Source: an uncultured bacterium (GTDB lineage: Bacteria; Patescibacteriota; Minisyncoccia; Phycocordibacterales; CAJBMK01). Taken from it: 24,000 bases of DNA. Positions 1 through 24,000 of the stretch are shown here, in pieces (positions within the stretch are counted from its first letter, which is position 1; every line of letters starts with the position of its first letter). The notes under the pieces are model-generated. The model saw only the letters and a list, made by a program, of their open reading frames with translations. It had not been told where the DNA came from and searched no databases. The position numbers were made by a program, and so were the translations under genes. The stretch lies in assembly GCA_903954165.1 (NCBI GenBank), contig CAJBMK010000052.1:11950-35949 (forward strand). Reading direction: 5' to 3'.

Positions 1-469
1 GCGTGTCAAAAAATTCAATTCGTGCGAACCTCCGTAGATCGGAAAGCGCGAGTGTTGTTCCGTCAGAAAAAGAAATAACAAAACGAATAAATCGATTGAA
101 TGGATTTTGTAAATCTCCGCGTTCTGTCGGAATCCATTCTTCGTGTTCAAACGTCGGGGGAATCGGTCCGACCCATTCCTTTTTTCTTCTATATGCGCCG
201 AGGAGAAAATGTCCGGTCATTTTCATATGCGCGACAATTGATATGTTATCCGAAAGGCGGAACAGAATATTTTTTGCCCGCCGCGTAACGGACAGTATTT
301 TTTTGCCGAGTATTTTATTTGAAAAGACTGAGAATAGTTTGGAATCTTTTATTCCAATTTTCTGTACCGATTTTACGTGGTAATCCGACCATGCGTTTGT
401 AATTATTTTCCCGCGTAAAGCGCGGTCAAGAAAAGTTGCGGTTGTGTGGACTTCGGGTAATTCAGGCAT
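1..469 (-). CDS. mutM: Formamidopyrimidine-DNA glycosylase (Fpg/MutM family), N-terminal ~156 aa; gene continues past the left edge
   Basis: Absent from the ORF track because it is open at the window edge. The reverse-strand ATG at 467-469 translates as MPELPEVHTTATFLDRALRGKIITNAWSDYHVKS...VAHMKMTGHFLL... PELPEV at residues 2-7 (catalytic Pro2/Glu3) is the Fpg/Nei N-terminal signature. The frame stays open to nt 1. The + strand ORF 3-383 is its antisense shadow. Confidence 0.8.
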   Translation of the reverse strand, partial: MPELPEVHTTATFLDRALRGKIITNAWSDYHVKSVQKIGIKDSKLFSVFSNKILGKKILSVTRRAKNILFRLSDNISIVAHMKMTGHFLLGAYRRKKEWVGPIPPTFEHEEWIPTERGDLQNPFNRFIRFVISFSDGTTLALSDLRRFARIEFFDT

Positions 470-559
470 GAATTTACATTACCACCGGTCGAAAGTTTTG
501 CAACATTTCTTCACCTTTTTTATTGTCTAATATGCAAAATTCCGCTATGATTAGTGTGA

Positions 560-1873
560 ATGAAATTGGCGTTAAGTATCGGTTTATTTCTTTTGGCGTC
601 CTCCACGATTATCGGGGTTTGTTTTTTTGGATTACCTGAAACGTTTGGTTCTCTTAGTTTGGTGGGTCAAAAAGAGTTAACGGCCGGTACCTATTTTGCA
701 GACCGAACGACGCCGTCCGAAATTCGGCGCGACTATGTCGGGACTGACGGCGGCGCGGGGAAAATTAGAATATTAATCGTGCCGGGTCATGACGACCAAT
801 ATGGCGGAACCGAATTTAAAGGTTTGACGGAAGCAAAGCTTAACCTTGATATTTCGGAACGAATTGCGGCTCTATTTGGAGCCGATTCACGTTTCTCAGT
901 TGCTATGACACGCGACAGTCACGGATATACGGCTGATTTTCTGGAATATTTAAAGGAAAACGGCAGTTCTATTGCGGAGTTTGTCGCCAATTCCAAAAAC
1001 GTTATGGCAAACGCGATGCACAAAGGTCTCGTGGAGGAATATACCGCGGGCGTTATTCATAATAGTGTTGTTCCGGAAGTCGGGCGGCGTTTATATGGGA
1101 TTAACAAATATGCCAACGATAACAAGTTTCAATTAATCATTGCCGTTCATTTTAACGATTACGGCGGGAGGAAAAAAAGTGCGGCCGGCGTCTATTCCGG
1201 TTTTACGGTTTATGTCCCGGAAAAACAATTTTCAAACGCCAAATCAAGCCGGGCAATCGCCGAGTATGTAAGCGGTGAACTTTCCAAATATTTCGCGATT
1301 AGTAATTTGCCGCTGGAACGCGCGGGTGTTGTCGATGATCAGGAATTAATTGCAATCGGTGCAAATAACACACTGGAGGCGGCCAGTATGCTTGTTGAAT
1401 ACGGGTACATTTATGAGTCGTTTATTCAGGATAAAGTAACGAGAAATTTGGCGCTTGATCTGATGGCGGAGAAGACATACACGGGCGTAAAAAAATTCTT
1501 TGACGGAAATTTCGGATCGGATAATTTTTTTGACGTGTCGTTGTTACCGTATCGTTTTTCAGAGAATTTAAAAACAGGAATGACGGGAAAAAAAGATATT
1601 TTTGCGTTGCAGGTTGCGCTTTCTCATGACGGCTTCTATCCTCCGGCGGGGAAGAGTAGGAATGAGTGCCCGCTTTCTCCTAAGTTTGCCGGTTGTTCCG
1701 TTGCTGCGGTTTTGGAATTTCAAAATGCATACGGTATTCAAAATGAAAAAGGTTTTGTTGGAGTACAAACACGCGCAAAACTTAATGAGTTGTACGCTTT
1801 GAAAAATACCACATTGGTTCGGGTGACAGAGCCGAAAGAGGAGGCGTCCGCCGGCACAAAACTATTGCATTAG
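560..1873 (+). CDS. N-acetylmuramoyl-L-alanine amidase-like cell-wall hydrolase with N-terminal membrane anchor and C-terminal peptidoglycan-binding domain
   Basis: 437-aa ORF with a hydrophobic N-terminus (LALSIGLFLLASSTIIGVCFF). The blocks ILIVPGHDDQYGGTEF, IAVHFNDYGG and LVEYGYI resemble Amidase_3 zinc-ligand regions. The C-terminal DIFALQVALSHDGFYP...VLEFQNAYGI...TRAKLNELY resembles a PG_binding_1 repeat. Confidence 0.75.
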   Translation: MKLALSIGLFLLASSTIIGVCFFGLPETFGSLSLVGQKELTAGTYFADRTTPSEIRRDYVGTDGGAGKIRILIVPGHDDQYGGTEFKGLTEAKLNLDISERIAALFGADSRFSVAMTRDSHGYTADFLEYLKENGSSIAEFVANSKNVMANAMHKGLVEEYTAGVIHNSVVPEVGRRLYGINKYANDNKFQLIIAVHFNDYGGRKKSAAGVYSGFTVYVPEKQFSNAKSSRAIAEYVSGELSKYFAISNLPLERAGVVDDQELIAIGANNTLEAASMLVEYGYIYESFIQDKVTRNLALDLMAEKTYTGVKKFFDGNFGSDNFFDVSLLPYRFSENLKTGMTGKKDIFALQVALSHDGFYPPAGKSRNECPLSPKFAGCSVAAVLEFQNAYGIQNEKGFVGVQTRAKLNELYALKNTTLVRVTEPKEEASAGTKLLH

Positions 1874-3156
1874 TGAAATCGTTTTTCTAATTCTTCCCGA
1901 ACTACCACGGCGTCATCCCAGGGAGTTTTTTTGCCGTTTGCCTCCATGATGTACGGGTCGGTTCCTTTGCCGGAAATCAAAATTGCGTCATGCTGTTGTG
2001 CGTGTGAAATGGCGGTTGCGATTGCCAGGCGTCTGTCTAGGATAATAAGTGGTTTTTTGATTTTAATTCCTTCGGCGATATCGCTGATAATTGCGTCGGG
2101 GTTTTCATCGTACGGGTCTTCGTTTGTTAAAATAATTTCGTCGCAGAATGTTTCGGCAATAGCGCCCATGGCCGGACGTTTCCATTTGTCCCGTCCTCCG
2201 CCGGTGTTTCCTAAAATACAAATTTTTCTATTGTGTGGAAAGGCTTCATATAATTTTTGAAGCGAGTCTGGTGTGTGTGCGTAGTCGACAATAACTTCAA
2301 ATGTCTGTTTGTGTACGTTCGGGTGTGCTGTTGGAAGGGTGATGCTTTCGACTCGTCCACGCACGCCTTTTAATTTTTCTAAAGCACTTTTTATTGTTCC
2401 CGCATTAACACCGCACGAGAATGCAAGTGTCGCCGACCCGATCATGTTATATACATTGAAGATGCCACGAAGCGGGGAGTGAATCGTTTCACTTTTGAAT
2501 GTAAATAGTGAGCCCGTGTCGGAAAGGGAAATCGGGTCGCCGTCTTTTTTGCTGTAGCCAATTGCTTCAATTCCGGAAAATTGAAGAAAAAGACTTCCTT
2601 CTTTGTCGTCCGTGTTTGAGACGATTAGTTTTTTTAGTTTTGATGATTTTGATACGGCTCGAGCGATTGAAAGTTTGGCGTCACGGTACTTTTCATAACC
2701 GCCGTGCGATTCGATGTGTTCAGGAGCGAGGTTCGTAAAAATAAGTCCGTCAAATTCAATAAACGAATGGCGAAATTGTTTTGCTCCCTCGGATGTCATT
2801 TCGAGGATAACAGCGTCGCATTGTGCGTCAACCGCACGGCGAATAAAATGCTGAACAAAAAAACGTCCCGGGATGGTCATTTTGTAAAGATTTGGTTCCG
2901 AAATATCACCGATTTTAAACCGCACTGTTCCCGCCACCGCGGTCTTCCATCCGGCTTCCTCAAAAATAGCATTTACTATTTCGACGGTAGTGCTTTTACC
3001 TTTCGTTCCGGTGACGGCAAAAACTTTGATGTGGCGGGAAGGGAATCGGTAAACACAGGCGCCTACAAAAGCAAGCGCGTGGTGGTAGAACGGCTGAAAA
3101 AAAGAAAAAATCGGGCGGGGAATTATTTTTTTTATGAAACGAAAAATGGATTCCAT
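1870..3156 (-). CDS. murE: Mur ligase family protein, MurE-like (UDP-MurNAc-dipeptide:diamino acid ligase) with short N-terminus
   Basis: 428-aa ORF. P-loop VTGTKGKSTT. The motifs LEMTSEGAKQFRH, TNLAPEHIESHGGYEKYRDAK, DYAHTPDSL and GNTGGGRDKWKRPAMG match conserved MurE blocks. Only ~45 aa precede the P-loop. The DNPR diaminopimelate motif position reads NEDPYDE. Confidence 0.65.
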   Translation of the reverse strand: MESIFRFIKKIIPRPIFSFFQPFYHHALAFVGACVYRFPSRHIKVFAVTGTKGKSTTVEIVNAIFEEAGWKTAVAGTVRFKIGDISEPNLYKMTIPGRFFVQHFIRRAVDAQCDAVILEMTSEGAKQFRHSFIEFDGLIFTNLAPEHIESHGGYEKYRDAKLSIARAVSKSSKLKKLIVSNTDDKEGSLFLQFSGIEAIGYSKKDGDPISLSDTGSLFTFKSETIHSPLRGIFNVYNMIGSATLAFSCGVNAGTIKSALEKLKGVRGRVESITLPTAHPNVHKQTFEVIVDYAHTPDSLQKLYEAFPHNRKICILGNTGGGRDKWKRPAMGAIAETFCDEIILTNEDPYDENPDAIISDIAEGIKIKKPLIILDRRLAIATAISHAQQHDAILISGKGTDPYIMEANGKKTPWDDAVVVREELEKRFH

Positions 3157-3157
3157 A

Positions 3158-3739
3158 TTATTTTTTTCCTAAATTTTTTAAAGCGAATTTTACCAGGTCT
3201 TGTGTTTTTGTCATTTCTTTCGGTGCAAGTTTTATGGCCGTGCGTACGTCGCGTTCGGAATATCCAAGCGATGCCAAAGCCAGGACCGCGTCGCTTTCGT
3301 CCCGACTGCTTCCGTCGGCGGATTCTTCTTTTGTAAGAATGATTTTACCCTTTAGTTCAAGAACGATTTTTTCCGCAACTTTTTTCCCAACACCTGAAAC
3401 TTTGGTCAGCGGGGTAGGGTCTTCGTGTGCGATGGCGTACCGGACAGATCGTGCCCCCGCCGCCGATAGAACTCCTTGTGCGGTTTTTGGTCCGATGCCG
3501 GAAACGGTAATAAGAAGCTCGAATAGCGTCAAATCTTTTCTGTCGGTAAACCCGTAAAGAGTAAGGGCATCTTCCCGGACAACAAGGTGCGTCCACAACG
3601 AAACAGGAGACGTGCCGGCATTCTCCATAATAAACATTGTTTCCGGCGGGCAGAATATCTTATAGCCGATTCCGTTCGCGGAAATAATAGCGTACTTTTC
3701 GGCGCATTCTAGTACTGTGCCGGTTATGTGTGAAATCAT
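3158..3739 (-). CDS. ruvA: Holliday junction DNA helicase subunit RuvA
   Basis: I start the gene at the internal ATG at 3737-3739 (MISHITGTVLE...), giving 193 aa. LYGF...ELLITVSGIGPKTAQGVLS and VSGVGKKVAEKIVLELKGK are the RuvA helix-hairpin-helix blocks. The 44 aa upstream in the track ORF look non-coding. The stop lies 1 nt before the murE start. Confidence 0.85.
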   Translation of the reverse strand: MISHITGTVLECAEKYAIISANGIGYKIFCPPETMFIMENAGTSPVSLWTHLVVREDALTLYGFTDRKDLTLFELLITVSGIGPKTAQGVLSAAGARSVRYAIAHEDPTPLTKVSGVGKKVAEKIVLELKGKIILTKEESADGSSRDESDAVLALASLGYSERDVRTAIKLAPKEMTKTQDLVKFALKNLGKK

Positions 3740-3934
3740 ATATATAGTATAGCAGAAAGGTATCATAAGGGGAGATTGTGTAAAGTGGCGTATGGTTTTT
3801 GTTGTTGGTGTGCTATGTCCCACAGTGTAAATATTTGCCTTTTTCCGTATTCTTTGGTATTGTTTCTTCACTCAGTTAACATAGTATTAATTTAATCAGT
3901 GGCGGTGCTCTCACACCAAAACTAATAATTCACG

Positions 3935-4210
3935 ATGGCAATTACATCATCAGCAGTCAAAGCCCTCCGGGCATCAAAGCGCAAGCGAGTTTTTAACGTC
4001 CGCCGTATGGACGCGGTTAAAGATGTCACCAAGGAAATCAAGAAGCTTGTTTCCGAAGGTAAAAAAGCAGATGCTCAGGTAAAACTCAGTGCCGCATACA
4101 AGGCAATTGATAAGGCCGCAAAAATGTTCTCAATCAACAAGAATTCCGCTTCCCGCAAGAAATCCCGTCTCGCCGCAATCATCAGGAAAGGAGAAACAAA
4201 GAAGAAATAA
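3935..4210 (+). CDS. rpsT: 30S ribosomal protein S20
   Basis: 91-aa basic protein. The N-terminus SSAVKALRASKRKRVFNVRRMDAVKDVTKEIKKL and the ...AYKAIDKAAK... block are typical of S20. Confidence 0.9.
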   Translation: MAITSSAVKALRASKRKRVFNVRRMDAVKDVTKEIKKLVSEGKKADAQVKLSAAYKAIDKAAKMFSINKNSASRKKSRLAAIIRKGETKKK

Positions 4211-4220
4211 ACACTCAAAA

Positions 4221-4252
4221 AAACCGCCCGCATACAAATGCCGGCGGTTTTT
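4221..4252 (+). terminator. Rho-independent terminator after rpsT
   Basis: accgcc (4223-4228) pairs with ggcggt (4243-4248). An A-run precedes it and ttttt follows. Confidence 0.6.
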
Positions 4253-4309
4253 CGTTCGCTTGCCAGAAACCAAAAAATGACGTAAGCTACCAGTTGTCGG
4301 AGATAGAAT

Positions 4310-4381
4310 CTCCTCGTCGTTCAATGGATAGGACGCAAGATTGCGGATCTTGCAATGTAGGTTCGATTCCTACCGAGGGGA
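4310..4381 (+). tRNA. tRNA-Arg (anticodon GCG), no encoded CCA
   Basis: Hand-folded cloverleaf. Acceptor ctcctcg/cgagggg (one U-G pair). D arm gttc-aatggata-ggac. Anticodon arm caaga-ttGCGga-tcttg. Variable region caat. T arm gtagg-ttcgatt-cctac. Discriminator a at 4381. Confidence 0.85.
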
Positions 4382-4549
4382 CAAAATACAAAAATGACTT
4401 CCATGATTGGAAGTCATTTTTGTATTTTGTCCCCTCGAGCAAGTGCCGGGTGGCACTTGCGGGTAGGAATCGAAGCCCGATTGAGCATTTTATTGAGCGT
4501 CTTCGCGAAAAGAAAATCCAATCGGGGTACTGAACCTGTAAGGTTCGAA
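4382..4549 (+). repeat. tRNA-3'-flank structured element, scaffold type 1, matched to tRNA-Arg(GCG) (copy A1)
   Basis: H1 is a perfect 27-bp hairpin, 4377-4403/4408-4434, extended by cga/tcg. H2 is gcaagtgcc/ggcacttgc at 4439-4447/4452-4460. gtaggaatcgaa (4463-4474) is the reverse complement of the tRNA T-loop and T-stem at 4362-4373. P3 is cccgattg/caatcggg at 4476-4483/4519-4526 and encloses a hairpin tipped gcg-tctt-cgc. The 3' module gtactgaacctgtaaggttcgaa lies at 4527-4549. Confidence 0.7.
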
Positions 4550-4714
4550 TCCCTCAGTGCCCACAACAAAAACGGCTATCGTGCTGTTTTTTTGCGGGCG
4601 CTAGCAAAGCGTCTGCACGCTATGCGCGAGGGATTCGAAAGGGTTCTCCGTTATATCTTAGAAATTCTTATTTCTAAGATATCGGAAACCCGTACTGAAC
4701 CTGTAAGGTTCGAA
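4550..4714 (+). repeat. tRNA-3'-flank structured element, scaffold type 2, matched to tRNA-Val, nested in the tRNA-Arg locus (copy A2)
   Basis: It starts with tccctcagtgcccaca, which is 15/16 identical to the tRNA-Val 3' end at 21041-21056. Anti-Val segments are gggcgct (4596-4602) and gagggattcgaa (4628-4639), split by H2 at 4604-4625. P3 is gggttctccg/cggaaaccc. P4 is the 13-bp hairpin at 4653-4682. It ends with a second copy of gtactgaacctgtaaggttcgaa (4692-4714). The decayed tRNA-Arg tail cttcctaccgac follows at 4715-4726. Confidence 0.7.
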
Positions 4715-4795
4715 CTTCCTACCGACATATTCGGTAATCAATAATGTTATTTTTTTCTCTTCCACCCCTCTGTCAAATTTGTTATTGTTCTCCGT

Positions 4796-5743
4796 ATGTT
4801 AACCAAACGACAAGAAGCCGAGCTGGTCACCGCTGTCCAAGGTAGAGGAGAGATTCCGCTGAAGTTTGCCTATATCGGAGATGGTGCGAAAAATTGGGAT
4901 ACTATTGCAAAAGAGAGAAGTGTAACTTCTGGCGGTATAAACTCAACTGAAGCAAGTCTCTTAAAAAGACGGTTGAATGATTTTGTATCAACGTTGAAAA
5001 GTGATAAGGGGATTAATATTGTCGATATTGGTTGTGGAAACGGCGTGCCCGCTATCCCTGTTTTACAGTATCTATCTGAGAGAGGTATTCCTTTTGCCTA
5101 TGTACCAATGGATATTAGTCAGGAAATGCTTGATTTGGCTATTGTTACTATTAAAACAAGGTTTCCAAATGTGATCTGCAAGCCGTTTCAGATGGATTTT
5201 GAATTAGGACAGTTTTCAGATGTGATGTATGAAATAAAAAAAGATGGTTCGGCTAATCTAATGTTGTTTTTGGGAAGTACGCTTGGAAATCATTCTGATT
5301 TAAGTCGTGTGCTCACTAATTTTCGCGATTCGATGACATCAAAAGATTATTTAATTGTCGGTGTAGAGCTAACCAATCTTGCAAAAATAAACAAGATAAT
5401 TCCACATTACGAAGGGTTGCAGATTAATATGTTTGTTGGTCATACATTGCGATACTTACATATTTCAGAAGGTGTGTTTACGTGTGGAGTATCGTGGAAT
5501 GACAAATTGTCTCAAATTGAAATGAGGGCAAATTTTACAGGCGATATTCGTGCCGAAATTGGAGGAGATTCATTTTTGATTGAAAAAGGTGAGAGCATTC
5601 TTTTGGCTCGATCGATTAAATTTACAGAATATACGGTCACAAAACTTTTCTCTGATGTAGGATTTAGAACTGAATTGCTAACAACTTCAGAAGATAGGGG
5701 ATATATCCTTACAATGGTTCAACCAACAAGGTACAGTATTTAA
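4796..5743 (+). CDS. SAM-dependent methyltransferase of the EgtD-like (histidine N-alpha-methyltransferase, Methyltransf_33) family
   Basis: 315-aa ORF. IVDIGCGNG is SAM motif I. YVPMDISQEML, LFLGSTLGNH, IVGVELTN and WNDKLSQIEMRANF align by eye with the conserved EgtD blocks (YxPxDVS, FLGSTIGN, LGTDL, WNxxxxRIEM). Confidence 0.7.
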   Translation: MLTKRQEAELVTAVQGRGEIPLKFAYIGDGAKNWDTIAKERSVTSGGINSTEASLLKRRLNDFVSTLKSDKGINIVDIGCGNGVPAIPVLQYLSERGIPFAYVPMDISQEMLDLAIVTIKTRFPNVICKPFQMDFELGQFSDVMYEIKKDGSANLMLFLGSTLGNHSDLSRVLTNFRDSMTSKDYLIVGVELTNLAKINKIIPHYEGLQINMFVGHTLRYLHISEGVFTCGVSWNDKLSQIEMRANFTGDIRAEIGGDSFLIEKGESILLARSIKFTEYTVTKLFSDVGFRTELLTTSEDRGYILTMVQPTRYSI

Positions 5744-5750
5744 CACCGAT

Positions 5751-5777
5751 AAAAAACCGCCCCCGTGGCGGTTTTTA
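5751..5777. terminator. Bidirectional rho-independent terminator between convergent genes
   Basis: aaaaaaccgcc-cccgt-ggcggttttt. The GC stem is 5757-5761/5767-5771, with an A-run on one side and a T-run on the other. Confidence 0.6.
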
Positions 5778-5785
5778 CATACTAT

Positions 5786-6256
5786 TTAAAACCCAAAATA
5801 CTCCATTACTTTCTGCCCCAACGGCTCATGTATCTCTTCCTCGGGTAAATATCTCCGAAGAAACATTCGCACTTCTTCATGATCGGCGTCCTCAATCGGC
5901 ACAACAATAAGAGGGGAGAGTAGTTTTTCGGAACGAACCAAAATCTTTGTTTCGCCGTACTGGTCTTCAACCCAAAAAGCGCTGAGATGGGCGTACAGGT
6001 ACATCGTTTTGTGCATGATGATACCTTTGGTGTTGACTTCGCAGTGCACTATTTCCGGTTTTCTGGTGGCGTAAAGAGAAAGCGTAATGGCGCTGACAAT
6101 AATGAGAACGGCGAAAAGATAGTTTTGAAAAATAACAGCGGTGACGGCTATGGCCAAGGAAATAATGCCGACGGCCCAAAACCAGTCCTGACCTTTTTCG
6201 GTATGGTTGTATTCAAAGGCTTCCCATATTATTTTATGCGTCGGTCCTTCTGTCAT
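5786..6256 (-). CDS. Hypothetical membrane protein (two predicted TM helices)
   Basis: 156-aa ORF. The hydrophobic stretch WFWAVGIISLAIAVTAVIFQNYLFAVLIIVSAITLSLY is followed by a soluble C-terminal domain. I recognise no family. Confidence 0.6.
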   Translation of the reverse strand: MTEGPTHKIIWEAFEYNHTEKGQDWFWAVGIISLAIAVTAVIFQNYLFAVLIIVSAITLSLYATRKPEIVHCEVNTKGIIMHKTMYLYAHLSAFWVEDQYGETKILVRSEKLLSPLIVVPIEDADHEEVRMFLRRYLPEEEIHEPLGQKVMEYFGF

Positions 6257-6370
6257 GTATATATCATAACATACCGACAGGGGATTTTTCTATGACATAT
6301 TCACATATAATAATTGTGTCAAAATAGACGTTTCGAAACACGAAATAGCGCCGTATTGATGTTTACATAA

Positions 6371-6403
6371 TAAAATCGGCGGACAGTTTTGTAACTGTCC
6401 GCC
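6371..6403 (-). terminator. Terminator hairpin downstream of the 77-aa gene
   Basis: 11-bp stem ggcggacagtt/aactgtccgcc (6378-6388/6393-6403). On the minus strand it is followed by gattttatta. Confidence 0.5.
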
Positions 6404-6407
6404 AAGG

Positions 6408-6641
6408 CTAGAGTTTCTTGTGTACCCATTGGCACATATTCGCGACTGTCCGAAGCGTGAACTTCAGTGACAGCCGCCCGATAGCAAGGAATTGTTTCAA
6501 TTCCCAGTTGAGTATTTGTTCCGCCTTTTGCGGACCGCCAACTAGTAAGCCCAATGCGATAGACATGAGCAAAATAGTCACAACAAGCATGAATAGAAGG
6601 TTCAACATACTGAAATTACTATACCACATATTAAAAAACAT
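6408..6641 (-). CDS. Small hypothetical membrane protein
   Basis: 77-aa ORF with one strong hydrophobic segment (LLFMLVVTILLMSIALGLLVGG). A terminator hairpin lies immediately downstream. Confidence 0.45.
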   Translation of the reverse strand: MFFNMWYSNFSMLNLLFMLVVTILLMSIALGLLVGGPQKAEQILNWELKQFLAIGRLSLKFTLRTVANMCQWVHKKL

Positions 6642-6709
6642 GCAAGTTTTGGATAGCCGGTTGGTACGGTAGCGTTATTGGGGGGGGTGATTGGTGGTAT
6701 ACTTTTCCC

Positions 6710-7126
6710 ATGGAAAACCTACCCATTCCGCCCCAAGAGGCGATTATATATGAAAGCGAAAAATTATATGTCTGTCTGGCGTCGTTTCCTCTGGCGAAAG
6801 GGCATACGGTGGTTGTGTGGAAAGATGTCGTTCGGGATTTGCACTCCTTGGACAAGGTTGATTTTGAATATTTGATGGATATTGTAGATATTGCACGAAA
6901 TGTGCTGATGGAGGTTTATGGTGTTGATAAAGTCTATTTGCTCTACATGGACGAAATAGAGCATATTCATTGGCATTTGGTCCCTCGTTTTGATGAGAAA
7001 GGGTTTAATGTGCTCAGCCATGCTCCAACGAAACTGGACGATTTTAGTTTGGTTGGAAGTTTGAGAAAAATATTTCTACAAAAAAAGACAGATTATGAAA
7101 TAGGCGTAAATTTAAAAAATAGGTAA
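6710..7126 (+). CDS. HIT (histidine triad) family nucleotide hydrolase/transferase
   Basis: 138-aa ORF. The histidine triad reads EHIHWHLVPR (HxHxHxx). The upstream block LAKGHTVVVWK is typical of HIT proteins. Confidence 0.85.
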   Translation: MENLPIPPQEAIIYESEKLYVCLASFPLAKGHTVVVWKDVVRDLHSLDKVDFEYLMDIVDIARNVLMEVYGVDKVYLLYMDEIEHIHWHLVPRFDEKGFNVLSHAPTKLDDFSLVGSLRKIFLQKKTDYEIGVNLKNR

Positions 7127-7131
7127 GGTGT

Positions 7132-7779
7132 ATGCGTATTACATTTGAATATAATGAAGATAAGGATCTGTGGTGTCTGCTCAATAAGGGTGGGGGATCG
7201 TTGAATTCCCCGGGGAAAATGACAAAAACATACACGGAATTATTGGAATTTGCCGCCGGCGGAGATGTTGCGGAAGTGGCGGGCGAGTTTATTCATCAAT
7301 ATATTTCAGAGCACAATATTGATACGAAAAGAAATGCAAAGATGGCACAGGAGAACTGGAATGGTGTTTCGGAACAATTTGAGAAAATTGCCGAGCGGGT
7401 ATTTGGTGTGAATATTGAAGATACAATAACTGCATACCTTACGATTACCGGTCGTTGGCCATACAATATTGGGCAAAAGTATTTTTTCGTCTCGGCAAAA
7501 GCCTCCAACAATAACGTCACAGCCATGCACGAATTGTGGCATTTTTATACGTATGCCGCGTTTGGGAAATATGAAAAAGATGTCGGACCGCAAAAATATA
7601 ACGAAATAAAAGAATCTCTCACTGTACTATTGAACATGGAGGCGGCGCATATTATGGGCGGAGAAGCCGATGAGGGGTATCCTCAACACAAAGAATTGAG
7701 AAGCAGTATTTCAAAGATGTGGGTAGAAACGAAAGATATACAAAATGTTTGGGGTGACGCGCTAGATAAGTGTTTATGA
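7132..7779 (+). CDS. Hypothetical protein with HExxH motif (possible zinc metallopeptidase-like)
   Basis: 215-aa ORF starting 5 nt after the HIT stop. It contains MHELWHFYTY (HExxH). I recognise no other family features. Confidence 0.55.
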   Translation: MRITFEYNEDKDLWCLLNKGGGSLNSPGKMTKTYTELLEFAAGGDVAEVAGEFIHQYISEHNIDTKRNAKMAQENWNGVSEQFEKIAERVFGVNIEDTITAYLTITGRWPYNIGQKYFFVSAKASNNNVTAMHELWHFYTYAAFGKYEKDVGPQKYNEIKESLTVLLNMEAAHIMGGEADEGYPQHKELRSSISKMWVETKDIQNVWGDALDKCL

Positions 7780-7838
7780 AAGGTGGAAGAAAGTAGTGTT
7801 GAAAAGAAAAATCCCTAGGAAAACTAAGGATTTTGACT

Positions 7839-8177
7839 TTATAGCGGGGTCGGCATTCCGTTTCGGAGTGCGGTGAGAATTGCCTTTTCGGCAGCGTCCA
7901 TTTTTTCTTTTGGCATCATCTGAGCTAATGTTTCCGCTTTTTTCTGAAGATGGTTCGCGCATTTATTTCGAAAGTCCAAATTCATTTCGAGTACTGCAGC
8001 GTTAAGCAGAGACAAACGTTTCGCCGCCTTTGCTTTGTAGTACGCTTGTTCCAAATCAGAAAGATAATACCGAACATCGGCTGTTTCGTCTGGTTTTGCG
8101 ATAAAAGTTCCTTGTTGTTTAGCATCAAGGGCACCATTTTCAATTTGGCCCCAGCTGATGTGAGTTGTTGTATCCAT
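7839..8177 (-). CDS. Hypothetical protein
   Basis: I start the gene at the internal ATG at 8175-8177 (MDTTTHISWGQ...), giving 112 aa. That ATG is preceded by aggaagg about 8 nt upstream. The longer track ORF (to 8252) has no such site. Confidence 0.5.
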   Translation of the reverse strand: MDTTTHISWGQIENGALDAKQQGTFIAKPDETADVRYYLSDLEQAYYKAKAAKRLSLLNAAVLEMNLDFRNKCANHLQKKAETLAQMMPKEKMDAAEKAILTALRNGMPTPL

Positions 8178-8271
8178 TGAGTGTCCTTCCTTTTTCCGTA
8201 CTAACATTACCACATATTTCGAAAAATGGAAGGATTTGTGAATTATGGGCACCCCTGATATTTTTCAAGCC

Positions 8272-9063
8272 TTAGCTTCCAAATGTCATAAAATTAGAGC
8301 TTTCATAACGGCGAACCGCACGGTTAAAAACGAAGATTGAGAGCGTGAACCACAGAACTGATAAGATTGCTATTAGTAGTAATTTATCGAGCGACATGTT
8401 TCTTACAATTTCTACCGGAATCGAACCTACCAAAAGAGAGGGGATAATAAAGGTAAAAACAAAACGCATTCCTCCCTGAAAAGCGCCGCCGTGGAATAAG
8501 GCGGGAGTGAAGAAGAGTTCAAAAAATCCGCCGGTGACCGTGGAAGCGTCGGTGAAGAAAAAGCTTGTTGCATAGATGATTGTGATGGCGGAAAAAAAGA
8601 CCACTGAAGACAGGGCGACGAGAAGTATGATAATTACTATTTGGTAGATGGTGACATGAAGAAGTATTGCGTAAAAAGTAAGACAAATTATGCCGAATAC
8701 AATATCACCAAGAGCGGACACACCAAACGAAGACATGGCAATTCGAAGGAGAAGGTTTTTTGGTGAAAGCATAAAACGGTCAAATGCCCCCGATGCGACA
8801 CTGTCTGCAATCTTTCGAATACCGCCGGCTACCGAGAAGACGATTCCGTAGGAAAGTGCGGTAAACCCCTGTAGCCCTATAATATCGGCCACGGTCCACC
8901 CGCCTATGGTGCCGACTGATTTAACAAAAAATGTCCAGAGGATGATAAAAGCCGTATTGTTCACCGCCATGCCGATTACATTCATAAGAAAGCTTGTTCG
9001 CAGTTCGGCACTGCTTTGAATATTTTTTTTGACGGCGTAGTAAGCGAAGTATAGTTCTTTCAT
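8272..9063 (-). CDS. ABC-2-type transporter permease
   Basis: 263-aa polytopic membrane protein. It is the last gene of an ATPase-permease-permease operon on the minus strand. Confidence 0.7.
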   Translation of the reverse strand: MKELYFAYYAVKKNIQSSAELRTSFLMNVIGMAVNNTAFIILWTFFVKSVGTIGGWTVADIIGLQGFTALSYGIVFSVAGGIRKIADSVASGAFDRFMLSPKNLLLRIAMSSFGVSALGDIVFGIICLTFYAILLHVTIYQIVIIILLVALSSVVFFSAITIIYATSFFFTDASTVTGGFFELFFTPALFHGGAFQGGMRFVFTFIIPSLLVGSIPVEIVRNMSLDKLLLIAILSVLWFTLSIFVFNRAVRRYESSNFMTFGS

Positions 9064-9073
9064 ATATGTTTAT

Positions 9074-9874
9074 CTATCCTCCATTAACCGACACTTTTTT
9101 TCTTGCCTGTTCGTACATCCAATAGACAATTATTCCGAGTCCGAAAATCCATAGGAGTTGAATACCGATAAGTTCGTACCAGTTGTTTTGCCAGCTTGGG
9201 GATACTGTGTGGGTGATGAAAAGCGATGCGCCAAACGGGCTATAGAGGGCGATTTTGTACATAAGCGGTGGGAAGAGTGCAATAGGGAGATATGAGCCGC
9301 CAAGAATCATAACCGCCTTATCAACAATCCAAAATATTGGGTTTACATCTTCAATCCAGAATGACAAAAGGCCGACAATCGAATACACACAAAGTGTCAG
9401 AACTGCTCCGAGGAGAAATGTGAGGGTAAAGCTAGGCAAAAACATGCCGATTGTTATGGTGGGTGGAAAGCCGATTGCAAGGGTTAATAGTATACTCGCG
9501 ACGATGGAGATTATAATGAATGAGAAAATTCCCGAACCGATTTGCCACCATATTCGGTACAAAAGATAGGACACCGGTTTGCTGAAGAGTACTTCTACGT
9601 TTCCCGATTGAACGTCTTGCATTATTGTTCGGGCAATACCGCTTAAGTGTAAAACAGAAAAGGAAAAGTAAAAAAACATACTCCATGCGGTAAAAAGAAA
9701 GGTGGTGTTATTGATTACGCCGTTATTTAATTTAAAAACATACCAGTAAAGAATAAGAAGAATGCCACATCGTGCCACAACAGAAAAAGTGTCCACGATA
9801 AGCTTTCCCGGATAGAGCATCCGGTCCTTGATAAGTATTTTTACTATGTTAATTGCCAGTCGTGTCTCTTTCAT
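9074..9874 (-). CDS. ABC-2-type transporter permease
   Basis: Polytopic membrane protein. The start is uncertain: the track ORF begins at 9916, and I prefer M15 (MKETRLAINIV...) at 9874. Either way it overlaps the 3' end of the ATPase gene. Confidence 0.65.
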   Translation of the reverse strand: MKETRLAINIVKILIKDRMLYPGKLIVDTFSVVARCGILLILYWYVFKLNNGVINNTTFLFTAWSMFFYFSFSVLHLSGIARTIMQDVQSGNVEVLFSKPVSYLLYRIWWQIGSGIFSFIIISIVASILLTLAIGFPPTITIGMFLPSFTLTFLLGAVLTLCVYSIVGLLSFWIEDVNPIFWIVDKAVMILGGSYLPIALFPPLMYKIALYSPFGASLFITHTVSPSWQNNWYELIGIQLLWIFGLGIIVYWMYEQARKKVSVNGG

Positions 9875-10850
9875 AAATATGTCGGATAACCGTTTCAAGG
9901 TCTGCATTATAAACATCGATGTCTTCTACGTGAAAAAGGTCAAGAAGTTTTCGCAATGATTCCTGTACGTTGATTTTGTTGATATCAACAACAACCGTTA
10001 TTTTGTTTTCGTCTTGATGAGTATAGCGGATTCCAAGCGGAAGCTCCGGAAAGCCTGTAAATCTAACTTCGGCGATAAGGTCGATGTATTTTTCGAAGAC
10101 GAATGTTTTGGCCAAATTTTCGGTTGGTAAATCTTTAATCAGTGTGCCGTGATTTATAACAATAGTTCGGTCGCACAATGTTTCGATATCACCAACATCG
10201 TGTGAGGTGAGGAATATTGTGGTGTTTTCTTCTTTGTTTATTTTGAGCAAAAGGTCACGAAGAGATTTTTTGGCAACAACATCGAGTCCGATGGTGGGTT
10301 CGTCCAAAAGGATTATTTTTGGCCGATGAATGAGCGACGCTGCCACTTCCGCCCGCATGCGTTGACCGAGAGAAAGTTTGCGTACCGGCTGGAGGAGGAA
10401 TGGGTCGAGCTCGAAAACACGGACTAATTCGGCAATACGGTCATTAATGTCTTGCTTTGACATGTCGTACATGACGCCAAAAAATTCAAGTGAGTCGGTC
10501 AACGGTAGGTTGGGTAGAAGTTGCGATCGTTGGCCGAAGACGGTGCCGATTTGGTAGGCAAGCTTTTTGCGGTCTTTGGTCGGGTCAAAGCCAAGAATAC
10601 TTACGGTACCGGAAGTTGGGAAAAGAATTCCCGTCAGCATTTTAATAGTCGTTGACTTGCCGGCACCGTTTGGTCCGATAAAAGCGATGCGTTCGCCGTG
10701 TTTGACTGAGAATGAAATGTTATTGACCGCCACGATTTCCTTGGTGCCGGGAGCAAAGAGGTTTTTTATCCAGCCCGAATGGGGATTCTTTACGGAGTAC
10801 GAGAACTTTTTTGTAAGACCGGTTACGGTGATTGCAATATTGTTCTTCAT
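9849..10850 (-). CDS. ABC transporter ATP-binding protein
   Basis: 333-aa ORF. Walker A is GPNGAGKSTT, the ABC signature is LSLGQRMR, and Walker B is ILLDEPTIGLD, followed by the H-loop SHD. Confidence 0.9.
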   Translation of the reverse strand: MKNNIAITVTGLTKKFSYSVKNPHSGWIKNLFAPGTKEIVAVNNISFSVKHGERIAFIGPNGAGKSTTIKMLTGILFPTSGTVSILGFDPTKDRKKLAYQIGTVFGQRSQLLPNLPLTDSLEFFGVMYDMSKQDINDRIAELVRVFELDPFLLQPVRKLSLGQRMRAEVAASLIHRPKIILLDEPTIGLDVVAKKSLRDLLLKINKEENTTIFLTSHDVGDIETLCDRTIVINHGTLIKDLPTENLAKTFVFEKYIDLIAEVRFTGFPELPLGIRYTHQDENKITVVVDINKINVQESLRKLLDLFHVEDIDVYNADLETVIRHIYERDTTGN

Positions 10851-11032
10851 ATATTCACTCTAGCATGGGGGAAGAAAGGGGGGAAGAGAGACAGTATCTG
10901 ACAAATATACGAGAGAATCTTCCTTGTTTGGTCAAATCCTCCGGTGTTATTTCAATGATGTTCGGAACGGTAAATTAATATGTCTTGTGCGACCATAAAA
11001 ATGAACAAGGTCATTAAATAAAGGGTATGAAG

Positions 11033-11521
11033 TTATTGTATATTTCTCGCTAAAAATACAATCAAGAACGGTAAAATTATAATAATAGCCGCAACCCCAA
11101 AATAGTCATACCAGGGCGATCTAAAGAGAGATGTAACATTTTGTAAAAATGTGGCGTAGACTTGAGAAATATAATGTTTATAGGTATAAGCTTTTCTTTT
11201 TCCTAAAAAATATTGTAGAGATGCGATAGTTGGAATTGATAATACACAAAGAAATATCATCGTGACACACGCAAAAAAAGATAGAGAATTTATGCGTCCT
11301 AAAATGACCAGAAGAGAAGAAAAGATTACAAAGACAGAAAGGTGGTAATCCGTCATCTCAGAACGCCAGTTCGAGCTAAACCTCATGAAATTTATTATTC
11401 CATCTACTACAATAGGAATTCTTTTGGTGTAGTCAAATTCAGACCAAGGATTTGCCGCATGCACAATTCCCATTCCCAATAAGGGCAATGATAGAATTAG
11501 ATAAATAGTTATTAGGGTCAT
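11033..11521 (-). CDS. Hypothetical polytopic membrane protein (AT-rich block)
   Basis: 162-aa ORF with about 4 hydrophobic segments. It lies in the AT-rich segment. No family recognised. Confidence 0.5.
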   Translation of the reverse strand: MTLITIYLILSLPLLGMGIVHAANPWSEFDYTKRIPIVVDGIINFMRFSSNWRSEMTDYHLSVFVIFSSLLVILGRINSLSFFACVTMIFLCVLSIPTIASLQYFLGKRKAYTYKHYISQVYATFLQNVTSLFRSPWYDYFGVAAIIIILPFLIVFLARNIQ

Positions 11522-11526
11522 TGCTG

Positions 11527-11697
11527 TTATTTTCTAATGAAAATTAGAATGTCCTCTATTATAAACGGAACCAGACATATGAGGCCAACAATTCTTCCGT
11601 GTTGTTTTGATTCAGGCCAAAGTTTTGATTTGCTCGATGTTTGTAACTGGCCTTTCCACAAAAAGAATATACCGATAATAAATAAAATTATGTCCAT
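11527..11697 (-). CDS. Possible 56-aa membrane peptide (below ORF-track cutoff)
   Basis: The reverse-strand ATG at 11695-11697 gives MDIILFIIGIFFLWKGQLQTSSKSKLWPESKQHGRIVGLICLVPFIIEDILIFIRK, with two hydrophobic segments. The stop lies 5 nt before the start of the 162-aa gene. There is no clear RBS. Confidence 0.3.
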   Translation of the reverse strand: MDIILFIIGIFFLWKGQLQTSSKSKLWPESKQHGRIVGLICLVPFIIEDILIFIRK

Positions 11698-11834
11698 GTG
11701 CGAATTTGTTACATAAACGTCTAATAAGAATCTAGGTTTATGAATTAGTTATATCAAAATTAGACTCTTTAAACAATCTAAAAAACAGTGGGGGGTTCGA
11801 ATTATATACAGAATGGATATCCGACAAATGTATA

Positions 11835-12016
11835 AGGTGCGCCGATTACATCAATAGGTACTTTTTGATTTTATTTTCGTCTGGGAAGACTCAATAAAAT
11901 AGCGAAAAGTCTTTCGAATCTCACGCGCAAGCAATGCGGGCGGATTGCTTGCTCTCATCCGCCTAAAAAATCAGCACGCGTGGAGTGTGTGATTTTTAAT
12001 AGCGGAGAATGTTGGT
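11835..12016 (-). repeat. tRNA-3'-flank structured element, scaffold type 2, Ser-matched, detached from any tRNA (copy S3)
   Basis: Read on the minus strand: attaaaaatcacacactccacgcgtgctgatttttt (H1), ggcggatgaga, H2 gcaagcaat/attgcttgc, gcgtgagattcgaa, P3 actttt/aaaagt, and P4 attttatt/aataaaat tipped gtct-tccc-agac. About 11912-12010 is a near copy of about 14233-14325. The 3' module is degenerate. Confidence 0.6.
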
Positions 12017-12068
12017 TTGGTGTTGAAGTTAGTCAAGAATTGTAAGGCCAATTTGTTTCTTACCTCAT

Positions 12069-14054
12069 TTATTTAAAAATATACTCTCCTTTAAATACTT
12101 CAAACTTCAAAACTTCCTTTTCTTGCATTTCGGTTTCTGCTATTTTTGTTAATTTTATTTTGTACTGTTTGCATATATCTTCTAATAAATCATAATTACC
12201 TAAATCGGTAGAAAATCCAATCAAAATTTCACCATTCTGTTTTAAGTATTTCTTACAATCCTTTAAATATTTTCTTATTGCACGATAACCGGCATCAAAA
12301 AATTGAGCGTCTTCCATTGTTATGTTTGTTCCCGGGTCCATAAAACCAAATGGCATAGCCCAAAAAATCACATCAAATTTTTCTGTTTCCGGTATACCGT
12401 CCAATACATCACCGCTCGTGGCCTTGATTCTATCTTCTACTCCAATTAGCTTTGCGTTGTATAAAGTATTCTCCGGGGCAAATGGATTTATGTCTGTTGC
12501 AAAAATCTCTAAGCCGCTATTTTCTTTTGCAAGATAACAAGAAATAATTCCTGACCCGCATCCAACTTCGCAGAAATATTTCTTATCTTTAATAAGGCCG
12601 TTTACAACTTCTGCATACCACGTTGTTGATGGGAAGTATGATGGATTAAAAACTGCGGGGTGCACAGAATATGTGCTACCAAGAATCGTTGCGTTTACCC
12701 AATCCTCCTTTTTGTTTTGATTTTGGAAGGTTCTTGTTTGTTCTATTCCTGCTTGTATTGGATCATCAAAACGAATTAACTGCGTTAGGTATGTTTTTAT
12801 TTTATCAGTATCAATATCGCCATTTGTTTTTAATTTTGTTTCTGCGTCAATGGAAAAATTAATCTTGAAATATCTTCGTAATTCAAAGTAGTTATTTAAA
12901 TCATCCGGTCCAAATCCCCCAAAAATTGCAATGTCGTTTAGGTCGTATGTTAATAAATTATTTATTTTGCTAATTAAATTTTCTTTGCTTTCCTGAATAC
13001 CTTTTCCTTTGCTATTGTCTAGTAATATAAATGCTTTATTGTCTTTAATTAACGTTCTAAAATTCTCGTCTTCGATTAAATGGATATTTTCATCATCAAG
13101 CGGAATATCCGCCAAAAAGTTCTCAGTAACATACTTTACGAAGCGTAAGTTATCTTCTGTATTAAAATCGTTTGTTTGTAAATACTTTACAAAAGGTAAC
13201 TCATTTTTAATTCTTTCTGTGTCTAGGATTTGATTGTTTGAATAGGTATATGAAAAATGTAAGATAGGAACGAATCCCTCATAAAATTCGCACACCTTAA
13301 AAATATCCTCTACATTTTTAAGTTTTTCTTTATTTTGAAAATCCCTTGAATCAAATTGTACCCCTATACAGATTTTTAATAGGGGATCTTTTTTCTTATT
13401 TTTCAAAAACTCGCCTATTTCTTCGACGGTTTGAGGTTTGTCTGCGTGGAACTGATAGAAATAATAGCTTACTTCTTGGCTGAAAAAATGTTTAAATTTA
13501 GATTTTTTTGTCTCGAAATATTTTTTATTTACATCATTTAATCCCACAATTAAAGACCTTCTTTCAACGATCTCAATTCCAGTCTTTGCAATTTCGGAAA
13601 CTTTCGACGGATTGTTTGTTAAAAGAATTATTTGATTTACACCGAGGTCATTTAAGGCGACTTTGACCATCTCATATGTTCTTTCATCCGGGTTGTGTCC
13701 AAGCATTACGTTTGCCTCAAACGTATCATAACCTTTTGCCTGTAGTTTGTACGCTTTTATTTTTTCATATAGTCCGATACCGCGACCTTCCTGTCTTAAA
13801 TAAATCACACATCCGTTTCCGTTTTTTTGTATTTCAATCAAGGCTGTCTCAAGCTGTTCTCCACAGTCACATTGTAGGCTTTGAAAAACATCTCCCGTCA
13901 TGCATTCACTATGAACTCTGGTTAAAATCGGCTCTTTTGGATTAAGATGCTCGGTATAAACCACAACGGTTTCTTTACCGTGATTTTCCGCATATACGCG
14001 AAAGTTAAATTTTCCTAATTTAGTATTTATAAGTGATTCTGAAAATTTCTTCAT
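12069..14054 (-). CDS. Three-domain fusion: GTP cyclohydrolase II (RibA) + TrpF/PRAI-like TIM-barrel domain + class I SAM-dependent methyltransferase
   Basis: 661-aa ORF. Residues ~1-195 align with RibA along their length: RVHSECMTGDVFQSLQCDCGEQL carries the zinc Cys triad, and RQEGRGIGLYEKIKAYKLQ, GYDTFEAN, DERTY and LLTNNPSKV also match. The middle domain has KICIG, ILLDNSKGKG, IAIFGGFGPDDL and FSIDAETKLKTNGDIDTDKIKTYL. These mirror the PRAI blocks KICG, LLD..GGSG, LSGGL.PENV and VDVSSGVE..G.KD..KI..F. The C-terminus has VGCGSG (motif I), ATDINP, and IFWAMPFG at the position of the NPPY-type motif IV. Confidence 0.8.
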   Translation of the reverse strand: MKKFSESLINTKLGKFNFRVYAENHGKETVVVYTEHLNPKEPILTRVHSECMTGDVFQSLQCDCGEQLETALIEIQKNGNGCVIYLRQEGRGIGLYEKIKAYKLQAKGYDTFEANVMLGHNPDERTYEMVKVALNDLGVNQIILLTNNPSKVSEIAKTGIEIVERRSLIVGLNDVNKKYFETKKSKFKHFFSQEVSYYFYQFHADKPQTVEEIGEFLKNKKKDPLLKICIGVQFDSRDFQNKEKLKNVEDIFKVCEFYEGFVPILHFSYTYSNNQILDTERIKNELPFVKYLQTNDFNTEDNLRFVKYVTENFLADIPLDDENIHLIEDENFRTLIKDNKAFILLDNSKGKGIQESKENLISKINNLLTYDLNDIAIFGGFGPDDLNNYFELRRYFKINFSIDAETKLKTNGDIDTDKIKTYLTQLIRFDDPIQAGIEQTRTFQNQNKKEDWVNATILGSTYSVHPAVFNPSYFPSTTWYAEVVNGLIKDKKYFCEVGCGSGIISCYLAKENSGLEIFATDINPFAPENTLYNAKLIGVEDRIKATSGDVLDGIPETEKFDVIFWAMPFGFMDPGTNITMEDAQFFDAGYRAIRKYLKDCKKYLKQNGEILIGFSTDLGNYDLLEDICKQYKIKLTKIAETEMQEKEVLKFEVFKGEYIFK

Positions 14055-14127
14055 AGAAAATATTATACTATAAATTTATATAACAAGCCTAAAATAGGTA
14101 TAGAATCCTATTTTATAACAGGGTTAA

Positions 14128-14316
14128 TGGTGGAGGAGGTGAGACCGCGAGTACGCTTTTCGAAGCTTACAGCTTCAGTACAGGTTTCCCATTTTTTCAC
14201 GATAGGAATCGCTCAAAAATAGGGGAGAACCTTTTCGAATCTCACGCGCAAGCGAAGCAGTTCGCTTGCTCTCCTCCGTCTAAAAAATCAGCACGCGTAG
14301 GGTGTGCGATTTTAAT
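14128..14316 (-). repeat. tRNA-3'-flank structured element, scaffold type 2, Ser-matched (copy S2)
   Basis: Read on the minus strand: H1 aaaatcgcac...gtgctgatttt, gacggaggaga, H2 gcaagcgaa-ctgc-ttcgcttgc, gcgtgagattcgaa, P3 aaggttctcccc/gggaaacct, P4 attttt/aaaaat, and the module gtactgaagctgtaagcttcgaa. A 14-nt insert follows, then the tail tctcacctcctccacca (plus strand 14128-14144). Confidence 0.7.
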
Positions 14317-14500
14317 TGCGGAGGAGGTGAGACCGCGAGTACGCTTTTCGAACGTTACACGTTCAGTACCCCGATTGGATTTTCTCTGCGTTGGGAAACT
14401 TGAGAAAATGCTCAATCAGGCTTCGAATCTCACCCGGAAGTGCTCCCAGCACTTCCTCTCCTCGCGCCAAATCAAAACCGCCCTGAAAGGCGGTTGGATT
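14317..14500 (-). repeat. tRNA-3'-flank structured element, scaffold type 1, Ser-matched (copy S1)
   Basis: Read on the minus strand directly after the tRNA-Ser CCA: H1 aaccgcc-tttcag-ggcggtt (plus 14476-14495), flanked by ccaaatc/gatttgg. Then ggcgcgaggaga, H2 ggaagtgct/agcacttcc (plus 14436-14456), gggtgagattcgaa, P3 cctgattg/caatcggg, and P4 attttctc/gagaaaat tipped gtt-tccc-aac. The module is gtactgaacgtgtaacgttcgaa. A 14-nt insert follows, then the tail tctcacctcctccgca (plus 14317-14332). Confidence 0.7.
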
Positions 14501-14590
14501 TGGCGGAGGAGGTGAGATTCGAACTCACGACACCTGTAAAGGTGTGACGGTTTTCAAGACCGTTGCTTTAGACCGCTCAGCCACTCCTCC
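14501..14590 (-). tRNA. tRNA-Ser (anticodon UGA), class II with long variable arm, CCA encoded
   Basis: The reverse complement reads ggaggagtggctgagcggtctaaagcaacggtcttgaaaaccgtcacacctttacaggtgtcgtgagttcgaatctcacctcctccgcca. Acceptor ggaggag/ctcctcc. Anticodon arm acggt-ctTGAaa-accgt. Variable arm cacc-tttaca-ggtg. T arm gtgag-ttcgaat-ctcac. Confidence 0.9.
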
Positions 14591-14690
14591 GTGATGTTGG
14601 TGACCGAACAGATGTTGGTCACGTAAGCGAAATAATAGCAGAAAAGGGGAGAAAAACAAGCGGGGCGGGTATTTATGCTATACTCTTTGT

Positions 14691-15095
14691 ATGCGTATTG
14701 CGGGTATTGATTATGGTTCAAAACGAATAGGGTTAGCCGTTTCCGACGAAAGCGGTACGTTGGCCTTTCCAAAAAAAGTTGTTCAAAATACGGCCGACGC
14801 CGTCGCTCTTGTTGCGGCTTTCATTAAAGAGAATACGGCGGAACGGGTGGTGGTGGGGGAATCGAAGAAGCTGACCGGAGAGGCCAACATCATTCAAAAA
14901 GACGCGATTGTGTTTCGGGATTTGCTTGCGCAAGCCGTTGGTTTTGCGGTAGATTTTGAACCGGAACAGTATTCATCGTTTGAAGCGGAACGTTTTCAGG
15001 AAAAAGATGAAATGCTGGATGCGCGGGCCGCGGCCATAATATTGCAGCGATATTTGGATAGGAGAAAGCATACGGAAGCCGGTACTAATATATAG
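14691..15095 (+). CDS. ruvX: Holliday junction resolvase-like / pre-16S rRNA nuclease YqgF (RuvX)
   Basis: 134-aa ORF. The N-terminus MRIAGIDYGSKRIGLAVSD is the YqgF signature. Size and the C-terminal ...DARAAAIILQRYL also fit. Confidence 0.8.
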   Translation: MRIAGIDYGSKRIGLAVSDESGTLAFPKKVVQNTADAVALVAAFIKENTAERVVVGESKKLTGEANIIQKDAIVFRDLLAQAVGFAVDFEPEQYSSFEAERFQEKDEMLDARAAAIILQRYLDRRKHTEAGTNI

Positions 15096-15120
15096 AGTGA
15101 ATAAAAATTAAAATATAACC

Positions 15121-15585
15121 ATGAAAGACGATATTCAAAAAAAAGTGGATGAAAAAAAAGAAAATGTTTCCGGAAATGTGGAAGCGGTAATTACTGCGCC
15201 GGCCGTAGCAATAGCTCCGGCGGTTCCCGTAACGACACCGGTTGGTGTACTGCCGGTAAAAATTCAATACGATGATTTTCAAAAAGTTGAATTGAGAATC
15301 GGCAAGATTTTGACGGCGGAAAAGGTGGCAAATGCGGATAAGTTGCTTTGCCTGACTGTTGATTTTGCCGAACCGGCACCTCGCCAAATTGTTTCCGGCA
15401 TTTCCATGTTTTTCCCGGACCCTAATGTGCTGGTAGGGAAACATTGTGCTTTTTGTACCAATCTTGCCCCGCGAATTCTTCGTGGTCTGGAAAGTGACGG
15501 CATGATTCTTGCGGTCAGTACGGAAACGGTGTTTTCTCTGATGGAGGTGCCGACAACTATTCCCGCGGGAACAAAACTAAAATAA
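15121..15585 (+). CDS. tRNA-binding domain protein (CsaA / EMAP-II-like OB fold)
   Basis: 154-aa ORF. FQKVELRIGKILTAEKVANADKLLCLTVDF...QIVSGI...VGKHCAFCTNLAPRILRGLESDGMILA matches the tRNA_bind domain found in CsaA and at MetRS/PheRS C-termini. Confidence 0.75.
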   Translation: MKDDIQKKVDEKKENVSGNVEAVITAPAVAIAPAVPVTTPVGVLPVKIQYDDFQKVELRIGKILTAEKVANADKLLCLTVDFAEPAPRQIVSGISMFFPDPNVLVGKHCAFCTNLAPRILRGLESDGMILAVSTETVFSLMEVPTTIPAGTKLK

Positions 15586-15589
15586 ATAC

Positions 15590-16204
15590 ATGCATTTTCT
15601 TGACCCTCTCTTTTTGATACAAACAGTCGGGCTCATCGGGGTCATTGGTATTGTCTTTGCCGAATCAGGCTTATTCTTCGGTTTCTTTTTGCCGGGCGAC
15701 TCGCTTTTGTTTACGGCCGGACTTTTGTCTTCACAAGGCTTGATGGACCCGTGGATGTTGCTAATCGGATCTATTATCGCCGCGATTGCGGGAGATAGTG
15801 TCGGATATATTTTTGGCCGGAAAGTCGGGCCGAAATTGTTTACCCGGGAAGATTCTATATTTTTTCACAAAAAACACATACTTCGGGCGGAAAAATTTTA
15901 CGAAAAATACGGCAAGAAAACAATTTTTTTGGCGCGGTTCGTGCCGATTGTCCGCACGTTCGCTCCGATTGTAGCCGGGGTGGGGAAGATGAATTATCGG
16001 ACATTTATTTCATATAATTTTATCGGCGGAATTATATGGCCGGCTCTTATGGTTTCCGGCGGATATTTTTTGGGACGCATCATACCGAATGTTGATAAAT
16101 ATATTCTGCCGATTGTATTGGTGATTATTGTGCTTTCTGTGGTGCCGGTTGTGTATGAAATTTTGAAGGAGAAACGAGAAGGAGACAAACTGCAGAAGAA
16201 GTAA
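15590..16204 (+). CDS. DedA family (SNARE-associated) membrane protein
   Basis: 204-aa ORF. AESGLFFGFFLPGDSLLFTAG and YGKKTIFLARFVPIVRTFAPIVAG are DedA hallmark blocks. Confidence 0.8.
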   Translation: MHFLDPLFLIQTVGLIGVIGIVFAESGLFFGFFLPGDSLLFTAGLLSSQGLMDPWMLLIGSIIAAIAGDSVGYIFGRKVGPKLFTREDSIFFHKKHILRAEKFYEKYGKKTIFLARFVPIVRTFAPIVAGVGKMNYRTFISYNFIGGIIWPALMVSGGYFLGRIIPNVDKYILPIVLVIIVLSVVPVVYEILKEKREGDKLQKK

Positions 16205-16364
16205 TGTGGGACAATAACAGTGCTGTGAGTGCGGAAATTTTGCACGCTTCCGTGTGCGATAGAGCGCATCTAAATAATGCGAAAATATCGATAATTATCC
16301 CTAGTGTCATGTTTTAAAAAAGAGTATACTATCCTTAGCACGTATAGTTGACACGTGTCCTCTT

Positions 16365-17471
16365 ATGGAAGAAAAATCTAAAAATAAAAAACATCTTAAT
16401 TTTTTTGATCTTTTCCCTCCGCCAAAGTTTCTGACGAGGCTGGCGGTTGGGTTGCATATTTCAGACGATGACATTCGCTTTGTGGAATTCGTAAAGTCGG
16501 AACACGGCTTCGCGCTTGGTCGCTACGGTAAAAAGGTATTACCCGTCGGTCTCATTACCGGCGGAGTTATTTCAAATATGGAAGAAGCCAAAAAAACCTT
16601 ACGGCAGATTAGCAAGGAGTTTGGTTTTACGTTTGTAAACGCCACATTACCGGAAGAAAAAGTATATCTTTTTAAAACACAAATTCCCCGAATGGAATAC
16701 AGCGCGATTTATGAAGCGCTTGAGTTTCATATAGAAGAAAATGTCCCTATTTCATTGTTGGATGCAGTTTTTGATTATTGTGTCATTCGGGATGATCCGC
16801 TATCGGAGCATATTGATATTAGCGTTATTGTGGCGGACCGAAAGATTGTGGAAAGCTATCTTACGCTTATCCGTGAATCGGGGATGGAACCGTTGTCTCT
16901 CTGTGTTCCGTCGGAAGCCATCATACGAGCCGCCGTCGCACGGGAAAGCAAAGAAACAATTCTGGTTGTTAATATGCTGGAAGATAAAACATTTATATCC
17001 ATCGCGTCGGACGGCGCTGTTCAATTTACGTCGTCTCTTACGCGGGGCGGAAATGTAATTACTGAAGCAATCGAAAAACATTTTTCCATAAAAAGTGAAG
17101 ATGCGTTTAAGATGAAATCCGATAAAGATTTTATGAAAGGAAAAAAGGACGAACAATTTTCCTCATTTGTTTTGTCGGCATTCAAGCCGTTGAAAGATGA
17201 AATAGCAAGAGTTCTTGTGTATTGGAATACGAATAAGTTTAATACCGAAAAGCAGGTTGTTCGCATTTTGTTGTCGGGTAGCGATATGGCTTTGCCCGGG
17301 CTCGACGAGTACGTGTCTACGTCTGTCGGGGTGTCCGCGAAGCTTGTTAATGTGTGGGAAAATTGTTTTGGTTTTGACGCATATGTACCGCCGATTCCGT
17401 TTGAAGCGTCGCTCGATTATGCCGTGGCTATCGGTTTGGGTTTCCCCCGGGTTAAACAGGACAGTCAATAA
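16365..17471 (+). CDS. pilM: Type IV pilus assembly protein PilM-like (actin-like ATPase fold)
   Basis: 368-aa soluble protein of PilM size. It is followed by two or three single-pass membrane proteins in the pilM-N-O order. The call rests on general similarity and context only. Confidence 0.6.
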   Translation: MEEKSKNKKHLNFFDLFPPPKFLTRLAVGLHISDDDIRFVEFVKSEHGFALGRYGKKVLPVGLITGGVISNMEEAKKTLRQISKEFGFTFVNATLPEEKVYLFKTQIPRMEYSAIYEALEFHIEENVPISLLDAVFDYCVIRDDPLSEHIDISVIVADRKIVESYLTLIRESGMEPLSLCVPSEAIIRAAVARESKETILVVNMLEDKTFISIASDGAVQFTSSLTRGGNVITEAIEKHFSIKSEDAFKMKSDKDFMKGKKDEQFSSFVLSAFKPLKDEIARVLVYWNTNKFNTEKQVVRILLSGSDMALPGLDEYVSTSVGVSAKLVNVWENCFGFDAYVPPIPFEASLDYAVAIGLGFPRVKQDSQ

Positions 17472-17477
17472 CAAAAA

Positions 17478-18098
17478 ATGCTTAATTTATTACCAAAAGA
17501 AGAAAAGGAACAACTTCGAAAAGATTACAAGTCCCGTGTGTGGGTTGTGACGCTCGTTCTTTTGGTTGTTATGGAAATTATTGCGATTATACTTCTTTTG
17601 CCGACATATATTTCGATTAAACAGCGTCAGTCATCCTTGCAGGAAAAATTTGATAATTTGACCGCTATTGGAGGTTTGCAGATTAAAGATAATGCAAGCG
17701 GAGCCATCAAGCAGGTGCAGGAAAAAATAGACATGCTGAGCGGAAAAACGATTATTCGGGCAATAGAGATTAAGAAAAAAGGTTCCGGCGAGGTGGCTAT
17801 TGCGCCCGAAAAAACAAACAGTCCCGTAGCATCGAGTACTTTATCGTTAAGTGACGTTATTGATCGCATAACAAACACGAGAGAAAAAGGTATCGTGTAT
17901 TCAAGTATCGCCACCTCAATGGATTCGGCGGGGAAAATAAAAGTATCTCTTGAAGGAATCGCATTACGTCGTCCGAATCTCTTGGCGCAAGTCCGGTCGC
18001 TTGAATCAAGCGGGGGATTTGAAAAAGTATCCGTACCGGTTTCAAGTTTTACCGAGGAAAAAGATATTATGTTCACGTTGGAACTTTTTGTTAAATAA
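17478..18098 (+). CDS. pilN: PilN-like single-pass membrane protein
   Basis: 206 aa. The N-terminus LNLLPKEEKEQLRKDYKSR followed by one TM helix is typical of PilN/fimbrial assembly proteins. It lies immediately downstream of pilM. Confidence 0.55.
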   Translation: MLNLLPKEEKEQLRKDYKSRVWVVTLVLLVVMEIIAIILLLPTYISIKQRQSSLQEKFDNLTAIGGLQIKDNASGAIKQVQEKIDMLSGKTIIRAIEIKKKGSGEVAIAPEKTNSPVASSTLSLSDVIDRITNTREKGIVYSSIATSMDSAGKIKVSLEGIALRRPNLLAQVRSLESSGGFEKVSVPVSSFTEEKDIMFTLELFVK

Positions 18099-18102
18099 AC
18101 GT

Positions 18103-18657
18103 ATGGATTTTCACAACAGAACAAAAAAATTATTGACACTATTCTTCATCATTTCGGTGGTTGGTTTGGTGTTGTACGGAGTTGCGCTTTACTTCAATTA
18201 CCATGAAAGTCTAAAAAACAGTAATTTAATCAGGGACGTGGAAGCTCAGGCGGACAAAAATGACAAAGCGGATACTATTCGAAGAATTGTGTTGGAAACG
18301 GTTGATTCTCGCAGTAAAATCGATTCTTTTTTCCTCCCGAAAAACGGTGTTGTTGATTTCTTGGATAAAATAGAAAATATGGCCAAGGCAAAAAAATTAA
18401 CATATAAGATTCATTCAATTAATGAAGAAGATTTTGACGGAAAAACCCTGGTAGGACCGGATTATCTGTCGATTATACGTATTACCTTACAGGTTAATGG
18501 AAGTTGGAATAATATTTACAATTATCTTCTGCTGATGGAGTCGGTGCCGTATAGGGTGGATGTTGTGGGGATACGCATAACGAAAGCCGAAAATTTAAAA
18601 AATGACGCCGGCAAATGGTCAGGTTTCATAGATCTTAATATCTTGAAGCTTAAATAG
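18103..18657 (+). CDS. pilO: PilO-like single-pass membrane protein
   Basis: I start the gene at ATG 18103 (MDFHNRTKKLLTLFFIISVVGLVLYGVAL...), giving 184 aa. The track ORF from 17950 overlaps pilN in another frame and is rejected. The call rests on position and topology. Confidence 0.5.
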   Translation: MDFHNRTKKLLTLFFIISVVGLVLYGVALYFNYHESLKNSNLIRDVEAQADKNDKADTIRRIVLETVDSRSKIDSFFLPKNGVVDFLDKIENMAKAKKLTYKIHSINEEDFDGKTLVGPDYLSIIRITLQVNGSWNNIYNYLLLMESVPYRVDVVGIRITKAENLKNDAGKWSGFIDLNILKLK

Positions 18658-18676
18658 ACGGGAAAAGATACAACGT

Positions 18677-19009
18677 ATGAAAAAATTTAAATCCATAAAA
18701 AAATTTATCGTTCAACTGATGTCTTGGCGAAAAAACGGTATGTTTCGCATCGAGTATAGTCCTTTTTTGCATTGGAAACGGGCGCTTGTCGGTGCCGGAT
18801 TTTTCTTTGTTGCGGTTGCACTTCTCAGTACCTACATTTATTTTCAAATCGGCAACGAAGAGCAGGCCCGGGCGGTAGGGAACAAGCTCATGGTTCGAAC
18901 TATCGATAAAACATTTCTGAAGACGGTTATTGATCGGTATGAGGCGAAGCAAAAAAGATTTGACGATCTGGTGGTAAAACCCGTCGTCACAGTTGACCCA
19001 TCGCTCTAA
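18677..19009 (+). CDS. Hypothetical single-pass membrane protein, last gene of the pil-like cluster
   Basis: 110-aa ORF with one TM helix (ALVGAGFFFVAVALLSTYIYF). It shares strand and spacing with the pil-like genes. Confidence 0.5.
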   Translation: MKKFKSIKKFIVQLMSWRKNGMFRIEYSPFLHWKRALVGAGFFFVAVALLSTYIYFQIGNEEQARAVGNKLMVRTIDKTFLKTVIDRYEAKQKRFDDLVVKPVVTVDPSL

Positions 19010-19038
19010 CGCTGTTATTCTGGTCACGTCCGTCTCTT

Positions 19039-19110
19039 GCCCTCATAGCTCAACGGATAGAGCAGCGCTCTTCTAAGGCGTTGATGTAGGTTCGATTCCT
19101 GCTGGGGGCA
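19039..19110 (+). tRNA. tRNA-Arg (anticodon UCU), no encoded CCA
   Basis: Acceptor gccctca/tgggggc. D arm gctc-aacggata-gagc. Anticodon arm gcgct-ctTCTaa-ggcgt. Variable region tgat. T arm gtagg-ttcgatt-cctgc. Discriminator a at 19110. Confidence 0.9.
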
Positions 19111-19280
19111 CAATTAAAAAACCGACGATAAGTCGGTTTTTTAATTGTGCCCCCAGAGAAAGCGCCTGATGGCGCTTTCGCCAGGAATCGAAGCCCGATT
19201 GAGCTTCGTTTTGAGTGTCTTCACGAAAAAACGAACCAATCGGGGTACTGACCGAGTAACGGTCGAACTTCCTGTTGGGT
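19111..19280 (+). repeat. tRNA-3'-flank structured element, scaffold type 1, matched to tRNA-Arg(UCU) (copy B, cleanest prototype)
   Basis: H1 is a perfect 25-bp hairpin at 19102-19126/19132-19156. H2 is gaaagcgcc/ggcgctttc at 19158-19166/19171-19179. caggaatcgaa (19182-19192) is the reverse complement of 19091-19101. P3 is at 19194-19201/19237-19244. P4 is at 19205-19212/19228-19235, tipped gtg-tctt-cac. The module is gtactgaccgagtaacggtcgaa. The decayed tail tcgaacttcctgttgggt lies at 19263-19280. Confidence 0.7.
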
Positions 19281-19446
19281 ATTTTTATATATAAAAACCA
19301 AATAAACAGTAGGTCTCATTGTTTGACAGTTATTAATATAAGTCATAATATAAAAAAATGATATTTGAGTTGCAAAACCTTACTCATCACAACGCCAACC
19401 TCTTCAAGGGCTGGTGTTTGTAATTATTTCTATTTCTTTTGATTAC

Positions 19447-19476
19447 AAAAACGAGCTCTGGAAGGGCTCGTTTTTC
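19447..19476 (+). terminator. Terminator-like hairpin in AT-rich spacer
   Basis: aaaacgagc-tctggaagg-gctcgttttt. Confidence 0.4.
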
Positions 19477-19528
19477 GTTTATATATGGACGGGAAAGTGG
19501 ATAACAATCAAATAGATAGGTGTTTAGT

Positions 19529-19747
19529 ATGAAAAAAGATTATCAGTGTGATGAAACAACAACTAGTTCCGGAATAGGTGAAGTTGGTACTGTTTACTCC
19601 ACCCCAAACGGTCAGCGCCTTGCGGAAGAAAGTGATGAAAATGTTGGGTGGAGACAGTGTTCACCTAACCATCGCGTTAAGGTACGTTACAAATGTTTTT
19701 CACATGCTACTCATTTTTGGGTAGAAGTGAAGAACGAAAATGAATAG
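19529..19747 (+). CDS. Small hypothetical protein (72 aa)
   Basis: ATG at 19529, preceded by aggtg about 8 nt upstream. The sequence is MKKDYQCDETTTSSGIGEVGTVYSTPNGQRL... A hairpin follows at 19761-19785. No family recognised. Confidence 0.4.
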   Translation: MKKDYQCDETTTSSGIGEVGTVYSTPNGQRLAEESDENVGWRQCSPNHRVKVRYKCFSHATHFWVEVKNENE

Positions 19748-19760
19748 GTATTATTCATTT

Positions 19761-19790
19761 ATACCCCACATTAATGGTGGGGTATTTCTA
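19761..19790 (+). terminator. Terminator-like hairpin after the 72-aa ORF
   Basis: ataccccac (19761-19769) pairs with gtggggtat (19777-19785). A weak T-tract, ttcta, follows. Confidence 0.4.
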
Positions 19791-19963
19791 TGTAATACTA
19801 TAAAACGAGCAATTCTAAAGCTTAAATTCTATATATAAAAAATTCAAATTATTGACATCTCTGTAAAACCATTATATCATTATTACCAGAATAGACCGTT
19901 ATATAACAGTATTTATCGGTCCATGTAATCAGTTTTTTTGAACAATTATTTGAAAGGGGGTTT

Positions 19964-20557
19964 GTGGTGAGTATAAATGAAATTTTAGTTTGGTTGAGTA
20001 GTGGTATGGCCTTGGCACTATATATTCCACTGATAACCGGAATACTTCGGGGGGAAATTGCTCAAAGTGTGGCTACCTGGGCGCTTTGGGTAACACTTGA
20101 TGCCATTGCTCTAGTGAACATTATGCACAAACACGGCAATTTTCTACTGGTACTTTTGTACTGTATGTGCGGGACGTTGGTAACTGTTTCGCTCATTTAC
20201 AAAAAACATTTCAAATGGTCGCATTTTGAATCGTTTGTTTTGATACTGGTGTGCATTTGTCTTGTTGTGTGGGGTTTTAGCGGAGCGAAATGGGCAATTA
20301 TTTCCAGCACGGTTGCTATGTGTATTTCCGGTAGTCCTCAAATCCGTGATTCATGGAGAGAGCCGGATCGGGCAACCGGATTCATATATATCGGATGCAC
20401 GGTCGCCAATAGCCTTTCTTTTTTGGGAGGGAGAAGTTGGACAATAGAGGAGAGATTTTATCCGGGAATGTGTGTGTTGCTGTGTTTATCGGTGGCTATT
20501 GCCGCACTGCGTAAGAATAATCTTGCTCCTGTGCGTATTATAAAGAATATGCCTTAA
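19964..20557 (+). CDS. Polytopic membrane protein, possibly PQ-loop/SWEET-like repeat family
   Basis: 197-aa ORF with a GTG start, preceded by aaaggggg (19954-19960). It has about 6-7 hydrophobic helices. Two internally similar halves carry LYIPLITGILRGE and SGSPQIRDSWREPD, which resemble PQ-loop motifs. The family call is tentative. Confidence 0.55.
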   Translation: MVSINEILVWLSSGMALALYIPLITGILRGEIAQSVATWALWVTLDAIALVNIMHKHGNFLLVLLYCMCGTLVTVSLIYKKHFKWSHFESFVLILVCICLVVWGFSGAKWAIISSTVAMCISGSPQIRDSWREPDRATGFIYIGCTVANSLSFLGGRSWTIEERFYPGMCVLLCLSVAIAALRKNNLAPVRIIKNMP

Positions 20558-20568
20558 ATAATAATCAC

Positions 20569-20597
20569 ACGCGGAATCATTTGGTTCCGCGTTTTTT
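20569..20597 (+). terminator. Rho-independent terminator
   Basis: acgcggaa (20569-20576) pairs with ttccgcgt (20585-20592) and is followed by ttttt. Confidence 0.6.
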
Positions 20598-20650
20598 CTT
20601 TTCCGCAGATGTAATACAATAAAGTAATCACTCACTGATGATTATATTCT

Positions 20651-20911
20651 ATGAATCGTTTTGCTGAAAAGGTTTATGAGATTGTTCGTAAAATTCCTGC
20701 GGGAAAAGTTTTGACTTACAAACAGGTAGCTGAAAAGGCAGGTAGTGCGCGAGCGGCACGTGCGGTTGGAAATGTTTTGAATAAAAATTATAATCCTGCA
20801 ATACCGTGCCATCGGGTAATTCGGTCTGACGGCCTGTTTGGCGGATACAATAAAGGATCAAAAGCTAAAGAACAGATTTTGCGGAAAGAGGGGTATCGGG
20901 GAAGGGAATAG
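20651..20911 (+). CDS. Methylated-DNA--protein-cysteine methyltransferase DNA-binding domain protein (short MGMT/YbaZ type)
   Basis: 86-aa ORF. It has the active-site motif IPCHRVIRSDG (PCHRV) and the upstream helix-turn-helix block GKVLTYKQVAEKAGSARAARAVGNVL. Confidence 0.8.
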   Translation: MNRFAEKVYEIVRKIPAGKVLTYKQVAEKAGSARAARAVGNVLNKNYNPAIPCHRVIRSDGLFGGYNKGSKAKEQILRKEGYRGRE

Positions 20912-20980
20912 GTTTTGGCATAAAATCTTTTGCGGCATATTTGTACGAGTTTCATATTGTGTGTTAGTATGAACCGCGTC

Positions 20981-21054
20981 GGGCGCTTAGCTCAGTTGGT
21001 TAGAGCATCTCATTTACACTGAGAGGGTCGGGGGTTCGAATCCCTCAGCGCCCA
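20981..21054 (+). tRNA. tRNA-Val (anticodon UAC), no encoded CCA
   Basis: Acceptor gggcgct/agcgccc. D arm gctc-agttggtta-gagc. Anticodon arm tctca-ttTACac-tgaga. Variable region gggtc. T arm ggggg-ttcgaat-ccctc. Discriminator a at 21054. Confidence 0.9.
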
Positions 21055-21217
21055 CAATAAAAACGGCTATCGTGCCGTTTTTTTGCGGGCGCTAGCAAAG
21101 TGTCTGCACACTTTGCGCGAGGGATTCGAAAGGGTTCTCCGTTATATTTTGGAAATTCCCATTTCCAAAATATCGGAAACCCCTACTGCCGCTGTAAGCG
21201 GAGAATCATTTGTCGGC
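21055..21217 (+). repeat. tRNA-3'-flank structured element, scaffold type 2, matched to tRNA-Val (copy C)
   Basis: H1 is aaaaacggc-tatcgt-gccgttttt (21059-21082). gggcgct (21087-21093) is the reverse complement of the acceptor 3' strand at 21047-21053. H2 is gcaaagtgt-ctgc-acactttgc (21095-21116). gagggattcgaa (21119-21130) is the reverse complement of 21035-21046. P3 is gggttctccg/cggaaaccc. P4 is the 13-bp hairpin at 21144-21173. The module is ctactgccgctgtaagcggagaa. A strongly decayed tail follows. Confidence 0.7.
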
Positions 21218-21254
21218 ATTATTTTCCAGTCCTTTCAAGGACGTCGAAAATATC

Positions 21255-21291
21255 AATTTTGTTGTAATTTTGTTGTAATTTTGTTGTAATT
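21255..21291. repeat. Tandem repeat, 11-nt unit aattttgttgt x 3.4
   Basis: Perfect copies at 21255-21265, 21266-21276 and 21277-21287, plus a partial aatt. Confidence 0.8.
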
Positions 21292-21389
21292 AAAAAAACA
21301 AAAACTCGCCAAATACAAACACCTATTTTATCAACCCCCTCTATTTATTTCTAGCCAACTGTCGGCCGGTGCGATATTATTAATTCTCT

Positions 21390-21665
21390 ATGCAAAAACG
21401 TATAACCGCCATCGTTACCGGCCGAGTCCAGCTAGTCATGTTCCGTGATTTTTGCCAACGCAAAGCTCGTTCGCTCGGTCTTGTCGGCTCAGTCCAAAAT
21501 CTTCCCGATGGCTCGGTTTCCGTCACTGCCGAAGGCGAAACCGACGCGCTTAACCAGTATATTTCTTACCTCCACAAAGGCTCGGTTCTGTCTCGGGTCG
21601 ACGGTGTAAAAGTGGAGTGGGGAGAACCGGACGGGACTTTTTCTGATTTTTTGATACTCTACTAA
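21390..21665 (+). CDS. acyP: Acylphosphatase
   Basis: 91-aa ORF. VTGRVQLVMFRDFCQRKARSLGLVGSVQNLPDGSVSVTAEGE matches the acylphosphatase signature (G-x-V-Q-G-V-x-F-R, then G-x-V-x-N). Confidence 0.85.
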   Translation: MQKRITAIVTGRVQLVMFRDFCQRKARSLGLVGSVQNLPDGSVSVTAEGETDALNQYISYLHKGSVLSRVDGVKVEWGEPDGTFSDFLILY

Positions 21666-21670
21666 CCACA

Positions 21671-22369
21671 ATGACCACACAAGAACAGCGGCCGAATTGC
21701 ATCGGCTTCATTATGGACGGCAATCGGCGTTGGGCGCGGAAGAATGGCAAGAAAGGAATAGAGGGTCATTCCGAGGGGTATAAGAAATTAAAAGAGATAC
21801 TTAATTGGGCCAAGGAAGCCGGTATTCCCCATGTTATTGTCTATGCTTTTTCCACCGAAAACTGGAAACGAACCGAAGAAGAGGTGGGGGCGCTGATGAA
21901 ACTTCTTACCTTTGCTCTTTCAAGCGAAGTGGATGCGCTTATGCGCCAGGGTGTGCGGCTCAAGTTTGCCGGGGAATTAACTCTCTTTCCTCGGTCATTT
22001 CAAGAAATGATGAAAAAAGCCGAAACGGAAACGGCGGATAACGGTCCGCTTACTCTCACCGTCGCTCTTTCCTATGGGGGACGGGCGGAAATTCTGCAAG
22101 CGGTGAAACGAATCGCACAGTTGCCGAAAGCCGAGCAAGAGGCTCTAACGGAACAATCATTCGAAAACTATCTGTGGACCTCAGGAATGCCCGATCCCGA
22201 CCTTATGGTTCGCACCGGCGGGGAAGTGCGTCTGTCCAATTTTTTGCCGTATCAAATTGTTTACAGCGAACTTTTTTTCACCAAAACTCTGTGGCCTGAT
22301 TTTTCTAAAAATGAATTTGAGGCAATACTTAAAGAATATAGTGAGCGAAAAAGGAATTACGGAAAATAG
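21671..22369 (+). CDS. uppS: Undecaprenyl (isoprenyl) diphosphate synthase, cis-prenyltransferase
   Basis: 232-aa ORF. It has IMDGNRRWA, VYAFSTENWKR and RTGGEVRLSNFLPYQ, and ends with ERKRNYGK. Confidence 0.9.
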   Translation: MTTQEQRPNCIGFIMDGNRRWARKNGKKGIEGHSEGYKKLKEILNWAKEAGIPHVIVYAFSTENWKRTEEEVGALMKLLTFALSSEVDALMRQGVRLKFAGELTLFPRSFQEMMKKAETETADNGPLTLTVALSYGGRAEILQAVKRIAQLPKAEQEALTEQSFENYLWTSGMPDPDLMVRTGGEVRLSNFLPYQIVYSELFFTKTLWPDFSKNEFEAILKEYSERKRNYGK

Positions 22370-22539
22370 ACACGGGGAATAGTTTTAGAAATTAGTCACT
22401 CGCCTGAGAAGATAAAAAATTAAGTAGGTTAGACGGGAGAAGAAGGGTTTCTATAATAGGAATCTGTGATATTTCGATATGTGTTACTTTGTTTACATTT
22501 TCTATTTTTTATGCTATAAGTAGGAAACATTTCTACTAT

Positions 22540-23274
22540 ATGAAAAAAACGACTATCGAAATTTTGTATGAGGACAAGGACATTCTTGCTATTAATAAGC
22601 CGGCCGGACTTGTGGTGCATGCCGACGGGCGCACGATTGAGCCGACGGTTGCCGATTGGGTGCTCGAGAATTATCCGAAAACCAAAGACGTCGGCGAGCC
22701 AATTACGTTGACCGACGGACGTATTCTTATCCGCCCCGGGATTGTTCATCGTTTGGACCGCGATACCTCGGGCGTTCTTCTTATTGCTAAAACACAGAAA
22801 GGGTTCGATTTTCTCAAAGCTCAGTTTCAGAACCGGGAAGCCAAAAAGGCCTATCATATGTTCGTCTACGGCCGGGTGAAGAATGATAGCGGTACTATTG
22901 ACCGACCTATTGGCCGCAGTAAAAACGATTTCCGAATGTGGACAGCTCAACGCGGTTCTCGAGGCGAGATGCGCGATGCGGTGACTGAATATGATGTTCT
23001 TGGCAGAGGGGAAGGAGTTTCTTTTCTTGAGGCTCGGCCGCTGACCGGGAGGACTCATCAGATTCGCGTTCATTTTAAGGCTATAAACTACGCGGTTGTC
23101 TCTGATCCTCTCTATGCCCCAAAGATGCCTTCAATGCTCGGTTTTACTCGTACCGCGCTTCATGCCCGTTCTATACGGTTTACTCTATTGAACGGAAAAG
23201 TAATGAAAATTGAGGCTCCATACCCGGAAGATTTCGAAAAAGCTATAAAAACCTTTAAAACGCTTGCACAATAG
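22540..23274 (+). CDS. RluA-family pseudouridine synthase (no S4 domain)
   Basis: I start the gene at ATG 22540 (MKKTTIEILYEDKDILAINKPAGLVVH), giving 244 aa. The catalytic motif is HRLDRDTSGVLLIAK. GRTHQIRVH is also present. The minus-strand ORF 22429-23073 is its shadow. Confidence 0.85.
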   Translation: MKKTTIEILYEDKDILAINKPAGLVVHADGRTIEPTVADWVLENYPKTKDVGEPITLTDGRILIRPGIVHRLDRDTSGVLLIAKTQKGFDFLKAQFQNREAKKAYHMFVYGRVKNDSGTIDRPIGRSKNDFRMWTAQRGSRGEMRDAVTEYDVLGRGEGVSFLEARPLTGRTHQIRVHFKAINYAVVSDPLYAPKMPSMLGFTRTALHARSIRFTLLNGKVMKIEAPYPEDFEKAIKTFKTLAQ

Positions 23275-23301
23275 GCGTGGTCATGTTAGATTACTTCCAC
23301 T

Positions 23302-23742
23302 ATGCAAACAATTGCTATCACCATATCACCGGTTAATGTTCTCGAGCGAAAGAACCTCGGAATTCGCGCAGGCGACTCAGTTCGTGTGTGGCAAAGAATT
23401 CTTGAAGGCAAGGACAAAGAAGGCAAAGACAAGGTTCGTCTTCAGGCATTTGAAGGCCTTGTATTAGCGCGTAAACACGGTACCGAAGCCGGAGGTACGT
23501 TCACCGTCCGAAAAGTTGTTGACGGTATTGGTGTCGAAAGAATTTTCCCTCTCTATACCCCGATGATTGATAGTATTGAAATCGTCAAACGTTCAAAAGT
23601 TCGTCGCGCCAAGCTCTATCACATTCGCGACAAGGCCGCCAAGGAAATCCGTCGCCAGATGCGAAATGCCCGCGCCTACAAAGAACCGGTTGTTGAAACA
23701 AAGCCGGAAGCCAAAACAGAAACAGTCGTCGCCGCCGAATAA
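23302..23742 (+). CDS. rplS: 50S ribosomal protein L19 with charged C-terminal extension
   Basis: 146-aa ORF. GDSVRVWQRILEG...RLQAFEGLVLARKHGTEAGGTFTVRKVVDGIGVERIFPLYTPMIDSIEIVKRSKVRRAKLYHIRD is the L19 core. Confidence 0.9.
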   Translation: MQTIAITISPVNVLERKNLGIRAGDSVRVWQRILEGKDKEGKDKVRLQAFEGLVLARKHGTEAGGTFTVRKVVDGIGVERIFPLYTPMIDSIEIVKRSKVRRAKLYHIRDKAAKEIRRQMRNARAYKEPVVETKPEAKTETVVAAE

Positions 23743-23755
23743 CAATACAAAAAAG

Positions 23756-23780
23756 AAAAAGCGCCCAAGGGCGCTTTTTT
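23756..23780 (+). terminator. Rho-independent terminator after rplS
   Basis: aaaaagcgcc-caag-ggcgctttttt. Confidence 0.65.
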
Positions 23781-23818
23781 CGTGACCGCCCAAAGAGGGG
23801 AATGAAATTGACAAAAAG

Positions 23819-23847
23819 TTGAAAAATATCGCTACATTATGTATGAT
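23819..23847 (+). promoter_or_regulatory. Candidate sigma70-type promoter for the tRNA-Leu transcript
   Basis: ttgaaa (23819-23824), a 17-nt spacer, then tatgat (23842-23847). It lies about 20 nt upstream of the tRNA-Leu 5' end. Confidence 0.35.
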
Positions 23848-23867
23848 AGTCGGGTCAGTAAACAAAT

Positions 23868-23930
23868 GCGCGGGTGTTGTAATTGGTAGCCAAGTACGCT
23901 TGAGGTGCGTATGCCGTAAGGCGTGTAGGG
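23868..23930 (+). tRNA. tRNA-Leu (anticodon GAG), 5' three-quarters only; interrupted at the T-loop
   Basis: Acceptor 5' strand gcgcggg. D stem ttg/caa with a class II D-loop, taattggtagc. Anticodon arm tacgc-ttGAGgt-gcgta. Variable arm tgcc-gtaa-ggcgtg. T-stem 5' strand taggg. No T-loop, T-stem 3' strand or cccgcgc acceptor strand appears in the remaining 70 nt of the window. Confidence 0.5.
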
Positions 23931-24000
23931 AATAACTTATCTGGTGGTTCTGCGAGCTTGTTAAATGCTCAGCCAACGATATCGTATACAACTGATAAGG

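Follow-up and report, generated by a model that had tools for sequence, protein, structure and literature searches.

The window, by which we mean the whole 24-kb stretch of DNA that was analysed, holds seven copies of a short hairpin-rich unit, and each of its four tRNA genes is followed by at least one of them. Two copies stand behind tRNA-Arg(GCG), and their parts are listed in Table 1 together with the remaining copies. The first begins with the palindrome H1, composed of the acceptor 3' strand of tRNA-Arg, the trailer and a terminator-like hairpin. The earlier note gave H1 a length of 27 bp; the perfect stem in fact has 30 bp, and its final 8 nt (tcccctcg, 4430-4437) form the anti-acceptor of unit 1. 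Behind hairpin P2 lies the anti-T segment, which complements the T-loop and the T-stem 3' strand of tRNA-Arg (4362-4373) without a mismatch, followed by the long hairpin P3 and the P4 module, the end of which forms a T-loop look-alike, GGTTCGAA. The second unit starts directly 3' of this look-alike, as had been described before.

Table 1. Features of the tRNA-Arg(GCG) locus and of the other units in the window.
Feature	Position	Strand	Details
tRNA-Arg(GCG)	4310..4382	+	ARAGORN; Rfam tRNA 56.2 bits
T-loop of tRNA-Arg(GCG)	4362-4368		TTCGATT
T-stem 3' strand of tRNA-Arg(GCG)	4369-4373		
Acceptor 3' strand of tRNA-Arg(GCG)	4374-4380		
Discriminator of tRNA-Arg(GCG)	4381		
H1 palindrome	4374..4437	+	30 bp perfect; arms 4374-4403 / 4408-4437
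P2 hairpin, unit 1	4439..4460	+	gcaagtgcc-gggt-ggcacttgc; predicted fold
Anti-T segment, unit 1	4463..4474	+	gtaggaatcgaa
P3 long hairpin, type-1 core	4475..4527	+	GCCCGATTGAGC ... CCAATCGGGG; alignment, covariation, fold
P4 module, copy 1	4527..4549	+	G-TACTG-AACC-TGTAA-GGTT-C-GAA
tRNA-Val-type 3' tail, unit 2	4550..4565	+	tccctcagtgcccaca; 15/16 identical to 21041-21056
Terminator-like hairpin, unit 2	4566..4593	+	acaaaaacggc-tatcgt-gctgttttttt; aligned with Val-locus unit
Anti-acceptor, unit 2	4596..4602	+	gggcgct; complements tRNA-Val acceptor 3' strand
P2 hairpin, unit 2	4603..4625	+	alignment with Val-locus copy
Anti-T segment, unit 2	4628..4639	+	gagggattcgaa; matches tRNA-Val, not tRNA-Arg
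P3 long hairpin, type-2 core	4640..4691	+	AGGGTTCTCC ... GGAAACCC
P4 module, copy 2	4692..4714	+	23/23 identical to 4527-4549
Decayed, displaced tRNA-Arg tail	4715..4726	+	c-ttcctaccga-c
Orphan type-2 unit	11830..12000	-	partly decayed; Ser-type anti-T; no adjacent tRNA
Type-1 then type-2 unit in tandem	14129..14500	-	behind tRNA-Ser(TGA)
Type-1 unit	19112..19279	+	behind tRNA-Arg(TCT); with decayed tail (19268-19279)
Type-2 unit	21056..21218	+	behind tRNA-Val(TAC); with decayed tail

Unit 2 is of the tRNA-Val lineage. The earlier note had it arrive together with its own tRNA-Val tail and anti-Val segment, and this was borne out, tail, terminator-like hairpin, anti-acceptor and anti-T segment forming a single block, as were the identity of the tail to the tRNA-Val 3' end, the positions of both anti-Val segments and the coordinates of the Arg tail that was pushed downstream. 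Its 4550-4691 block is most closely related to the type-2 unit at the Val(TAC) locus; over a wider interval, 4542-4707 is 90% identical to 21033-21198. The anti-T segment is complementary at 12/12 positions to 4544-4555, and the antisense segments of unit 2 fit the tail that it carries itself, not the Arg target. Of the displaced tail, ttcctaccga (4716-4725) equals 4367-4376 of tRNA-Arg. Between the insert and the Val-locus copy 12 of 142 positions differ, including three compensatory stem pairs; P2 displays a compensatory pair (gcg/cgc against gtg/cac) and two are seen in the alignment of P3, where the predicted type-2 fold was computed on the Val-locus copy (21084-21222) and not on that at 4640-4691.

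Assemblies can break at such repeats, and two Logan contigs (L081 and L082) stop within the tRNA/H1 region, which would suit a reading in which 4550-4714 is a chimera assembled from the Arg and Val loci; likewise, the region might simply code for the predicted ORFs 4294-4533 and 4394-4744. Both possibilities are effectively refuted. Two contigs from different samples and assemblers (L079 and L080) are 100% identical to the window over 1100 nt, and the 12 differences with their compensatory changes mean that reads from the Val locus cannot be the source of the insert. The ORFs had already been called artefacts: neither has a Pfam match above cut-off, and they overlap the tRNA and the covarying hairpins.

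The two units belong to a family of gene-less, hairpin-rich DNA elements on the 3' side of Patescibacteria (CPR) tRNA genes. A unit measures about 140-170 nt. It opens with a duplicate of the tRNA 3' tail that begins at T-loop position 60 and extends 1-4 nt beyond the discriminator. A terminator-like palindrome follows in many but not all units, then the complement of the acceptor 3' strand, hairpin P2 and a 12-nt complement of T-loop and T-stem 3' strand that ends in ATTCGAA, where the family was defined by an anti-T complement ending in A(T/A)TCGAA. Next come a type-specific long hairpin P3 and the module TACTG-P4(GTAA loop)-GAA, behind which lies the older tail. All modules are present in both units of 4383-4714 and recur in the same order in 91 distinct units, 89 of which have a P2 hairpin of 6 bp or more; part of the invariance of TACTG, GTAA and GAA stems from the search patterns themselves. 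Besides types 1 and 2, further variants occur in L062, L020, L035 and L083. The type-1 core pattern retrieved 78 stretches from species-representative genomes, about 75 with the full architecture and all of these from Patescibacteria MAGs, and the type-2 pattern retrieved 77 metagenome stretches of which about 68 are real. Within the window the P4 pattern TACTG-N5-GTAA-N5-GAA has six exact occurrences; with two or fewer mismatches it has eight against 1.96 expected, a number reached in none of 100 shuffles. At the Ser locus (14129-14500) each of the two units has behind it a mini-hairpin linker of 14 nt and then a Ser tail.

Neither core pattern had a match among viral contigs, and BLAST against phage records and plasmids gave no hits. 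Rfam 15 identified only tRNA in the window at the gathering threshold, only spurious miRNA and CRISPR-repeat matches to the palindrome when E-values up to 10 were allowed for 4280-4780, and nothing at the units in seven related loci. The units are not called as tRNA by either ARAGORN or the Rfam tRNA model, their tRNA-derived part being confined to acceptor and T-stem strands. A search of a paper library that included core sequence strings found no description of the family there. Judged by eye, the junction strands fit none of the hammerhead (there is no CUGANGA), K-turn, loop-E and T-loop motifs, and the resemblance of P2 to an anticodon-arm remnant, restricted to tRNA-Arg(GCG), was discarded as a product of chance.

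Across the family P3 and P4 are 96.9% paired, compared with at most 57% in slid controls, and contain 199 compensatory cells versus 53 +/- 5.6 upon shuffling (0/500 shuffles reach 199); the P4 stem covaries family-wide. There are 17 G-U pairs against 6 A-C pairs, an indication that the strand which folds is the tRNA-sense one. For P2 an alignment-based consensus fold was defeated by register shifts and per-sequence folding was used instead. The antisense segments follow the tRNA at hand. The anti-T-stem has 4.73 of 5 matches to its own tRNA, as compared with 2.84 (maximum 3.11) when permuted, over 31 distinct T-stems; the loop part covaries perfectly with three T-loop variants (66, 17 and 5 cases); and the anti-acceptor matches at 8/8 positions in 45 of 91 units and in 0 of 91 in a cross-locus control. 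An anti-T segment lies downstream of 71 of the 119 tRNAs in the fetched loci, a fraction biased upward because these loci were chosen for having a unit, and upstream of none.

The earlier note described the second unit as nested between perfect direct repeats. The repeat GTACTGAACCTGTAAGGTTCGAA is exact (23/23, spacing 165), but the arrangement is that of an ordinary tandem array, since a type-1 unit is also followed by a type-2 unit at the Ser locus of the window and at L045, L065 and L160. Likewise the duplication of the 23-mer is real, but it is the conserved P4 module of the element itself rather than a classical target-site duplication. Throughout the family about 14 of the 23 positions (TACTG, T-GTAA, C-GAA) show little or no variation, hence the true information of the 23-mer is the 4-bp stem AACC/GGTT. 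This P4 stem occurs in 2 of 74 type-2 copies, both immediately behind an AACC unit with a type-1-like core, a call that at L160 rests on the sequence of the neighbour, which the script left untyped. That the AACC stem appears in type-2 only beside a unit with AACC-P4 is what makes the duplication real. The neighbouring units of L160 have a shared frame of about 75 nt. The repeated 23-mer is accounted for equally well by local duplication or gene conversion and by insertion.

In the downstream tail copy the first nucleotide corresponds to tRNA position 60, preceded by a linker that in most cases has 0 or 2 nt. The copy stops sharply 1-4 nt beyond the discriminator, and 14-19 nt are identical to the tRNA tail in many cases. 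Tail copies never carry a CCA that is absent from the gene, which rules out a retro-copy origin. Direct repeats of a tRNA 3' part that begin in the T-loop are reportedly typical of tyrosine-integrase elements; as the repeats begin there and the tail copies stop at the tRNA 3' end, they might be attL/attR scars of integrase islands or prophages that sat in the T-loop and were later deleted. This is highly improbable, for the intervening 140-170 nt are not random deletion debris but a conserved covarying structure, of which dozens of genomes together contain more than 140 copies, no copy has an integrase nearby and the viral, phage and plasmid collections contain nothing similar. Both unit junctions come after (T)TCGAA, and the tail repeat at the flank may have been brought along by the unit instead of arising by duplication. 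Since the end of a unit recreates (T)TCGAA with an older tail behind it, every unit rebuilds its own kind of junction, and arrays occur. The T-loop breakpoint proposed from this single locus has thereby turned out to be general across the family.

We favour, with a probability of roughly 55%, the reading that the units are selfish modular DNA which enters at the T-loop TTCGAA or at a look-alike and brings a replacement tail, and that a Val-lineage type-2 unit joined the Arg locus in this manner. The entry site would be TTCGAA, the palindromic core of the T-loop, or the look-alike that closes a resident unit, and the tRNA would remain intact by means of the tail brought along; the units may act via a single-stranded folded form, with the enzyme encoded elsewhere. 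At the Arg locus the Arg-matched type-1 unit would have been resident first. The Val-lineage type-2 block (tail, hairpin, anti-Val segments, P2 and P3) would then have been added at the P4-GAA junction, whereby the resident P4 module was presumably duplicated and the old Arg tail moved to 4715-4726.

Occupancy varies among relatives. The orthologous, S20-linked tRNA-Arg(GCG) is followed by type-1 plus type-2 in the window and by another, short unit in L083, and has none in L085 and L086, and L091 and L102, at 99.95% identity, have two units and one, a difference that could alternatively be due to assembly collapse. The empty-site allele for which the earlier note suggested searching, with the type-1 P4 running straight into the Arg tail, had no exact match among metagenome contigs. 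A search by means of the S20 protein identified no close sibling genomes, the nearest relatives being about 70% identical, so that no insertion event was directly observed. Neither a recombinase, nor a transposase, nor a reverse transcriptase was found in the window, and ORF clustering revealed none common to the approximately 75 neighbourhoods, for which host genomes were covered as 8-14-kb pieces; the clusters in common reflect housekeeping synteny (FtsA/PilM, ComF-like, CCA-adding enzyme, RuvX). With no empty-site allele and no transposase or integrase seen, the mechanism of insertion that had been attached to the breakpoint is a step that we infer. A loose-pattern scan, with a threshold that the window itself failed to reach, produced 167 candidates, mostly false positives, among which there was no clear case of a second heterologous unit; the Val unit in the Arg locus is so far unique. 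The within-genome similarity of P3 could stem from gene conversion instead of transposition.

It is possible, though in our opinion rather unlikely, that the units are not primarily mobile DNA but genes for a functional 'shadow tRNA' RNA. Transcribed with the tRNA or from its own promoter, such an RNA would pair its anti-acceptor and anti-T segments with the downstream tail to give a tRNA-like coaxial stack of acceptor and T-stem, with P2 in the position of the D arm and the anticodon arm and with the T-loop replaced by a three-way junction (P3, P4) that is conserved. Following excision by RNase P / RNase Z it could take part in tRNA metabolism, where it might be a decoy or an adaptor, or mimic an acceptor stem towards synthetases or the CCA-adding enzyme, while the arrays and the Val-at-Arg unit would derive from local duplication and ectopic gene conversion. 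The very stable predicted self-contained fold of -59 to -72 kcal/mol, with z-scores of -5.8 to -7.6, agrees with this, and so do the excess of G-U over A-C on the sense strand, the retention of stems by compensatory changes in the Val-lineage copy at the Arg locus and the fact that the L160 neighbours differ only in the P2-antiT-P3 body. Orphan units (L077, L066 and L065) have antisense segments that fit the downstream tail and lie behind a conserved, promoter-like TGnTAGAAT box; these favour a transcribed, self-contained RNA and speak against mobility. Certain units between tRNA genes (L026, L006, L056 and L058) have no terminator-like hairpin before them and are therefore probably co-transcribed with the tRNAs.

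Most units, however, have a terminator-like hairpin ahead of them; at the Arg locus simple promoter/terminator scans, which are uninformative on AT-rich hairpins, detected no internal promoter. Many units, those of the window included, combine a perfect antisense with a decayed downstream tail, and in these the closing helix cannot form: the anti-acceptor is 8/8 in 25 of 49 units and the tail-2 acceptor in 22 of 49, often in different units. Moreover, the loop part of the anti-T segment covaries with the T-loop of the upstream tRNA and not with the linker-containing junction downstream. The tRNA models do not recognise the units, and the same tRNA lacks the element in related genomes, which shows that it is dispensable.

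Decidedly doubtful is the proposal that the units are protein-less, tRNA-templated homing modules, self-targeting and CPR-specific, which use the tail/anti-tail fold as attachment site, much as CTX-phage attP(+) or integron attC sites do. The tail, as ssDNA, would pair with the anti-acceptor and anti-T segments and so create a duplex replica of the tRNA 3' end that ends in TTCGAA. Insertion, for which any T-loop or look-alike would serve as target, would be carried out by a recombinase or HUH enzyme of the host. Local conversion against the resident tail would reprogramme the module for a new tRNA. If true, this would constitute a new self-targeting mobile class in which short antisense segments specify the target.

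Genomes of CPR/Patescibacteria have a size of about 1 Mb and are strongly streamlined. An element that has no genes, restores the tRNA which it interrupts, retains antisense versions of the tRNA end and maintains its hairpins through compensatory changes may represent a new safe niche for selfish DNA in such minimal genomes; alternatively, the units may be an unrecognised class of tRNA-like RNA. They produce false ORF calls and break assemblies at tRNA loci, they could act as strain markers, and a covariance model of the family would make a new entry for an RNA/repeat database.

When the units are set beside systems whose features are general knowledge, the tRNA islands of tyrosine integrases (P4-like, T-loop sublocation) share the T-loop as insertion point, a replacement 3' end, tail direct repeats that flank the element and a tRNA that stays functional. 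The units differ in being gene-less and only 140-170 nt long and in having antisense tail copies, a covarying hairpin core and tandem arrays; as regards tyrosine or serine integrases, they have no credible ORF and no recombinase was found in the window or at the roughly 75 loci. IS200/IS605-derived PATEs and REP/BIME with RAYT are likewise small, multicopy and intergenic with strand-specific covarying hairpins. Their insertion 3' of a tetra- or pentanucleotide may correspond to the position of both unit junctions behind the short motif TCGAA, and the enzyme could similarly be one distant gene. Unlike the units, however, these elements have no specificity for tRNAs and neither bring along nor duplicate a tRNA tail of 14-19 nt, and their end hairpins resemble one another whereas H1 and P4 are dissimilar; no Y1 transposase was seen in the 8-14-kb pieces of host genome that were covered. 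BOX, Correia/NEMIS and ERIC elements are also short modular intergenic repeats with stable hairpins and a variable number of modules, but they are not anchored to tRNAs, lack tail/anti-tail segments and have another host range.

Integron attC and CTX-phage attP(+) sites share a conserved structure with variable sequence and cassette-like tandem arrays, and the inverted repeat of a unit could similarly give, on folding, a duplex that replicates the target (tail/anti-tail, up to the palindromic TTCGAA). Unlike attC, the units have no R''/R' (GTTRRRY) boxes and no cargo genes, P4 being flanked by TACTG and GAA; the combination of RYYYAAC ... GTTRRRY boxes with IntI/attI is absent and no integrase was seen. 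The IS110 bridge RNA and the EBS/IBS pairing of group II introns also join a conserved scaffold to short target-complementary segments. The units differ in that no recombinase or RT is adjacent, the two segments are colinear and pair with one and the same strand, and the Val unit occupies a non-complementary (Arg) site. Finally, the tmRNA TLD, viral TLS, YrlA and mascRNA share the predicted coaxial stack of acceptor and T-stem that mimics a tRNA end, whereas the units have a three-way junction for the T-loop and an identity that is matched to the neighbouring tRNA.

A structured unit of the same kind, about 150 nt long, lies behind all four tRNAs of the window. It is built from the hairpins H1, P2, P3 and P4 and from segments complementary to the 3' parts of the tRNA (anti-acceptor and anti-T), and its two types are set by the P3 core. 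In some copies a 14-nt mini-hairpin, AAGCGTACTCGCGG, replaces the linker between P4-GAA and the downstream tail (window 14129-14346 (-) and, among loci from other genomes or metagenomes, numbered L, in L015, L019, L025, L065 and L092); its 3-bp stem covaries (gcg/cgc, gtg/cac, atg/cgt). Shortly after the tRNA-Val unit, at 21256-21290 (+), the 11-nt repeat ttgttgtaatt stands in three tandem copies. The orphan unit, whose anti-T segment (gtgag-attcgaa) is of the Ser type, has no tRNA beside it; the tRNA-Ser array is about 2.3 kb away. Immediately upstream of the unit is ORF 12069-14054 (-), with a 661-aa product in which a GTP cyclohydrolase II domain is fused to a SAM-methyltransferase domain at the C terminus, an unusual fusion.

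Features of the tRNA-Arg(GCG) locus, the orphan copy and the modules of the unit, the latter 5' to 3' along the tRNA strand
Feature	Position	Strand	Description
tRNA-Arg(GCG)	4310-4382		
Seventh unit, orphan	about 11830-12000	(-)	type-2, partly decayed
Module 1			tRNA 3' tail
Module 2			terminator-like palindrome, reaching into the acceptor 3' strand
Module 3			anti-acceptor segment
Module 4			hairpin P2
Module 5			linker, two bases
Module 6			12-nt exact complement of T-loop and T-stem 3' strand, terminating A(T/A)TCGAA
Module 7			long hairpin P3, type-defining: type 1, GCCCGATTGAGC...CCAATCGGGG; type 2, RGGTTCTCC...GGAAACC
Module 8			TACTG, 5-bp hairpin P4 (TGTAA loop), GAA
Module 9			second tRNA tail, often decayed

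The tRNA-Arg(GCG) region was analysed by direct reading of the sequence and a repeat scan. An Arg-matched type-1 unit is followed by a type-2 unit of Val lineage, and only then, as had been described, by the displaced Arg tail, where ttcctaccga (4716-4725) repeats positions 4367-4376 of the tRNA. The direct repeat GTACTGAACCTGTAAGGTTCGAA reported by the earlier note is exact (4527-4549 and 4692-4714, 23/23), 4550-4565 does match the tRNA-Val 3' end (21041-21056) at 15 of 16 positions, and the proposed anti-Val segment gagggattcgaa at 4628-4639 is complementary to 4544-4555 throughout (12/12). H1 is indeed a perfect palindrome, although its length had been put too short and is 30 bp (4374-4403/4408-4437). 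Block 4542-4707 shares 90% identity with 21033-21198 behind tRNA-Val. The antisense segments of the nested unit match the tail that it carries (Val) and not the tail that it displaced (Arg), which bears out the suggestion that it arrived with its own tail and anti-Val segments; tail, P3 and all that lies between them thus moved as one block, for which the GGTTCGAA look-alike was enough. This unit is the best single clue to the mechanism.

Assemblies from other samples were found by looking up the neighbouring S20 protein by exact sequence. Over the whole of window 3901-5000, with the insert, a MEGAHIT contig (L079) and a scaffold from another study (L080) show 100% identity; two Logan contigs end within the tRNA/H1 repeat. 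Counted from the tail to GGAAACCC, the insert differs from the Val-locus copy at 12 of 142 positions; the changes include three compensatory pairs (one in P2, two in P3) and one that preserves a G-U pair, so that the insert is not derivable as a copy of Val-locus reads. The mis-assembly of 4550-4714 that the earlier note had considered is thereby ruled out, and the two ORFs drawn across the region, already suspected to be artefacts, have no Pfam match above cut-off. An artefact or coding origin is effectively excluded, its probability being negligible.

Selection acts on the structure of the unit. When 64 type-1 copies were aligned, P3 and P4, with 23 pairs between them, proved 96.9% paired, against at most 57% in slid controls, and compensatory cells numbered 199 against 53 +/- 5.6 in column shuffles, none of 500 reaching the observed value. 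Since G-U pairs outnumber A-C (17 vs 6), the folded strand is the tRNA-sense strand, with which both RNA and single-stranded DNA are compatible. The retrieval patterns themselves account for part of the invariance of TACTG, GTAA and GAA, but not for the covariation or the tRNA matching.

The antisense segments are tRNA-specific. Across 91 distinct units of both types, representing 31 different T-stems, a unit matches its own tRNA at 4.73 of the five anti-T-stem bases; permutation among loci brought this down to 2.84, with a maximum of 3.11 over 1000 permutations. T-loop variants and their complements pair perfectly (TTCGAAT/ATTCGAA in 66 units, TTCGATT/AATCGAA in 17, TTCGAAC/GTTCGAA in 5). An 8/8 anti-acceptor match was seen in 45 of the 91 units and in 0/91 of the cross-locus control. 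Among 119 tRNAs of the fetched loci, 71 have an anti-T match of 11-12/12 within 260 nt downstream and none upstream; the tRNAs involved cover more than 15 amino-acid specificities.

The downstream tail starts at tRNA position 60, past a linker usually of 0 or 2 and occasionally of 1 nt. In many copies it equals the tRNA tail over 14-19 nt, identity ending sharply 1-4 nt beyond the discriminator, and a CCA absent from the gene is never present in tail copies. These findings favour an event at the DNA level, with the T-loop and the tRNA end as its limits, and argue against a copy of the mature tRNA as source. The palindrome TTCGAA or a close variant occurs at three sites: the tRNA T-loop, the end of the anti-T segment and the unit 3' end.

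Units turn over at orthologous loci. The S20-linked tRNA-Arg(GCG) is followed by type-1 and type-2 units in the window, by a different short unit in L083 and by a plain terminator only in L085 and L086. Tandem arrays are common, type-1(-like) preceding type-2(-like) at the window Ser locus, L045, L065 and L160, and identical repeats occurring in L059, L064 and L074. L091 and L102 are 99.95% identical across 10.7 kb, yet behind the same tRNA they carry two and one type-2 units of 155 nt (L091:1-280, L102:1950-2120), a copy-number polymorphism or an assembly collapse. No empty-site allele, which the earlier note had proposed to look for, was found by exact search of metagenome contigs.

The 23-mer is the element's own P4 module and looks different from a target-site duplication of fixed length. 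Its AACC stem is common in type 1 (9/84) and occurs in 2 of 74 type-2 copies, this one and that of L160, each immediately preceded by an AACC unit with a type-1-like core (the L160 neighbour, its core slightly different, was left untyped by the script). Of 16 adjacent P4 pairs, 7 are identical. The type-2 unit has therefore taken over the resident P4. In L160, P4, tail, hairpin and anti-acceptor form a frame of about 75 nt that the neighbours share, and they differ only in the P2-antiT-P3 body; junction duplication during insertion and local conversion between neighbours fit equally well.

We propose, with a probability of roughly 0.55, that the units are selfish DNA modules. The entry point of a unit would be TTCGAA, or the look-alike remade by every unit, and the unit would bring a replacement tail through which the tRNA survives; it would work as a single strand that folds, with an enzyme whose gene lies elsewhere. 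Neither the window nor the shared neighbourhood ORFs of about 75 loci yielded a recombinase, transposase or reverse transcriptase. That the units are integrase scars is effectively excluded, only a slight chance being left to it.

The main rival, rather less likely but compatible with this reading, is that the unit is transcribed as a 'shadow tRNA'. With an intact downstream tail the predicted fold is an acceptor-stem/T-stem stack closing a three-way junction (calculated energies -59 to -72 kcal/mol, z-scores -5.8 to -7.6); orphan units follow a conserved TGnTAGAAT box with antisense segments fitting the downstream tail, and certain units that stand between tRNA genes have no terminator-like hairpin to separate them from the upstream tRNA. 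However, in many units, this window's included, the antisense segments are perfect while the downstream tail has decayed, and orthologous tRNAs can do without the element. In L077, L066, L030 and L065 a conserved stretch of about 90 nt, CCGACCCGAGTRCCT...TGCTAGAATAYCCTTACAAGG...GGGGYACTTAACCC...CCGCA, with the -10-like TGnTAGAAT box, stands in place of a tRNA some 60-150 nt before the type-1 unit; it received no call by Rfam or ARAGORN and may be a small RNA gene of a new kind or a promoter driving the unit. Near the tRNA-Ser array, 15121-15585 (+) encodes a 154-aa protein with a PF01588 tRNA-binding domain (Trbp111/CsaA-like). L085 and L086 code for this domain close to their S20/tRNA-Arg locus; the protein might act together with tRNA-like RNAs, or its position might reflect no more than conserved synteny.

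In contigs from one genome per species, the type-1 core pattern matched 78 stretches. The whole architecture is present in about 75 of them, all in Patescibacteria MAGs (Taylorbacteria, Lloydbacteria, Nomurabacteria, Paceibacterota and MAGs labelled Saccharibacteria), and the three others are chance hits; the type-2 pattern matched 77 metagenome stretches, about 68 of them real. Viral contigs, phage records and plasmids gave no matches, no Rfam family matches the units, and no description was found in the literature, searched in full text and with core sequence strings. Other cores follow the same logic in L062, L020, L035, L053, L073, L076 and L083:3760-3870, for example GGGGTCGNG...hairpin...GTGACCGAA followed by a tail, or a short unit, type-2-like, whose P4 is ACCCGCGGCGGTAGCCGAGA; the family thus amounts to a modular superfamily. 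One Patescibacteria locus also holds the Rfam LOOT RNA (RF03000; L066:479-607 (+), 73.8 bits).

Among known systems, the family resembles tRNA-targeting integrative islands in entering at the T-loop, restoring the 3' end and having tail repeats, but unlike them it has no gene. With REP/BIME and IS200/IS605-derived elements it shares small size, a hairpin basis and possible movement in trans, and with integron attC and CTX attP(+) the conservation of structure over sequence and a possible fold into a replica of the target. It encodes no integrase of the kind that defines the islands, and it lacks the boxes of integron attC, its P4 being flanked by TACTG and GAA; set beside IS200/IS605-type elements, both its junctions follow (T)TCGAA, and its hairpins H1 and P4 are dissimilar. 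We class it as miniature structured elements targeted at tRNA genes, of which the tRNA-matched antisense segments, the predicted tRNA-like fold and the restriction to Patescibacteria appear to be new.

What the first reader, a model, noticed from the sequence alone, without database searches (positions are those of the whole stretch)
11835..14332. AT-rich single-gene cassette bracketed by two Ser-matched type-2 elements
A third Ser-matched type-2 copy, S3 (11835-12016), lies on the far side of the 661-aa gene, in the same orientation as S2. Plus strand about 11912-12010 is a near copy of about 14233-14325. Both share tttcgaatctcacgcgcaagc and ctaaaaaatcagcacgcgt, and S3 has only a longer H2 loop and a few substitutions. 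The layout is S2, 73 nt, gene (14054 to 12069), 52 nt, S3. The enclosed DNA, and the block down to about 11030, is visibly much more AT-rich than the flanks. My hand count gives 14 G+C in the 60 nt at 12061-12120, against 33 in the 60 nt at 22081-22140. S3 has no tRNA next to it, and its upstream sense partner is reduced to ...cattctccgct. It looks like the displaced end of an insertion into the tRNA-Ser locus. On the minus strand a perfect TATAAT (plus 14062-14067) ends 7 nt before the ATG, with no Shine-Dalgarno sequence. The gene may therefore be expressed from its own promoter as a near-leaderless mRNA. Together this suggests the elements act as boundaries or recombination sites that capture and carry cargo genes.
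Basis: partly seen in the sequence, partly recalled or inferred. Interest (0 to 1): 0.75.

Follow-up and report, generated by a model that had tools for sequence, protein, structure and literature searches.

The report
Foreign gene landed in tRNA-mimic repeats
A low-GC, horizontally acquired gene sits between copies of a previously undescribed, highly structured ~135-nt element that follows tRNA genes throughout the candidate-phyla-radiation bacteria and re-creates the tRNA's 3' end, so these elements look like reusable landing pads where small accessory genes accumulate.

Summary

S1, S2 and S3 belong to a family with seven copies in the window, one or more after each of the four tRNAs. The family also gave 128 covariance-model hits in 100 Patescibacteria loci. 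Each copy has four parts:
- an antisense copy of the local tRNA's T-arm and acceptor 3' strand, split by a hairpin;
- TTCGAA, followed by a long covarying hairpin;
- the invariant hairpin UGAANNU-GUA-ANNUUCG;
- a sense copy of the tRNA end, starting exactly at the T-loop TTCGAA.

Nothing in Rfam matches the family, and the searched papers do not describe it.

The 661-aa gene encodes GTP cyclohydrolase II fused to a methyltransferase. Its GC is 0.32 against 0.43 in the flanks, and its closest homologues are 86% identical, against 52% for the host RuvX. It is inserted at a CTCC core in the tRNA-end copy regenerated by S2. That insertion displaced a decayed copy, a hairpin and S3.

Similar arrays of cargo between elements occur in other CPR genomes. 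No recombinase was found, so the insertion mechanism is inferred. The leaderless look of the gene is genome-wide, not special to the cassette.

The parts
14501..14590 (-). tRNA-Ser(UGA), the anchor of the array; CCA is encoded
   Evidence: ARAGORN; Rfam tRNA, 62 bits
14467..14500 (-). Trailer with a terminator-like hairpin whose stem continues into the tRNA acceptor 3' strand and the antisense arm of S1
   Evidence: Terminator scan, 14495-14476 minus; sequence
14317..14466 (-). S1 (type-1 core GCCYGATTGAGC...CCAATCGGGG). Order of parts: antisense acceptor strand, H2 hairpin, antisense T-stem, TTCGAA, H3, GUAC, H4, small hairpin H5, then the sense arm tctcacctcctccgc
   Evidence: Covariance-model hit, 111 bits (S1 was in the training set); RNA fold -62.8 kcal/mol, z -4.9
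14281..14316 (.). Hairpin flanked by A- and T-runs between S1 and S2. It is homologous to the hairpin before S3. Its G-T wobble lies on the plus strand.
   Evidence: plus 14291-14307; alignment
14128..14280 (-). S2 (type-2 core GGTTCTCC...GGGAAACC). Its sense arm tctcacctcctccacca (14144->14128) is the regenerated tRNA-like 3' end and the left junction of the cargo.
   Evidence: Covariance-model hit, 103 bits (S2 was in the training set); fold -64.5 kcal/mol, z -7.7; arm scan, 1 mismatch to the tRNA end
12015..14127 (-). Cargo segment of 2,113 bp, GC 0.324. The ORF 12069-14054 encodes 661 aa: an N-terminal RibA-type GTP cyclohydrolase II, an unassigned middle region of about 270 aa, and a C-terminal HemK/MTS-like class I methyltransferase. 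TATAAT lies at 14067->14062.
   Evidence: DNA homology to relatives is confined to 14072..12073. Homologues are 86% identical, against 52% for the host RuvX.
12001..12014 (-). Displaced, decayed copy of the tRNA-Ser 3' end (caacattctccgct) and right junction of the cargo. The shared core CTCC lies at 12007->12004.
   Evidence: Sequence; alignment to the S1-arm/S2 junction
11964..12000 (.). Hairpin homologous to 14281-14316
   Evidence: plus 11974-11991
11808..11963 (-). S3, a degenerate and chimeric member. Its 5' half (antisense arm, H2, T-stem, TTCGAA) is Ser-matched and about 85% identical to S2. Its H3 differs from S2's but still has paired stems. Its tail, CATTTGTCGGATATCC, resembles the tail of the Val element at 21208.
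   Evidence: Covariance-model hit 11957-11823, 42 bits, E = 4.5e-9 (S3 was not in the training set)
10881..11807 (-). Second AT-rich, strain-variable module (162-aa ORF 11033-11521, no family hit). It begins at a TTCGAA (11801->11796). In another strain it is replaced by a 2.56-kb module that encodes a 771-aa ABC transporter.
   Evidence: GC 0.336
4430..4729 (+). Two more family members downstream of tRNA-Arg(GCG): a type-1 copy (4430-4564) and, nested at its right-hand TTCGAA, a copy of the tRNA-Val 3' end plus trailer plus type-2 element (4542-4707, 90% identical to 21033-21198)
   Evidence: D1; 109 and 97 bits
19148..19282 (+). Type-1 member downstream of tRNA-Arg(TCT)
   Evidence: 83 bits
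21086..21220 (+). Type-2 member downstream of tRNA-Val(TAC)
   Evidence: 74 bits

Best explanation
S1, S2 and S3 are copies of a Patescibacteria-wide, non-coding, strongly structured module of about 135 nt that sits inside the 3' part of tRNA genes.

How the module is built and placed. Each module lies just after the T-loop sequence TTCGAA. At its left end it carries a replacement T-stem and acceptor 3' strand, so the tRNA stays intact. After a trailer hairpin it carries an antisense copy of that same tRNA end. Then come two conserved hairpins, H3 and H4. The original tRNA end is left as a direct repeat at the module's right end. Every insertion therefore creates one more copy of the tRNA 3' end, that is, one more attachment site, and arrays grow (tRNA-S1-S2-...-S3).

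How the gene got there. The 661-aa gene is a horizontally acquired single-gene cargo. It entered the copy of the tRNA-Ser end that followed S2. The crossover was at the last bases of the acceptor strand (core CTCC). This pushed the old copy, its hairpin and S3 2.1 kb downstream.

Shown here: the family, its structure and covariation, its strict association and co-orientation with tRNAs, the sharp TTCGAA boundary, the foreign composition and phylogenetic discordance of the gene, the junction sequences, and equivalent arrays elsewhere.

Inferred: that the modules are, or were, mobile insertions. Also inferred is how the cargo entered. One route is site-specific recombination by a trans-encoded enzyme that recognises the tRNA-end mimic. 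The other is homology- or microhomology-assisted recombination after DNA uptake, using the conserved modules as anchors.
For: Family and structure.
- The window holds 7 hits on the tRNA-sense strand, covering all 4 tRNAs.
- The H4 motif occurs in more than 119 genome loci, nearly all Patescibacteria, against about 17 expected from my own arithmetic.
- The covariance model gives 128 hits in 100 loci.
- In those hits 95.5% of cells are paired, with 419 double-change cells against 122 in shuffles (0/500 shuffles reach this). Slid controls are below 50% paired.
- An invariant U.G pair at the base of H4 (120/128) and more stable sense-strand folds (H3: 56/68, p = 5e-8) indicate that the tRNA-sense single strand is the functional one.

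tRNA linkage.
- 81 of 128 motifs have a same-strand tRNA within 330 nt upstream, and none has an opposite-strand tRNA nearby.
- 83 of 134 tRNAs have an antisense T-arm within 200 nt downstream, against 4 of 134 upstream.
- The sense arm is an exact copy of the tRNA end in most loci.
- The t5/t3 complement gives 4.69 of 6 Watson-Crick pairs, against 3.59 +/- 0.12 with shuffled partners.

Evidence that the modules are insertions.
- The left edge of the direct repeat is always TTCGAA. Its right edge is most often the tRNA end and sometimes runs 30 nt further into the trailer.
- In L066, L113 and L114 the distal arm keeps GCCA plus the flank GTGCTAGCACGAG. In L038 that same flank directly follows the intact tRNA-Ser.
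- A Val unit is nested inside the Arg element.

Evidence that the gene is foreign cargo.
- GC is 0.324 and GC3 is 0.29.
- Homologues reach 86% identity, against 52% for RuvX.
- Homologues sit in different contexts, two of them next to a tRNA or an element, and always at GC 0.33 against 0.42-0.44 in their flanks.
- The block 14161-11805 is 99.9% identical in sample SRR26784071, where the ruvX side is 98.0% identical.

Analogous arrays: L022, L038, L067 and L110, L085 and L083.

General principle: islands that integrate into tRNA genes restore the gene and leave a displaced fragment (PMC4383910).
Against: - No integrase, transposase or HUH enzyme was found in the window, in any cargo, or enriched near elements.
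- No strain lacking the cassette and no empty site was recovered, so insertion is inferred from anatomy.
- The displaced arm matches the tRNA end at only about 9-10 of 13-15 positions, and the shared core is only 4 nt. That also fits illegitimate recombination.
- Hairpin covariation is unusual for ordinary double-stranded att sites. It would fit equally well a functional RNA whose link to cargo is incidental.
- How the same cores acquire arms matched to more than 14 different tRNA species is not explained. Exchange at the two TTCGAA sites is suggested only by the chimeric S3 and the nested Val unit.
- That L003 and L150 come from one genome is assumed, not shown.
Confidence: 0.6

Rival explanations
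1. The elements are primarily functional RNAs. They would be tRNA-like molecules, or 3'-trailer modules, read through from the tRNA promoter. Each would fold into an acceptor/T-stem mimic of the neighbouring tRNA that carries H2, H3, H4 and sometimes H5. They would act in tRNA processing or regulation, or as decoys. On this view the cargo gene simply landed in a tRNA-rich hotspot, and the elements have no role in gene capture.
For: - Strong covariation, and G.U pairs specific to the tRNA-sense strand.
- Very stable folds in which a5/a3 and t5/t3 close a multi-helix junction (S1 z -4.9, S2 z -7.7).
- Conserved loop motifs: the GUA triloop and the H2 loops CUNC or UGGGA.
- The arms stay identical to the local tRNA, which suggests selection for matching.
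- The elements are present after most tRNAs, including all 4 in the window.
Against: - Most copies lie directly behind an intrinsic-terminator-like hairpin with no room for their own promoter.
- The family has no Rfam counterpart.
- Tandem, nested, chimeric and decayed copies, and direct repeats that extend into trailers, are features of DNA insertion or duplication rather than of a single-copy RNA gene.
- Cargo junctions repeatedly coincide with the arms.
Confidence: 0.25
2. An integron-like or composite cassette. The unit that moves would be the gene together with a flanking element: end of S2, gene, arm remnant, hairpin, S3. Excision and integration would occur by recombination between the 113-nt direct repeats, or between folded single-stranded elements that work like attC sites.
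For: - The block 14161-11805, which includes all of S3, is 99.9% identical in a strain whose flank is 98% identical on one side and about 81% over 84 nt on the other. Its right end is sharp, at 11805/11807.
- Arrays that alternate single genes with elements occur in L083 and L085.
- The elements are imperfect palindromes with strand-specific features, as attC sites are.
Against: - No IntI-like or other recombinase was found.
- Homology with the 79%-identical cassettes in L155, L156 and L158 ends at the ORF.
- The element next to the L156 homologue is inverted, marginal (22 bits) and not significantly similar to S3.
- Cargo orientation is mixed in L083 and L085, whereas integron cassettes share one orientation.
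- The element motifs (TTCGAA, GUAC) do not fit the attC R-box GTTRRRY (the consensus is recalled from my own knowledge).
Confidence: 0.2
3. Nothing was inserted. The gene would be native, S2 and S3 would arise from a local tandem duplication, and the low GC would reflect the gene's own constraints.
For: The gene family has low GC (0.33) in every genome examined, so composition alone is weak evidence for recent transfer.
Against: - Homologues reach 86% identity, against 52% for the host RuvX.
- The genomic context differs in each genome.
- The decayed tRNA-end copy lies exactly at the far junction.
- The neighbouring slot is strain-variable.
- Divergence is about 20-fold lower in the cassette than in the flank.
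Confidence: 0.05

Closest known systems
Genomic islands and prophages integrated into tRNA/tmRNA genes by tyrosine integrases (Islander definition, PMC4383910)
   Same: The target is the 3' part of a tRNA gene. The incoming DNA restores the gene, and a displaced 3' fragment marks the far end. Crossovers occur in the T-loop or at the extreme 3' end. Tandem accretion and foreign base composition are seen.
   Different: No integrase is present in any cargo examined. The units are 0.13-3.5 kb. The recurrent 135-nt module has covarying hairpins and an antisense copy of the tRNA end, which ordinary att sites lack. In the window the target is a pseudo-tRNA end made by a previous module, not the tRNA itself.
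Non-autonomous integrative elements (CIMEs, cis-mobilizable elements, and MITE-like derivatives); from my own knowledge, not tested
   Same: They lack an integrase, are flanked by att sites, accrete in tandem at a tRNA 3' end, and are presumed to be mobilised in trans.
   Different: CIMEs are kilobase-sized deletion derivatives of a known ICE in the same species. Here no parent element is known, the module is conserved in structure across phylum-level lineages, and its arms are re-matched to more than 14 tRNA species.
Integron gene cassettes with attC sites
   Same: Arrays of mostly single accessory genes are separated by structured imperfect palindromes of 60-140 nt whose structure is more conserved than their sequence. 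Strand-specific features suggest a folded single strand.
   Different: No intI, attI or Pc is present. The motifs differ (TTCGAA and GUAC rather than the R-box GTTRRRY). Cargo orientation is mixed. The sites copy the neighbouring tRNA.
IS200/IS605-type elements and their non-autonomous PATE/REP derivatives (HUH transposition of single-stranded DNA)
   Same: They are rich in hairpins and have no classical inverted ends. They insert next to a short specific sequence in one orientation, have a hairpin a few nt from the right end, and exist as non-coding derivatives.
   Different: No TnpA or TnpB was found. The element carries a functional replacement for part of its target gene. Its target, TTCGAA, is palindromic.
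tRNA-like RNA domains (tmRNA tRNA-like domain, bacterial Y RNA YrlA, viral tRNA-like structures)
   Same: The predicted fold closes with an acceptor-like stem and a T-stem-like helix identical to those of a real tRNA.
   Different: There is no Rfam match. The T-loop is replaced by a 3-4-way junction. The mimic copies whichever tRNA lies upstream. Copies are tandem, nested and decayed.

Membership tests
tRNA-integrated genomic island (Islander-type) | Integration into the 3' part of a tRNA gene, with the target end regenerated | tested here: met
   The left junction is an intact copy of the tRNA-Ser end, tctcacctcctcc+acca, with 1 mismatch to the tRNA. The copy belongs to S2, not to the tRNA itself.
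tRNA-integrated genomic island (Islander-type) | A displaced tRNA 3' fragment as a direct repeat at the far end | tested here: met
   caacattctccgct at 12014->12001. CTCCGC is exact, and about 9-10 of 13-15 positions match further upstream. It is followed by the same hairpin and element 5' half as at the S1/S2 junction.
tRNA-integrated genomic island (Islander-type) | An integrase gene encoded in the island | tested here: not met
   The only ORF is the GTP cyclohydrolase II-methyltransferase fusion. No recombinase family was found in any window ORF scanned or in the cargo of L022, L038, L067, L083, L085 and L110.
tRNA-integrated genomic island (Islander-type) | Foreign composition or phylogenetic discordance | tested here: met
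   GC 0.324 against 0.43 and GC3 0.29. Homologues are 86% identical, against 52% for RuvX.
Integron cassette array | An intI integrase with adjacent attI and Pc | tested here: not met
   No integrase family was found among the window ORFs. The anchor is a tRNA gene.
Integron cassette array | attC sites: imperfect palindromes with R''/R' boxes (GTTRRRY) and conserved structure | tested here: inconclusive
   A conserved palindromic structure with covariation is present. The invariant motifs are TTCGAA, GUAC and UGAA..UUCG, which do not fit the R-box consensus. That consensus is recalled from my own knowledge.
Integron cassette array | Cassettes co-oriented and mostly promoterless | tested here: not met
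   Cargo is co-oriented with the elements in the window but opposite or mixed in L085 and L083.
Any described RNA family (Rfam 15) | Reaches a family's gathering score, or at least a credible E-value | tested here: not met
   An E-value-mode cmscan of the whole window gave only the 4 tRNAs above threshold. sX4 (33.9 bits against a gathering score of 70) and PhrS (19.7 against 37) overlap the elements but fall far below.
IS200/IS605 family or PATE | A TnpA (HUH Y1) or TnpB gene in the element or the genome | tested here: not met
   Neither gene is among the window ORFs or the largest ORF clusters near elements, which are PilM, RuvX and other syntenic genes. The rest of the genome could not be examined.
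IS200/IS605 family or PATE | Insertion 3' of a fixed short target in one orientation, with subterminal hairpins and no terminal inverted repeats | tested here: inconclusive
   The left boundary is always TTCGAA. The orientation is always that of the tRNA. The H4 hairpin ends 2 nt before the right junction. However, selection for an intact tRNA would also enforce the orientation.
The new tRNA-end-matched element family (model R1) - membership of S3 | A significant match to a covariance model built without S3, on the tRNA-sense strand, with an antisense arm matched to tRNA-Ser | tested here: met
   42.1 bits, E = 4.5e-9. The arm ggcggatgaga...gcgtgagattcgaa is about 85% identical to that of S2. 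The H4 hairpin and the sense arm are degenerate.

The most novel reading that the evidence does not exclude
The S elements would be a new class of protein-less mobile module, specific to Patescibacteria. Each would fold as a single strand (ssDNA or RNA) into a mimic of the acceptor/T-arm half of the very tRNA gene it occupies. It would insert at the T-loop TTCGAA while supplying a replacement 3' end, so every insertion adds a fresh attachment site. Repeated insertions would build tRNA-anchored arrays that capture single accessory and defence genes. That would be a gene-capture platform analogous to an integron but based on tRNA mimicry, driven by an enzyme that has not yet been identified.
Probability: 0.3. 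Interest if true: 0.9.

Novelty: new variant of a known kind. Interest (0 to 1): 0.72.

Why it matters
Patescibacteria have tiny genomes, few recognisable mobile elements and no known integron-like systems. How they acquire accessory and defence genes is therefore an open question.

This locus, together with more than 100 related loci, points to a conserved and previously unannotated structured module after a large share of their tRNA genes: 62% of tRNAs in the sampled loci carry its antisense T-arm. The module duplicates the tRNA 3' end, and small foreign genes accumulate beside it. Examples are a GTP cyclohydrolase II-methyltransferase fusion, a Shedu-type nuclease, Schlafen/HATPase proteins, an HD-domain protein and a P-loop kinase.

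If the modules are mobile, they define a new route of gene flow and a new kind of target mimicry. If they are RNAs, they are one of the most widespread unannotated structured RNAs in this superphylum.

In either case they explain frequent contig breaks next to tRNAs in CPR assemblies, and they provide a precise marker for delimiting islets.

Tried and rejected
- Rfam, E-value mode, on the whole window: only tRNAs were found.
- Six full-text literature searches (CPR tRNA-linked RNAs, minihelix mimics, tRNA islands in Patescibacteria): nothing describes the element.
- Synteny through RuvX. The metagenome scan returned only relatives at 30-42% identity on short contigs. The protein search showed that the nearest RuvX is 52% identical. 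No closely related species was therefore available for a presence/absence test.
- All contigs that carry the exact RuvX also carry the cassette, or break at the elements.
- Viral collection, three patterns: 0 to 10 hits, none confirmed by the covariance model and none with a matched tRNA arm. A phage attP origin is therefore unsupported.
- Clustering of 878 ORFs around elements, looking for an associated enzyme: only syntenic housekeeping clusters such as PilM and RuvX.
- Search for 'empty' minihelix sites (antisense arm, T-loop, sense arm, no core): none found.
- Homology between S3 and the inverted weak element beside the L156 homologue: not above shuffles.
- A full sigma-70 promoter for the 661-aa gene: not called.
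- PADLOC: only a hit of the methyltransferase domain to mad2.
- Ideas considered and dropped. A hammerhead or other ribozyme has no Rfam hit and the core motifs do not fit. A retroviral-type primer-binding-site origin does not fit, because the antisense arm is interrupted by H2 and the CCA-bearing arms have native genomic flanks. TIGR, bridge-RNA and omega-RNA guides are unsupported: no associated protein was found, and the guide logic would self-target the intact tRNA.
- The last 45 nt of L003 match the S2 core. I treat this as a de Bruijn mis-join, not as biology.

Full report
**1. Context**

The window is a piece of a Patescibacteria (CPR) chromosome. It encodes RuvA, RuvX, a Mur ligase, S20, PilM/PilN and an ABC transporter. 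Relatives of its RuvX are annotated as Paceibacterota.

It carries four tRNA genes:
- Arg-GCG, 4310-4382 (+)
- Ser-UGA, 14501-14590 (-)
- Arg-TCT, 19039-19111 (+)
- Val-TAC, 20981-21055 (+)

**2.

S3 is real and repeats part of S2.
- Plus 11912-11949 matches 14233-14270 at 82%.
- Plus 11940-11996 matches 14257-14313 at 86%.
- The 19-mer TTCGAATCTCACGCGCAAG is exact in both.
- A local alignment extends the repeat to about 113 nt at about 85% identity: minus 14324->14212 against 12008->11890.

The remaining details also check out.
- The 661-aa ORF is 12069-14054 on the minus strand.
- The spacers are 73 and 52 nt.
- TATAAT lies at 14067->14062, followed by 7 nt and then ATG.
- The two hand counts of G+C (14 and 33 per 60 nt) are exact.

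The compositional break is real.
- GC is 0.324 for 12015-14127 and 0.336 for 10870-11807, against 0.427 and 0.429 for the flanks.
- GC3 is 0.29-0.30, against 0.39-0.49 for most other genes.

**3. What the "type-2 element" is**

Read in the direction of the tRNA, each tRNA in the window is followed by these parts in order:
1. a trailer hairpin whose stem runs into the acceptor 3' strand;
2. a5, an antisense copy of the acceptor 3' strand;
3. a hairpin, H2;
4. t5, an antisense copy of the T-stem 3' strand, followed by TTCGAA;
5. a long hairpin, H3, which has two sequence types in the window;
6. GUAC;
7. a 7-bp hairpin, H4 (UGAANNU-GUA-ANNUUCG), followed by AA;
8. in some copies a 14-nt hairpin, H5;
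9. a sense copy of the tRNA's T-stem 3' strand and acceptor 3' strand.

These parts were read.

A covariance model built from 29 copies finds exactly seven members in the window, all on the tRNA-sense strand:

| Copy | Bits |
|---|---|
| S1 | 111 |
| Arg-GCG type 1 | 109 |
| S2 | 103 |
| Val-matched copy at the Arg locus | 97 |
| Arg-TCT | 83 |
| Val | 74 |
| S3 | 42 (E = 4.5e-9) |

Five of these were in the training set. S3 and the Val-locus copy were not.

S1 and S2 fold into a closed multi-helix structure at -62.8 and -64.5 kcal/mol (z -4.9 and -7.7). S3 lacks the 3' arm and does not fold significantly (z -1.7).

**4. The family is CPR-wide and apparently undescribed**

From the collection size I expect about 17 by chance (my arithmetic). 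Almost all hits are Saccharibacteria, Paceibacterota, Taylor-, Kaiser- or Nomurabacteria and similar groups.
- The model gives 128 hits at E <= 1e-3 in 100 of these loci.
- In that alignment 95.5% of cells are paired. There are 419 double-change cells against 122 +/- 10 in shuffles, and 0 of 500 shuffles reach the observed value. Sliding the partners drops pairing below 50%.
- The alignment was fitted to the model, which inflates pairing somewhat. An independent MAFFT/RNAalifold run gave the same helices, with 11 of 15 pairs showing compensatory changes.
- Rfam has no counterpart.
- Six literature searches found no description.

**5. Linkage to tRNAs**

- Of 128 motif instances, 81 have a tRNA within 330 nt upstream on the same strand. 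None has an opposite-strand tRNA nearby.
- 83 of 134 tRNAs in these loci have an antisense copy of their own T-loop and T-stem (at most 2 mismatches in 11) within 200 nt downstream. Only 4 of 134 have one upstream.
- The loci were selected for having at least one element, so the 62% figure is biased upward.
- At least 14 tRNA species are involved, and Ser and Tyr are over-represented.
- The sense arm is an exact copy of the local tRNA end in most cases.
- t5 pairs with the sense arm better than with shuffled partners: 4.69 against 3.59 +/- 0.12 of 6.

**6. Which strand**

- The tRNA-sense strand folds better than its complement. For H3 this holds in 56 of 68 copies (p = 5e-8), and there are 212 G.U pairs against 125 overall.
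- The base pair of H4 is U.G in 120 of 128 copies. On the other strand this would be a C.A mismatch.
- The functional single strand is therefore the tRNA-sense one.
- These data cannot tell RNA from single-stranded DNA.
- One counter-example exists. The hairpin between S1 and S2, and its copy before S3, has its G-T wobble on the plus strand.

**7. Evidence that the elements are insertions in the T-loop**

- (a) The direct repeat between the tRNA and the sense arm always begins at TTCGAA. Its right end most often coincides with the tRNA end. In several loci it runs 22-30 nt further into the trailer.
- (b) In L066, L113 and L114 the distal arm carries GCCA followed by the motif GTGCTAGCACGAG. 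In L038 the same motif directly follows an intact tRNA-Ser. The proximal tRNA end in those three loci lacks CCA. The distal copy is therefore the original end, and the element brought the replacement.
- (c) At the tRNA-Arg(GCG) locus the segment 4542-4707 is 90% identical to 21033-21198. That segment comprises the last 23 nt of tRNA-Val, its trailer and the Val-matched element. It sits exactly between the TTCGAA of a type-1 element and a decayed Arg arm.
- (d) Tandem copies are common, for example in L061, L100, L103, L123 and L050.
- (e) S3 is chimeric. Its 5' half up to TTCGAA is homologous to S2, while its H3 and tail are not. Its tail, CATTTGTCGG, recurs after the Val element. This suggests exchange at TTCGAA.

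No recombinase or transposase was found. None is in the window. None is in any cargo. None is among the recurrent ORF clusters near elements, which are only syntenic genes such as PilM and RuvX. Three pattern scans of the viral collection gave only chance matches.

**8. The cassette**

*The protein.* It has three regions:
- a RibA-type GTP cyclohydrolase II at the N-terminus (TIGR00505, 228 bits, cut-off 206);
- an unassigned stretch of about 270 aa;
- a HemK/MTS-type methyltransferase at the C-terminus.

PADLOC matches only the methyltransferase domain.

*Phylogenetic discordance.* Full-length homologues are abundant. The closest reach 86, 86, 85 and 83% identity. The closest relative of the neighbouring RuvX is only 52% identical.

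*Contexts of the homologues*:
- downstream of tRNA-His in L156 and L157;
- downstream of a degenerate element in L155;
- between FKBP and NusA genes in L158.

Their GC is 0.33 each time, against 0.42-0.44 around them. DNA similarity to the window copy (71-79%) covers only 14072..12073, that is, the ORF and about 18 nt of leader.

*Junctions.* On the left, the S2 sense arm tctcacctcctcc is intact and continues as acca|ttaaccc (14144->14128). On the right, the sequence caacatt|ctccgct (12014->12001) is followed by the same hairpin and element 5' half that follow the S1 arm. The two junctions share only CTCC. This is the pattern expected if DNA entered the extreme 3' end of a tRNA-like site and displaced the old end.

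*Analogous arrangements elsewhere.*

| Locus | Arrangement |
|---|---|
| L038 | tRNA-Ser, DUF6671 gene, arm, trailer, element, arm |
| L067 | tRNA-Ser, Shedu SduA and an ankyrin protein, arm, trailer, element, arm |
| L110 | tRNA-Ser, HIT protein, then two elements |
| L022 | tRNA-Tyr, helicase and a second ORF, then an element |
| L085 | five Tyr-matched elements interleaved with Schlafen/HATPase, HD and unknown genes |
| L083 | Ser-matched E1, TrmB-like gene and a further ORF, arm remnant, hairpin, E2, P-loop gene at GC 0.27, E3 |

About 20 further elements with tRNA-like arms have no tRNA in their 8-kb locus.

**9. Strain comparison**

Independent assemblies from at least seven samples reproduce the arrangement at 99.9-100% identity. 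Assembly error is therefore excluded.

In sample SRR26784071 the picture differs.
- The contig on the ruvX side (L150) is 98.0% identical to the window, with 116 mismatches in 6.5 kb.
- The contig with the end of S2, the cassette and S3 (L003) is 99.9% identical, with 2 mismatches in 2,357 bp.

L003 then diverges sharply after window position 11805/11807. It carries a 2.56-kb module encoding a 771-aa ABC transporter in place of the window's 927-bp module with the 162-aa ORF. It rejoins the window at 10880 at about 81% identity over 84 nt.

If L003 and L150 come from one genome, which is an assumption, then the block from S2's end to S3 was exchanged recently between lineages. In that case the position after S3 is a second variable slot. 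Both alternative modules end in ...CAG(G)ATACT(G/T)T, which resembles the S3 tail.

**10. Expression claim**

The TATAAT and the missing Shine-Dalgarno sequence are real but not distinctive. About 19 of 24 genes in the window lack an SD-like motif. ruvX and three other genes (starts at 6710, 15121 and 15590) have a -10-like hexamer at the same distance from the start codon. The promoter scan found no full -35/-10 pair for the gene. The L155 homologue keeps TATACT at the equivalent place, so a short-leader promoter may belong to the gene.

**11. Interpretation**

The best-supported reading is that the S elements are non-coding modules that were inserted at the T-loop, replace the tRNA end, and multiply the tRNA-end attachment site. 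The 661-aa gene is foreign cargo that used one of those sites.

It remains open whether the modules are still mobile, what enzyme or nucleic-acid form moves them, and whether they also act as RNAs.

Two observations are unexplained. The first is how the same cores come to carry arms matched to many different tRNAs. The second is why a perfect antisense copy of the tRNA end is maintained; at tRNA-Arg(GCG) it forms a 30-nt perfect palindrome, 4374-4437.

Noticed in passing
window 4374-4437: A perfect 30-nt inverted repeat (4-nt loop) comprises the last 9 nt of tRNA-Arg(GCG), its trailer and the start of the downstream element. A 25-nt perfect equivalent lies at 19102-19156 after tRNA-Arg(TCT). 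In a read-through transcript these palindromes would compete with the tRNA acceptor stem.
   Followed up: partly
window 4542-4707 and 21033-21198: A unit made of the tRNA-Val 3' end, its trailer and a Val-matched element is present twice, 16.5 kb apart, at 90% identity. The second copy is nested at the right-hand TTCGAA of the Arg-matched element. This looks like a transposition or recombination event within the genome.
   Followed up: partly
window 4796-5776: The 315-aa EgtD-like (Methyltransf_33) gene starts about 70 nt after the Arg-locus elements. It has low GC3 (0.30) like the 661-aa cargo. It is followed by a terminator (5750-5776) of the same family as the tRNA trailers at 19115 and 21057. 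It may be a second cargo gene next to elements.
   Followed up: no
window 10881-11807; L003 2358-4917: A second AT-rich slot lies directly after S3 and holds different modules in two strains: a 162-aa predicted membrane ORF with no family hit, or a 771-aa ABC transporter. Both modules end with a short motif that resembles the S3 tail (ATTTGTCRGATA..CTGT). That motif also occurs after the Val element at 21208.
   Followed up: partly
window, 24 gene starts: Only about 5 of 24 genes have an SD-like motif. Several have a TATAAT-like hexamer ending about 7 nt before the start codon. Leaderless or SD-independent initiation may be the rule in this organism.
   Followed up: partly
L085 (contig JBLHQB010000018.1, labelled Patiriisocius sp., Flavobacteriaceae): An 8-kb stretch holds five element copies and no tRNA. 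It lies on a contig binned to Bacteroidota. Either a CPR contig was mis-binned or the family has spread outside Patescibacteria.
   Followed up: no
L015 ~6930, L056 ~2502, L119 ~4978, L124 ~5427: Intact T-arm and acceptor 3' ends of tRNA-Asn type were not called as tRNAs by ARAGORN. Each is preceded by ...GTGTAACG(A/C)(G/A)TTGGTC. They may be intron-containing or disrupted tRNA-Asn genes. In L015 one lies about 3.6 kb upstream of an orphan element with Asn-matched arms.
   Followed up: no
L003 4989-5033: The last 45 nt of this Logan contig switch from the start of the ABC ATPase gene to an S2-like core, across a shared AAAAGTTCTC k-mer. This is probably an assembly mis-join. Contigs of this species often break at the elements (L150 and L155 start inside one).
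   Followed up: partly
661-aa protein family (P0058-P0177): The fusion of GTP cyclohydrolase II, an unknown domain and a methyltransferase is widespread. At least 120 full-length clusters at 52% identity or more were listed, in Patescibacteria, Chlamydiota, Bacteroidota and others. In the four homologue loci examined it is AT-rich relative to its flanks. Its function is unknown, and its middle region of about 270 aa has no Pfam match.
   Followed up: partly
H2 hairpins across loci: H2 comes in two loop classes with covarying stems: AA-CUNC-UU and UGGGA/UGGGGA. Orthologous elements (L054, L065 and L072, all tRNA-Tyr) carry unrelated H2 sequences in otherwise conserved surroundings, as if H2 were swapped as a module.
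   Followed up: no

Follow-up and report, generated by a model that had tools for sequence, protein, structure and literature searches.

The window, the whole 24,000-nucleotide stretch of DNA that was analysed, carries on its minus strand an intact gene in which three predicted enzymes are joined in one polypeptide. The gene lies beside a tRNA and between copies of a direct repeat. The features referred to below are as follows.

12069..14054, minus strand: whole gene, an ATG-to-stop open reading frame of 661 amino acids with three domains (ORF list; full-length homologues)
13476..14054, minus strand: predicted GTP cyclohydrolase II (RibA) domain, residues 1-193 (Pfam, NCBIfam, 2bz0 alignment)
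12747..13475, minus strand: putative divergent TrpF (PRAI)-superfamily (β/α)8 barrel, residues 194-436 (AlphaFold, Foldseek, transitive homology)
12072..12746, minus strand: predicted class I SAM methyltransferase of the HemK/N6AMT1/MTS type, residues 437-661 (Pfam MTS, NCBIfam, model, Foldseek)
11912..11996, no strand: downstream copy of the bracketing direct repeat (repeat search)
14233..14313, no strand: upstream copy of the bracketing direct repeat (repeat families D2-D4, 82-100% identity to 11912-11996)
14124..14499, no strand: two tandem units of ~188 nt, each starting with a copy of the tRNA-Ser 3′ end
14501..14590, minus strand: tRNA-Ser, anticodon TGA (ARAGORN; Rfam tRNA, 62 bits)

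The stop codon occupies 12069-12071, and the organisation described in an earlier note on this DNA is confirmed, with RibA, a TIM barrel and a methyltransferase encoded in a single uninterrupted frame. The possibility of an assembly chimera or a frameshift is rejected because there are many independent full-length homologues and purifying selection is uniform along the gene. More than 120 clusters, formed at 90% identity and drawn from different assemblies, mostly of Patescibacteria and Chlamydiota, display the same three-domain architecture of ~660 residues (52-86% identity, 99-100% coverage). Comparison of the gene with its homologue at locus L043 gives pN of 0.06-0.11 against pS of ~0.75, or pN/pS of ~0.09-0.14 in each of the three domains; purifying selection acts on all of them. 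Database entries call the fusion proteins simply ‘GTP cyclohydrolase II’ or, in some cases, ‘RibBA’.

The N-terminal domain is predicted to be a complete GTP cyclohydrolase II, as had been proposed for residues ~1-195. The Pfam family GTP_cyclohydro2 (PF00925) matches residues 6-166 (E 8e-55, 185.3 bits against a cut-off of 23.3), the curated NCBIfam cut-offs are exceeded (NF001591, 240.2 bits against 148; TIGR00505, 228.4 bits against 205.85) and residues 2-191 align with Escherichia coli RibA (PDB code 2bz0) with E 6e-47. Identity to the E. coli enzyme over the 193 residues, estimated visually from the alignment as printed, is ~45-50%. The blocks HSEC...CDCG, EGRGIG, YDT..AN and DER, already picked out from the sequence, are all present and invariant among 41 homologues. 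Invariant in the same set are the Zn ligands Cys51, Cys62 and Cys64, which translation places within 13860-13910, together with Tyr102 and Arg125; these five residues align with Cys54, Cys65, Cys67, Tyr105 and Arg128 of 2bz0. From published structural work on RibA we take the three E. coli cysteines to be the Zn-binding triad and Tyr105 and Arg128 to be catalytic. The likeness to E. coli RibA therefore extends to the Zn triad, the tyrosine, the arginine and a score above the equivalog-domain cut-off, but here it is joined in one chain to two other enzymes, and other riboflavin genes do not accompany it. The domain would be expected, with good support from the sequence, to hydrolyse GTP to formate, pyrophosphate and 2,5-diamino-6-(5-phosphoribosylamino)pyrimidin-4-one (DARPP).

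On profile comparisons the middle domain is homologous to TrpF, through intermediate sequences only. The AlphaFold model (pLDDT 82) displays eight β/α units and all listed top matches in a Foldseek search of the PDB are TIM barrels, in agreement with the fold first suggested. TIM, TrpA and KDO8PS rank above TrpF with TM ~0.5 and TrpF is not singled out. Direct sequence searches of Pfam, NCBIfam and the PDB with the middle domain returned nothing; the window protein has no match to PRAI (PF00697) in Pfam, and one of 29 homologues matched (E 0.16). A direct hhalign comparison with four solved TrpFs gives P = 0.013 over strands 6-8 only, which is insufficient alone, and the relationship was therefore bridged through intermediates. 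The fusion barrel aligns with a group of stand-alone barrels (hhalign probability 99.9%, E 2e-32) and that group in turn with the four solved TrpFs (97.9%, E 5e-13). TrpF chains are the sole matches with E < 0.01 when a HMMER profile of the stand-alone group is compared with the PDB, and several members of the group score above the PRAI family's own cut-off (up to 40.7 bits). The description ‘TrpF-like’ thus survives profile searching by way of the intermediates, though it does not extend to a direct Pfam PRAI match. Stand-alone members of the barrel family occur in huge phages. PHROGs holds no family for the fusion barrel or its phage-type relatives, IMG/VR viral contigs yielded no relative of the fusion barrel, and the whole 661-residue protein retrieved only ordinary RibA or RsmC matches from INPHARED phages.

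The fusion barrel and TrpF (PF00697; PDB codes 1NSJ/1LBM, 4AAJ and 1V5X) are both (β/α)8 structures with Gln on β4, the Asp of an LLD motif on β6, GG on β7, Asp on β8 and a C-terminal G-x-(K/I)D helix cap. The fusion barrel differs in being ~40 residues longer, in the absence of a direct HMM match, of Cys7 and of Arg36, in having an invariant His (β3) and Asn-Asp (β4) of its own, and in that no tryptophan-pathway genes lie near it. Its conserved residues include His266 (β3), Gln293, Asn295 and Asp296 (β4), Asp346, Ser348 and Gly352 (β6), Gly379 and Gly380 (β7) and Asp403 and Glu405 (β8), with Asp346, the GG pair and Asp403 invariant. The motifs KICIG and ILLDNS are both found in the middle region and each had been thought to supply a catalytic residue. 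For ILLDNS this appears sound, since Asp346, in the LLD encoded at 13017-13025, aligns with the general acid Asp126 of Thermotoga maritima TrpF and does not vary. The proposal fails for KICIG. Cys229 lies on β2 of the model, aligned with the TrpF β2 segment ‘AVGFVF’, and homologues have F, L, G or Y in its place; in the combined alignment the strand 1 position of the TrpF general base, Cys7, is occupied by Q/Y/F among the fusion proteins and by T/S in relatives of that family. There is also no Arg aligned with Arg36, which in TrpF binds the anthranilate carboxylate. The barrel family's own invariant set comprises a His on β3, Asn/Asp on β4, Ser/Lys after β6 and Glu on β8.

Since Cys7 and Arg36 are absent, the reaction of the barrel could differ from that of TrpF. 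RibA would then make DARPP, the barrel would carry out N-glycosidic cleavage to triaminopyrimidinone and ribose 5-phosphate, a dephosphorylation or a retro-aldol step, and the methyltransferase would act on an aminopyrimidine rather than a pterin. The missing base, the family-specific invariant residues and a structure search that yields generic TIM-barrel matches only are all compatible with this. We nevertheless consider it unlikely: the sole family to which significant homology was found is one of Amadori isomerases, the acid Asp, the phosphate-binding GG and the β8 loops are retained, and TrpF itself takes DARPP (PMC4161248). In that work purified E. coli RibA and Chlamydia trachomatis TrpF converted GTP via DARPP to H2NMP, as confirmed by LC-MS (Adams et al. 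2014, mBio, PMC4161248). The C. trachomatis TrpF still isomerises phosphoribosylanthranilate and so is taken as a canonical TrpF (PMC4161248). The earlier note had overlooked this precedent, in which RibA and TrpF together give dihydroneopterin monophosphate (PMC4161248).

The C-terminal domain is predicted to be an N-methyltransferase of the HemK/N6AMT1 type in which motif IV departs from the canonical form, an assignment drawn from profile and model. Pfam MTS (PF05175) matches residues ~489-634 with 38.7 bits against a cut-off of 23. The model (pLDDT 86.5) has an N-terminal β-hairpin, and the top Foldseek matches are Asc-Orf2, HEMK2/N6AMT1, HemK, TrmM and RsmC (TM 0.65-0.72 to 6ped, 6kmr, 1vq1 and 9l4q). 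These matches are in accord with the small class I N-methyltransferase first proposed. The SAM motifs I to III are intact (EVGCGSG, ATDIN and GDVLD). Motif IV had been read as AMPF in place of (D/N)PP(Y/F), and rightly so: it is FWAMPFG, encoded at 12345-12365, and throughout the family FWA(M/L)PFG is found, not (D/N)PP(Y/F/W). NCBIfam scores fall below their cut-offs (PRK14968, 65.6 against 162; PrmC, 48.5 against 199; RsmC, 23 against 295), and equivalog level is not reached for PrmC, Mtq2, RsmC or PrmA. Fold, N-terminal β-hairpin and motifs I to III are thus shared with the HemK2/N6AMT1-PrmC-RsmC enzymes and with the Asc-Orf2 carbamoyl N-methyltransferase (9L4Q), whereas the A(L/M)PF motif and scores under every curated equivalog cut-off set the domain apart from the MTS enzymes. 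As (D/N)PP(Y/F), which positions the amino nitrogen in the closest relatives, is absent, the acceptor atom can be assigned only tentatively.

The substrate of this domain is probably a small molecule. The nearest families, PrmC/HemK, N6AMT1/KMT9, RsmC, TrmM and the defence methylase Mad2, might instead suggest modification of a macromolecule (protein Gln/Lys, rRNA/tRNA or DNA), with the RibA-barrel portion as a GTP-sensing or GTP-consuming module. That is very improbable, given that A(L/M)PF replaces the amino-group-binding motif of those enzymes, that the small-molecule carbamoyl N-methyltransferase 9l4q is among the best structural matches, that the RibA catalytic residues are all kept, and that linkage by fusion or operon to two consecutive small-molecule enzymes suggests a metabolic chain. 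PADLOC gave a generic methyltransferase-domain match to Mad2 only; with nothing further to support it, a role in defence is rejected.

The RibA-barrel-methyltransferase fusion is a conserved family of tiny symbiotic bacteria. It is carried by only 32 of 185,579 species representatives, among them OY969414.1, JAUIDC010000001.1 and JAUHQI01. The literature search produced no publication on the fusion, only the Chlamydia paper (PMC4161248) and unrelated items. Two-domain RibA-barrel proteins also exist, and in eight of nine such loci a gene for ~230 amino acids directly adjoins, often with overlapping stop and start codons. Four of the eight adjoining genes encode MTS methyltransferases, two of which have the FWAMPFG motif (L006/L007 and L029), and four encode a second methyltransferase-like family. 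A methyltransferase partner, fused or adjoining, is found in nearly every version.

The neighbourhood of the gene differs in each Patescibacteria genome, and in Chlamydiota it lies in a small methyltransferase/transporter cluster, which comprises the fusion gene, two additional methyltransferase genes and a gene for an MHS-family transporter. Large serine recombinases are encoded within 10 kb of the gene in seven other loci. Among the window ORFs scanned, which include most ORFs of 100 residues or more, there is no match to riboflavin, folate or queuosine families, and the assertion that the window holds no other riboflavin genes is upheld to that extent. Neither fol nor que genes occur in the 24 kb of the window or in the examined loci of ~20 kb, and no other pterin-using gene is near the fusion in any locus examined.

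These neighbourhoods bear on two further explanations. The first is an azapteridine pathway of the toxoflavin or pseudoiodinine type, or ordinary riboflavin synthesis. The tox and psd clusters do combine GTP cyclohydrolase II and methyltransferases, including N-methyltransferases, with a RibD-like deaminase/reductase, WD40 and SUMF/TRP-2-like proteins (PMC9911603), and databases annotate the fusion only as RibA. The RibD-like, WD40 and SUMF-like genes are, however, missing from the window and from all of the ~40 neighbourhoods examined, as are RibB, RibH and RibE. The toxoflavin analogy offered earlier is accordingly abandoned together with riboflavin synthesis, because the partner genes are missing, and we attach almost no weight to either. 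The second is housekeeping replacement of FolE (and FolQ), with dihydroneopterin phosphate supplied for folate or 7-deazaguanine (queuosine) in FolE-less genomes and an auxiliary or regulatory methyltransferase. Precisely this function has been demonstrated for the separate RibA and TrpF of Chlamydia. In addition, at locus L008 a stand-alone barrel and a stand-alone RibA are accompanied by a NUDIX gene and a Vut_1/YhhQ-type transporter, of a family that imports queuosine precursors. A plain substitute would, however, need no methyltransferase, yet nearly all versions retain one, fused or adjoining; fol and que genes are not found near any locus examined; and a patchy, island-like distribution with recombinases nearby is atypical of core cofactor synthesis. 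We regard FolE replacement as decidedly unlikely.

The local DNA supports the suggestion that the gene is solitary in foreign-looking sequence. With G+C of 33% against 42-46% in the flanks, it is a low-GC single-gene cassette with direct repeats on both sides, beside a tRNA-Ser whose 3′ end faces the cassette. The tRNA-end core, GCGGAGGAGGTGAGA, occurs at 14130, 14318 and 14503, three copies against 0.02 expected by chance, and a degenerate copy (TTAATAGCGGAG) lies at 11997-12008, right after the downstream repeat at 11912-11996. The tandem ~188-nt units, situated between tRNA and gene, are remnants of att-like character, and the tRNA-Ser is likely to be the integration site of the cassette. 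None of the other loci examined contains the bracketing repeat, which is therefore local to the source genome. An Rfam scan of the window gave four tRNAs only, and a scan for promoters and terminators nothing informative.

We now consider what the protein might do. We favour, with a probability of about one half, a self-contained three-step enzyme that would convert GTP to a pterin-type compound and then to an N-methylated product, a specialised metabolite or cofactor and not riboflavin. After DARPP formation the barrel would open the ribosylamine and promote an Amadori rearrangement to a 1-deoxyribulosylamino ketone. Invariant Asp346 on strand 6 would act as the acid, and a family-specific base, for which His266 (strand 3) is the probable candidate, would stand in for the Cys7 of TrpF. 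Closure of the 5-amino group onto the ketone would then give 7,8-dihydroneopterin 3′-phosphate. In the last step the HemK/N6AMT1-like domain may use SAM to methylate a nitrogen, either on the pterin or on the pyrimidine from which it arises; of the candidate sites we find the 2-amino group, a chemical equivalent of guanine N2, the most attractive.

Coupling of the three modules is supported by the fusion in more than 120 clusters, the RibA-barrel proteins and the adjoining methyltransferase genes. Catalytic competence is supported by the invariant Zn triad, Tyr and Arg of RibA, the invariant Asp346, GG and Asp403 of the barrel, the intact SAM motifs I to III and the purifying selection on each domain. 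Against the pterin pathway are the absence of a direct PRAI match, the low ranking of TrpF in Foldseek, the missing Cys7 and Arg36, the non-canonical motif IV, and the fact that none of the loci examined has folate, queuosine or other pterin-using genes close to it. In Chlamydia, RibA and TrpF have been shown by experiment to yield dihydroneopterin phosphate; by analogy the most likely product here is a pterin, or the open-chain compound that precedes it, to which a methyl group is then added at nitrogen. The gene has the character of a mobile accessory cassette in Patescibacteria; together with the small methyltransferase/transporter cluster of Chlamydiota, this suggests a specialised metabolite or cofactor in preference to a part in core metabolism. 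The earlier idea of a specialised product in place of riboflavin is to that extent retained, but its toxoflavin analogy gives way to a pterin. More speculatively, the mobile gene might by itself turn GTP and SAM into an undescribed N-methylated pterin or ring-opened aminopyrimidine that serves Patescibacteria and environmental Chlamydiota as an effector, signal or special cofactor, the barrel being a new TrpF-derived family in which a His on strand 3 replaces the Cys of strand 1.

To our knowledge the RibA and TrpF pterin route has been shown once so far, and was there read as enzyme promiscuity. The conserved natural fusion and its split operon forms are strong genomic evidence for repeated fixation as a dedicated pathway; if this is correct, a pterin route independent of GTP cyclohydrolase I would be widespread and no chlamydial accident. 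With the fusion the route can be tested on one readily expressed protein, and the methyltransferase of the fusion predicts a methylated pterin-type metabolite outside current pathway maps. The genomes of Patescibacteria and environmental Chlamydiota are small with few biosynthetic genes, and genes retained or acquired there are therefore likely to matter for a symbiotic lifestyle. The analysis also corrects a systematic annotation error, the labelling of the fusion proteins as RibA or RibBA alone, and delimits an unannotated TrpF-family branch with an altered catalytic set that reaches into huge phages.

The closest known system is the Chlamydia bypass of FolE and FolQ by RibA and TrpF. Both systems pair GTP cyclohydrolase II with a TrpF-family barrel, in both the expected course is from GTP through DARPP, Amadori rearrangement and ring closure to 7,8-dihydroneopterin monophosphate, although here the consecutive reaction is inferred, and the lineages overlap in that many carriers of the fusion are Chlamydiota. 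The bypass differs in that its enzymes are separate and not fused. The fusion barrel, in contrast, is a deeply divergent branch without Cys7 and Arg36, a SAM methyltransferase is attached or adjoining in nearly every version, and no folBKPA cluster is near the fusion. With GTP cyclohydrolase I (FolE) the predicted chemistry is shared, namely ring opening of GTP, release of formate, Amadori rearrangement and closure to a dihydroneopterin phosphate. The FolE fold is unrelated, however, and here the work would be divided between two domains, with a predicted product that is a monophosphate rather than a triphosphate and is then methylated.

Sequence and structure show what the three parts of the fusion are, that catalytic residues are conserved and that the parts are genetically coupled; they are a GTP cyclohydrolase II (RibA, residues 1-193), a TrpF-like barrel (approximately 194-436) and a methyltransferase (437-661). 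We propose that the RibA domain would convert GTP to 2,5-diamino-6-(5-phosphoribosylamino)pyrimidin-4-one (DARPP), that the barrel would carry out an Amadori rearrangement of this product, that ring closure would give a pterin and that the methyltransferase would add a methyl group to yield the final product, on nitrogen as its fold family suggests.

Features of the fusion cassette (window coordinates)
12069-14054, (-) strand: fusion ORF, 661 aa, ATG start, uninterrupted
14501-14590: tRNA-Ser(TGA)
14124-14499: two tandem units of ~188 nt before the fusion gene, each beginning with the 3'-terminal 15-17 nt of the tRNA-Ser
11912-11996 and 14233-14313: direct repeat of ~85 nt bracketing the fusion gene

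The ORF, the database matches and the alignments agree with the coordinates and motifs assigned to this gene in an earlier note. Pfam assigns residues 6-166 to GTP_cyclohydro2 (E 8e-55), the N-terminal 193 residues exceed the curated NCBI cut-offs for RibA (NF001591, 240 bits vs 148; TIGR00505, 228 vs 206) and E. coli RibA (2bz0) aligns with them end to end (E 6e-47). The domain retains the zinc ligands Cys51, Cys62 and Cys64, the catalytic Tyr102 and Arg125, and both the EGRGIG and the DER block, with no variation in 41 aligned homologues.

Is the fusion an artefact? A frameshift or assembly chimera, raised as a concern in the earlier note, can be dismissed given the number of full-length homologues and the selection acting on all three parts. 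A search of 5.8 billion proteins gave more than 120 clusters of 650-700 residues, with 52-86% identity and 99-100% query coverage, which stem from many independent assemblies and, where named, are called 'GTP cyclohydrolase II'. In comparison with L043, the closest homologue for which DNA was available, synonymous differences have reached saturation (pS approximately 0.75) whereas non-synonymous differences per site are only 0.067 for RibA, 0.063 for the middle domain and 0.107 for the methyltransferase, indicative of strong purifying selection throughout. Several close homologues carry tryptophan at positions of otherwise invariant glycine, for example EWRGIW and WWFWP (L001/L009, JAUIDC010000001.1; L044; P0011; P0010; P0130), and their loci fail to yield the query protein on translation; we take these to come from hosts that recode UGA as glycine (genetic code 25). 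The fusion gene in the window has no in-frame TGA.

For residues ~195-460, searches of Pfam, NCBIfam and PDB sequences gave no match. The AlphaFold model of the middle domain (29 homologues, mean pLDDT 82) displays eight β/α units and Foldseek matches it only to TIM barrels in the PDB, the best being triosephosphate isomerase, tryptophan synthase alpha and KDO8P synthase (E ~1e-6 to 1e-5, TM ~0.5). The model confirms a TIM-barrel fold, with TrpF not singled out. When its profile is compared directly with four solved TrpFs, the alignment is confined to strands 6-8 (LLD, GG.P and S.D.E; P = 0.013). What decides the matter is homology through intermediates. Among 1.84 billion representative proteins a profile search identified 118 relatives, which include approximately 60 stand-alone proteins of ~250 residues. 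This stand-alone group matches the fusion barrel with 99.9% probability (E 2e-32, 220 columns) and the TrpF alignment, over its full length, with 97.9% (E 5e-13, 195 columns). Among 177,635 PDB sequences, TrpF chains are the only matches to its HMMER profile below E 0.01 (best 9e-6), and several members pass or approach the Pfam PRAI gathering score of 22.7 (40.7, 31.4, 28.3 and 24.0 bits). These profile matches place the middle domain in the TrpF superfamily as a deeply divergent member, as the earlier note had guessed.

Bridging relatives occur in phage-like contigs (L041, 7001-7765; L042, 2975-3850; L045, 20001-20723), the last being LR745208.1, a 485-kb uncultured huge phage. They share the His/Gln/Asp/GG/Asp set of the fusion family, and no RibA lies within reach of them. 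A nucleoside deoxyribosyltransferase-like gene is close by in L041 and L045; other neighbours are NUDIX, NAMPT, Ro60 and CCA-adding enzyme genes in L041, and Macro and metallophosphatase genes in L045. These barrels are absent from PHROGs, and no relative of the fusion barrel was found in IMG/VR viral contigs.

In the combined alignment the LLD aspartate, the strand-4 glutamine, the strand-7 GG and the strand-8 aspartate are kept from the fusion barrel through to TrpF. Asp346 of the LLD motif, which the earlier note had put forward as catalytic (ILLDNS), aligns with the general acid Asp126 of TrpF. The cysteine proposed alongside it (KICIG) does not hold up; it lies on strand 2 of the model, aligned with 'AVGFVF' of TrpF strand 2, and is Phe, Leu, Gly or Tyr in homologues. 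The position of the TrpF base, Cys7, is occupied by Gln, Tyr or Phe in the fusion family and by Thr or Ser in the relatives, and the anthranilate-binding Arg36 is absent from the fusion barrel. Invariant in both the fusion family and the stand-alone group are a strand-3 histidine, the strand-4 glutamine, Asp-x-Ser...Gly after strand 6, the GG and the strand-8 aspartate; strand 4 also bears a conserved asparagine. To judge from these residues the barrel looks catalytically competent, with a predicted substrate other than phosphoribosylanthranilate and a predicted base unlike that of TrpF. With Cys7 lost it may perform another reaction on the RibA product. Our preference is for the Amadori rearrangement, which TrpF-type enzymes carry out on N-ribosylamines such as this 5-phosphoribosylamine of a diaminopyrimidinone.

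Residues ~489-634 match Pfam MTS ('small' methyltransferase) and several generic class I models. The C-terminal model (pLDDT 86.5) superposes best, with TM 0.65-0.72, on the carbamoyl N-methyltransferase Asc-Orf2, HEMK2/N6AMT1 (KMT9), HemK/PrmC, TrmM and RsmC; sequence profiles agree, with scores short of every curated cut-off. The domain retains SAM motifs I-III, and as motif IV every member has FWA(M/L)PFG instead of (D/N)PP(Y/F). The fold is of the N-methyltransferase type and the acceptor pocket is altered, bearing out the class I N-methyltransferase with AMPF described previously. It may act on a macromolecule, although the altered motif IV and the fusion to metabolic enzymes argue against this. 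Guanine N2 is the target of the MTS enzymes RsmC, RsmD and RlmG, and for a small-molecule acceptor the equivalent 2-amino group is a reasonable guess.

The three modules form a set. The family includes, apart from the triple fusion, RibA+barrel proteins (430-510 residues), barrel+methyltransferase proteins and stand-alone barrels. In L006/L007 the gene for a 443-residue RibA+barrel protein has a one-base overlap with the start of a gene for a 226-residue MTS methyltransferase that also bears FWAMPFG. A ~230-residue gene directly adjoins the RibA+barrel gene in eight of nine two-domain loci; four encode MTS methyltransferases and four a second family with weak resemblance to the SAM-binding half of the methyltransferase domain. 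Since the methyltransferase partner is invariable, a methylated end product is predicted. In Chlamydiota the genes that accompany the fusion in a small, conserved cluster encode a Methyltransf_11/25-type enzyme, an MTS paralogue with motif FWNHPF, and an MFS transporter of the metabolite/H+ symporter family, so the product may be methylated more than once or a co-substrate may be imported.

Fusion clusters in Chlamydiota
L002: 12026-14928
L005: 9994-12039
Also L025, L026, L027, L030, L036 and L037

Some members have an extra N-terminal DNA-binding-like domain (L029, 9197-10723; L033, 9197-10708; L010, 2113-4422; L017, 205-2517), an XRE-type helix-turn-helix in two-domain forms of 503-508 residues and a winged-helix-like extension in forms of 769-770 residues. 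TrmB-family regulators adjoin the fusion gene in six other loci. In L008 (1-16735) the barrel (244 aa) and RibA (207 aa) are separate proteins encoded 4 kb apart. Their surroundings resemble a biosynthetic cluster, with an FAD oxidase, DUF6884, a Vut_1/YhhQ-type transporter, NUDIX, ATP-grasp enzymes, a fatty-acid desaturase and a thioesterase.

The barrel is present in 32 of 185,579 species-representative genomes, belonging to several classes of Patescibacteria, to Chlamydiota and to a few MAGs labelled Gammaproteobacteria, Bdellovibrionales or Flavobacteriaceae. No two patescibacterial genomes have the same fusion neighbourhood, and seven patescibacterial loci (L010, L013, L016, L024, L029, L033 and L034) have genes for large serine recombinases no more than ~10 kb from the fusion, consistent with carriage on integrative elements. 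The fusion may be a plain substitute for FolE, but against this stand the island-like distribution, the absence of fol and que genes from its surroundings and the constancy of the methyltransferase. A toxoflavin-like pathway, suggested earlier by analogy with toxB and toxA, or a riboflavin pathway is rejected, as the required partner genes are missing from the window and every neighbourhood examined.

The foreign-looking, tRNA-linked setting noted earlier is evident in the window. The gene has 33% G+C, vs 42-46% in its flanks, and lies just downstream of the tRNA-Ser 3' end. The tRNA-end core GCGGAGGAGGTGAGA occurs in three copies, vs 0.02 expected by chance, and part of the ~188-nt unit recurs on the far side of the gene. 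The fusion gene, bracketed by repeats, has the layout of a single-gene cassette at a tRNA integration hot spot; no integrase is found near it, and the bracketing repeat was not found in any other locus compared. Just outside the cassette a 162-residue ORF of low G+C (~34%) at 11033-11521 (-) has no family match; from its hydrophobic sequence the product looks like a membrane protein, and the ORF may be part of an older insertion. A further G+C dip, just past tRNA-Arg (4310-4382), contains an ORF at 4796-5743 (+) that matches Methyltransf_33 (histidine-specific methyltransferase; EgtD/EasF-like) with 96 bits, short of the EgtD equivalog cut-off. A reduced genome would be an unusual place for an ergothioneine-type N-methyltransferase.

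What is new here is an uncharacterised, conserved, mobile fusion with a predicted methylated product, together with a new TrpF-derived subfamily. Neither Pfam nor NCBIfam has a model that covers the barrel or the full protein, and literature searches found no description of the architecture. The individual chemistries are known and the RibA and TrpF combination has one experimental precedent. Purified E. coli RibA and C. trachomatis TrpF convert GTP via DARPP to 7,8-dihydroneopterin monophosphate, as followed by LC-MS, in a route that bypasses FolE and FolQ (Adams et al., PMC4161248). By analogy, the fusion would be a 'Rosetta stone' for the same two steps, and since it mirrors that route the intermediate is most likely a pterin or the open-chain ketone that precedes it.

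Follow-up and report, generated by a model that had tools for sequence, protein, structure and literature searches.

The tRNA-Ser(UGA) locus

Examination of the window, i.e., the whole 24,000-nucleotide stretch of DNA analyzed here, revealed a tRNA-Ser(UGA) gene on the minus strand, followed by two tandem elements, termed S1 and S2. The components of this locus are as follows, with R1 denoting the covariance model of the family to which both elements belong.

14501..14590, minus strand: tRNA-Ser(UGA) with encoded CCA (14501-14503), called by ARAGORN and by Rfam (tRNA, 62 bits); upstream partner of S1
14316-14470, minus strand: S1, first tandem unit behind tRNA-Ser(UGA)
14471..14500, minus strand: S1 linker, a terminator-like hairpin (stem 14476-14495, then TTGATTT) from a terminator-like site call and the sequence; centre of the H1 palindrome
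14458..14470, minus strand: S1 head, anti-acceptor arm TTGGCG-C-GAGGAG, antisense to CTCCTCC-G-CCAA, with a bulged C at 14464
14436..14456, minus strand: S1 hairpin H2 (GGAAGTGC-TGGGA-GCACTTCC), from folding; loop class UGGGA, typical of type-1 and type-3 scaffolds
14422..14433, minus strand: S1 anti-T arm, GTGAG + A + box 1 (TTCGAA), antisense to the T-loop and the T-stem 3' strand
14370..14421, minus strand: S1 core helices P1 and P2, type-1 scaffold GCCTGATTGAG...CCAATCGGG, from covariation and model R1
14347..14369, minus strand: S1 junction GTACT + P3 (GAACG-TGTAA-CGTTC, with three covarying inner pairs) + GAA (box 2)
14333..14346, minus strand: S1 optional mini-hairpin P4 (AAGCGTACTCGCGG)
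14316..14332, minus strand: S1 tail TCTCAC-CTCCTCC-G-CAA, copy of the tRNA T-stem 3' strand, acceptor 3' strand and discriminator (13/13 match to the tRNA)
14128-14315, minus strand: S2, second tandem unit, after S1
14281..14315, minus strand: S2 linker, an imperfect hairpin, then a T-run
14271..14280, minus strand: S2 head, anti-acceptor arm (GAC-GGAGGAG)
14248..14269, minus strand: S2 hairpin H2 (GCAAGCGAA-CTGC-TTCGCTTGC); loop class CUGC, typical of type-2 scaffolds
14234..14245, minus strand: S2 anti-T arm, GTGAG + A + box 1 (TTCGAA)
14182..14233, minus strand: S2 core helices P1 and P2, type-2 scaffold AAGGTTCTCCCC...GGGAAACCT
14159..14181, minus strand: S2 junction GTACT + P3 (GAAGC-TGTAA-GCTTC) + GAA (box 2)
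14145..14158, minus strand: S2 mini-hairpin P4, same sequence as S1 P4
14128..14144, minus strand: S2 tail TCTCAC-CTCCTCC-A-CCA, with ACCA unpaired in the predicted fold

Much of this arrangement had been described earlier by a sequence-only reading of the same DNA, and the tandem order, strand and coordinates of S1 and S2 given there proved correct. Both tails, described as nearly intact copies of the tRNA, are exact copies of its T-stem and acceptor 3' strand. Indeed, GGAGGAGGTGAGA matches at exactly three positions (14132, 14320, and 14505), as compared to a chance expectation of 0.02, with three matches being reached in 0/100 shuffles. Read on the minus strand, S1 ends in CTCCTCC-G-CAA and S2, the distal copy said to end in CCA, terminates in CTCCTCC-A-CCA (14128-14138), such that A73 is found in S2 where tRNA-Ser presents G73. 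The 14-nt insert reported to be shared by the two elements corresponds to P4, with CCGCGAGTACGCTTTTCGAA being found twice, at 14145 and 14333 (chance expectation 0.00). Likewise, the dinucleotide swap noted in the stems of the 3' modules is seen in P3 (GAACG/CGTTC in S1; GAAGC/GCTTC in S2). The heads complement the tails, as claimed, with GGAGGAG and GTGAG in S2 and the same segments in S1, there interrupted by the one bulged C; a bulge at this position is also found in the heads of other Ser units. The S1 tail, moreover, doubles as the upstream partner for the S2 head. Model R1 scored S1 at 90.6 bits (14323-14435) and S2 at 81.6 bits (14135-14247). Despite scaffolds of different types, the two share a 3' block of 58 nt (90% identity).

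Other copies in the window

In total, model R1 matched seven unit copies in the window, with each of the four tRNA genes carrying one or two. Those found outside the Ser locus, together with the decayed copy downstream of a 661-aa ORF, are listed below.

4383..4549, plus strand: type-1 unit behind tRNA-Arg(GCG) (tRNA at 4310-4382); model R1 98.4 bits; inverted repeat I3
4550..4727, plus strand: nested type-2 unit with a tRNA-Val 3' end and an anti-Val head (4550-4714); model R1 87.7 bits; repeat D1
11800..12020, minus strand: decayed third unit of the S2 kind, with a remnant Ser-like tail, linker, head and degraded core; model R1 28.7 bits over 11814-11926; repeats D4, D8 and D9
19112..19281, plus strand: type-1 unit behind tRNA-Arg(TCT) (tRNA at 19039-19111), tail decayed; model R1 85.6 bits; inverted repeat I4
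21056..21229, plus strand: type-2 unit behind tRNA-Val(TAC) (tRNA at 20981-21055), tail decayed; model R1 60.8 bits

The decayed tails ascribed to the Arg and Val loci were borne out on the sequence. The type-1 unit behind tRNA-Arg(GCG) presents a perfect H1 palindrome of 30 nt, while the tRNA-Val(TAC) unit carries a second class of P3 (GCCGC/GCGGA-GAA). The nested unit, in which repeat D1 is 90% identical to the Val locus, is placed exactly between the P3-TTCGAA of the Arg type-1 unit and an Arg-like tail (4715-4727). As for the division into type 1 and type 2, both are recognizable, but as two subfamilies in a continuum of covarying scaffolds rather than as separate kinds of element.

A widespread family in Patescibacteria

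S1 and S2 are members of a widespread, multi-copy family of structured elements in Patescibacteria. A pattern scan yielded at least 119 loci, at least 116 of which are further genuine members, almost all in Patescibacteria MAGs; model R1 gave 154 matches among the 119 loci listed, in addition to the seven in the window. Units are some 150-190 nt long and lie directly behind tRNA genes, on the tRNA strand: 98 of the 161 units are found within 130 nt behind a same-strand tRNA and 15 more behind another unit (113/161 in all). The type-1 scaffold was found behind 14 different tRNA anticodon types, with the arms fitted to the local tRNA each time. Decayed, chimeric, tandem and dispersed copies also occur, such as the window copy at 11814-11926 or the six units dispersed between ORFs at one locus (L072), with no tRNA nearby. 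Integron-like cassette arrays were considered for this last locus and rejected, the ORFs between its units lying mostly on the opposite strand.

With cores from other genomes, the S2 core shares 85-87% identity, as compared to approximately 67% for adjacent coding DNA. Among orthologues, identity was 0.99 for box 1, 0.91 for the junction and P3, 0.86 for the anti-T arm, 0.81 for the tail T-stem strand, and 0.55-0.58 for the flanks. By contrast, copies within one genome are only approximately 81% identical, whereas identity within a subtype reaches up to 85-87% across genomes, which argues against a recent burst of copying.

The family is apparently undescribed. At gathering thresholds, an Rfam 15 scan of the window returned four tRNAs and nothing else, while an E<=10 scan of 14050-14620 returned only matches overlapping the tRNA and its hairpin. 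ARAGORN called no tmRNA in the window, and neither ARAGORN nor Rfam called a tRNA within S1 or S2. The family was not found in a phage collection, a plasmid collection or viral contigs, and an origin in phages or plasmids was rejected accordingly. A literature search returned no account of a tRNA-matched repeat family in Patescibacteria. Lastly, a metagenome scan with the variable arm of the window tRNA-Ser(UGA) returned no orthologous empty-site alleles.

A covarying three-helix core

Each unit comprises an antisense head split by H2, a three-helix core, the optional mini-hairpin P4, and a tail repeating the tRNA from the T-loop onward. The core, of approximately 80 nt, is made up of the covarying helices P1, P2 and P3 and of near-invariant joining nucleotides. 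Pairing was seen in 93.6% of core cells, as compared to 65.1% in shuffles, of which 0/500 reached the observed value, and to 31-50% in slid controls. The core contained 590 double-change cells, and compensatory changes were seen in 18 of 21 pairs. In P1 and P2, G.U exceeds A.C (56 vs 20) in a strand-asymmetric manner. The basal P3 pair is U.G in 121/121 sequences, and U:A in units whose tRNA has a TTCAA T-loop. H2, on the other hand, is 98% Watson-Crick, with no surplus of G.U over A.C (10 vs 12). The loop class of H2 tracks the scaffold subtype, despite the tRNA-specific arms that intervene, pointing to a mosaic build. P4 is present in 17/125 units, in compensatory variants such as CATG-TACT-CATG and GTG-TACT-CAC.

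A hammerhead-like reading of GUACUGA...GAA was rejected, because the bases after CUGA were seen, upon inspection by eye, to covary as a stem rather than to correspond to the hammerhead NGA; self-cleaving ribozymes (hammerhead, twister, pistol, hatchet) gave no Rfam match in the region.

Head and tail relative to the adjacent tRNA

The head is the Watson-Crick antisense of the 3' strand of the neighboring tRNA, reaching from T54 to the discriminator and, in many cases, on into the trailer, and is split by H2 exactly at the junction of the T-stem and the acceptor stem. In comparing arms and tRNAs, tRNA-anchored mismatch counts were used, as crude pairing counts (G.U and many offsets allowed) were too noisy. 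Among the 80 tRNA-adjacent units, the tail matched the tRNA at 13/13 positions in 34 and with at most two mismatches in 44, as compared to 10/398 controls. Of these 80 units, 39 retain an intact acceptor part in the tail and 31 (approximately 40%) have a decayed one, with Ser and Tyr tails being mostly intact (23/36 and 5/9, respectively). Cores of units with decayed tails are at least as intact as those of the remaining units. The anti-acceptor arm of the head is intact in 55/80 units, as compared to 23% in controls, and both acceptor strands are intact in 25/80, a co-occurrence not above expectation.

The head tracks the upstream tRNA, not the tail. Where tail and tRNA differ, the head complements the tRNA at 21/26 positions and mismatches the tail at 14. 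At positions of G.U pairs or mismatches in the tRNA, the head is the Watson-Crick complement of the 3' strand in 24/26 cases and matches the tRNA 5' strand in 1/26, which rules out the head being a degenerate tRNA 5' half derived from gene duplication. In this manner, G3:U70, the AlaRS determinant of tRNA-Ala, becomes A:U in the head. Nor is CCA more frequent after good tails (7/44) than after the tRNA genes of these genomes (20/152), where N73-CA is usual, be an element present or not; CCA after tails was, therefore, rejected as a mark of copying from mature tRNA or of selection. The core was also considered as an intron or insertion in the T-loop of a real tRNA, yet its in-silico removal from 161 units gave no junction-spanning tRNA.

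Predicted folding of S1 and S2

In isolation, both units were predicted to fold into closed structures, at -66.0 kcal/mol (z -5.1) for S1 and -64.5 kcal/mol (z -5.9) for S2. In the predicted folds, a 7-bp acceptor helix stacks contiguously on a 5-bp T helix, with the 3' end being paired in S1 and ACCA left free in S2. The topology put forward in the sequence-only reading, i.e., anti-acceptor arm, H2, anti-T arm, the scaffold at the place of the T-loop, and then the T-stem and acceptor 3' strand, was recovered. Closure into an acceptor/T minihelix, proposed there for each unit, held for isolated S1 and S2, whereas family-wide only closure of the T-stem is kept. Pairing of the head with the upstream tRNA had been raised there as the competitor of this closing helix, and the folds go part way in its favor: for unprocessed tRNA-Ser+S1, the fold in which the head pairs with the tRNA 3' half (-130.9 kcal/mol) is favored by 11 kcal/mol over native tRNA with closed S1 (-119.6 kcal/mol). 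As this lowest-energy fold unfolds the tRNA, it would be harmful unless processing were co-transcriptional. In the predicted fold of the tandem transcript, the acceptor copy of unit n-1 is paired with the anti-acceptor arm of unit n.

Explanations for the family

The explanation best fitting these observations, which we offer tentatively, is that a unit may be a tRNA-trailer RNA produced by read-through, its copies multiplying via recombination at T-loop boxes. Transcription starting at the tRNA promoter would continue past the terminator-like linker and so produce the unit RNA. The anti-T arm and the T-stem strand of the tail would then pair, closing a three-way junction of the T stem, P1-P2 and P3, while the anti-acceptor arm would pair with the acceptor 3' strand lying upstream, be it that of the tRNA or of the tail of the previous unit. 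Such pairing would chain tandem units such as S1 and S2. In a freed unit, the anti-acceptor arm could pair instead with its own tail, giving in S2 the minihelix with free ACCA, a possible substrate for trimming by tRNA-processing enzymes. In the DNA, copies would be duplicated and would recombine at the T-loop boxes they share (GGTTCGAA), multiplying and reshuffling in the process; the Val-derived unit nested at TTCGAA inside the Arg locus is consistent with recombination at these boxes, as is the 58-nt 3' block common to S1 and S2. As for the conserved core, our guess is that it is a protein-binding or RNA-processing module riding on tRNA transcription units. Counting against the read-through explanation are terminator placement, the near-perfect palindromes, the decayed and dispersed copies, and the fold that unfolds the tRNA. 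A terminator-like hairpin followed by a T-run lies between the tRNA and the head in 81/157 units, such that many units could be reached by read-through only; a similar hairpin follows the last tail in 32/142 units (random background, 10%). An intrinsic terminator would describe the linker only and would not account for the head, core and tail. Moreover, H2 without G.U excess and a perfect 30-nt H1 are what DNA-level palindromes would look like.

Several of these features bring to mind selfish or neutral DNA repeats, akin to REP/REPIN or MITEs, that originate at tRNA 3' ends and are propagated via recombination or through an enzyme acting in trans on single-stranded DNA, with the hairpins serving as DNA recognition structures. 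That the units are mainly such repeats is a serious proposition, if on balance a rather unlikely one. The Watson-Crick palindromes H1 and H2, the terminator ahead of half of the units, the irregular copies, the bounding of duplication blocks by T-loop boxes, and tail acceptor parts that decay like neutral sequence would all be expected. Against this, neither the window nor the DNA within 2.5 kb of 125 units yielded a candidate transposase, the copies of a genome resemble each other less than they do those of the same subtype elsewhere, and P1/P2 present a strand-asymmetric G.U excess and P3 an invariant basal U.G. The arms, furthermore, have been re-matched to at least 14 tRNAs on the same scaffold, which copy-and-paste leaves unexplained; near-identical copies with gene-independent terminal repeats, as define REP/REPIN or MITEs, are not what is seen, given that the arms match the adjacent tRNA. 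Clustering of the 565 ORFs around 125 units returned no transposase, nuclease or integrase as a recurrent neighbor, but rather housekeeping synteny only (FtsA/PilM, RuvX, ComF-like, HtpX, CCA-adding enzyme, DedA, and IF-2), and a Pfam search of the 20 window ORFs likewise detected no transposase, nuclease or integrase.

The constancy of scaffold and H2, with arms that match at least 14 tRNAs, could also speak of a natural, "programmable" RNA, in which re-matched antisense and sense arms act, with a putative protein, on the tRNA 3' half or on both strands of its gene. We regard this as improbable; its action could lie in tRNA-specific processing, repair or quality control, or in RNA-guided insertion at TTCGAA. 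In a related proposal, which is a little more improbable still, a guide-like RNA would use its scaffold, two-part antisense arm and sense copy to direct a trans-acting protein to the tRNA or its gene, the outcome being modification, cleavage, repair or recombination at the T-loop. Here, a hairpin lies between the antisense arms, a topology shared with H/ACA guide RNAs and RNase P external guide sequences (EGS); with the same 15-20 nt present in both antisense and sense, pairing with both DNA strands would be possible, and one unit was inserted exactly at TTCGAA in the Arg locus. Yet ORF clustering revealed no partner protein, head and tail would mask each other, and the junction, in contrast to an H/ACA pocket, offers no unpaired target nucleotides. 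Moreover, with the target being the neighboring tRNA, encoded in cis, the match of arms and tRNA could follow from proximity alone.

Isolated S1 and S2 close in the predicted folds, S2 with free ACCA, and tails can be perfect copies of the tRNA 3' end, those of Ser and Tyr in particular. The units could thus be considered true tRNA mimics, as the sequence-only reading had suggested, with a minihelix processed by RNase P and RNase Z, given CCA and perhaps aminoacylated; minihelices are substrates of RNase P and the CCA-adding enzyme and, weakly, of E. coli SerRS. Nonetheless, much in the family counts against such mimicry: acceptor tails decay while cores stay intact, the two acceptor strands are seldom intact together and show no positive association, the head follows the tRNA and not the tail, often pairing with the discriminator and trailer too, Watson-Crick pairs replace G.U identity pairs (G3:U70 included), CCA follows tails at the genomic background rate, and the discriminator of S2 is not that of the tRNA. 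The proposal is partly supported, by the topology and by the closed folds of S1 and S2, but as the function of the family it is quite unlikely.

Finally, T-loop-type att sites in tRNA genes entail direct repeats from the T-loop to the tRNA 3' end, like those found here, which at five loci (L023, L049, L071, L078, and L114) extend further, into the trailer, but already unlikely, and in our estimate very much so, is that the units are scars of integrase insertion into the T-loop, with the tRNA 3' end and tail as attL/attR, as the flanking repeats (exact in the 34 units above) come without integrase, in the window or near units, or cargo, the element is just some 170 nt and has no ORF, its core is conserved and covaries over many lineages, the antisense head and H2 are unaccounted for, and phage, plasmid and viral collections hold no match.

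Patescibacteria genomes are approximately 1 Mb in size, with little spare DNA. Still, in the window, each tRNA gene bears one or two elements of 150-190 nt, the core of which is better conserved across species than is adjacent protein-coding DNA. Should these be RNAs, they would represent a large new class of ncRNA tied to tRNA biogenesis in a major, poorly understood bacterial lineage; should they be DNA elements, they would be repeats of a new kind, with arms fitted to each individual tRNA gene. If the "programmable" RNA proposal were true, a new class of RNA-guided systems would exist in Patescibacteria. In any event, one scaffold with arms for at least 14 tRNAs points to an undescribed mechanism of re-matching or to selective pressure. 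For annotators, model R1 makes it possible to label approximately 1% of the intergenic DNA in these genomes that is otherwise unexplained.

Comparison with known systems

As in IS200/IS605-type ends and the omega RNA (reRNA) of TnpB, a locus-specific 3' segment comes after a structured scaffold, hairpins lie near the ends, and a fixed motif, here TTCGAA, is found at the left flank and right end. Unlike in these systems, there is no TnpA/TnpB ORF near units, the left part is tRNA-specific, copies within one genome are only approximately 81% identical, no Rfam match was obtained, and the head would mask the supposed guide. In H/ACA guide RNAs and EGS, two antisense segments around a hairpin pair with one continuous strand, as they could here, with the three-way junction falling at the acceptor-stem/T-stem boundary. 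The element differs from these in having no unpaired target nucleotides, ACA box or lower closing stem and in having its target in cis; H/ACA RNPs are not known from bacteria. With T-loop att sites, the element shares tRNA direct repeats flanking inserted DNA and a tRNA that is left intact, whereas the insert is of 170 nt, without integrase, with an RNA-like core and an inverted copy of the tRNA 3' half.

The ends of the tRNA-like domain of tmRNA and of the Y-RNA-like RNA YrlA can pair as an acceptor/T-stem stack, with a large insertion elsewhere. The ends of the element can do the same, although its insertion replaces the T-loop, its acceptor helix is not conserved family-wide, and neither ARAGORN nor Rfam detects such an RNA. 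REP/BIME/REPIN sequences and bacterial MITEs are likewise short, multi-copy, palindrome-rich and extragenic, with tandem and decayed copies and possible terminators. In contrast to these, the arms of the element are specific to the adjacent tRNA and its core forms a three-way junction that is asymmetric and contains conserved unpaired nucleotides; neither RAYT (REP-associated transposase) nor any other transposase was found near units.

Lastly, there are ncRNAs that issue from tRNA transcription units and are freed by tRNA-processing enzymes, among them E. coli 3'ETS-leuZ, a trailer RNA. Plant dicistronic tRNA-snoRNA genes are cut by RNase Z, according to work cited in PMC12045711 (refs 66-67), and mascRNA is released from MALAT1 by tRNA-processing enzymes (PMC8457004). 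The element differs from such RNAs in that it carries antisense and sense copies of the 3' half of its neighbor and is multi-copy, tandem and often behind a terminator-like hairpin. Like them, it lies directly 3' of a tRNA, on the same strand, and S2 can form a tRNA-like end; having no promoter of its own, the element would depend on tRNA transcription and processing.

Units at the tRNA-Ser locus

The observation previously made from the sequence alone on the tRNA-Ser elements is confirmed. Behind tRNA-Ser(UGA), on the minus strand, lie two tandem units, S1 (type 1) and S2 (type 2), arranged as follows.

Features of the tRNA-Ser locus, in order on the tRNA strand
14501-14590, minus: tRNA-Ser(UGA), ending GTGAG-TTCGAAT-CTCAC-CTCCTCC-G-CCA
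between tRNA-Ser and S1, minus: terminator-like hairpin, read on the tRNA strand
about 14470-14316, minus: S1, next after the terminator-like hairpin
between S1 and S2, minus: second hairpin, then a T-run, read on the tRNA strand
14315-14128, minus: S2, last in order, with a tail ending A-CCA

The strings quoted in the sequence-only reading for the Ser tails and for a 14-nt insert were exact, with GGAGGAGGTGAGA occurring three times in the window (0.02 expected by chance) and the insert plus TTCGAA twice (0 expected). The distal copy, said to end in CCA, does so in the S2 tail, and the dinucleotide swap described between the two stems is that of P3 (GAACG/CGTTC in S1; GAAGC/GCTTC in S2). A 58-nt block comprising P3, the mini-hairpin P4, the tail and 5 further nt is common to S1 and S2 at 90% identity, despite their different scaffolds.

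A single bulged nucleotide recurs in Ser-type heads between the bases pairing with C72 and C71 (S1, window 14458-14470, GGCG-C-GAGGAG; also L005, L024 and L100, numbered loci from the pattern scan). Nearby, a 661-aa ORF (12069-14054, minus strand) combines GTP cyclohydrolase II (E = 8e-55) with a SAM-dependent methyltransferase domain and has a G+C content of about 33%, versus about 44% in the remaining window. Because S2 lies on one side of it and a decayed S2-like unit (11800-12020) on the other, this ORF may have been inserted into the unit array.

Architecture of the units

Each unit comprises a head, a core, an optional P4 and a tail.

Parts of a unit, from 5' to 3'
Linker (5' end, tRNA strand): usually a terminator-like hairpin (81/157 units); alternatively a loop with the motif GAACGYAGTGA
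Anti-acceptor arm (3' of the linker, tRNA strand), then a single spacer A
Hairpin H2 (after spacer A): mostly 8-9 bp, with recurrent loops UGGGA and CUGC; then a 2-nt spacer
Anti-T arm (after the 2-nt spacer, tRNA strand), then A-TTCGAA (box 1)
P1 and P2 (after box 1, tRNA strand)
Junction GUACU (after P1/P2), then P3 with a UGUAA loop, then GAA (box 2)
Junction insert (after box 2): 0 nt, 2 nt or the 14-nt mini-hairpin P4
Tail (3' end): U60, T-stem 3' strand, acceptor 3' strand, discriminator

The 14-nt insert, reported to be the same in S1 and S2, is indeed so, and is recast here as P4, found in 17/125 units with compensatory variants. Types 1 and 2 are P1/P2 subfamilies along one continuum. 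With a TTCAAGT T-loop in the tRNA, the two boxes are altered accordingly (ACTTGAA, TTCAA) and the basal U.G pair of P3 becomes U:A. A second P3 class, in which CTG-CNNC-TGTAA-GNNG-AGA replaces CTGA-NNN-TGTAA-NNN-TCGA, is seen in the tRNA-Val unit (window 21180-21205) and recurs in L031, L081, L105 and L068, such that the P3 of the Val unit is a variant and not a decayed copy. Just downstream of that unit, the 11-nt ATTTTGTTGTA is present three times in tandem (21247-21290, plus strand). Linkers that have no terminator hairpin and carry GAACG(C/T)AGTGA in the stretch from the tRNA end to the anti-acceptor arm occur in L021, L028, L062, L086, L099, L110, L114, L115, L031 and L077.

Distribution

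Related units lie behind all four tRNAs of the window. A search pattern built from shared motifs (TCGAA-N40-70-GTACTGA-N4-GTAA-N4-CGAA) gave five matches in the window versus none in shuffles and, with one genome per species across GTDB, at least 119 loci. Three of those listed (L054, L073 and L089) appear to be chance matches; nearly all the others are in Patescibacteria MAGs, by record title Taylor-, Lloyd-, Kaiser-, Nomura- or Zambryskii-bacteria, Paceibacteria or similar. Typical units are also found on contigs labelled as a Patiriisocius MAG (Flavobacteriaceae; L072, six units) and an actinobacterial Nostocoides MAG (L077), which are probably mis-binned Patescibacteria. The pattern had no match in 2.9 million viral contigs, nor did S1 and S2 in phage and plasmid collections; Rfam 15 holds no family for the units, and full-text literature searches returned no description of one. 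A covariance model, R1, prepared from an alignment of 121 units (A1), detected 154 copies in the fetched loci, among the matches listed, and seven in the window.

Copies detected by R1 in the window
4461-4573, plus: 98.4 bits
14323-14435, minus (S1): 90.6 bits
4626-4738, plus: 87.7 bits
19179-19291, plus: 85.6 bits
14135-14247, minus (S2): 81.6 bits
21117-21229, plus: 60.8 bits
11814-11926, minus: 28.7 bits

On the strand of the tRNA, 98/161 units lie no more than 130 nt behind it and 15 behind another unit. Some seeming orphans follow a tRNA that contains an intron; group I introns were found at L046 2539-2777 and L007 6967-7192 (both minus strand; 76 and 80 bits), the former explaining why ARAGORN missed the interrupted tRNA. 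Occupancy was 97/169 tRNAs, an overestimate since loci were selected for containing a unit; among tRNAs not adjoining a pattern match, about 17/89 carry one. The pattern demanded TCGAA boxes, which skews the tRNA types recovered towards TTCGAA T-loops and partly accounts for the "invariant" motifs.

Upstream of several orphan units (L035, about 1640-1830; L036, L077, L053, L043) lies a second conserved region of about 150 nt, reading ...AATCAGCCGA-[long hairpin]-TCGTCCGCAT...TCGTCGGGATT...AAAAAGGTTCGAA-N16-CCGCA, for which ARAGORN and Rfam made no call. This region may represent an RNA in its own right, or a family member that has diverged or suffered a deletion.

Conservation of the core

That the core is a conserved structure is strongly supported. 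Compensatory changes were seen in 18/21 core pairs, and 93.6% of core cells were paired, with 590 double-change cells, versus 65.1% in shuffles, none of 500 of which attained the observed value. Kinship among the A1 sequences means that the shuffles exaggerate independence; the slid controls (31-50%) and the finding of double changes in each P1/P2 pair are convincing all the same. In P1/P2, G.U outnumbers A.C by 56 to 20 (two columns with a register shift left out), and 121/121 sequences have U.G as the basal pair of P3. H2 is without such a G.U bias (1079 Watson-Crick pairs, 10 G.U, 12 A.C). Identity between the S2 core and cores of other genomes is 85-87%, compared with about 67% for neighbouring coding DNA.

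Identity between orthologous loci
Box 1: 0.99
Junction and P3: 0.91
Anti-T arm: 0.86
Tail T-stem strand: 0.81
P1/P2: 0.77
Anti-acceptor arm: 0.67
Tail acceptor strand: 0.67
Linker: 0.65
H2, with compensatory changes: 0.61
Flanks: 0.55-0.58

Origin of the copies

At the tRNA-Arg(GCG) locus, a block consisting of a tRNA-Val 3' end, terminator, anti-Val head and type-2 core sits exactly between the P3-TTCGAA of a type-1 unit and an Arg-like tail. This block is 90% identical to the Val locus, with identical 23-nt P3 copies on its flanks. Units with the type-1 scaffold follow tRNAs of 14 different anticodon types, with arms that always match, and H2 loop class tracks scaffold subtype, despite the intervening tRNA-specific arms (UGGGA in 22/71 type-1/type-3 versus 0/41 type-2/type-4 units; CUGC in 4/71 versus 13/41). 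Given the nested block, the 58-nt block shared by S1 and S2 and the scaffold mosaics, the T-loop boxes are where units have been reshuffled, and the re-matched arms cannot be the product of simple copy-and-paste. In five loci, the direct repeat continues into the tRNA trailer, and in L072 six Tyr-derived units are dispersed among ORFs with no tRNA nearby. A gene of the CCA-adding enzyme/poly(A) polymerase family (509 aa) adjoins a unit in L063 and four other loci, which may merely reflect conserved gene order near tRNA genes.

The main rival reading, in which the units are palindromic repeats at the DNA level, is favoured by the terminators preceding half of the units, by palindromes that are perfectly Watson-Crick and by the existence of decayed, chimeric and dispersed copies; it is considered unlikely, if the strongest of the alternatives.

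Arms and the neighbouring tRNA

In 80 units adjoining a tRNA, the tail equals the tRNA at 13/13 positions in 34 and has at most two mismatches in 44, versus 10/398 in a control using tRNAs of other loci. The T-stem part is retained (at most one mismatch) in 71/80, the acceptor part being intact in 39 and decayed in 31. Units with a decayed tail have cores no more damaged than the rest (1.0 versus 1.6 broken pairs). The anti-acceptor arm, one bulge permitted, is intact in 55/80 units versus 23% in controls. Both acceptor strands are intact in only 25/80 and are not positively associated, so that what the family conserves is not acceptor-type closure. The proposal that a unit acts as a tRNA mimic fits S2 well but is weak, and improbable, as a family-wide principle.

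At positions where tail and tRNA disagree in the T-stem strand, the head is Watson-Crick to the tRNA in 21/26 cases and mismatched to the tail in 14. At G.U or mismatch positions of the tRNA, the head is the Watson-Crick complement of the 3' strand at 24/26, which rules out a decayed tRNA 5' half; in both tRNA-Ala loci, the head has A opposite U70. Heads are thus genuine antisense copies of the 3' strand of the tRNA that lies upstream. [quoted passage not shown]

As for the tRNA genes of L001-L119 and the window, the discriminator is followed by CA in 106/152 and by full CCA in only 20/152, with or without an element behind the tRNA.

Predicted folding

Predicted folds of S1, S2 and the precursor
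S1 alone: closed form as the sequence-only reading predicted, -66.0 kcal/mol, z = -5.1
S2 alone: closed form, ACCA free, -64.5 kcal/mol, z = -5.9
tRNA-Ser + S1: lowest-energy fold, domain swap, -130.9 kcal/mol
tRNA-Ser + S1: native tRNA and closed S1, -119.6 kcal/mol

The closed minihelix was thus recovered for each unit alone, whereas the precursor is predicted to favour upstream pairing. In the domain swap, the head pairs with the tRNA T-loop, T-stem 3' strand, acceptor 3' strand and trailer, and the tail with the tRNA 5' strands. When tRNA, S1 and S2 are folded together, each anti-acceptor arm is predicted to pair with the acceptor copy upstream and the S1 anti-T arm with S1's own tail. Closure thus holds for units released from the transcript, whereas upstream pairing is predicted to prevail in the precursor unless folding and processing are co-transcriptional.

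Interpretation

The weakest alternative, that the units are integrase scars, is very improbable. No transposase, integrase or nuclease gene was found to recur near the units. The reading preferred, tentatively and at somewhat less than even probability, is that the units comprise a putative tRNA-trailer RNA family generated by read-through of tRNA transcription. A T-stem-like helix would close the conserved three-way junction, while the anti-acceptor arm would pair with the upstream tRNA or unit and, after cleavage, could pair instead with the tail of its own unit. At the DNA level, copies would have spread through recombination at the GGTTCGAA boxes.

Follow-up and report, generated by a model that had tools for sequence, protein, structure and literature searches.

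Folded, gene-less units at the T-loops of tRNA genes in Patescibacteria: candidate mini mobile elements

Each of the four tRNA genes in the window (the whole stretch of 24,000 nucleotides analysed here, from an uncultured bacterium of the Patescibacteriota) bears at its T-loop a strongly folded insert of ~170-190 nt that contains no genes. ARAGORN and Rfam both give these four tRNAs, Arg-GCG, Ser-UGA, Arg-UCU and Val-UAC, and no more. The inserts are units of one family, which we give an even chance of being non-autonomous mini mobile elements whose single-stranded form folds, inserts at the T-loop at CGAA|T and uses an enzyme encoded elsewhere. Read in the direction of the tRNA, a unit consists of a replacement tRNA tail beginning at the T-loop, a connector hairpin (terminator-like in most units), an antisense copy of the tail that is mostly interrupted by a further hairpin (H2), the motif TCGAA, an 80-nt core, the motif CGAA and then the displaced original tail of the gene. 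The features of the prototype, unit B, are as follows.

19039..19110, + strand: tRNA-Arg(UCU) (ARAGORN, Rfam); its final 20 nt (19091-19110, from the T-loop) open unit B
19091..19267, + strand: unit B; replacement tail, Y-shaped hairpin and core, with TCGAA at the end
19102..19156, + strand: H1 of B, a perfect 25 bp; acceptor 3' strand and trailer against their complement
19158..19179, + strand: H2 of B, 9 bp; arms 19158-19166/19171-19179, GAAAGCGCC / TGAT / GGCGCTTTC
19181-19269, + strand: core of B, 77.6 bits with the covariance model
19182..19192, + strand: antisense T-stem and T-loop of B, CAGGAATCGAA; pairs with 19091-19101
19193..19244, + strand: core hairpin P3/P4 of B, CCCGATTG...CAATCGGG around P4
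19245..19267, + strand: right-end module of B; GTAC, stem TGACCG/CGGTCG with loop AGTAA, then AA
19268..19279, + strand: displaced, decayed original tRNA-Arg tail, CTTCCTGTTGGG; extra AC at the junction

In H1 the arms 19102-19126 and 19132-19156 are exact reverse complements of each other around the loop GATAA, and the interior is terminator-like, having an A-run, a G+C-rich stem (CCGAC/GTCGG) and a T-run. The antisense pieces 19150-19156 and 19182-19192 together form the exact reverse complement of 19091-19108; H2 lies in this antisense arm, one base into the T stem and beside the acceptor/T-stem junction. When 19091-19280 is folded as single-stranded DNA it reaches -74.5 kcal/mol, as compared to -24.6 +/- 3.7 for shuffles (z = -13.7). 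A sequence-only reading of this DNA had proposed seven copies of such an element; all seven lie at the positions it gave, and its coordinates for B are exact. The remaining copies and their surroundings are listed here, with covariance model scores in bits.

4310..4381, + strand: tRNA-Arg(GCG) (ARAGORN, Rfam)
4362..4549, + strand: unit A1, scaffold type 1, 82.9 bits; tail 4362-4381, antisense acceptor 4430-4437, H2 4439-4460, antisense T 4462-4474, right-end module 4527-4549
4550..4714, + strand: unit A2, scaffold type 2, 78.6 bits, inserted at the right junction of A1; tRNA-Val tail 4550-4565, H2 4604-4625, antisense T 4628-4639, right-end module 4692-4714
4715..4726, + strand: displaced original tRNA-Arg(GCG) tail, CTTCCTACCGAC
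11836..12011, - strand: unit S3, decayed Ser-type, third scaffold variant, 29.4 bits (E ~1e-4); tail 12011-12001, H2 11952-11927, antisense T 11925-11913, decayed right-end module 11859-11838
12069..14054, - strand: cargo-like gene of 661 aa between S2 and S3; GTP cyclohydrolase II and methyltransferase domains
14132..14158, - strand: second copy of the 14-nt hairpin AAGCGTACTCGCGG plus Ser tail, 3' of S2
14159..14346, - strand: unit S2, type 2, 71.6 bits; 14-nt hairpin and Ser tail 14346-14320, H2 14269-14248, right-end module 14181-14159
14347..14523, - strand: unit S1, type 1, 80.7 bits; tail 14523-14501, H2 14456-14436, antisense T 14434-14422, right-end module 14369-14347
14501..14590, - strand: tRNA-Ser(UGA), CCA encoded (ARAGORN, Rfam)
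20981..21054, + strand: tRNA-Val(UAC) (ARAGORN, Rfam)
21035..21205, + strand: unit C, type 2, 58.7 bits, diverged right-end module CTACTGCCGCTGTAAGCGGAGAA; H2 21095-21116, antisense T 21119-21130
21206..21218, + strand: displaced tRNA-Val tail, heavily decayed, TCATTTGTCGGCA

The covariance model that the sequence-only reading had suggested as a check was built from 109 cores. A scan of the window with it recovered all seven copies (82.9 to 29.4 bits) and gave no other match. The full-length alignment holds for six of the units; the seventh (~12011-11836, minus strand) is decayed and its scaffold is a third variant, so that the two types originally recognised are not the only ones. In five window copies, both of these types included, TCGAA and GTACTGA are spaced by exactly 52 nt, and across classes the length of the core varies by a few nucleotides only.

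Copies elsewhere were sought with a 20-base pattern from the 3' part, run over the contigs of genome assemblies. At least 119 stretches matched, where by our estimate ~5 would be expected by chance, and four of those listed look like chance; the genuine copies therefore number at least 115, nearly all from Patescibacteria (CPR) MAGs. A tRNA end on the same strand lies less than 150 nt upstream in 73 of the 123 pattern matches listed. Units are always on the tRNA strand, and the tRNAs that carry them represent 23 anticodons among the matches listed; one unit lies 3' of a tmRNA and two lie 3' of tRNAs containing group I introns. The claim that every intact tRNA gene carries the element holds within the window and fails outside it: in related loci the canonical core is present, patchily, at 91 of 167 tRNAs, a fraction which overstates the true carriage rate because these loci were picked for having at least one copy each. 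A second core family, with the right end ACCGAA, also exists, and the orthologous tRNA-Val in L080, the closest relative among the loci compared, bears a core family different from that of the window. Conversely, the same cores are found with differing tRNA tails, which bears out the earlier observation of one core joined to several tails.

That the structured family is undescribed agrees with every collection searched. In a scan of the whole window against Rfam 15 (E<=1), whose families include hammerhead, twister, tmRNA, HEARO and CPR motifs, the gathering score was reached by the four tRNAs only. On the units, weaker matches to miRNA, sX4, AgrB and plastid models (26-37 bits against cut-offs of 40-100) overlie tRNAs or long H1 hairpins, with none on the 80-nt cores, and no ribozyme was detected in the units by the same scan. 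The exact 20-base core pattern had no match in 2.9 million viral contigs, blastn against phage and plasmid collections gave no match to the unit, and no description of the family was found in the literature searched. A phage-borne attP was rejected on these viral, phage and plasmid results. Two further candidates were discarded: an opposite-strand tRNA or tRNA-like gene, for which ARAGORN and Rfam are negative and the acceptor pairing fails, and a hammerhead reading of CUGA...GAA, in which the G8/A9 positions vary and, by eye, covary.

The junctions carry the signature of insertion. Units are flanked by the T-loop of the intact tRNA, ...TTCGA(A), and by a second ...CGAA. At its left end the unit supplies a fresh copy of the tRNA 3' end that replaces the native one; the tRNA gene thus remains intact while the original end is displaced downstream, where it decays. 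The direct tail noted earlier at the end of the element is thus present, but it is the displaced original gene end rather than a decayed copy: some old tails retain the encoded CCA and the native trailer, both of which are missing from the upstream tail, and old tails are often identical to the tRNA's own tail at 14/14 positions. The junction with the old tail is an exact TCGAA|T in 27 units and has 2 extra nucleotides (AC or AT) in ~25; a 14-nt hairpin lies there in ~6 units, and the old tail is decayed in 17. S1 and S2 are of the hairpin kind, with the 14-nt hairpin AAGCGTACTCGCGG added to their downstream tails. In the A1/A2 pair, whose right-end modules are identical, A1 is followed by a tRNA-Val tail and A2 by the old tRNA-Arg tail, and both antisense tails match the upstream tail and not the downstream one. 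A unit composed of antisense tail, core and downstream tail was rejected, since the downstream tails of A1 and A2 come from other tRNAs.

Tandem units occur in the window and in the loci L028, L096 and L105. Cargo lies between units in L096 and in the window, where the DNA around the 661-aa gene in the S2-S3 interval has ~33% G+C; in L012 it lies upstream of the unit, and in L044 a pair of near-identical units stands on either side of a 5.7-kb defence island. Bigger cargo insertions at the same site have short right ends, for example GGTTCAAAC or GGTTCTAA. Taken together, the tandem arrays, decaying tails, patchiness, module shuffling and cargo argue that the units are inserted DNA and no fixed feature of tRNA genes. 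The displaced tails, arrays and cargo also agree with the DNA-level process that had been proposed. No empty and filled alleles were seen among near-identical strains, contigs from other samples with identical neighbour proteins all show equal spacing and so no sign of recent mobility, and no circular or excised forms were seen.

The Y-shaped hairpin, in which the antisense tail pairs with the unit's own adjacent tail, closes in 76 of 76 units. In it the tRNA gene is reproduced in double-stranded form, beginning at the T-loop and running to the end of the gene, with H2 branching beside the acceptor/T-stem junction; a second hairpin stops 2 nt short of the right junction. In the alignment of cores 93.8% of the cells are paired, compared to 66% in shuffles, and 499 cells are changed on both sides, compared to 165. 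Of 105 related units, 89 have H2; its arms come in 84 distinct sequences, and only 9 of its 757 pairs are G.U. It is clear from the core covariation and the variety of H2 arms that helix positions are kept while sequences change in pairs, as first suggested from the window alone. The foot of the right-end stem covaries in relatives as well, from TGA/TCG to TGG/CCG. Since right ends read TCGAA or CCGAA, and ACCGAA in the second core family, CGAA is the common end motif. This motif mirrors the T-loop.

Wobble pairs indicate which strand folds. The Y-shaped hairpins contain 67 G.U pairs and 11 C.A mismatches (~6:1), and the tRNA-sense strand is therefore the folded strand; in 92 of 105 units, moreover, the sense strand of the core folds more stably than its complement. 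The weak hint of a sense-strand preference in the window is strengthened accordingly. The share of G.U pairs is 4.3% in the core, 2.2% in the Y-shaped hairpin and 1.2% in H2, and it is 4.2% in the tRNA stems of the same loci.

A search for a partner gene was negative. All-against-all clustering of 1009 ORFs from 119 loci gave no recurrent recombinase cluster; Pfam on the 150 ORFs nearest to cores had no recombinase or transposase among the best 25 of 143 families, and Pfam on cargo ORFs found no recombinases. The linked recombinase or nuclease gene envisaged in the sequence-only reading is thus not seen in these ORF clustering and Pfam checks. No Y1 HUH transposase (TnpA) or TnpB was seen in 8-kb genome blocks around units, and no right-end-only motif, as of a full-length element, stands beside ORFs. 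The ORFs near units reflect housekeeping synteny plus accessory genes.

In the explanation that we prefer, the targets would be the T-loops of tRNA and tmRNA genes in Patescibacteria, and the moving form would be a folded single strand, most likely of DNA. The CGAA beside the left end and the CGAA at the right end would act like the TAM and TEM of IS200/IS605, and the hairpins near both ends would serve for recognition. The chemistry would fall to a transposase or recombinase encoded elsewhere, as for the protein-less PATEs, whose mobilisation in trans has been described (PMC10055086); the lack of a partner gene in cis fits such mobilisation. Alternatively, the folded hairpin may be an attachment site for a host recombinase, as used by the CTX phage with XerCD. 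The chemistry of mobility is pure inference, no transposase or recombinase having been identified in the searches. Cores could spread when a unit inserts at the right junction of one already in place, where it does no harm (the case of A2 in A1), and shared modules could then recombine. The antisense tail would match the tRNA because the left-end hairpin must close while its other arm stays a working tRNA tail; hence the antisense tail need not act as a guide. The model does not account for how a fresh tail arises together with its matching antisense copy. As a separate observation, the clean and fast-changing hairpins H1 and H2 hint at a copying process beyond single-strand insertion.

Known systems share parts of this architecture. 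Like the units, PATEs of IS200/IS605 have no protein gene, carry hairpins near both ends and have one functional folded strand; TAM and TEM find counterparts in the T-loop TTCGA(A) at the left and (T/C)CGAA at the right, and mobilisation in trans would be expected of the units too (PMC10055086). The likeness described here is one of architecture. The position of the omega-RNA guide in PATEs is taken in the units by the target's own continuation past the right end. The left hairpin of a unit is, in contrast to PATEs, made of target sequence with a side branch, and the target is one position in functional-RNA genes instead of TTAC-like tetramers. Furthermore, IS200/IS605 make no target duplication, whereas a ~20-nt tRNA tail stands on both sides of a unit; this direct repeat can only fit as a carried replacement end. 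A classical MITE has terminal inverted repeats and a short target-site duplication, whereas the units have no inverted-repeat ends, their boundaries are direct CGAA motifs and their repeat is the 20-nt tRNA tail.

In CTX attP(+), the substrate of XerCD (PMC4246890), and in attC, inverted target-like arms fold into a mimic of the duplex target, as do those of the units in all 76 cases. Both also lack a recombinase of their own and form tandem arrays, and attC further shares hairpin side structures and gene cassettes between sites. Their target, however, is dif or attI rather than the T-loop of a tRNA or tmRNA gene, and the unit hairpin, unlike their arms, is one-sided, reaching from the T-loop to the end of the gene. 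Inspection of the units showed neither dif-like nor R/L-box sequences. IStrons (10.1101/2023.11.20.567912) likewise neutralise the damage of insertion into a gene; they mend the transcript by splicing, whereas the units mend the gene itself with the carried end, with no ribozyme detected.

A less probable alternative, which we hold to be possible but clearly behind an even chance, is that transcription from the tRNA promoter reads through into the unit and yields a functional, structured RNA, comprising the whole unit or at least its antisense tail, H2 and core. Scans of two regions, one around B and one around A1/A2, gave no promoter-like internal site, so any unit RNA would start at the tRNA promoter. 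The RNA could be tRNA-like, with the antisense tail providing the acceptor 5' and T-stem 5' strands and H2 replacing the central arms, or it could be a mobility RNA resembling an omega RNA or bridge RNA, its variable part matching the tRNA tail; neither form is incompatible with mobile DNA. The sense-strand wobble bias and stability favour an RNA, as do the nearly fixed core length, the constant location on the tRNA strand, and the invariant single-stranded GUAC, NGUAA loop (GNRA-like) and purine-rich internal loops of the unit; the G.U share of the core, equal to that of tRNA stems, is compatible with one. PATEs, moreover, often encode omega RNAs that act in trans (PMC10055086). Against it, a run of at least four T, mostly behind a G+C-rich hairpin, lies between the tRNA and the antisense part in 58 of 76 connectors; such T-runs ahead of the antisense arm argue against obligatory co-transcription and favour DNA over an RNA necessarily made by read-through. 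The absence of a linked nuclease or recombinase gene and of an Rfam match, the patchy presence and the tolerance of decayed copies (C, S3) also speak against an RNA.

The comparison with bridge RNAs deserves separate mention. The bridge (seek) RNA of IS110/IS1111 is a conserved scaffold of ~170 nt whose variable, target-matched part is split around a small hairpin. Of its two loops, each carries guides that address the two strands of target and donor. The units resemble it in the ~170-nt conserved scaffold and in the target-matched segment split by a hairpin, but have no adjacent DEDD recombinase gene and no separate donor-binding loop. Their antisense pieces match a single strand, are contiguous once H2 is removed and pair in cis with the unit's own tail in 76 of 76 units, unlike bridge-RNA guides, and the suggestion of guide-RNA or programmable-site logic is not shown; pairing with the own tail is also expected from compensatory upkeep of the end hairpin.

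With a similarly low probability, the units could constitute a new class without a recombinase, in which a single strand of DNA or RNA mimics the acceptor/T-arm and its base-pair match homes to T-loops like an exchangeable guide. The units would then act together like an integron, a platform at tRNA and tmRNA genes for the capture of accessory and defence genes, and matched tails would be regenerated by fold-back or template-switch copying, not by slow compensatory mutation. If the antisense tail does set the target, the unit would be a very small retargetable insertion module; if a host enzyme moves the units, Patescibacteria would possess a recombination pathway so far unrecognised.

It is improbable that the units are fused attL and attR sites of integrase islands or prophages at tRNA T-loops (Ms6-like) whose interior these small genomes have deleted. 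A crossover at the T-loop, an element-borne 3' end and a displaced tail are the textbook signature of such integration (PMC1762012), seen in Ms6 and in tycheposons (10.1101/2020.12.28.424599) as in the units, and the larger cargo insertions with GGTTCAAAC and GGTTCTAA right ends share the site. Use of tmRNA targets, successive insertions at one site and cargo islands in streamlined genomes are common to tRNA-integrating elements and units as well. The units, in contrast, measure 170-190 nt, have no integrase, show compensatory pairing on one strand and contain an inverted copy of the target. More than 100 of them, in different species, have one compact architecture with nothing between the ends, and neither integrase remnants in the ORF checks nor matches in the 2.9 million viral contigs were found. 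The compensatory changes would not be needed by protein-binding duplex arms, and the strand-asymmetric wobble bias speaks against sites that act only as duplex.

A host function, as two-way terminators or insulators or as signals for tRNA 3'-end processing or protection, extended by template switching from a native terminator hairpin, is the least probable reading and very doubtful: the H1 interior does resemble an intrinsic terminator in most units, and perfect long palindromes differ between orthologues (B and L080), as fits correction of near-palindromes by template switching, but the conserved 80-nt core, second CGAA, displaced tails, tandem arrays, foreign tails of A1/A2, cargo between units and absence at many tRNAs are left unexplained.

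Patescibacteria have tiny genomes with few recognisable mobile elements, and their uptake of genes is poorly understood. The unit is a compact and easily searched DNA mark that many tRNA and tmRNA genes of the group carry at their 3' ends, and a covariance model of it is available whichever reading holds. In the preferred reading it would be a parasite housed without harm in an essential gene. The units account for spurious gene calls and contig breaks at tRNA sites, and in some loci defence and metal-resistance genes adjoin them.

ARAGORN and Rfam give the same four tRNA genes in the window. The coordinates given by the sequence-only reading for copy B, the unit behind tRNA-Arg(UCU), are all exact: in the hairpin H1, 19102-19126 and 19132-19156 are perfect reverse complements; 19150-19156 plus 19182-19192 form the perfect reverse complement of the tRNA T-loop, T-stem and acceptor strand (19091-19108); and a 9-bp hairpin, H2, lies between the two antisense pieces. 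As a single strand, the 190 nt of copy B fold at -74.5 kcal/mol, compared to -24.6 +/- 3.7 for shuffled sequence (z = -13.7). Six units of the window align end to end, and there is one more:

Just beyond the 661-aa gene, downstream of tRNA-Ser: seventh unit, S3, decayed

A covariance model, built afterwards from relatives, finds exactly these seven units and no other match in the window, in agreement with the seven copies originally counted; the claim of only two scaffold types fails, as S3 is a third scaffold variant. Two further details are corrected. Behind A1 lies a tRNA-Val tail and behind A2 the old tRNA-Arg tail, placing A2 inside the right junction of A1, and S1 and S2 (behind tRNA-Ser) carry an additional 14-nt hairpin ahead of the tail. 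Five window copies, covering both scaffold types, have exactly 52 nt between the first TCGAA and GTACTGA. A 116-aa ORF crossing A1 and A2 (window 4394-4744, + strand) looks spurious and almost certainly is; gene callers annotate it in two strain contigs, L127 and L128 (113-116 aa, no Pfam match).

Taken along the tRNA strand, the parts of a unit are:

(a) T-loop, 3' strands of T-stem and acceptor, and discriminator, all of the tRNA itself
(b) connector, usually a G+C-rich hairpin between A- and T-runs
(c) antisense of trailer plus acceptor strand
(d) (G)A, H2, GT
(e) complement of the T-stem and T-loop, with TCGAA at its end
(f) long hairpin P3/P4
(g) GTAC, an NGTAA loop closed by a 6-bp stem, and AA
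(h) the old tail

Together, (a) to (e) form one Y-shaped hairpin in 76/76 units with an adjacent tRNA; it amounts to a duplex version of the target, reaching from the T-loop to where the gene ends. H2 branches off beside the acceptor/T-stem junction (in copy B, within the T stem by one base), a place that roughly corresponds to the point of departure of the D and anticodon arms in a real tRNA. The antisense T-loop follows the variants of the T-loop itself (AATCGAA, ATTCGAA, AGTCGAA, GGTTCGAA). A run of at least four T is present in 58 of 76 connectors, and in one subfamily a purine-rich GNGAACGNAGNGA stretch replaces the connector hairpin. H2 typically has 9 bp and a GNAA.../...TTNC start; its 89 examples comprise 84 distinct arm sequences, with G.U at 9 of 757 pairs. 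Both H1 and H2 change sequence fast, yet are almost mismatch-free, for which the fold-back copying or conversion proposed earlier is an attractive explanation.

The proposal of a structured family with paired changes at conserved helices is strongly borne out by the core. Pairing holds in 93.8% of cells, compared to 66.4% when shuffled and at most 54.5% with partners slid, and both-side changes number 499 cells against 165 in shuffles. Such changes occur at 17 of the 20 core pairs, the other three being fixed by the search pattern; in relatives outside that pattern the foot of the last stem covaries as well (TGA/TCG to TGG/CCG). An optional 14-nt mini-hairpin, AAGCGTACTCGCGG, may stand between the right-end TCGAA and the tail, and its 3-bp stem also covaries (GCG/CGC, GTG/CAC, ATG/CAT):

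Window 14333-14346 and 14145-14158 (-): 14-nt mini-hairpin
Among fetched loci L004, L008, L010, L033, L043, L051, L074, L085, L100, L104, L105, L119: 14-nt mini-hairpin

A scan of one genome per species with TCGAA-N50-54-TACTGA-N4-GTAA-N3-TCGAA yielded at least 119 stretches, where about 5 chance matches are expected by our estimate. Four of those listed look like chance matches in coding DNA; the rest come from MAGs labelled Paceibacteria/Parcubacteria, Saccharibacteria, Taylor-, Lloyd-, Kaiser-, Nomura-, Zambryskiibacteria and similar. Among the matches listed, 73 of 123 have a tRNA on the same strand ending less than 150 nt upstream; these represent 23 anticodons, with Ser, Tyr and Leu enriched. 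Several "orphan" matches with no called tRNA are explained by a tmRNA gene, intron-bearing tRNAs or decayed earlier units, and the group I introns listed here are presumably in tRNA genes that ARAGORN misses:

L113 1320-1864 (-): unit directly behind the tmRNA gene
L114 3780-4352 (-) and L041 2335-2777 (-): units downstream of group I introns
L096 3808-3929 (+): LOOT RNA near a unit array

Fusion to every tRNA, as read in the window, is not universal in the family: the canonical core is carried by 91 of 167 tRNAs in the fetched loci, a fraction biased upward by choosing loci that hold one. An encoded CCA is often missing from tRNAs rebuilt by units, which makes it noteworthy that genes for CCA-adding enzymes (PolyA_pol head plus tRNA_NucTran2_2 domains) lie less than 2.5 kb from units in five loci, including L105 5215-6747; this is probably conserved synteny with the tRNA gene.

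An antisense T-arm copy also lies downstream of 24 of 73 tRNAs that lack the canonical core, compared to 0 of 73 control flanks. Many of these 24 have a second core family, TCGAA-AGACG..GAGTC-GGGGTCGAGAG..ACTCGTGACCGAA followed by the tail, in which H2 is often missing and which stands either by itself or in tandem with the canonical one; none was seen in the window. L080 is the closest relative among the loci fetched; its tRNA-Val has this second family, and the window's tRNA-Val has unit C instead.

L080 1350-1480 (-); also L071, L027, L060, L035, L005, L021: second core family

The tail downstream of a unit is the gene's original end, displaced. In 27 units its junction is TCGAA directly followed by T; about 25 have two more bases there (AC or AT), some 6 have the covarying 14-nt hairpin, and in 17 the tail is decayed. 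In several tRNA-Ser loci the old tail has retained its encoded CCA and its native trailer hairpin (..CCAAG..GCTAGCAC..), whereas the upstream tail has neither. Units stand in tandem in the window (A1-A2; S1-S2, with S3 past a cargo gene) and in L028, L096 and L105, and some enclose or accompany cargo:

Window 12069-14054 (-): 661-aa gene with GTP cyclohydrolase II and methyltransferase domains, between S2 and S3
L096: HD-domain gene
L012: copper-ATPase island
L044 1174-7200 (+): 5.7-kb island bracketed by two nearly identical units

The 661-aa gene is placed like a cassette, in a stretch of about 33% G+C compared to about 43% in its flanks; it is present with unchanged spacing in all strain contigs retrieved. 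The L044 island encodes a helix-turn-helix protein, a fused LexA/C5-cytosine methylase and a SMODS+SLATT (CBASS-like) pair, and at its left junction the repeat reaches through the connector. Furthermore, modules recombine between units: A1 and A2 have an identical 23-nt right end on different scaffolds, and two L096 units have tail, H1 and antisense acceptor in common while H2 and core differ. No presence/absence differences were seen among near-identical strains from other samples, whose contigs frequently end inside units, as expected of repeats. Short-read metagenome contigs of this organism (L124, L129, L131 and others) often start or end within about 200 nt of tRNA-linked units, which suggests that the repeats break assemblies there.

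It is the tRNA-sense strand that is selected to fold, as two wobble pairs had weakly hinted. The Y-shaped hairpin has 67 G.U(T) pairs against 11 C.A mismatches, the core is more stable on this strand in 92 of 105 units (G.U 97, compared to 53 on the other strand), and the outer five P3 pairs have 24 G.U against 7 A.C. Since the G.U fraction is 4.3% in the core and 4.2% in tRNA stems, it does not decide between RNA and single-stranded DNA. A functional RNA, a true guide RNA included, would suit the GNRA-like loops and invariant single-stranded purines of the core. Three quarters of units, however, place a terminator-like hairpin and T-run before the antisense arm, and a scan of two regions (B and A1/A2) gave no promoter-like site within them, which argues against an obligatory RNA across both arms; we regard the RNA explanation as unlikely, though deserving of weight. 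A TTGACA-16-AAAAAT match lies just downstream of A2 on the opposite strand, pointing into the units (window 4776-4749, -); it is a consensus match only, with 0.9 expected by chance.

Nothing in cis moves the units: there is no recurrent recombinase among 1009 ORFs, and no recombinase or transposase among the cargo ORFs or the most frequent Pfam families listed for the 150 core-nearest ORFs. The units may instead follow IS200/IS605 logic, in the manner of PATEs, the protein-less derivatives moved as single strands by a transposase encoded elsewhere (PMC10055086): like these, they have a single folded strand, hairpins close to both termini, a motif flanking the left end that recurs at the right, and no gene. 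The conserved motif would be the T-loop TTCGAA, echoed as CGAA. As the target lies within essential genes, survival would be limited to copies that bring a working tRNA tail as their left end; the opposite arm of the left-end hairpin would then have to be antisense tail, giving a guide-like match without guiding. A near relative of this reading would have the folded single strand serve as attachment site for a host recombinase, in the manner of CTX phage, whose site is used by XerCD (PMC4246890), or integron attC; the imitation of a duplex target, tandem arrays and absence of an own enzyme are common to these and the units. Overall, we consider movement as single strands in trans about as probable as all else together.

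Scars of ordinary islands would account for the insertion geometry: a T-loop crossover, a 3' end brought along and use of tmRNA as well, as in integrase elements, of which Ms6 is an example (PMC1762012). We think this origin improbable. Host terminator or insulator structures would suit the connectors, but hardly the displaced gene ends, and are very improbable.

The core pattern has no exact match in 2.9 million viral contigs, blastn gave no hit in the plasmid or phage collections, and the novelty claimed for the family withstood searches of Rfam, element collections and open-access literature, where no description was found. That a mobile element may insert in a tRNA gene and restore its end is already known; what is new is a miniature form without genes, structured as a single strand and with an inverted target copy built in, together with its confinement to Patescibacteria and its arrays, which resemble those of integrons. 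That the mechanism itself is of a new kind we think possible but doubtful. Downstream of unit C, the 11-nt sequence TTTTGTTGTAA occurs in three tandem copies (window 21257-21289, +), and in strain contigs L120 and L121 the surrounding intergenic region is shorter by 9 nt.

Follow-up and report, generated by a model that had tools for sequence, protein, structure and literature searches.

The closest described objects to the elements reported here are the tRNA-linked repeats (TLRs) of Escherichia coli, namely the RttR/rtT units behind tyrT-tyrV and the rrA, rrB and rrF units behind 5S rRNA (Egan and Landy, 1978, reviewed in PMC8144298). [quoted passage not shown] The element analyzed here likewise lies directly downstream of a tRNA gene and ends in a copy of that gene's last 18-19 nt, and judged by sequence and predicted fold it would be a much better structured variant of the same kind.

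The DNA examined, which we call the window, is a 24,000-nt stretch of one contig from an uncultured bacterium whose genome spans 1.0 Mb in 88 contigs, carries 42 tRNA genes and is 96.65% complete. An earlier note, made from the letters of the window without database searches, had drawn attention to a structured unit behind tRNA-Val, copy C, and to a second unit of similar sequence, copy A2. The anatomy of these copies is as follows (window coordinates, strand, feature).

20981-21055, plus strand: tRNA-Val(TAC), found by ARAGORN and Rfam; its 3' end from 21041 on is the element-borne replacement tail.
21035-21040, plus strand: site 1, the T-loop TTCGAA, which is the left junction; the similarity between C and A2 begins here, and orthologous sites are empty at loci L214 and L203.
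21041-21056, plus strand: tail tccctcagcgcccaca, consisting of the T-stem 3' strand, the acceptor 3' strand and the discriminator; in the fold, the sense strand of helix P1.
21059-21084, plus strand: H1, a terminator-like hairpin (A-run, cggc-tatcgt-gccg, T-run), in the fold the apex of P1.
21085-21093, plus strand: antisense a, gcgggcgct, complementary to the acceptor 3' strand.
21095-21116, plus strand: H2, a 9-bp branch hairpin, gcaaagtgt-ctgc-acactttgc, with a CTGC loop; covariation at 9 of 9 pairs.
21119-21130, plus strand: antisense b, gagggattcgaa, complementary to the T-stem 3' strand and T-loop and ending in site 2, TTCGAA.
21132-21182, plus strand: core (P3 and P4), supported by covariation and near-identical between copies with unrelated arms.
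21132-21141 with 21174-21182, plus strand: P3, gggttCtccg / cggaaaccc, with a bulged C; covariation.
21144-21156 with 21161-21173, plus strand: P4, a 13-bp hairpin with loop tccc; covariation.
21183-21188, plus strand: linker CTACTG (family consensus GTACTG).
21189-21201, plus strand: P5 hairpin ccgc-tgtaa-gcgg, a class-2 right end, followed by AGAA; covariation.
21202-21217, plus strand: right junction agaa and the decayed displaced tRNA-Val tail, tcatttgtcggc.
4550-4714, plus strand: copy A2, Val-matched, nested in the right end of copy A1 behind tRNA-Arg(GCG).
14128-14332, minus strand: a Ser-matched type-2 copy behind tRNA-Ser(TGA).

The 165-nt unit contains no ORF. A2 has the same module order as C and is bounded by a 23-nt direct repeat, GTACTGAACCTGTAAGGTTCGAA; the P5 hairpins of the two copies differ (ccgc/gcgg in C versus aacc/ggtt in A2), and the P5 of A2 is identical to the P5 of its host copy A1. 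The crossover at site 1 can be placed no more finely than GTTC|GA..A. Three further observations concern the rest of the window. A perfect 11-nt tandem repeat, aattttgttgt, in 3.4 copies (21255-21291) lies between the decayed tail of C and acyP. A third Ser-matched copy (11831-11968, minus strand), with a truncated left tail and a different core, lies beyond a 661-aa gene, so that this gene sits between element copies. At 23868-24000 a tRNA-Leu(GAG) gene stops short of its T-loop (..GTAGGG|AATAAC..) at a distance of 70 nt from the end of the contig; no other place in the assembly yielded the missing 3' part, and the gene is intact at the syntenic place in relatives.

The earlier note had claimed that C and A2 are alike along their whole length and that many of their differences fall in helices as paired changes. 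The two copies align without gaps from the T-loop TTCGAA to ...TACTG, and six of the 13 differences in these 148 nt pair up as three compensatory changes, two of them in P4 and the third in H2. The individual changes are those that the note had read: T-A to C-G and G-C to A-T at two pairs of P4, a compensatory T-A to C-G in H2 beside one disruptive T to A, and gccg to gctg in H1, which creates a G.T wobble. A C-to-T difference in the tail gives a G.T wobble against antisense a, and four of the 13 differences lie in loops or linkers. When 13 random substitutions were placed on the fold in 200,000 simulations, at least three compensatory pairs arose by chance with a frequency of 9e-5. C and A2 share one fold under RNA parameters (-92 and -87 kcal/mol; z of -10.9 and -10.1), and C takes the same fold under DNA parameters (-63.6, z of -12.4); the minus strand of C folds too, as near-perfect hairpins must on either strand. 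In C, antisense a is indeed fully complementary to the acceptor 3' strand of tRNA-Val and antisense b to its T-stem and T-loop, and the decay of the tRNA-distal tail of C is evident at 21206-21217.

The paired changes between C and A2 are real and are kept across about 200 copies, and the structure is real and conserved. Among 19 type-2 copies of the source genome, double changes occur at 26 of 34 pairs. Two larger alignments, both fitted to the model and composed of copies related to one another, extend this result: in 89 copies from the window and 33 relatives, retrieved with model R1, 96.0% of helix cells are paired (versus 30-51% when the 3' partners are slid), double changes occur at all 34 pairs, and there are 868 double-change cells versus 220 in shuffles, a value reached by none of 500 shuffles; in 106 copies from a separate pattern scan of GTDB genomes, whose pattern fixes part of P3, 97.3% of cells are paired (versus 33-53% slid) and 33 of 34 pairs have double changes. 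All nine pairs of H2 covary, and 97.5-98.1% of its cells are paired in the two larger alignments. The note had named uncorrelated arms of P4 and H2 in a larger alignment as the outcome that would speak against its reading; the arms of H2, P3, P4 and P5 are clearly and strongly correlated. Its appeal to selection on the fold stands in part. The correlated arms in both larger alignments argue for constraint on a folded RNA or single-stranded DNA, but selection is not the only route to such pairing, because templated correction of quasi-palindromes in replication gives the same pattern.

Helix lengths and positions are conserved across the family while their sequences turn over completely. Several asymmetric features are also kept across families, including the bulged C of P3, a tandem G.A, the CTGC and TGTAA loops and the one-sided branch H2. 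In copies whose arms, H2 and P5 are unrelated, core identity (TCGAAA through GTACTG) is still 94-100%, in comparisons within genomes (G023, G017 and G050) as well as between families (G050 versus G038); the core is thus the constant module, and the arms are matched to each locus. An apparent sharing of core and flank by the Ala(CGC) and Leu(TAA) loci, found at the end of a contig and perhaps produced by assembly, was set aside. Right ends are of two classes: 44 of the 89 copies end in ..TTCGA (class 1), and the other half end in ..AGA, without TTC (class 2). The displaced tail begins at GA or AA in all copies of the 89-copy set, a pattern consistent with exchange at GTTC|GA. H1 has a strong T-run (at least six T in the 7 nt just before antisense a) in 78 of 180 copies, and in 22 of 180 it is replaced by a (G/A)CGAAG(C/T) mini-hairpin of the GCGAAGC type, a motif that forms an unusually stable DNA hairpin.

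On contigs C42, C79, C62, C14 and C87 of the source genome, G000 (loci L078-L083), the position behind the tRNA is taken instead by a larger core type (..GAGGCGGGGTCGCGGAAATTT..ATCCGTGACC, then GAAAGCGTACTCGCGG), the tRNAs being Glu, Ser(GCT), Leu(CAG) and Gln(CTG); its antisense arms are contiguous, without H2. A 14-nt 'insert' in Ser and Gln loci, AAGCGTACTCGCGG, is the same as the right end of this larger core type, as if left by deletion between TCGAA boxes. Window positions 14332-14345 and 14141-14154, on the minus strand, are listed with this type.

The earlier note had also proposed that pairing is maintained to the functional tRNA 3' end and not to the displaced copy. The antisense arms form a duplex of -29.3 kcal/mol on average with the upstream tail versus -22.9 with the displaced downstream tail, and a margin of more than 3 kcal favors the upstream duplex in 54 of 87 copies and the downstream duplex in 10. 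A strong arm duplex is found in 91% of tRNA-adjacent copies versus 33% of nested or orphan copies, and pairing in H2, P3, P4 and P5 is 97.1% in the former versus 96.2% in the latter. The trend that the note described is therefore present across the family, but its cause is ambiguous: the upstream tail forms the left end of the element itself and has the protection of tRNA function as well, and tRNA-adjacent copies may be younger. A2 keeps its arm pairing though no live tRNA-Val precedes it. On whether the antisense segments compete with the cloverleaf, a point that the note had raised, the predicted fold is that a read-through RNA would have its acceptor and T arms pulled out of the cloverleaf. 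The antisense matches the genomic trailer and not CCA, which rules out a reading as a retroviral primer-binding site.

These units are common within a limited group of bacteria. By eye, about 33 of the 39 assessable tRNA genes of the source genome have a matched element behind them, with several scaffold types. Model R1 has 43 matches in this genome and 0 to 28 copies per relative; matches were found in 45 of 61 genomes, each from a different family of the same order, and 16 of the 61 have none. In the rest of the class 20 of ~118 genomes have matches, mostly weak, and a phylum-wide sample gave matches in 0 of 150 genomes. To judge from these searches, the R1 scaffold is centred on the order. 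The lineages recovered by the GTDB pattern scan are Paceibacterota/Parcubacteria (Taylor-, Yonath-, Vogel-, Campbell- and Nomurabacteria). What we describe is a set of protein-less insertion elements of ~165 nt in the tRNA T-loops of one Paceibacteria-type order of Patescibacteria, with weaker relatives elsewhere in the class. Lying behind about five in six assessable tRNA genes of a 1-Mb genome and present in three quarters of the sampled families, they make up a major, apparently undescribed part of genome architecture in ultra-small bacteria and are a cause of assembly breaks at tRNA genes.

Comparison of orthologous loci bears on how the copies arose. Syntenic relatives share the order tRNA-Arg(TCT), tRNA-Val(TAC), acyP, the next gene and tRNA-Leu(GAG). 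At two of these loci (L214 and L203) the tRNA-Val site is empty, the tRNA being followed by its own terminator and then acyP, and at another (L208) it is occupied by a Val-matched element whose core is different. The element behind tRNA-Val in the window is, on this evidence, an insertion. The metagenome scan that supplied these empty and occupied sites, made for strain-level relatives of the locus, reached a best protein identity of 67%, with no strain polymorphism readable. All copies are co-oriented with the tRNA and abut GTTC/TTCGA, and the long tail repeat is element-borne rather than a target duplication. In many copies the upstream tail and H1 differ from the downstream tail and its terminator, as would be expected of a unit that arrives with a tail and hairpin of its own and displaces those already there. 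Some copies stand in tandem or are nested, and their displaced tails are in decay; the displaced repeat is intact in many copies, decayed in C and truncated in A2, and accessory genes lie between some copies.

We propose that these units are a family of T-loop insertion elements whose fold may act in single-stranded DNA as a substrate of recombination, a proposal that we consider about as probable as its negation. Each unit supplies a replacement tRNA 3' end, usually with H1; after H1 come the complement of the tail, split by H2, then the P3/P4 core, the GTACTG linker and P5, and the old tRNA tail remains as a decaying direct repeat. Each class-1 unit contains the full reverse complement of the sense target nnTTCGAA-TCCCTC-AGCGCCC-A, split by two branches in the order antisense a, H2, antisense b ending in TTCGAA, core and GTACT, and GAAnn, the last being the P5 5' strand. 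The P5 3' strand and the right-end TTCGAA, joined to the left-end tail, rebuild the target. When A2, C and the Ser-matched type-2 copy were folded as circles, P5 and P1 abutted on one continuous sense strand and the core emerged opposite TTC^GAA. Circularisation of a unit would thus join its right end (..TTCGAA) to its tail and create one continuous sense strand; this strand would pair with the two antisense pieces, H1 and the TGTAA loop capping the ends and H2 and the core branching off at the side, and the product would be a duplex copy of the T-loop-to-acceptor DNA of the tRNA gene. The antisense arms may then have a double role, pairing with the tail of their own unit and serving as a target guide of ~20 nt, with strand exchange at GTTC|GA of the T-loop. 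The terminator would shield the tRNA transcript from the antisense arms, which would otherwise misfold the tRNA; it makes sense as insulation because read-through RNA would disrupt the cloverleaf. The module order after integration is A|b-loop-b'-a'-core-a|B. When a single strand of the CTX attP(+)/attC type integrates in folded form, it gives an order of the form A|b-loop-b'-a'-...-a|B.

Several observations favor DNA over RNA as the folded molecule. G.T wobbles make up 1.8-2.5% of helix pairs, versus 6.3% in the stems of 207 tRNAs from the same genomes, and P1 joins sequence on either side of the terminator-like H1. Together with the match to the trailer and not to CCA, the destruction of the cloverleaf by read-through and the identical fold under DNA parameters, this scarcity of wobbles and the course of P1 across a terminator point to DNA. 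So does the mini-hairpin that replaces H1 in 22 of 180 copies, given the stability of its motif in DNA. The folding strand is evidently the tRNA-sense strand, since G.T exceeds A.C (51 versus 29 and 82 versus 27, with about a third of the G.T cells from two fixed positions) and since P4 has a conserved tandem G.A that would be pyrimidine mismatches on the other strand; these two features rule out the minus strand. Against the DNA reading, a tandem G.A and a recurrent G.U at a fixed position are typical also of functional RNAs, and the ~12% of copies without a terminator-type H1 could be co-transcribed with the tRNA. A single-strand-DNA mechanism is the best-supported account, at roughly even chances of being right.

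The same fold might instead work as RNA: the stretch from antisense a to P5 could be transcribed, by read-through of H1 or from its own start, and guide some recombinase or nuclease to the T-loop and tail, as bridge, seek and omega RNAs do. A structured scaffold of ~130 nt with two guide-like segments matched to the target fits this, as do the constancy of the scaffold beside variable guides, the tandem G.A and position-specific G.U that flank the P4 internal loop, and the 22 of 180 copies in which H1 is not of the terminator type. Wobbles only a third as frequent as in tRNAs argue against it, however, and no promoter-like site was seen between H1 and antisense a, where the T-run of H1 abuts the arms; IS110 was not found in the source genome, nor TnpB in five copy-rich genomes, and no Rfam match appeared even at E<=5. 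We regard an RNA role as unlikely. A purely mutational origin, in which template switching at quasi-palindromes copies changes from arm to arm so that inverted repeats stay perfect without selection, would explain why Watson-Crick pairs fill 94-97% of helix positions with very few wobbles, and how the C/A2 lineage turned a G.A-containing P4 into a perfect 13-bp stem. It does not account for the asymmetric features that persist across families (bulged C, tandem G.A, fixed loops, one-sided H2) or for helix lengths and positions that are conserved despite complete sequence turnover, and we think it quite improbable as the whole explanation. As such switching still needs DNA hairpins to form, it is compatible with a fold acting in single-stranded DNA.

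Two other accounts concern mobility itself. The units could be trailer modules that serve the host in termination, 3' processing or as a source of small RNA, like some E. coli TLRs, and that do not move. They stand behind about 33 of 39 assessable tRNA genes in the source genome, H1 resembles a terminator, and TLRs of E. coli rrn operons yield sRNAs that bind Hfq or CsrA (PMC8144298). Yet 16 of 61 related genomes have none, orthologous sites may be empty or occupied, copies are tandem or nested with decaying displaced tails, near-identical cores occur in different families, and such a module would, as RNA, misfold the tRNA; we give this account as little credence as the mutational one. Alternatively, the unit could be a miniature double-stranded att-site element, CIME-like or a remnant of island deletion, moved in trans by the tyrosine integrase of a phage or island. 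The T-loop sublocation, the restored tRNA 3' end, the displaced direct repeat, tandem accretion and accessory genes between copies are all in keeping with this, but the covariation of four hairpins irrespective of their sequence is not explained by protein-binding sites in duplex DNA, most genomes have one Xer-like tyrosine recombinase alone, and no integrase is linked to the elements in 80 loci. We consider it the least probable of the accounts weighed here, and the single-stranded DNA fold remains our preferred one.

We searched for an enzyme that might move the elements, and no transposase, integrase or reverse-transcriptase family among those searched in the related genomes tracks the copies. 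The source genome has one Xer-like tyrosine recombinase and two RAYT-like ORFs. Counts of Y1/RAYT genes do not track copy number across the 61 genomes, and this family was rejected as the mover: five genomes with 10-17 copies (G046, a single contig with 17 copies, and G005, G042, G060 and G021) have no Y1, and G010 and G020 have 4 Y1 genes and no copies. There is a hint of more diverged cores in the genomes without Y1 (11 genomes). Two of the copy-rich genomes, G005 (15 copies) and G021 (10 copies), had no match to Y1, reverse transcriptase, serine recombinase or TnpB, and none of the last three families fits as the mover. The IS110 DEDD transposase (PF01548) has no match in the source genome at its 96.65% completeness, IS91 Y2 was found in 2 of 61 genomes and was likewise rejected, and one tyrosine recombinase per genome is near-universal among the 61. 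ORF clustering of 80 loci recovered housekeeping synteny alone, with no gene family recurring next to the elements. The mover may belong to the host, act in trans from a phage or plasmid, or be a member of an undescribed family.

Some genes met during this search deserve separate mention. In G046 (locus L015, C1:438055-441186) the gene of a large serine recombinase is directly adjacent to tRNA-Ser(CGA) and to tRNA-Glu(TTC), which has an element; with its place beside two tRNA genes, the recombinase gene probably belongs to a separate integrated island and was not retained as a mover. On contig C21 of the source genome (locus L085, 427-491 and 1455-1505), a 232-aa RAYT-like ORF is bracketed by REP-like palindromes, TATCGCGAGGTT/AACCTCGCGATA, whose 9-mer occurs 25 times in the genome. 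By its distinct repeats, this ORF and its REPs appear as a second, separate hairpin-repeat system, unrelated to the tRNA elements. The source genome also has an orphan paralogue family of 19 ORFs with a shared N-terminus (..NCPELAEKLKKVQ..) and variable C-termini, on contigs C3, C6, C26, C28, C31, C46, C54, C62, C67, C68, C72, C76, C80, C83 and C85; its 19 members have no Pfam match and no linkage to the tRNA elements.

A literature search found no paper that describes this element family, and Rfam at gathering and permissive thresholds matched the tRNA alone, the other hits being weak hairpin look-alikes. Resemblances to described mobile systems are nevertheless numerous. Islands and prophages that target tRNA genes through tyrosine integrases with T-loop sublocation, together with their cis-mobilisable remnants, also insert in the 3' part of the gene and make it whole again with a copy that they carry; they too leave a displaced direct repeat and occur in tandem arrays, but the element here is 165 nt long and has no integrase gene, and their att sites have neither an antisense copy of the target nor covarying hairpins. 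The bridge and seek RNAs of IS110/IS1111 are likewise structured non-coding scaffolds of ~150-190 nt with programmable, target-matched segments; the present element, however, carries no gene at all, its genome has no DEDD transposase, and its wobble deficit argues against an RNA fold. Single-strand 'peel and paste' elements of the IS200/IS605 type, their protein-less derivatives (PATEs) and REP/REPIN-RAYT systems are hairpin-rich, use pairing within the element to help define the cleavage or target site and commonly have non-autonomous copies; their strand-specific insertion beside a short target motif may have a parallel here. Compared with IS200/IS605, the complement of the target is ~20 nt here and not 4-5 nt, the end hairpins H1 and P5 share neither sequence nor shape, Y1 genes do not follow copy number, and the RAYT-like gene of C21 has other REPs.

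Further parallels are the attC sites of integrons and the attP(+) of CTX phage. There, folding of one strand brings two inverted segments together as a duplex recombination site; it is the structure and not the sequence that is conserved, the strand is marked by extrahelical features on one side, and the module order after integration is the same as in our element. Those systems use IntI or XerCD with core sequences of their own (GTTRRRY, dif), whereas our element rebuilds the T-arm/acceptor duplex of a tRNA and no dedicated integrase was seen; its site, GTTCGAA, has a C where the integron core RYYYAAC/GTTRRRY requires R. As defining features of the transposon families compared here were looked for and not found, we place the element in none of them. 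Taken together, a constant scaffold with a variable target complement of ~20 nt, repair of the target gene by the tail that the element brings, and a fold in which the target duplex is rebuilt would constitute a new principle by which mobile DNA chooses its sites.

The likeness to the E. coli TLRs goes beyond position. The tyrT repeat starts in the T-loop right after TTCGA (TTCGA|ATCC...), as in our element; the units are tandem; and each tyrT unit contains two TTCGA boxes together with an antisense box of 10 nt, GGGGAAGGAT, and forms a fold-back with the end of the tRNA. In E. coli K-12 (locus L199, 1286300-1288100) the tyrT/tyrV antisense box complements the T-stem and acceptor strand of tRNA-Tyr. 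The rrnB unit lies between two terminators, so that tail and terminator are duplicated; the rrnB T1-T2 spacer (locus L280, at the 5S end) holds a GCGAAGC mini-hairpin. The differences are that E. coli units have no homology to model R1 (the best score in the tyrT region is 4 bits, with E about 1) and lack the H2/P3/P4/P5 scaffold. It is conceivable, though we would not expect it, that the family consists of programmable single-stranded DNA insertion elements in which arms of ~20 nt choose the target and a conserved 60-nt core recruits a host enzyme or one not yet known, and that E. coli TLRs are their decayed relics. The T-loop breakpoint, the tail repeat and the antisense box that both kinds of unit have in common make the TLRs, a puzzle for 45 years, testable as a question about insertion elements.
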